Source of the DNA: Chitinolyticbacter albus
GTDB taxonomy: Bacteria > Pseudomonadota > Gammaproteobacteria > Burkholderiales > Chitinibacteraceae
Direction: 5' to 3'
Length of the DNA stretch: 24,000 nt
NCBI RefSeq assembly: GCF_024437655.1
Contig: NZ_JANBVF010000013.1
Coordinates: 127,548-151,547, forward strand
The notes beneath the pieces were generated by a model that was not told the origin of the DNA, did no database searches, and saw nothing but the letters and a program-made list of their open reading frames with translations. Positions within the stretch are counted from its first letter, which is position 1; every line of letters starts with the position of its first letter. Positions 1-24,000 of this stretch are shown in pieces. The position numbers were made by a program, and so were the translations under genes.

Positions 1-360
1 TACTTGCTCGAACGATGAGGTGGGCGCCACGATCTGCAGTGCATCCGCAGAGAGCGGGCGCAATTCGGCGGTGATGCCGGACTGGGCGATCGCGCCTTGC
101 ACGCTGCCGCGTAGATCGCCATTACCCCGCGGGGCGCTGGCACCCTTGAGCTGGGCGATCTGGCGCTGCATCTGGGCCAGCTGCGCTTCGAGCTGCGGTA
201 CCTGGCGGGCAAGCTTGTCGCGGCCGGCGCTCGCCGGCGCCCAGAGCACGGCGTAGCAGAAGGCCGCCGCGAGCACCGCGCCGCAGACCGTCAGAAACAG
301 TCGTTCACGCGCGTTGCGCTCGCGCCAGAAGGTGAGGAGCTTGAGTTGGATCGCGTTCAT
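1..360 (-). CDS. gspM: Type II secretion system protein M (GspM), truncated by the left window edge
   Basis: Minus-strand ORF absent from the track because it has no stop inside the window. The ATG at 360..358 overlaps the gspL stop (ATGA). My translation is MNAIQLKLLTFWRERNARERLFLTVCGAVLAAAFCYAVLWAPASAGRDKLARQVPQLEAQLAQMQRQIAQLKG... This gives a short basic N-terminus, one TM helix, then a coiled-coil region, the usual GspM layout. It lies directly downstream of a GspL-like gene. Confidence 0.7.
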   Translation of the reverse strand, partial: MNAIQLKLLTFWRERNARERLFLTVCGAVLAAAFCYAVLWAPASAGRDKLARQVPQLEAQLAQMQRQIAQLKGASAPRGNGDLRGSVQGAIAQSGITAELRPLSADALQIVAPTSSFEQV

Positions 361-1439
361 TGAGGGGCCTGCAGGCGCAACAGCGCACGTCCTTCGTTGC
401 CTTGAACCTGCTCAAAGGGCAAGCCCGCCGCGTTAAGCTGGGCCCGGGTCGCGGCGGCATCGCCCTTGACCACCAGTTCCAGTGTGCCGTCCGCATAGCG
501 CAGTGCGTCCAGTTGCAAGGCGCCACCGGCCTGGTCGATCCGGCGCAGCGTGTCTTGCAACGTATTGCCACCAGCGGTGCCTTCATTGACCCCGGCCTCG
601 CGCAAGCGGCTTTGCAATTGCAGCACCGGGTCCACCACCGGCACGCCGGGCAGCGCGGCGGCAAAGGTCTGGCGCATTTCACGTTTCAAAGCGTCGGCGC
701 GGCGGGACAATTGCCACCACTCGCCGATATTGAGCGCGGTGAGCAACAGCAGCAGCACCGCGAGCAGCACGGCAGGCCGGCGCCACGGCTTCCAGTCCGG
801 TTGCCAGGCAGGGCGCGGTGAGAACTCCGCCTGCAGCAGGTTGCGTGGCGGCAAGGGCCGCTCGCACACCGCTTCCAGCGGGAGCGGGGTCACGGTGCTG
901 CCCGAGGTCAATGCAGCGCCTATGGCTGCGTCGTCCAGAGATATCACCTCGCCAGTGGGGCTCTTCAGCAGCTGGGAGGTACCCGGCAGGTCCACTTGCT
1001 GCCAGCCGGATAGATCATCGGCGATCAGGTCTGCGAGTGCGTAAGCGGCGTCGACGGTATGGCCGTGGCCGCGCAGCAGATTCAGCCAGCCCGACAACCA
1101 ATCGCGTTCGACCACCTGGACCTGCCATAGCCCATCACCCAGCGGGTGCAGGCCGAACCACAGCTTGGACGGCGGCGCGAGCAGGCGGTCTTCCAGTGCC
1201 ATGGGCAACAAGGCGCGCAGCTTGGCAGGCGGCTGCTTGGGCAGCGTGACCAGATGCAGGCTGAGGCGGGTAGGGGGAAGCAGCAGAACCAGATGGGCAA
1301 CCGCGGGGAGCGCGGCCACGGGTCCCCGGCCGGAATCGAGGGCGCTGCCTGTCGGGGCGAACCACGCGAGTTCCGTGGTTTCGGTGGGTTGGCCATCGAG
1401 CAGGATGCGCAGGGTCGGGTGCGGTGCAGAGGCGCTCAC
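357..1439 (-). CDS. gspL: Type II secretion system protein L (GspL)-like
   Basis: 360-aa ORF with good GC3 bias. It has an N-terminal cytoplasmic domain (TLRILLDG...), a single central TM helix (PAVLLAVLLLLLTALNIG) and a C-terminal periplasmic domain, and is translationally coupled to a GspM-like gene. The annotated start is GTG with no clear SD, so the start is uncertain. Confidence 0.65.
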   Translation of the reverse strand: MSASAPHPTLRILLDGQPTETTELAWFAPTGSALDSGRGPVAALPAVAHLVLLLPPTRLSLHLVTLPKQPPAKLRALLPMALEDRLLAPPSKLWFGLHPLGDGLWQVQVVERDWLSGWLNLLRGHGHTVDAAYALADLIADDLSGWQQVDLPGTSQLLKSPTGEVISLDDAAIGAALTSGSTVTPLPLEAVCERPLPPRNLLQAEFSPRPAWQPDWKPWRRPAVLLAVLLLLLTALNIGEWWQLSRRADALKREMRQTFAAALPGVPVVDPVLQLQSRLREAGVNEGTAGGNTLQDTLRRIDQAGGALQLDALRYADGTLELVVKGDAAATRAQLNAAGLPFEQVQGNEGRALLRLQAPQ

Positions 1440-1571
1440 GGAAGGTCTAGGCAGGCCTGAAAGGAGGTTGGCAGTATCGCATAAAGCTTGGGGTCAGGGC
1501 GCAGCATGGAGGGCTGCTGTGCGTGCCAGGCGAGCAGGACGCCCGGATCCACGGCGCTCACACACAAGGGT

Positions 1572-1600
1572 TTGGCGCTGCCAGCCCTTTCCCCTATAAT
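1572..1600 (+). promoter_or_regulatory. Sigma70-type promoter for tRNA-Leu
   Basis: TTGGCG (1572-1577), a 17-nt spacer, then a perfect TATAAT (1595-1600), about 37 nt upstream of the tRNA 5' end. Confidence 0.6.
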
Positions 1601-1636
1601 CGCTCTCCTTTGCGACGCCTCCCGTGGCGGCGCTGT

Positions 1637-1721
1637 GCGAGCGTGGCGGAATTGGTAGACGCACTGGATTTAGGTTCCAGCGCCGCAAGGCGTGAGAGTT
1701 CGAGTCTCTCCGCTCGCACCA
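1637..1721 (+). tRNA. tRNA-Leu, anticodon TAG (reads CUA/CUG), encoded CCA end
   Basis: The acceptor stem GCGAGCG pairs with CGCTCGC and is followed by ACCA. The D-arm is GGCGGAATTGGTAGACGC. The anticodon stem-loop is CTGGA-TTTAGGT-TCCAG. A long variable arm (GCGCCGCAAGGCGTG) is typical of class II Leu tRNAs. The T-arm is GAGAGTTCGAGTCTCTC. Confidence 0.95.
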
Positions 1722-1755
1722 CCGGATAAATCGCAATACTTCGATATTGCCCTCC

Positions 1756-1790
1756 AAGCCCCGTAGATATTGAATCTTCGGGGCTTTTTG
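1756..1790 (+). terminator. Rho-independent terminator after tRNA-Leu
   Basis: AAGCCCCG ... CGGGGCTT stem followed by TTTTT. The loop is rather large (about 15 nt). Confidence 0.55.
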
Positions 1791-1923
1791 TTGCCCGTTC
1801 TCCGGGCATCTCCCCCACTTGGCGGTGTTCGCCTCCCAGAATGGCGACGCGGGGTCCGATTTTGCAAAGGACGGCGGGATTCGGGATCGATTGACGCTGC
1901 GTGGGCTCGCTCGAGCCACTAAC

Positions 1924-1954
1924 AAAAAACCCGCGATTGTTCGCGGGTTTTTTG
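1924..1954. terminator. Bidirectional rho-independent terminator (serves ppa on the minus strand)
   Basis: AAAAAACCCGCGA-TTGT-TCGCGGGTTTTTT: a perfect GC-rich stem flanked by an A-run and a T-run, 18 nt downstream of the ppa stop. Confidence 0.85.
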
Positions 1955-1971
1955 TTCTCGTGGCTCAGCGA

Positions 1972-2502
1972 TCAGGCGTTTTTGGCGCGCTCGAAGCTGG
2001 CCACGATCTCGGCCTCGGCGGCGGCCTTGTCGCCCCAACCGGTCACCTTCACCCACTTGCCCTTCTCCAGATCCTTGTAGTGCTCGAAGTAGTGCTTGAC
2101 CTGGGCCAGCAGCAGTTCGGGCAGGTCTTCCAGCTTCTGGATGTGCTTGTACATCGGGCAGATCTTTTCCACCGGCAGCGCGATCACCTTGGCATCCTGG
2201 CCGGCTTCGTCTTCCATGCCCAGCACGCCGATGGCGCGGCACTTGATGACCATGCCGGGGGCCAGCGGGAACGGGGTGTACACCAGCACGTCCACCGGAT
2301 CTCCGTCCAGCGACAGCGTGTGCGGCACAAAGCCGTAGTTCATCGGGTAGGACATCGAGGTGCCGACGAAGCGGTCGACGACGATGGCGCCGGCTTCCTT
2401 GTCGAACTCGTACTTGATCGGCGGCGCATTGGCCGGGATTTCGATGATGACGTTGAAGTCTTCCGGCAGGTTCTTGCCGGCGGGAATCTTGCTGATATCC
2501 AT
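1972..2502 (-). CDS. ppa: Inorganic pyrophosphatase (family I)
   Basis: The translation from the internal ATG at 2502 is [74 protein letters not shown]... (176 aa). It shows the classic family I PPase motifs (YE.DK, DRF, YP.NYGF.P.T...DGDP.D.LV). The track ORF starts 21 codons earlier, which is unlikely to be the true start. Confidence 0.95.
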
Positions 2503-2592
2503 CTCTTCCTCGAAGCGTGACGTTGGCAACGGCGGCAAGTATATCGGCGATCCGCGGCCCGACAAACCCTGCCGGACCGCCGTCGTCGTGTC

Positions 2593-2861
2593 TTACGGGG
2601 TATAGGCGGGCAGGGCGCCCGCTGCGAAGCGGAATGCCTTCCCGGCCACGGTCACAGTGAGGGTGCCGTTGGCGGCGGTGACGGTGGGTTGGGCGCACGC
2701 TTTCAATCTCGGTGAAGGAACCCGAATGGGTAACGAGACCCTCGCCCGGGGCCGGCGCGGACGAGGCGCCGACCTCGTCGCTGGCGCCACTGCCTCCTCC
2801 ACATCCGACCAGCAGGGCAGCGGCAAACAACGAGCAAAGCTGGGACAGAGCAGCGCATCAT
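2593..2861 (-). pseudogene. Small putative lipoprotein with an apparently interrupted reading frame
   Basis: One frame encodes ...LSQLCSLFAAALLVGCGGGSGASDEVGASSAPAPGEGLVTHSGSFTEIE, with an LLVGC lipobox. The codon-biased continuation ACAQPTVTAANGTLTVTVAGKAFRFAAGALPAYTP* is in another frame. The switch lies near the GAAA run at about 2699-2706. The only ATGs (2861, 2858) are in a third frame. High GC3 on both sides of the switch supports real coding sequence. Confidence 0.3.
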
Positions 2862-2977
2862 CGGGGGGGAGGGAATCCGTGGCGTGATTGCGAGCAGCGG
2901 CGGAAAAAAAGAATCAAAGCCACTCGATGCCACTGCGGCGAGCCTAAACCGCTAGTCGCAGCTTGACACTGACAAAC

Positions 2978-3000
2978 GGCAAGCTAGCGCCATGCTTGCC
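2978..3000 (-). terminator. Possible weak terminator hairpin downstream of the DMT transporter gene
   Basis: GGCAAGC-N9-GCTTGCC hairpin. On the minus strand it is followed only by GTTTGT, a poor U-tract. Confidence 0.3.
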
Positions 3001-3040
3001 AAAAACATGATCCTGCATCTTCTAATTTGTAAGAAAGTGC

Positions 3041-3910
3041 TTATGTTCTGCGCATTGCCACGTTGCGCCGCCAATGCTCGTTCAACCACAGCGCCAGTGC
3101 CATCACCGCGCCTCCCGCGGTCAGCCGCCACAGGTTCTCATCCTGGCCCCAGATCAGCACATGCAGCAGGATGCCGACCGGGATGTGCATATTGTTCATG
3201 GTGCCCAGCGTGCCGGCATCGACCTGGCTCGCACCCTTGTTCCACCAGAAGAAGCCGAGCGCCGAGGCCACGAGGCCCATGTAGACCAGTATGCTCCATT
3301 GTGTGGCCGTGGCGGGCAATCGGGCGGGATTGCCAAAGATCAGGAACGAGGGCAGCGCGACCAGGAGGGCGCCGACAAAGAACCAGCCGAAGCTCTCGTG
3401 CGCGGGGCGCGTGCTGGGGTAGCGCAGCAGCAGCCACTTGTAGCCGATCTGACCCAACGCGAACGAGAGATTGGCCGCCTGCAGCATCAAGAATCCGGCG
3501 AGGAAATGCGCGCTGATGCCGTCAAAACGGATGATGGCCGAGCCTGCGATGGCGATCAGCGCGGCAAGCGAGGCACGCGGGGTGAAACGGCGCGCGAAGG
3601 CGTCGTCCAGCAGCGTGATGTAGATCGGCGTGAAGATGGTGAATAGCAACACCTCGGGCACGGTCAGGTAGCCGAATGAGCGATACAGGAGCAGGTAGGT
3701 GAGGCCGAACTGCAGCGCACCGCAGACCACGGTGCCCAGCATGCGCTGCCAGGCAGTGCCGGCGGGCCGTAGCAGGGGCCAGAACACGACGCCCGCGATC
3801 AGCACCCGGGTGAGCACGGCAAAGTCGCTGTCGACGCGGCCGGCGAGGAACGCGCCGATCAGATTGAACGACAGCGCCCAGACAACGGTGATAACGGCGA
3901 GATAGCGCAT
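3041..3910 (-). CDS. DMT superfamily / EamA-like transporter (carboxylate/amino acid/amine transporter type, YigM-like)
   Basis: 289-aa polytopic membrane protein with about 10 predicted TM helices arranged as two EamA-like halves. Motifs LTVPEVLLFTIFTPIYITL and QVDAGTLGTMNNMHIPVG resemble what I recall of the E. coli YigM family. Confidence 0.75.
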   Translation of the reverse strand: MRYLAVITVVWALSFNLIGAFLAGRVDSDFAVLTRVLIAGVVFWPLLRPAGTAWQRMLGTVVCGALQFGLTYLLLYRSFGYLTVPEVLLFTIFTPIYITLLDDAFARRFTPRASLAALIAIAGSAIIRFDGISAHFLAGFLMLQAANLSFALGQIGYKWLLLRYPSTRPAHESFGWFFVGALLVALPSFLIFGNPARLPATATQWSILVYMGLVASALGFFWWNKGASQVDAGTLGTMNNMHIPVGILLHVLIWGQDENLWRLTAGGAVMALALWLNEHWRRNVAMRRT

Positions 3911-4164
3911 GGTGAAACCCGCAATGTCGGATCAGACTGGAAGGCGGCGATGATAAGTCCGGTGGTCGTGGCACGCCATGTGCTTATGTCCTGCTTGCCA
4001 CGACGTTGCTGTCGGTGCACGACGGGCGACGCCAAGGCCTGGTGCAATCCGCCGTGCGATTTTGATCGGCCGCAATGGCGTGGCGCGTATGCCCCAATCG
4101 GATACACGCACCCGCTACAATCGATGCAAACCTGAAGCGGCGGTATGCCGCGCCGAGCCCGCCC

Positions 4165-6840
4165 ATGAAACAGCACTATCTCACCCCGCTGTTCGATCCC
4201 AAGTCCATCGTGGTCATCGGCGCGACAGAAACCGAGGGCGCGGTCGGCAAGACCGTGTTCGCCAACCTGCTGCAAGGCGGCTACGCGGGCAAGCTCGCTG
4301 CGGTGAATCTGCGGCACGACGTGGTCATGGGGGCCAAGGCGGTCAAGCACGTGCACCAGGTGAAGCCCGCGCCCGAGTTGGCCATCATCACCACCCCCAC
4401 CCGCACCTTGAAGGCGCTGGTGGAGGAATGCGGCAAGCATGGCGTGGCGGCGGTGGTGATCATGTCGTGCGATTTCGTTGGCACCGACGAGAAATCGCGC
4501 GTGCTGCTCGATCAGCTGCACGCCACCGCGCGCCAGTACGGGCTGCGCATTTTCGGCCCCACCGTGTTTGGTCTGGCTCGGCCGATATCGCGCATGGTGG
4601 GCGCGCACTACCAGGGCGAGCTCAAGGGCGGCAATCTCGCGCTGGTGTCGCAATCGTCGGCGGTGGCCTCCGCCATCCTCGACTGGGCCGAATCGCACGA
4701 TGTGGGCTTTTCCAGCGTGGTATCGCTGGGGACCGAGGCCGACGTCGATGTCGGCGAAACACTGGATTACCTGGTTTCCGATCCCAAGACCCAATCCATA
4801 CTGCTCTATCTGGAAGACGTGGCCGATGCGCGCATGCTGATGTCGGCACTGCGCGCGGCCTCGCGGACCAAGCCGGTGATGGTGCTCAAGGTGGGGCGCT
4901 ATGACGACCGGGTTGCGCTGGGCCGCACCCACAGCGAGCGGCTGATCGGCCGCGACGACGTGTTCGAGGCCGCGCTGCGTCGCGCCGGCGTGTTGCGCAT
5001 CCGCTCGATCAACCAGCTGTTCATCGCCGCCAGGGTGGTGAACGGCAATTACCGCACCAAGGGCCGGCGGCTGGCCATCATCACCAACGGCATGGGCGCG
5101 GGCATGATGGCGGTCGATCGTGCGCATGATCTGCATATCCAGCTGCCGACGCTGGCGCCGGAAACCCAGGCCCGGCTGCAGGCCTTGTTGCCGCCGCAGG
5201 CGGTGACGGTGAACCCGGTCGATATCCTGGGCGATGCGTCGGCCGAGCGCTTCCGCCTCGCCACGCAGGCGGTGCTCGATGACCCGCAGGTCGACGGCGT
5301 GGTCGTGGTGTTCACGCCCCAGGTCGGTACCGACCATATGGCCACGGCCGAGACGATGATCGCGCTGCGTGCAGACAACGACAAGCCCATCCTGCTGGCC
5401 TGGATTGGCGGGCGCAAGGTCGAGGCTAGCCGCAAGCTCCTCGCCAAATCCAACACTGCTTGCTTCAACGCCCCCGAGCACGGCGTCGAGGTGTTCTATT
5501 CGCTGGCCTCCTGGCAGTACAACCAGCAATTGCTGCTGCAGACCGCAGCGCCGCTGGGCGAATGGGAAGCGCCGGATCTCGAAACCGCGCGGACCATCAT
5601 CGATACCGTGCTGGCACAGGGCCGCAGCGCGCTCGACGAGATCGAATCCAAGGCGGTGTTGCGCGCCTTCCATATTCCCGTGACGCCGACGCTGCGCGCC
5701 GCCAGCGCGGACGATGCGGTGACGGTAGCCATGGGCCTGGGGTTGCCGATCGTGCTCAAGCTCGATGTCGAGGGCGTCACCCACAAGACCGATATCGACG
5801 GCGTGGTGCTCAACCTGCAGAGCCTCGTCGCTGTCGCTGCCGAAGCCAACCGGCTGTTGACCCGCGCCCGCGAGCGCTTCGGTGACGCGGTGCGCGGCCT
5901 GACCGTGCAGCCCATGCATCAGCGGCGCTTCGGCCGCGAACTGATGCTAGGCGTGGCGCGCGACCGCGCCTTCGGCCCGGTGATCACCTTTGGTGCCGGC
6001 GGCATCGCGGTCGAAGTGTTCAACGACGTGGCGGTAGCCTTGCCACCGCTGAACGAATACCTGGCGCGAAACCTGATCCGTCGCACCAAGGTGAAGACCA
6101 TGCTCGAAGCATTCCGCAACCAGCCGGCAGTCAATCTGGAGGCGGTTGAAAACGTACTGCTGCGGCTGTCAGAGCTGGTATGCGAGTTGCCGCAAGTACT
6201 GCAGCTCGACATGAATCCGCTGGTGGCGGACGAGCAGGGTGTGATCGCGGTCGATGCGCGCATCGTGGTGGCGCCGGTCGATGAGAAGGCGCGTCGCTAC
6301 CAGCACATGGCCATCCACCCGTATCCGTCGCAGATGGTGCAGCTCACCCAACTGAAGAGCGGCGTGCCGCTCACCATTCGCCCGGTACGGCCGGAAGATG
6401 CCGAGATGATGGCGACCTTCGTGCGCGAACTCTCGGACGAAACGCGCTACAACCGTTACATGAATACGTTGAAGACGCTGCCGCAATCGATGTTGGCGCG
6501 TTTCACCCAGATGGACTACGCCCGCGAGGTCGCGCTCGTGGGCACGCTGGGCGAGGGGGACGACGAACGTATCCTCGGCGTCGCGCGCTTTACGGTGAAC
6601 CCGGACTACGACAGCTGCGAATTCGCCATCGTTATCGCCGACCATATGCAGGGCAAGGGCCTGGGCGGCCGGCTGATGGAAGCGCTATTCGCCGCAGCGC
6701 GCGACATGAGCCTCGATCTGGTCGAAGGCGAGGTACTGGCCAGCAACAAGACCATGCTCAATTTCATGAAGCGCCTGGGCTTCGAAATCCATACGCACCC
6801 GGAGGATGATGGGCTGAAATGGGTGGTGAAGCGGTTGTGA
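4165..6840 (+). CDS. patZ: Protein lysine acetyltransferase, Pat/PatZ (YfiQ) type: NDP-forming acyl-CoA synthetase-like domains fused to a C-terminal GNAT domain
   Basis: 891 aa from the ATG at 4165 (MKQHYLTPLFDPKSIVVIGATE...). It has a CoA-binding/succinyl-CoA-synthetase-like N-terminus, an ATP-grasp-like middle and a C-terminal GNAT region (IRPVRPEDAEMM...EFAIVIADHMQGKGLGGRLMEAL). The size matches the E. coli enzyme (about 886 aa). Confidence 0.85.
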   Translation: MKQHYLTPLFDPKSIVVIGATETEGAVGKTVFANLLQGGYAGKLAAVNLRHDVVMGAKAVKHVHQVKPAPELAIITTPTRTLKALVEECGKHGVAAVVIMSCDFVGTDEKSRVLLDQLHATARQYGLRIFGPTVFGLARPISRMVGAHYQGELKGGNLALVSQSSAVASAILDWAESHDVGFSSVVSLGTEADVDVGETLDYLVSDPKTQSILLYLEDVADARMLMSALRAASRTKPVMVLKVGRYDDRVALGRTHSERLIGRDDVFEAALRRAGVLRIRSINQLFIAARVVNGNYRTKGRRLAIITNGMGAGMMAVDRAHDLHIQLPTLAPETQARLQALLPPQAVTVNPVDILGDASAERFRLATQAVLDDPQVDGVVVVFTPQVGTDHMATAETMIALRADNDKPILLAWIGGRKVEASRKLLAKSNTACFNAPEHGVEVFYSLASWQYNQQLLLQTAAPLGEWEAPDLETARTIIDTVLAQGRSALDEIESKAVLRAFHIPVTPTLRAASADDAVTVAMGLGLPIVLKLDVEGVTHKTDIDGVVLNLQSLVAVAAEANRLLTRARERFGDAVRGLTVQPMHQRRFGRELMLGVARDRAFGPVITFGAGGIAVEVFNDVAVALPPLNEYLARNLIRRTKVKTMLEAFRNQPAVNLEAVENVLLRLSELVCELPQVLQLDMNPLVADEQGVIAVDARIVVAPVDEKARRYQHMAIHPYPSQMVQLTQLKSGVPLTIRPVRPEDAEMMATFVRELSDETRYNRYMNTLKTLPQSMLARFTQMDYAREVALVGTLGEGDDERILGVARFTVNPDYDSCEFAIVIADHMQGKGLGGRLMEALFAAARDMSLDLVEGEVLASNKTMLNFMKRLGFEIHTHPEDDGLKWVVKRL

Positions 6841-7241
6841 GCCCGTCGTCACCGGCCAATCGGCCGCCACAATACATTGCGAGATCGGTGCGGACGGATC
6901 CAGCCTGATGCCCGAATCCATCGACATCTCTATGGATGCCCGATCGGCGGCTTCCGCGATATTCCAAGATGGCTAAAGTGCCGTTCACAAAACCCAGTGC
7001 AATGGTGCTGGCAAGGCGCGCGAAACAACCTGAAAGGCGGTAAATCGGACTCCCTTCGGTCGCAGGCAGTACGCGTGTACCGCCAGTGAGCGCAATCCGG
7101 CAACAGGCTTTTGTTAGCGGATCCAAATACCCCTTTGATGGAAAAGACATGCCGGGTTTTTGGTATTAGAATCCCGGACGCTGTCGGAAGGACAGCCGAT
7201 ATGACATATAAATAATTTACTCAAAAATTTAAGGGGGGCCA

Positions 7242-7859
7242 ATGAGTAAAAATCAATTTCTTCAAAATCAGATGCTTAAGCGAGCATTGCTCGTCGGGGC
7301 ACTTGCCGCGACGGTGCTGATGAGTGGTTGTGCAAGCGTCTATGTCGATACAGCGACGCAGGACATTCAGCCAGGCGATATCAAGCCCGCAGCTCAACCG
7401 CAGCCGGTTCAGCTGAAGTTTGAGTTCCAAACCAAGGGTGCGCCAAATGCTGCGGCAACGTCCTTTCTCAAGGACCAGGTTGCCGAGCAGGTCAAGAACA
7501 GCGGGCTTTTTTCCAGCATTGAGGGCCAAGCTGGTGGTGCGCTGCTGAATATCGTATTGAACAACATCCCGTTGACTGACAACCCGGAAGGCAAGGGCTT
7601 TGTCACCGGATTGACCTTCGGTGTTGCCGGCAGCGTGGTGACGGATGGATATGTTTGTAAATTGACCTATTTGCCAGCAGGCGATGGCCAGCCAGTCAAC
7701 AAGGAAGTGCTGCACGCCATTCATACCACGATAGGCAACGCAAATCCGCCCGAGAATGCAGTGCCTTCGGAAAGTTTCGAGGCGGCGGCTCGCACCATGA
7801 CGCGTCAAGTCGTCGACAACGCCCTTAAAGACCTTTCTCAAGATCCGAATTTCAAATGA
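7242..7859 (+). CDS. Lipoprotein of unknown function
   Basis: Signal peptide with lipobox (ALAATVLMSGC|AS). A strong SD (AAGGGGGG) lies upstream of the ATG at 7242. Codon usage is AT-richer than the neighbours. Confidence 0.75.
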   Translation: MSKNQFLQNQMLKRALLVGALAATVLMSGCASVYVDTATQDIQPGDIKPAAQPQPVQLKFEFQTKGAPNAAATSFLKDQVAEQVKNSGLFSSIEGQAGGALLNIVLNNIPLTDNPEGKGFVTGLTFGVAGSVVTDGYVCKLTYLPAGDGQPVNKEVLHAIHTTIGNANPPENAVPSESFEAAARTMTRQVVDNALKDLSQDPNFK

Positions 7860-8446
7860 AAAAGCATATGAACATTAAAAATAAACTGTCGCTGCTGCTG
7901 GCATTGGCTTCACTTTTGCTTACGACCGGTTGTGCCCAACTCGTCATGGGCCCGCCACAGTCCAGCCTCGACAATACAATGCGACTTCGCGCGGCAAAAA
8001 TCAGCCCGGTCAATGTCGGTGAATTCACGCCCGACGCCAACCTGCCGGCCGGCAGGGACCAATCCTTTGCGCTGCGTGGGGCGAACAGCCTGAAAGCGCC
8101 GACCGATGGCTCGTTCACCCAATACCTGCGCGCATCGCTGGTTGAAGAGCTGAAGGCGGCCAATTCCTTCGATCCCGCTTCGACAACGACGATCACCGGT
8201 ACCTTGCTGGATACGGATCTTGATCCGGCCATAGGTACCGGTTCGGCCAAGCTTTCCGCGCGAGTGGTGGTGAGCAAGGATGGCGAGCAGCGCTTTGCCA
8301 AGGACTTTACCGCGCAATCCACCTGGGACTCGTCCTTTGTCGGCGCAGTGGCCATTCCGCTGGCGGCCAACAACTACGAAGGGCTGTTCCGCAAGTTCAT
8401 CAGCTTGTTGCTCGAGGATGAATCCTTCGTCGCGGCGCTGAAATAA
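7856..8446 (+). CDS. Lipoprotein of unknown function
   Basis: Signal peptide with lipobox (LLALASLLLTTGC|AQ). The ATGA overlap with the preceding lipoprotein gene suggests translational coupling. Codon usage is AT-richer than the neighbours. Confidence 0.75.
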   Translation: MKKHMNIKNKLSLLLALASLLLTTGCAQLVMGPPQSSLDNTMRLRAAKISPVNVGEFTPDANLPAGRDQSFALRGANSLKAPTDGSFTQYLRASLVEELKAANSFDPASTTTITGTLLDTDLDPAIGTGSAKLSARVVVSKDGEQRFAKDFTAQSTWDSSFVGAVAIPLAANNYEGLFRKFISLLLEDESFVAALK

Positions 8447-8480
8447 GCGCGTAGCCGTTTCACGCTGACAGGTCGAAGAA

Positions 8481-8512
8481 AAACCGGCGGGAGATCATCC
8501 CGCCGTTTTTTT
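8481..8512. terminator. Bidirectional rho-independent terminator between convergent operons
   Basis: AAAAACCGGCGGGA-GATCA-TCCCGCCGTTTTTTT: a GC stem flanked by an A-run and a T-run. It sits between the lipoprotein operon (+) and the end of the long minus-strand gene string. Confidence 0.85.
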
Positions 8513-8526
8513 GCGCCTGGGCGCAA

Positions 8527-9066
8527 TCATCGATCGCCATCTGCTGCATCGGATTGCTGGGCGGGTTGCAGCGCTTGTTGCAGCCATTGCTGATACGCAG
8601 GTCCCATGCCGTTCAGCAACTCGCCCCACTGGTTCGCATGTTCCTTCCATTCGCGCTGGCTTGCTTCCAGGTGCGAGAACAGCGTGAGTGCAAGCTCGGA
8701 AGACTTTCCCGACTGCGCGAGGTTGCCCAGCACGCGGCTCTGCTGGGTCTGCGCCAGCGCCAAGCTGGTCTGCCAGAGCTGGCACCACGCGCCGAAGATA
8801 CTCTGCTGCAAGTCACGCCATTGCGCGGTGGCATTGCTCAAACCATCCAGATCGGTATGTTGGGCCAGCGCGCGCCAGTTCGCATCGAACTGGGCTTCCT
8901 GCTCGCCATCCCAGGCCTGACGGGCGGCGATGCCTTGCCGCAACAGCTGTTTCCACGCTTCGGCATCCCAAATGGCGGGGGCCGCATGGGGGCCGAGCCA
9001 GCCCTGCCACCATTGCGTCGTGGCTTGTTGGGCGCGCAGATAGGGGTTGCGTGTGTTTGCATTCAT
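8527..9066 (-). CDS. Trp/Gln-rich helical protein of unknown function (possibly phasin/PhaE-like)
   Basis: 179 aa, very rich in W and Q (WWQGW, AWKQLL, QWRDLQQ, QLWQTSL, QQWLQQ). An AGGAG SD lies 7 nt upstream of the ATG. It begins 11 nt downstream of the esterase gene. The family assignment is a guess from composition and neighbourhood only. Confidence 0.6.
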   Translation of the reverse strand: MNANTRNPYLRAQQATTQWWQGWLGPHAAPAIWDAEAWKQLLRQGIAARQAWDGEQEAQFDANWRALAQHTDLDGLSNATAQWRDLQQSIFGAWCQLWQTSLALAQTQQSRVLGNLAQSGKSSELALTLFSHLEASQREWKEHANQWGELLNGMGPAYQQWLQQALQPAQQSDAADGDR

Positions 9067-9077
9067 GGTGGCTGCTC

Positions 9078-10136
9078 CTAGCGGGGGGTGGACAGGCGTT
9101 GCAGCATGGCCATCACCGCGGCCATCTGCGGCGCGGTTTTGCGGTAGTAATCGGGTTGAGCCGGGCTGGCGCTGGTGTAGCCCCAGAAATCCCAGCAGCC
9201 GTTCGGATTACGCCGTGGGTTGCTCTGGATCTGCGGGTAGAGCACGACAATGCGGTTGCTGTCGGCGAGCTCGTTATAGCCGGTGGTGCGAAAGAAGCGG
9301 TCGCCGAGCCGTGACGCTTCCTGGGTGCAGCCGTGGAACACTACGTGGACGCGGCAGGTTTCGCGGGCGCAGACCTTGGGCACGTAGGCAAAGCCAGTCG
9401 GGGCGAGGCCGTTGCTGGCGGTGCCTTGCTGGAATTCGCGCTGGTCGAACTCGAGCACCTGGCCGCCGGCATGCGCTGCTGGTGGTTTCAGGGCGCCGTA
9501 GATATGTCGCAGGATATCGTGCGACTGCATGAAGTTGCAGTTGTTGATATTGGGCGCGACATTTGCCGGGCAGGCCGGATCGGTGCTGTTGTTGGTCAGC
9601 AAGGCGTGGCCGGCGGCCAGGTTGTTGACGTATTTGAGCTGTGCCGCAGGCACGCCGGCTTCCTGGTAGAAGCGATGGGTCTGATCGACCACCTTGGTCC
9701 TGACGATGGTGTCGGCGGTGCCGCTGAACACGTAGATGCGCTGTTTCTTCAGGTTGACCGGATCATCGATCTGCCCGGCCGCGGCGAATTGCCGGGCGAA
9801 GGCGAGCGCTTGCTTGGCATCGGGGCCCGGGCCCAGTGGGTTCATGCAAAGGGTGGTGGCGGTGATGAGGTAAGGGTCGCCGCCGCTGCGATTGCCCAGG
9901 CCCGCGCAATAGAACGGCCCGCCAGCGACGATGCCCGCGCCGACCAACGTGCCGGAATAGGCGACGTTGAATTGCGCCGCCATAAAGGCGCCGGACGACA
10001 GGCCGGAGACGGAGGTCTGGGCGAGATCGGTGCCAAGGTGGGGTAGGCGCTCGGCCGCCAGGCCAGGCAGGGTCGCCACCAGCATCAATAGGGTGGTGGT
10101 AAGCCGCAGCAGGTAAATTACATACGTCATGGTCAT
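9078..10136 (-). CDS. Secreted esterase resembling an extracellular short-chain-length PHA/PHB depolymerase with type-2 catalytic domain
   Basis: 352 aa with an N-terminal signal peptide (LLMLVATLPGLAA). The lipase box GLSSGAFMA is close to the N-terminus and the oxyanion-type VHVVFHGC lies near the C-terminus, which is the type-2 order. The motif NGCWDFWGY is typical of PHB-depolymerase-family esterases. The start could be 10130 instead of 10136. Confidence 0.7.
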   Translation of the reverse strand: MTMTYVIYLLRLTTTLLMLVATLPGLAAERLPHLGTDLAQTSVSGLSSGAFMAAQFNVAYSGTLVGAGIVAGGPFYCAGLGNRSGGDPYLITATTLCMNPLGPGPDAKQALAFARQFAAAGQIDDPVNLKKQRIYVFSGTADTIVRTKVVDQTHRFYQEAGVPAAQLKYVNNLAAGHALLTNNSTDPACPANVAPNINNCNFMQSHDILRHIYGALKPPAAHAGGQVLEFDQREFQQGTASNGLAPTGFAYVPKVCARETCRVHVVFHGCTQEASRLGDRFFRTTGYNELADSNRIVVLYPQIQSNPRRNPNGCWDFWGYTSASPAQPDYYRKTAPQMAAVMAMLQRLSTPR

Positions 10137-10141
10137 TTCCT

Positions 10142-10561
10142 TCAGGGTTTGTTACCGCGTTGCAGCAGCTCGGTGATGCCGGCCCAGGCGACGAAAGCCA
10201 GGCCGATCTCGGTGGTGCCCACCGCGTAGGGCAAGCCGGCAAGTACGCCCATGGCGACCGCCTTGGCAAGTGCAATACCGTAGGCATCGCGTTCGATGCA
10301 GCGCTGTACCAGCAGCACGCTCAGGGCGGTGATGGCAAACACCAGCGCGCTGGCTCCGAGTATTACGCCGATGTGGGCGGCCCTGGGCAAGGGCTGGAGC
10401 AGTTGCGGCAGCAGCTCCTGCCAGGCGTGGTCGGTAGCCAGCATCACCAGCGCAGACAGCAGATGGATCGGGCTCTTGCGCAGGCCAGCATCCGCAGGGA
10501 CGGATGCGTTGTCCGGTATGGGGTCTGGCGGCGGTGGGGTGGAGTCGGAGGGCGGCGTCAC
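10142..10561 (-). CDS. Small integral membrane protein, unknown function
   Basis: 139 aa with a Pro-rich N-terminus followed by about 3 hydrophobic helices, and strong GC3 bias. The start is GTG with no SD, so it is uncertain. The gene ends 5 nt before the esterase start and begins 42 nt after rebB copy 1. Confidence 0.55.
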   Translation of the reverse strand: MTPPSDSTPPPPDPIPDNASVPADAGLRKSPIHLLSALVMLATDHAWQELLPQLLQPLPRAAHIGVILGASALVFAITALSVLLVQRCIERDAYGIALAKAVAMGVLAGLPYAVGTTEIGLAFVAWAGITELLQRGNKP

Positions 10562-10603
10562 GATGACAGCGGGGCCGGGGCGCGCGGCCTCGACCCCGAT
10601 GGG

Positions 10604-10939
10604 TTACAGGCCGCTGCGGTTGCCGAACGAATTCAGCACGGTGAGCAGGCTCGTCAGGTTGTCGGCAACGCCGCCCTGAGCCACCTTCTCGGTCGCTGCC
10701 GCGCCGGCCATGGTGTTCATGCTGTAGATCTGCATCACGCCCATATTGGCCGCGGCCTGCGCCAGGGTGTTCTGCTGTTGCTGGGCCGACACGGCATTCT
10801 CGAACAAGATGCCCGTGGAGTGGGCCATGGTCTGATAGATCGAGCTCATGGCCATGGCCGGCGCTTCGGCCAATACCTTCACGTTGCTCTGGGTGACGGC
10901 ATCGGTGATCTGGTTGTTCACTGCGGTGGGAAAACTCAT
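10604..10939 (-). CDS. rebB: RebB-family R-body protein (killing-trait domain), tandem copy 1
   Basis: 111 aa: MSFPTAVNNQITDAVTQSNVKVLAEAPAMAMSSIYQTMAHSTGILFENAVSAQQQQNTL... The N-terminal signature VN.QITDAVTQ.NVKV.AEAPA.A...YQ..AHS.G matches what I recall of RebA/RebB/RebD and the P. aeruginosa RebP proteins. AGGAG SD present. Confidence 0.85.
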   Translation of the reverse strand: MSFPTAVNNQITDAVTQSNVKVLAEAPAMAMSSIYQTMAHSTGILFENAVSAQQQQNTLAQAAANMGVMQIYSMNTMAGAAATEKVAQGGVADNLTSLLTVLNSFGNRSGL

Positions 10940-10974
10940 GGTGGAGCTCCTGGATCAGATGGAGGAAGGAATGA

Positions 10975-11301
10975 TCAGCCGCGCGGGAAGCTGTTCATGA
11001 CGGAGAGCAGGCTGGTCAGGTTGTCCGCCACGCCGCCTTGCGACACCTTTTCGGTCGCGGCTGCATCGGCCATGGTGTCGACGCTGTAGATCTGCATCAC
11101 GCCGGTATTGGCAGCGGCTTGCGACAGCGTGTTCTGTTGTTGTTGGGCCGAGGTGGCGTTCTCGAACAGAATGCCGGTCGAATGCGCCATGGTCTGGAAC
11201 AACGAGGCGATGGCGACGGCCGGTGCTTCCGCCAGTACCTTGACGTTGGTCTGGGTGACGGCATCGGTGATCTGGTTGTTGACTGCGGTGGGGTAAGCCA
11301 T
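10975..11301 (-). CDS. rebB: RebB-family R-body protein, tandem copy 2
   Basis: 108 aa: MAYPTAVNNQITDAVTQTNVKVLAEAPAVAIASLFQTMAHSTGILFENATSAQQQQNTL... It is collinear with copies 1 and 3 over its full length. GGAGA SD present. Confidence 0.85.
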   Translation of the reverse strand: MAYPTAVNNQITDAVTQTNVKVLAEAPAVAIASLFQTMAHSTGILFENATSAQQQQNTLSQAAANTGVMQIYSVDTMADAAATEKVSQGGVADNLTSLLSVMNSFPRG

Positions 11302-11360
11302 GGGAAATCTCCAAGTTCAAGCGGCGATACGATCGGGGGAAGACATACCGCCGGTTGCGA

Positions 11361-11684
11361 TTAGCGGCGGAACGAGTTCAGCACGGTGAGCAGGCTGGTC
11401 AGATTGTCGGCGACGCCGGCCTGCGACACCTTTTCGGTGCCGGCAGCACCGGCCATGGTGTCCACGCTGTAGATCTGGATCACGCCCATATTGGTCGCGG
11501 CCTGGGTCAGCGTGTTCTGTTGCTGCTGGGCCGAGACCGCGTTCTCGAACAAAATGCCGGTGGAATGGGCCATCGATTGGTACAGCGAGCCCAGCGCCAC
11601 GGCCGGCGCTTCGCCCAGCACCTTGACGTTGGACTGCGTGACTGCATCGGTGATCTGGTCGTTGACGGAAGTCGGGAAAGCCAT
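11361..11684 (-). CDS. rebB: RebB-family R-body protein, tandem copy 3 (promoter-proximal)
   Basis: 107 aa: MAFPTSVNDQITDAVTQSNVKVLGEAPAVALGSLYQSMAHSTGILFENAVSAQQQQNTL... AGGAGA SD present. Preceded by the TTCACA-N15-CGTC motif. Confidence 0.85.
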   Translation of the reverse strand: MAFPTSVNDQITDAVTQSNVKVLGEAPAVALGSLYQSMAHSTGILFENAVSAQQQQNTLTQAATNMGVIQIYSVDTMAGAAGTEKVSQAGVADNLTSLLTVLNSFRR

Positions 11685-11733
11685 CTCGTTTCTCCTGGAA
11701 GGTAGGCACGGCAGTTGCCGTGCTGCTGATAGG

Positions 11734-11758
11734 GACGCTGCCGTAAGCCGGCTGTGAA
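11734..11758 (-). promoter_or_regulatory. Candidate ECF-sigma promoter P(rebB): TTCACA-N15-CGTC
   Basis: The minus strand reads acgTTCACAgccggcttacggcagCGTCcct. The putative -10 lies 50 nt upstream of the rebB copy 3 ATG. This is one of five identical-format motifs in the locus. Confidence 0.6.
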
Positions 11759-11760
11759 CG

Positions 11761-12306
11761 TCAGGATGCGGGGCCCGGATCGGTCGACGCGGGCGGTGTG
11801 GCAGCGTCCTGCTGCTTGGCCAGGCGGGCGATCACCGCCTGCAGCTCCTGCGACAGCGGCCCGAAATACTGGTTGAAGCACGCTTCAACCTCCTGCTTGG
11901 CAAGGCCGGCAAGCCGGTCGGCGATCTGCGATAGCACCATCTGCGCGCCACCCGGCTGCGCGCCGGGTTGCAGCGTGGATGGGCGCAGATCGGCCAGCGT
12001 GCGCGCGCCGTCCACCAGCTTCAGGATCGCCGCTTCCTCCTGGGCCTGCTGTTGCAGTGCCTGGCCGGTGCTGGCCTGTATCGTTTGCAGGGTGTCGCGC
12101 ACGCTGGCTGTCGCCCGGGCGCGGCTGGCATCGACGGTCTGGGCCGCCTGTTGCTTCAGTTGCGCCCCGGCGTCCTGCTGCGTCAAGCCTTGCTGGAAGG
12201 CGAGCAGGCGCTGCGCCTCCGCGCCTTCCAGCGGCCGCTGCAGCCAAGCCTCGGCCAGCTGTTGCAGGTCCGGATGCAATATCGGGGCGGGGCCGGCTTC
12301 AGACAT
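11761..12306 (-). CDS. Gln/Ala-rich helical (coiled-coil-like) protein, unknown function, R-body locus
   Basis: 181 aa from the ATG at 12306 (MSEAGPAPILHPDLQQLAEAWLQRPLEG...), with a GGAG SD. The start overlaps the stop of the upstream 73-aa ORF (ATGTCTGA). The longer track ORF (from 12447) has an implausible Arg/Trp-rich N-terminus. Confidence 0.6.
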   Translation of the reverse strand: MSEAGPAPILHPDLQQLAEAWLQRPLEGAEAQRLLAFQQGLTQQDAGAQLKQQAAQTVDASRARATASVRDTLQTIQASTGQALQQQAQEEAAILKLVDGARTLADLRPSTLQPGAQPGGAQMVLSQIADRLAGLAKQEVEACFNQYFGPLSQELQAVIARLAKQQDAATPPASTDPGPAS

Positions 12307-12520
12307 GCTGCGCTCCGCTCGTGGCTGCGTTGTCGTGCGGCAGTTCAGCCACGATGGGTGCCAGCGCGCTGCGTGCCGTTGCCAGCGCCTGGGCGAGACG
12401 GGCGTACTCGGCGTCGCTGCCGTCAGGCTCCGACTGGCCCAGTGCATGGGACCACTCGTTCAGGCACTGCGCCAGCAGCTGCTGCAGGCCGGCATAAAGG
12501 GAAACCAGATCGTCTTGCAT
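12299..12520 (-). CDS. Small helical protein (73 aa), unknown function, R-body locus
   Basis: MQDDLVSLYAGLQQLLAQCLNEWSHALGQSEPDGSDAEYARLAQALATARSALAPIVAELPHDNAATSGAQHV. An AGGAG SD lies 8 nt upstream of the ATG at 12520, and the TTCACA-N15-CGTC motif is 56 nt upstream. Confidence 0.55.
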   Translation of the reverse strand: MQDDLVSLYAGLQQLLAQCLNEWSHALGQSEPDGSDAEYARLAQALATARSALAPIVAELPHDNAATSGAQHV

Positions 12521-12575
12521 GGACACGCTCCTGATGGATGTCGGGGAATCCTGCGCAAGGCAGGGACATTGTCTG

Positions 12576-12600
12576 GACGTGGCGGCGGCCCATTTGTGAA
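12576..12600 (-). promoter_or_regulatory. Candidate ECF-sigma promoter: TTCACA-N15-CGTC
   Basis: The minus strand reads ctcTTCACAaatgggccgccgccaCGTCcag, upstream of the 73-aa/181-aa gene pair. Confidence 0.6.
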
Positions 12601-12879
12601 GAGGGCCCGTGTCAGCGGCGGAGATCGGCGCCGGCCGCATTTTCAGCAACGTCGACGGCCGTGTCCAAATGGGGGACGCTGCACTCCGGGCGCGTGGGGG
12701 TGATGACGCCCGGCCCGTCGTCCTGCTTGGGTGGCATGGCCGGTATCTGTAGGGGTACCGGCAGAGGGCTGTCGGCGGCAGCGGTACCAGCCAGCCTGAA
12801 ACTGCCGCGAGCGCGAGTTCCAAGCCGGCGGTGGTCAGGATTGGGGCGGGGCGTCATCGGCGTGAGGTACGCCGCAGGT

Positions 12880-13317
12880 TCAGTGTTCCTGTGTCAGGAA
12901 CAAGGTCTGCTCCATGGACCGCCGCTTCACCAGCCCTGGCAGCACCTTGCCGCCTGCCCGACACCACTTCGGGAATTCCTGCGCGGCCTCATCGTAGTGG
13001 CCGGCGTTCAATCGGCGTAGCAGCGTTGAATGCTGCAGGTTGGCCAGGCCCAGGTTGTAGGAAAAGCTCACGAGGGCATCAAACTGGTTCTGGTTGAGCG
13101 GCACCGTCACCGCGCGGCCTACACCGGCCTCGAAGCGGGTCAGGTCGCCCTGCAGCAGCGCGGCGGCCTGGATCTGGCTGATGCTGAGGCCGGGATGCAC
13201 ATCGCTGCCGGTATGGCCGTAGCCTATGGTCCAGATGCCGACCACATCCTGGTATGCGGTGAGGCGCAGGCCTTCGAAGCGCTCGATCAGCGCAATGCCA
13301 TTGGAGCTGGTTTGCAT
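12880..13317 (-). CDS. Phage-type lysozyme / muramidase, glycoside hydrolase family 24
   Basis: 145 aa: MQTSSNGIALIERFEGLRLTAYQDVVGIWTIGYGHTG...FDALVSFSYNLG...LPGLVKRR..E. It carries the canonical GH24 Glu (FEG), Asp (YQD) and Thr (WTIGYGHT) motifs. There is no signal peptide or SAR-type N-terminal helix. AAGGAAG SD present. Confidence 0.9.
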   Translation of the reverse strand: MQTSSNGIALIERFEGLRLTAYQDVVGIWTIGYGHTGSDVHPGLSISQIQAAALLQGDLTRFEAGVGRAVTVPLNQNQFDALVSFSYNLGLANLQHSTLLRRLNAGHYDEAAQEFPKWCRAGGKVLPGLVKRRSMEQTLFLTQEH

Positions 13318-13390
13318 GATCTTCCTTTCACTAAGGCCGGCACGTGCAAGCGGATGCGCCGCAGCCGCGTTGTCGTGCCGGTATCGGGGT

Positions 13391-13744
13391 TTACAGGAGA
13401 TGCAATACGCGAATCAGGCGTTGAATCGCTTCGGCGGCCTGGAACAAGCGAAAGCCGGGCGTATTCTGATAGGCCCTCACATCGTCGAAGGCGGCGTTAA
13501 ATGGCGCGCGCTGTGCAGGCCCATGCAGCACGACCGCCACGCCGCTCGGGGTCGTCAATCCGCTTACGTCCTCCCAGCCAAACGGATTTGCGCCGCCATG
13601 TTGCGTGATCCAGTCTTGCAAATTGCTGAAATACATTGCAAAACCCGCCAAATAGGGCTGCTGATAGCGCGGTGAGGAATTGGCCCAATTGGCAAGATTG
13701 GGGTGATTCATTTGCTGTGCGAGTTCTTGCGTGGTGAATGCCAT
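13391..13744 (-). CDS. Hypothetical protein (117 aa), between the papain-fold gene and the lysozyme gene
   Basis: MAFTTQELAQQMNHPNLANWANSSPRYQQPYLAGFAMYFSNLQDWITQHGG... GGAG SD present, good GC3. No TM segment and no motif I recognise. Confidence 0.55.
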   Translation of the reverse strand: MAFTTQELAQQMNHPNLANWANSSPRYQQPYLAGFAMYFSNLQDWITQHGGANPFGWEDVSGLTTPSGVAVVLHGPAQRAPFNAAFDDVRAYQNTPGFRLFQAAEAIQRLIRVLHLL

Positions 13745-13786
13745 CGGTGGCTCCGGTGTATCAGGGCTTGCACAGATGAACCACTG

Positions 13787-14431
13787 CTAAAGCTGGCACT
13801 GCACGCCGTCTTGCCAGAATCCGGCAAAGCGAAAACCGCTGCCCAGGCTGTCGCAGAACTCGGCCAGCTCATAGGGGGTCATCGCGGCTGGGCGTTGATT
13901 GAAGATCGACGGTGGTGGCGGATTGAGATTGGCGCTGATATAGAGGTTGCCGATTTCATAGCAATTGACCACGAATTGGGAGCAAAAAGACTGGTGCCCA
14001 ATTGCGACCGAATCGTTGATGCGCTGAATCAGGTCATTGCCGCCGGGGCCGGAGCGAATGACCGACAGCATGGCCTTGGTGCAGCTGTATTCACCGCAGA
14101 TATTGCTGTTTTCCCGGTCGTTGAAGAATTGCGACGCCGCGAAAGCCGCCGCGTCGCCAAGGGCCGTGTTGGTCGGCGTGAAGATCAGCCCGGAACGGGG
14201 CGGGCGCTCGTCGGCGAGATTGGTGGCCACGATGCCATCGCCCACACTTTCGATCACGGTATTGTTTCCCACCGCGATGGCGGCATGGACAATGGGGACG
14301 CGTGGCGCTTCGCCTCCCGAGAAGACTTTCATTTTCAGCCATTGGCCGGCGCGGATGAATACGCGGGGCAGTTTGGTCGAACGCTCATCGTTGATGGTTG
14401 CGACGCTGAATACGATATCACCGACATTCAT
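13787..14431 (-). CDS. Permuted papain-fold (NlpC/P60 superfamily, YiiX/peptidase C92-like) putative hydrolase
   Basis: 214 aa from the ATG at 14431 (GGAGAG SD 4 nt upstream; the track start at 14443 is a TTG). The motif order is GDIVF ... VHAAIAVG ... VIESV ... FCSQFVVNCY, with His before Cys as in circularly permuted NlpC/P60 enzymes. The family call rests on motif order only. Confidence 0.55.
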   Translation of the reverse strand: MNVGDIVFSVATINDERSTKLPRVFIRAGQWLKMKVFSGGEAPRVPIVHAAIAVGNNTVIESVGDGIVATNLADERPPRSGLIFTPTNTALGDAAAFAASQFFNDRENSNICGEYSCTKAMLSVIRSGPGGNDLIQRINDSVAIGHQSFCSQFVVNCYEIGNLYISANLNPPPPSIFNQRPAAMTPYELAEFCDSLGSGFRFAGFWQDGVQCQL

Positions 14432-14498
14432 GGTGCTCTCCAAAGGGCTATGGGGGTAAGGGTGGGTGCCGACGCAATGACCGGGCGCCCCTCATTAC

Positions 14499-14523
14499 AA
14501 CGAAACGAAAATCAAGTTGTGAA
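14499..14523 (-). promoter_or_regulatory. Candidate ECF-sigma promoter: TTCACA-N15-CGTT
   Basis: The minus strand reads tgtTTCACAacttgattttcgtttCGTTgta, 68 nt upstream of the papain-fold gene ATG. Confidence 0.6.
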
Positions 14524-14554
14524 ACACGGCATTCGCAAGCAAACGGCGCGCCCT

Positions 14555-15229
14555 TCAGCCCTTGCGATCGAGCAGGTTGTGATATTTGTCGATGCTCTGG
14601 TCGATCTTATCGAGCGCGAAATGCGCCGATTCCGCCTCGATTGCGCCCGCTGCTGCGGCGACGGCGGCCGCCGTGCCCATCAGCAGATCGGTCAGCAGCA
14701 CCCCGAGGGCATCCTCGGCCGCGCCCTTGAGGTCTTCCTTGGCGAACTTCTCGGTCATGTTCTTCAACAGCACGCTTTTGCTGGCGAGCGCCATCTTGCT
14801 GGCGCCGTCGAAGTAGGCCGCCGCGGACTGGGCGACAAGGCCGCTTGCCTGCGTGATCATCATGTTGGGTGCCACGGCGATCTGGCTGGCGGCGTAGGCC
14901 GCCGTCTCGGCATTGCTGATCTGTACCGCCTGCACGATTTGATCGTTCAGTGCATCGGTGGACGGGGGTAAGCCACCGGGGCCCTGGACCAGCTGCTGAT
15001 TGAGGCTGCTGAGCAAGGTCGGGGGCGGCTTGCTGGCAGGCGCCGCCGCGGGTGGCGAGGTGGCCGGGGTGGCCGGGGTGGCCGGGGTGGGCGTGGCATC
15101 CGGTGTCGCCGCCTCGGCCGCCGGAGCGTCTGCGGATGCCGGCGCGCCGGCCGTAGTGGCTACGGGCGCCACCGGGCTGGCGGGCTCCCGGGCGGCTTGC
15201 TTGCCGAACAGCATGTCTTTCAGGCTCAT
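14555..15229 (-). CDS. Pro/Ala/Thr-rich protein with a divergent Reb-like segment
   Basis: 224 aa. Residues about 10-75 are low-complexity (PATPATPATSPPAAAPASKPPP). After that, ALNDQIVQAVQISNAETAAYAASQIAVAPNMMITQASGL is collinear with the Reb signature AVNNQITDAVTQSNVKVLAEAPAMAMSSIYQTMAHSTGI. The similarity was judged by eye. Confidence 0.6.
   Translation of the reverse strand: MSLKDMLFGKQAAREPASPVAPVATTAGAPASADAPAAEAATPDATPTPATPATPATSPPAAAPASKPPPTLLSSLNQQLVQGPGGLPPSTDALNDQIVQAVQISNAETAAYAASQIAVAPNMMITQASGLVAQSAAAYFDGASKMALASKSVLLKNMTEKFAKEDLKGAAEDALGVLLTDLLMGTAAAVAAAAGAIEAESAHFALDKIDQSIDKYHNLLDRKG
15061..15087. repeat. Perfect 3 x 9-bp tandem repeat (tggccgggg), with degenerate copies either side
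   Basis: tggccgggg occurs at 15061, 15070 and 15079. It encodes the PATPATPAT tract of the 224-aa protein on the minus strand. Confidence 0.9.
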
Positions 15230-15276
15230 GGCTCGATGTCCTAGGGAGCGCCGGGCTGCGGCGGGTCAGTCAGGGC

Positions 15277-15513
15277 TCAGGTCTTGTCGCCGACCGAGAG
15301 AATCATGGTCACGGCCTTGGAAACGACGGCGCTGGAAATCTGGTTCAGCGCCTGTTGGCTGTGTATCGCGTTCTGTAGCGACAGGCCGGCCGAGTGGCTG
15401 GCGATCTGATACAGCGCAGCCATGGCCTGGGCCGGCGCCTCTGCCACGACCTTCACATTGGTCTGGGTGACTGCATCGGTGATCTGTGCGTTGACGGGCG
15501 TGTTGTCTGCCAT
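15277..15513 (-). CDS. Short RebB-family R-body protein (78 aa; RebD-sized paralog)
   Basis: MADNTPVNAQITDAVTQTNVKVVAEAPAQAMAALYQIASHSAGLSLQNAIHSQQALNQISSAVVSKAVTMILSVGDKT. It has the full Reb N-terminal signature and a GAGGAGAGAGG SD. The track ORF (15277..15879) is an over-extension across the promoter region and the end of the sigma-factor gene. Confidence 0.85.
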   Translation of the reverse strand: MADNTPVNAQITDAVTQTNVKVVAEAPAQAMAALYQIASHSAGLSLQNAIHSQQALNQISSAVVSKAVTMILSVGDKT

Positions 15514-15593
15514 GAACCTCTCTCCTCGGTGGTTGCGGCCGGTTGAACGACTGGTGCGGGCCCGGTGGCGAGGGCGCCGCACATGCAGACAGG

Positions 15594-24000: not shown

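What the first reader, a model, noticed from the sequence alone, without database searches (positions are those of the whole stretch)
12880..14523. Putative autolysis module inside the R-body regulon, with no recognisable holin
One candidate ECF promoter (14523..14499) precedes three co-oriented genes. They encode a permuted NlpC/P60-like papain-fold protein, a 117-aa unknown, and a clear GH24 phage-type lysozyme with no signal peptide or SAR anchor. R-bodies act only after release or ingestion of the producer, and in Caedibacter their production is linked to a defective phage and to producer death. A dedicated muramidase plus a second putative wall hydrolase under the same promoter type suggests programmed, altruistic lysis of R-body-bearing cells. 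The route of the lysozyme across the inner membrane is open. No holin-like ORF lies next to it. The only small membrane protein in the block is the 139-aa ORF at 10142..10561.
Basis: partly seen in the sequence, partly recalled or inferred. Interest (0 to 1): 0.65.

Follow-up and report, generated by a model that had tools for sequence, protein, structure and literature searches.

The report
Phage endolysin domesticated in R-body locus
An R-body gene cluster carries a phage-derived cell-wall-digesting enzyme, stripped of its usual phage partners and wired to the R-body promoter, which probably lets R-body-making cells burst; the two genes beside it are unrelated add-ons, not parts of one lysis module.

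Summary
On the minus strand, the site 14523..14498 (TTCACA-N15-CGT) precedes p214 (13787..14431), u117 (13391..13744) and a soluble GH24 lysozyme (12880..13317). No ORF here has a membrane segment.

The promoter type is real. It occurs 5 times in the window (0.11 expected). In 81 reb loci it occurs 114 times on the gene strand and 4 on the other.

The three genes are not a conserved module.
- **Lysozyme:** found in 10 of 80 reb loci from other genomes (six betaproteobacterial genera), always downstream of such a promoter and never with p214 or u117. Its usual neighbours there are the 139-aa membrane protein, a secreted PHA-depolymerase-like esterase and g179. Its closest prophage relatives carry holin, endolysin and Rz/Rz1; reb loci kept only the endolysin.
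- **p214:** a remote YaeF/YiiX-type permuted papain-fold enzyme (His49, Glu61, Cys150), cytoplasmic, substrate unknown. It occurs in 7 other reb loci, none with a lysozyme.
- **u117:** a soluble helical protein, not a holin or spanin. Its relatives lie elsewhere, for example in type VI secretion clusters.

Most likely mechanism (inferred): cytoplasmic endolysin reaches the wall once R-body extension or the membrane protein breaches the inner membrane. Published work showed R-bodies burst only wall-less E. coli.

The parts
14498..14523 (-). ECF-type promoter-like site upstream of p214: TTCACA-N15-CGTTG (consensus of the class is TTCACA-N15-CGTYC)
   Evidence: one of 5 sites in the window, all on the minus strand and intergenic, 0.11 expected; 114 sites on the gene strand against 4 on the other in 81 reb loci. 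This site departs from the extended -10 consensus at its last base.
13787..14431 (-). p214: cytoplasmic permuted papain-fold (YaeF/YiiX-like) enzyme with a His49-Glu61-Cys150 triad; substrate unknown
   Evidence: the triad is invariant in 14 homologues; consistent sub-threshold hits to YaeF and Peptidase_C92; model pLDDT 72; the best fold matches are NlpC/P60 and PLAAT/LRAT, none significant; no membrane segment; present in Pseudomonas and Burkholderia reb loci that have no lysozyme.
13391..13744 (-). u117: small soluble all-helical protein of a very small family; specific to this window among reb loci
   Evidence: pLDDT 95, five helices; no fold match in PDB or BFVD; no membrane segment; absent from 80 reb loci; homologues follow clpV in Pseudomonas T6SS clusters; only 23 hits among 1.84 billion representatives; lowest GC3 in the locus (0.64).
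13337..13381 (-). GC-rich hairpin between u117 and the lysozyme gene, with no U tract
   Evidence: -31.4 kcal/mol, z-score -1.95. It is not a canonical intrinsic terminator. It leaves some doubt about read-through from 14523.
12880..13317 (-). GH24 (T4/P22-type) soluble endolysin, catalytically intact, with no signal peptide or SAR anchor
   Evidence: family hits. E15/D24/T30; no hydrophobic segment; orthologues in 10 other reb loci, all starting directly with the catalytic domain; they form one clade with two prophage lysozymes.
12575..12600 (-). Second promoter-like site of the same type, upstream of g73 and g181
11733..11758 (-). Promoter-like site upstream of the three RebB-family genes, which are followed by mem139, est352 and g179
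   Evidence: the same position is conserved about 75-120 bp upstream of the reb genes in related loci.
10604..11684 (-). Three RebB-family R-body structural genes (11361..11684, 10975..11301, 10604..10939)
   Evidence: PF11747, E=1e-27 to 2e-29
10142..10561 (-). mem139: small membrane protein found only in reb loci; candidate route for the lysozyme across the inner membrane
   Evidence: one strong membrane segment (66-84) plus weaker hydrophobic stretches; in relatives it heads the block mem139-est352-g179-lysozyme; promoter motif directly upstream of it in L098 and L107; no holin family hit and no viral relatives.
9078..10136 (-). est352: secreted PHA-depolymerase-like esterase (signal peptide, GLSSG lipase box)
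   Evidence: NCBIfam type-2 scl-PHA depolymerase catalytic domain, 391 bits against a cut-off of 280. N-terminal hydrophobic segment; co-occurs with mem139 in 9 reb loci.
8527..9066 (-). g179: Gln/Trp-rich protein of unknown function, last gene of the unit; a terminator-like hairpin lies at 8485..8505
   Evidence: homologues lie between est352 and the lysozyme in L099, L102, L103, L105, L106 and L137; hairpin with a T run.
14555..15229 (-). g224: RapA-like R-body-associated protein
   Evidence: about 60% identical to the Pseudomonas 220-aa protein at the rapA position; hits in 64 of 80 reb loci.
15277..15513 (-). Short RebB-family gene (RebD-like), with a promoter-like site at 15593..15618
15630..17060 (-). 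ECF sigma factor (15630..16226) and CRP/FNR-type regulator (16326..17060), counterparts of FecI2 and RcgA
   Evidence: domains; 47% and 43% identity to the Pseudomonas reb-cluster pair. PMC8322103: both are needed for rebP1 expression in PA14.

Best explanation
The window holds a Group-2 / PA14-type R-body (reb) locus driven by a CRP-like regulator and an ECF sigma factor. The sigma factor's promoters have the form TTCACA-N15-CGTYC.

The one true lysis gene in the finding is the GH24 endolysin. It was taken from a phage holin-endolysin-spanin cassette, only the endolysin was kept, and it has since been retained in reb loci of a betaproteobacterial clade under reb promoters.

Proposed mechanism, in three steps:
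1. The enzyme is made only in the R-body-producing subpopulation and accumulates harmlessly in the cytoplasm.
2. It reaches the murein when the inner membrane is breached. The breach could come from the extending R-body itself or from the co-conserved membrane protein mem139.
3. It removes the wall, which would otherwise contain the R-body. The cell then bursts and releases the R-body and its contents.

p214 and u117 are separate passengers inserted between rapA and the lysozyme. p214 is an independent member of the same sigma regulon: a cytoplasmic YaeF/YiiX-like Cys-His-Glu enzyme of unknown substrate. u117 is a soluble helical protein of unknown role.

Shown: gene identities, promoter class, synteny, and loss of holin and spanin. 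Inferred: co-expression, self-lysis, and the route across the membrane.
For: **Lysozyme identity and intact catalytic residues.**

**Promoter class.** Five sites in the window against 0.11 expected. 114 sites on the gene strand against 4 on the other in 81 loci.

**Conservation and regulation of the lysozyme.** It is present in 10 of 80 independent reb loci from six genera, plus one metagenome contig. Where gene order is resolved it lies just upstream of g181 and the reb genes (in L113 a regulator gene lies in between), and it is always downstream of a motif-bearing promoter. The motif is directly upstream in L100 and L106. In L098 and L107 it lies upstream of the mem139 operon. In L123 it lies upstream of rebD-rapA.

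**Origin.** All reb-locus lysozymes start directly with the catalytic domain. They form one clade with two prophage lysozymes. Those prophages have a 2-TM holin overlapping the lysozyme start and Rz/Rz1 after it. No trace of these genes exists in the window or in the 80 loci.

**Composition.** GC3 of the lysozyme (0.82) matches the reb genes. u117 (0.64) and p214 (0.73) are lower.

**Arrangement.** L123 shows the window's gene order without p214 and u117.

**Published work.** R-body extension lysed lysozyme-made spheroplasts (36% stayed intact) but not walled cells (95% stayed intact) (10.1101/029587). The PA14 rebP1 promoter fires in 0.26% of cells and needs RcgA and FecI2, and the authors propose a 'kamikaze' model (PMC8322103).

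**Other enzymes in the same slot.** The only other recognisable enzymes between rapA and the reb genes across 64 loci are patatin-like phospholipases and the PHB-type esterase.
Against: - There are no expression or activity data for this locus.
- 70 of 80 reb loci have no lysozyme, so it is not needed for R-body function in general.
- Chromobacterium vaccinii (L137) keeps mem139-est352-g179 without a lysozyme, and Rivihabitans (L113) has the lysozyme without mem139. The pairing is therefore not obligatory.
- The lysozyme-bearing loci belong to related lineages, so the counts are not independent events.
- The lysozyme here has no promoter of its own. A hairpin (13337..13381) separates it from u117.
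- The 14523 site departs from the consensus at one -10 position.
- The spheroplast experiment used Caedibacter R-bodies in E. coli, not this system.
Confidence: 0.55

Rival explanations
1. First reader's model. p214, u117 and the lysozyme form one dedicated autolysis operon, in which two wall hydrolases and an accessory protein act together.
For: The three genes are co-oriented with short gaps of 42 and 73 bp, behind one promoter-like site. p214 has a papain/NlpC-P60-type triad, and the top fold hits include the autolysins LytE and Acd24020.
Against: The three genes never co-occur elsewhere: 10 lysozyme loci lack p214 and u117, 7 p214 loci lack a lysozyme, and u117 is in none of the 80 loci. 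The closest p214 relatives are stand-alone genes. u117 relatives lie in T6SS clusters and other unrelated contexts. p214 has no signal peptide or wall-binding domain, and its fold hits are not significant. GC3 differs between p214/u117 and the lysozyme.
Confidence: 0.1
2. Non-canonical lysis cassette timed by a holin. mem139 acts as a holin for the lysozyme, and the secreted esterase and g179 help to breach the outer layers. Lysis would be a timed release step, independent of R-body extension.
For: mem139-est352-g179-lysozyme is a contiguous block in most related loci and in a metagenome contig. The ECF motif lies directly upstream of mem139 in L098 and L107. mem139 is small, with a hydrophilic N-terminus, at least one strong membrane segment and a short charged C-terminus. 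The esterase has a signal peptide.
Against: mem139 has no similarity to any holin family and no relatives on viral contigs. It is separated from the lysozyme by two genes, not adjacent as in phages. L137 has mem139 without a lysozyme and L113 has the reverse. In the window mem139 lies in a different transcription unit, after the reb genes.
Confidence: 0.2
3. Cargo model. The lysozyme, p214, the patatin-like lipases and the esterase are payload enzymes released by R-body-mediated rupture to act on a host, predator or competitor. They would not serve to lyse the producer.
For: The slot between rapA and the reb genes is variable and holds different hydrolases in different lineages. R-bodies are thought to deliver unidentified toxins (PMC8322103; PMC13189344). 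u117 relatives lie next to toxin genes in T6SS clusters.
Against: A murein hydrolase has no target in eukaryotic hosts. From outside, it cannot pass the outer membrane of Gram-negative competitors. The closest relatives are phage endolysins used for lysis from within.
Confidence: 0.12
4. The lysozyme is an inert remnant of a decayed prophage that happens to lie in the locus.
For: Phage relatives are abundant, with up to 71% identity. No holin or spanin remains.
Against: Intact ORFs with the catalytic triad are kept at a similar position in six genera at 60-86% identity. They lie downstream of reb promoters. GC3 matches that of the reb genes. No other phage genes are present.
Confidence: 0.03

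Closest known systems
Phage holin-endolysin-spanin lysis cassette (P22/lambda-like; here represented by prophage contigs L018 and L019)
   Same: The endolysin belongs to the same GH24 family, is 68-71% identical, has the same catalytic E-D-T pattern, and is soluble and so depends on a membrane lesion.
   Different: There is no holin and no Rz/Rz1 in the window or in any of the 80 reb loci. The gene lies behind an ECF-type promoter among R-body genes rather than in a phage late operon.
Pseudomonas aeruginosa PA14 reb cluster (rcgA-fecI2-rebD-rapA-...-rebP1P2; PMC8322103)
   Same: The same regulators (CRP-like plus ECF sigma), a RebD-like gene, a RapA-like gene and RebB-family structural genes in the same order. 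The promoter motif is shared with Pseudomonas loci. The authors propose a 'kamikaze' subpopulation model.
   Different: No lysozyme, mem139 or esterase is reported or found in the Pseudomonas clusters examined. Some Pseudomonas clusters carry p214 instead.
Altruistic lysis modules that release tailocins/pyocins and gene transfer agents (from own knowledge; NCBIfam BgtA GTA endolysin hit)
   Same: A phage-type endolysin is co-opted by the cell to burst a subpopulation and release a large intracellular particle.
   Different: Those systems keep a dedicated holin next to the endolysin (own knowledge, not tested here). The window's lysozyme scores 165 bits against a cut-off of 315 for BgtA, so it is not that equivalog.
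YaeF/YiiX (Peptidase_C92) and LRAT/PLAAT permuted NlpC/P60 enzymes
   Same: p214 has the permuted order His...polar...Cys. All family members give weak hits to the YaeF model. PLAAT3/HRASLS3 align over about 110 columns with target-normalised TM-scores of 0.47-0.50.
   Different: All hits are below the curated thresholds. p214 has no lipoprotein or signal sequence. It belongs to a distinct small family of 14 clusters in 5.8 billion proteins.

Membership tests
GH24 / Phage_lysozyme (PF00959), T4/P22-type endolysin | Family HMM above the curated threshold | tested here: met
   176 bits against a cut-off of 22.3, full-length match to profile positions 2-125 of 125.
GH24 / Phage_lysozyme (PF00959), T4/P22-type endolysin | Catalytic Glu-x8-Asp-x5-Thr pattern | tested here: met
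   E15, D24 and T30 read from the translation. The pattern is conserved in the 10 reb-locus orthologues printed; the metagenome copy (L178) was not inspected.
SAR or secreted endolysin | N-terminal signal peptide or signal-arrest-release membrane segment | tested here: not met
   no hydrophobic segment; every reb-locus orthologue starts directly with the catalytic domain.
Canonical phage lysis cassette | Holin gene adjacent to the endolysin | tested here: not met
   no ORF with a membrane segment in 12450..14560; no match to the holin of the closest prophages.
Canonical phage lysis cassette | Spanin genes (Rz/Rz1 or a unimolecular spanin) downstream | tested here: not met
   no match; the 359 bp downstream hold no lipoprotein or membrane-protein ORF.
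Holin (applied to mem139) | Small protein with at least one membrane segment and a charged C-terminus | tested here: met
Holin (applied to mem139) | Homology to a described holin family, or occurrence in phage lysis cassettes | tested here: not met
   no Pfam hit. PHROG holin hit at E=0.5; no relative on viral contigs.
Holin (applied to mem139) | Lethal membrane permeabilisation that releases the endolysin | not testable with these tools
   Needs co-expression experiments.
YaeF/YiiX permuted papain-like amidase (Peptidase_C92) | Family HMM above the curated threshold | tested here: not met
   17 bits against a cut-off of 279; 13 of 14 and 14 of 14 members hit, best E=0.0027 and 6.7e-6, all below threshold.
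YaeF/YiiX permuted papain-like amidase (Peptidase_C92) | Permuted catalytic order His, polar residue, then Cys at a helix start | tested here: met
   H49, E61 and C150 (in FCSQFV) are invariant. C150 lies at the start of helix 150-165.
YaeF/YiiX permuted papain-like amidase (Peptidase_C92) | Papain-like alpha+beta fold | tested here: inconclusive
   model pLDDT 72. Top matches are NlpC/P60, PPPDE and PLAAT, but every E-value is 0.2 or higher.
NlpC/P60 peptidoglycan endopeptidase (autolysin) | Export signal and/or wall-binding domain (SH3b, LysM) | tested here: not met
   neither is present.
NlpC/P60 peptidoglycan endopeptidase (autolysin) | Activity on murein peptides | not testable with these tools
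   Needs a zymogram or muropeptide analysis.
R-body (reb) locus, Group 2 / PA14 type | Several RebB-family genes plus a CRP-like regulator, an ECF sigma factor and a RapA-like gene | tested here: met
   PMC3583457 and PMC8322103 describe this pattern.
Regulon of the reb-cluster ECF sigma factor | Shared promoter motif upstream of member genes, strand-specific and conserved across taxa | tested here: met
   The stand-alone p214 homologue in Chromobacterium sp. ATCC 53434 has the exact motif 77 bp upstream of its ATG.
Regulon of the reb-cluster ECF sigma factor | Sigma-dependent transcription of the lysozyme | not testable with these tools
   Needs RNA-seq, 5'-RACE or a reporter in a sigma-factor deletion strain.

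The most novel reading that the evidence does not exclude
Lysis in this locus needs no holin, because the R-body itself makes the membrane lesion. On an acid or ionic trigger the ribbon unrolls and tears the inner membrane. This releases pre-loaded cytoplasmic endolysin onto the wall, which is the layer shown to restrain R-bodies in E. coli. Secreted or membrane partners (the PHA-depolymerase-like esterase, mem139) would take the place of spanins at the outer layers. This would be a mechanically triggered three-layer envelope breach, assembled from one domesticated phage gene and non-phage parts.
Probability: 0.25. Interest if true: 0.8.

Novelty: new variant of a known kind. Interest (0 to 1): 0.55.

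Why it matters
How R-body-producing cells open up is an open point in R-body biology, and so is what besides the ribbon is needed for 'kamikaze' delivery. None of the papers I checked mentions a lysozyme in a reb locus. These were the 2013 and 2026 reb-locus surveys, the PA14 study and the Azorhizobium study. The 2013 survey reported no phage similarity around reb loci.

A conserved endolysin wired to the reb promoter gives a concrete, deletable gene with which to test the self-lysis model. It also explains why R-bodies failed to burst walled E. coli. For people who use R-bodies as membrane-breaking devices, it suggests a natural part set: reb genes plus endolysin.

The work also defines a promoter motif (TTCACA-N15-CGTYC). 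The motif can be used to find unlinked members of the R-body regulon, such as the stand-alone p214 gene in Chromobacterium.

Tried and rejected
- **u117 as holin, spanin or lysozyme inhibitor.** It has no membrane segment. The confident helical model has no match in PDB or BFVD. It is never next to a lysozyme in 80 phage loci or in any other context seen.
- **p214 as a classical autolysin.** The PDB sequence and profile searches gave only noise. The fold hits were not significant.
- **mem139 homologues.** The word-index protein search found only the window's own protein. The viral scan found none. The metagenome scan found two, both in reb loci.
- **Sigma-70 promoters and terminators.** The scan gave counts at the level of shuffled sequence. 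Only the hairpin at 8485..8505 after g179 looks meaningful.
- **First promoter pattern.** My first pattern (CACAAC-N14-18-CGTT) matched nothing. The correct shared core was found by reading the intergenic regions.
- **Anti-phage defence.** A scan of eight locus proteins found no defence-system family.
- **Chromobacterium neighbour of p214.** I checked whether the 246-aa gene beside p214 in Chromobacterium was RapA-like. It is an unrelated secreted protein.
Full report
**What is in the window**

The minus strand from about 18543 down to 8485 is one R-body (reb) locus. In order of transcription it holds the following genes.

| Gene | Coordinates | Identification |
|---|---|---|
| DUF2589 pair | 18470..17187 | two DUF2589 proteins |
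| CRP/FNR-type regulator | 17060..16326 | cNMP-binding plus HTH_Crp_2 |
| ECF sigma factor | 16226..15630 | sigma-70 regions 2 and 4 |
| Short RebB-family gene | 15513..15277 | RebD-like |
| g224 | 15229..14555 | RapA-like |
| p214 | 14431..13787 | permuted papain-fold enzyme |
| u117 | 13744..13391 | unknown |
| Lysozyme | 13317..12880 | GH24 |
| g73, g181 | 12520..11761 | unknown |
| Three RebB-family genes | 11684..10604 | R-body structural genes |
| mem139 | 10561..10142 | small membrane protein |
| est352 | 10136..9078 | PHA-depolymerase-like esterase with a signal peptide |
| g179 | 9066..8527 | Gln/Trp-rich, unknown |

A hairpin with a T run at 8485..8505 ends the unit. The layout matches the 'Group 2' reb synteny of Raymann et al. 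(PMC3583457). It also matches the PA14 cluster rcgA-fecI2-rebD-rapA-...-rebP1P2 (PMC8322103).

**Checking the observation**

Every element of the finding is present at the stated coordinates.

- **Lysozyme.** It matches PF00959 over the full profile (E=4e-52) and the PHROG endolysin family. It carries the E15-x8-D24-x5-T30 pattern. It has no hydrophobic segment.
- **u117.** It matches no family in four libraries.
- **p214.** It matches nothing above threshold. Its family of 14 clusters has invariant His49, Glu61 and Cys150, the last within FCSQFV. All 14 members give weak hits to the NCBIfam YaeF permuted papain model (best 6.7e-6). Thirteen of 14 hit Pfam Peptidase_C92. The AlphaFold model (pLDDT 72) finds NlpC/P60 autolysins, PPPDE1 and the permuted PLAAT/LRAT enzymes as best matches, but none is significant. 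'Permuted NlpC/P60-like papain fold' is therefore a fair description. 'Wall hydrolase' is not established.
- **Holin.** No ORF of 25 aa or more between 12450 and 14560 has a membrane-like segment.

**The promoter**

Reading the intergenic regions showed a shared core, TTCACA-N15-CGT.

- It occurs five times in the window, at 18543, 15618, 14523, 12600 and 11758. All five are on the minus strand and upstream of genes, against 0.11 expected.
- In 81 reb loci from other organisms (1.46 Mb) it occurs 114 times on the gene strand and 4 times on the other, with about 2.8 expected per strand. The extended -10 element is CGTYC.
- The site upstream of p214 reads CGTTG, one departure from that consensus.
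- The sigma factor belongs to the kind that neighbours RebB genes (group ECF237 in PMC7826278). I did not test group membership.
- In PA14 the homologous pair, RcgA and FecI2, is required for rebP1 expression, which fires in 0.26% of cells.

**Is the trio a module? No.**

I fetched 80 reb loci from species-representative genomes, using a Reb alignment as the query. I then searched them with every window protein.

- **Lysozyme.** It is present in 10 loci: Paraburkholderia tropica (two), Trinickia terrae, Chitinimonas sp., four Chromobacterium species, Rivihabitans pingtungensis and a Pseudogulbenkiania MAG. Identity is 64-72%. Where gene order is resolved, it lies upstream of g181 and the reb genes, directly in most loci. 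None of these loci has p214 or u117.
- **p214.** It is present in 7 loci: Burkholderia sp. TSV86 and six Pseudomonas. None has a lysozyme. In Pseudomonas the order is rcgA-sigma-rebD-rapA-p214-g181-like-rebP-rebP.
- **u117.** It is present in none of the 80.

The Pseudogulbenkiania locus (L123) has the closest reb-locus lysozyme (72%). Its order is rebD-rapA-lysozyme-g181-rebs-mem139-est352, which is the window's arrangement minus p214 and u117. GC3 agrees with this: u117 is 0.64 and p214 is 0.73. The lysozyme is 0.82 and the Reb genes are 0.81-0.87. So p214, u117 and their promoter look like an insertion between rapA and the lysozyme.

**What travels with the lysozyme**

In 8 of the 10 lysozyme loci, and in a metagenome contig (L178), the genes just upstream are mem139, est352 and usually g179. 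The block reads mem139-est352-g179-lysozyme-(g73)-g181-reb.

The ECF motif lies directly upstream of mem139 in L098 and L107. It lies directly upstream of the lysozyme in L100 and L106.

mem139 has one strong membrane segment and two or three weaker hydrophobic stretches. It has no family assignment and no viral relatives, and I found homologues only in reb loci.

The association is not absolute. C. vaccinii (L137) has mem139-est352-g179 without a lysozyme. Rivihabitans (L113) has the lysozyme without mem139.

**Origin of the lysozyme**

Relatives are abundant on viral contigs, with up to 71% identity.

In a neighbour-joining tree of 92 sequences, the 12 reb-locus lysozymes group with just two prophage lysozymes, L018 and L019. 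In L018 the lysozyme is preceded by a small two-segment holin whose stop overlaps the lysozyme start. It is followed by an Rz-like gene with an embedded Rz1-like lipoprotein gene.

None of these three genes has any trace in the window or in the 80 reb loci. The reb loci therefore kept only the endolysin of a canonical cassette.

**p214 and u117 on their own**

p214 is a real member of the sigma regulon, but an independent one.

- Its stand-alone homologue in Chromobacterium sp. ATCC 53434 (69% identical, no reb gene within 10 kb) has the exact motif 77 bp upstream of its ATG.
- Two other stand-alone homologues have one-mismatch versions of the motif.
- In P. tropica and Rivihabitans the position after rapA is taken by patatin-like phospholipases.
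- Across 64 loci the rapA-to-reb slot holds 44 protein clusters. The only recognisable enzymes among them are patatin lipases, the lysozyme and the PHB-type esterase.
- p214 could be a lipid-acting, amide-cleaving or Reb-modifying enzyme. I cannot tell which.

u117 is confidently predicted as a soluble helical protein (pLDDT 95) with no fold match.

- A profile search of 1.84 billion representatives finds only 23 relatives, nearly all stand-alone.
- In two Pseudomonas species the homologue lies immediately after clpV in a type VI secretion cluster. It precedes variable genes, including an OTT_1508 deaminase, and vgrG.
- Other homologues lie in unrelated contexts.

**Mechanism**

Shown:
- a catalytically intact, soluble endolysin;
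- its conservation in reb loci of six genera;
- its position behind reb-type promoters;
- the absence of holin and spanin genes.

Inferred:
- The enzyme is made in the rare reb-ON cells and waits in the cytoplasm.
- It reaches the wall when the inner membrane is breached.
- Wall removal lets the cell burst.

The strongest outside support is the experiment of Polka and Silver. R-body extension lysed lysozyme-made E. coli spheroplasts (36% stayed intact). Walled cells survived (95% stayed intact) (10.1101/029587). The wall is thus the barrier that a co-expressed muramidase would remove.

The breach could be made by the R-body itself or by mem139. I rank these as the best explanation and its main rival. 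The sequence data cannot separate them.

**Caveats**

- There are no expression or activity data.
- Most reb loci have no lysozyme.
- The lysozyme-bearing loci are phylogenetically related, so the counts overstate the number of independent events.
- The lysozyme here has no promoter of its own. A hairpin without a U tract lies between it and u117.

**Comparison with the literature**

None of the reb papers I checked mentions a lysozyme. These were the two reb-locus surveys (PMC3583457, PMC13430693), the PA14 study (PMC8322103) and the Azorhizobium study (PMC5527310). A full-text search for 'R-bodies' together with 'endolysin' returned three papers; by their titles and abstracts none is about reb-locus lysis genes, and I did not open them. 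The 2013 survey explicitly found no phage similarity near reb loci.

Co-option of endolysins for altruistic release of particles is a known kind of system in tailocins and gene transfer agents (own knowledge). This case is therefore a new variant rather than a new category.

**Verdict**

The interesting object is not the three-gene 'module'. It is a holin-less, spanin-less endolysin domesticated into the R-body regulon. Its recurrent partners are mem139, a secreted esterase and g179.

Noticed in passing
L006:10001-10363, L008:10001-10357 (Pseudomonas T6SS clusters): Homologues of u117 (about 60% identical) lie immediately after clpV. They precede variable effector-like genes (an OTT_1508 deaminase, or a 261-aa plus a 349-aa protein) and vgrG. 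u117 may mark the edge of a toxin cassette or act as an adaptor.
   Followed up: partly
P0050 (371 aa): The first 46 or so residues are almost identical to T6SS-linked u117 homologues. They are followed by an unrelated C-terminus of about 325 aa. This looks like a cassette replacement or fusion.
   Followed up: no
window 9078..10136 (-) and 8527..9066 (-): A secreted type-2 short-chain PHA-depolymerase catalytic domain (391 bits, above the NCBIfam cut-off) and a Gln/Trp-rich 179-aa protein are co-transcribed after the reb genes. Both recur in 9 and 6 related reb loci respectively. Why an R-body locus encodes a PHB-type esterase is unexplained.
   Followed up: partly
L098:4644-6059, L099:4559-5974, L113:5109-6374: Patatin-like phospholipases occupy the position after rapA in the Paraburkholderia tropica and Rivihabitans reb loci. 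In Rivihabitans the gene lies directly upstream of the lysozyme.
   Followed up: partly
L001:9924-9947 (Chromobacterium sp. ATCC 53434): A stand-alone p214 homologue with no reb gene within 10 kb has the exact TTCACA-N15-CGT motif 77 bp upstream of its ATG. The R-body sigma regulon therefore seems to include unlinked genes. The motif could be used to map that regulon genome-wide.
   Followed up: partly
window 17187..18470 (-), promoter-like site 18518..18543: Two tandem DUF2589 proteins lie behind the same ECF-type motif at the upstream end of the locus. Weak homologues occur in three Chromobacterium reb loci. Their function is unknown.
   Followed up: no
L137 (Chromobacterium vaccinii) 6804..9016: This locus has mem139-est352-g179 directly followed by g181 and the reb genes. 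Only about 140 bp lie where other loci have the lysozyme. It is either a natural lysozyme-less variant or a loss.
   Followed up: partly
L098:2110, L107:1959, L123:6365, L003:7429 and others: In many related loci the motif also lies upstream of the CRP-like regulator gene. This would give positive feedback and could underlie the stochastic on/off expression reported for PA14. The window has no such site upstream of its regulator gene.
   Followed up: no
window 18965..20535 (+): A HipA-family kinase gene (PF07804 and PF13657) is preceded by a small ORF that overlaps its start. It is probably a hipBA toxin-antitoxin pair flanking the reb locus.
   Followed up: no
window 7242..8446 (+): Two tandem lipoprotein genes (lipobox LMSGC and LTTGC) lie in a patch of lower G+C (0.52). 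They converge on the end of the reb unit. They have no family assignment.
   Followed up: no
window 1637..1721 (+): A tRNA-Leu gene lies about 7 kb beyond the end of the reb unit. I did not examine it as a possible island boundary.
   Followed up: no
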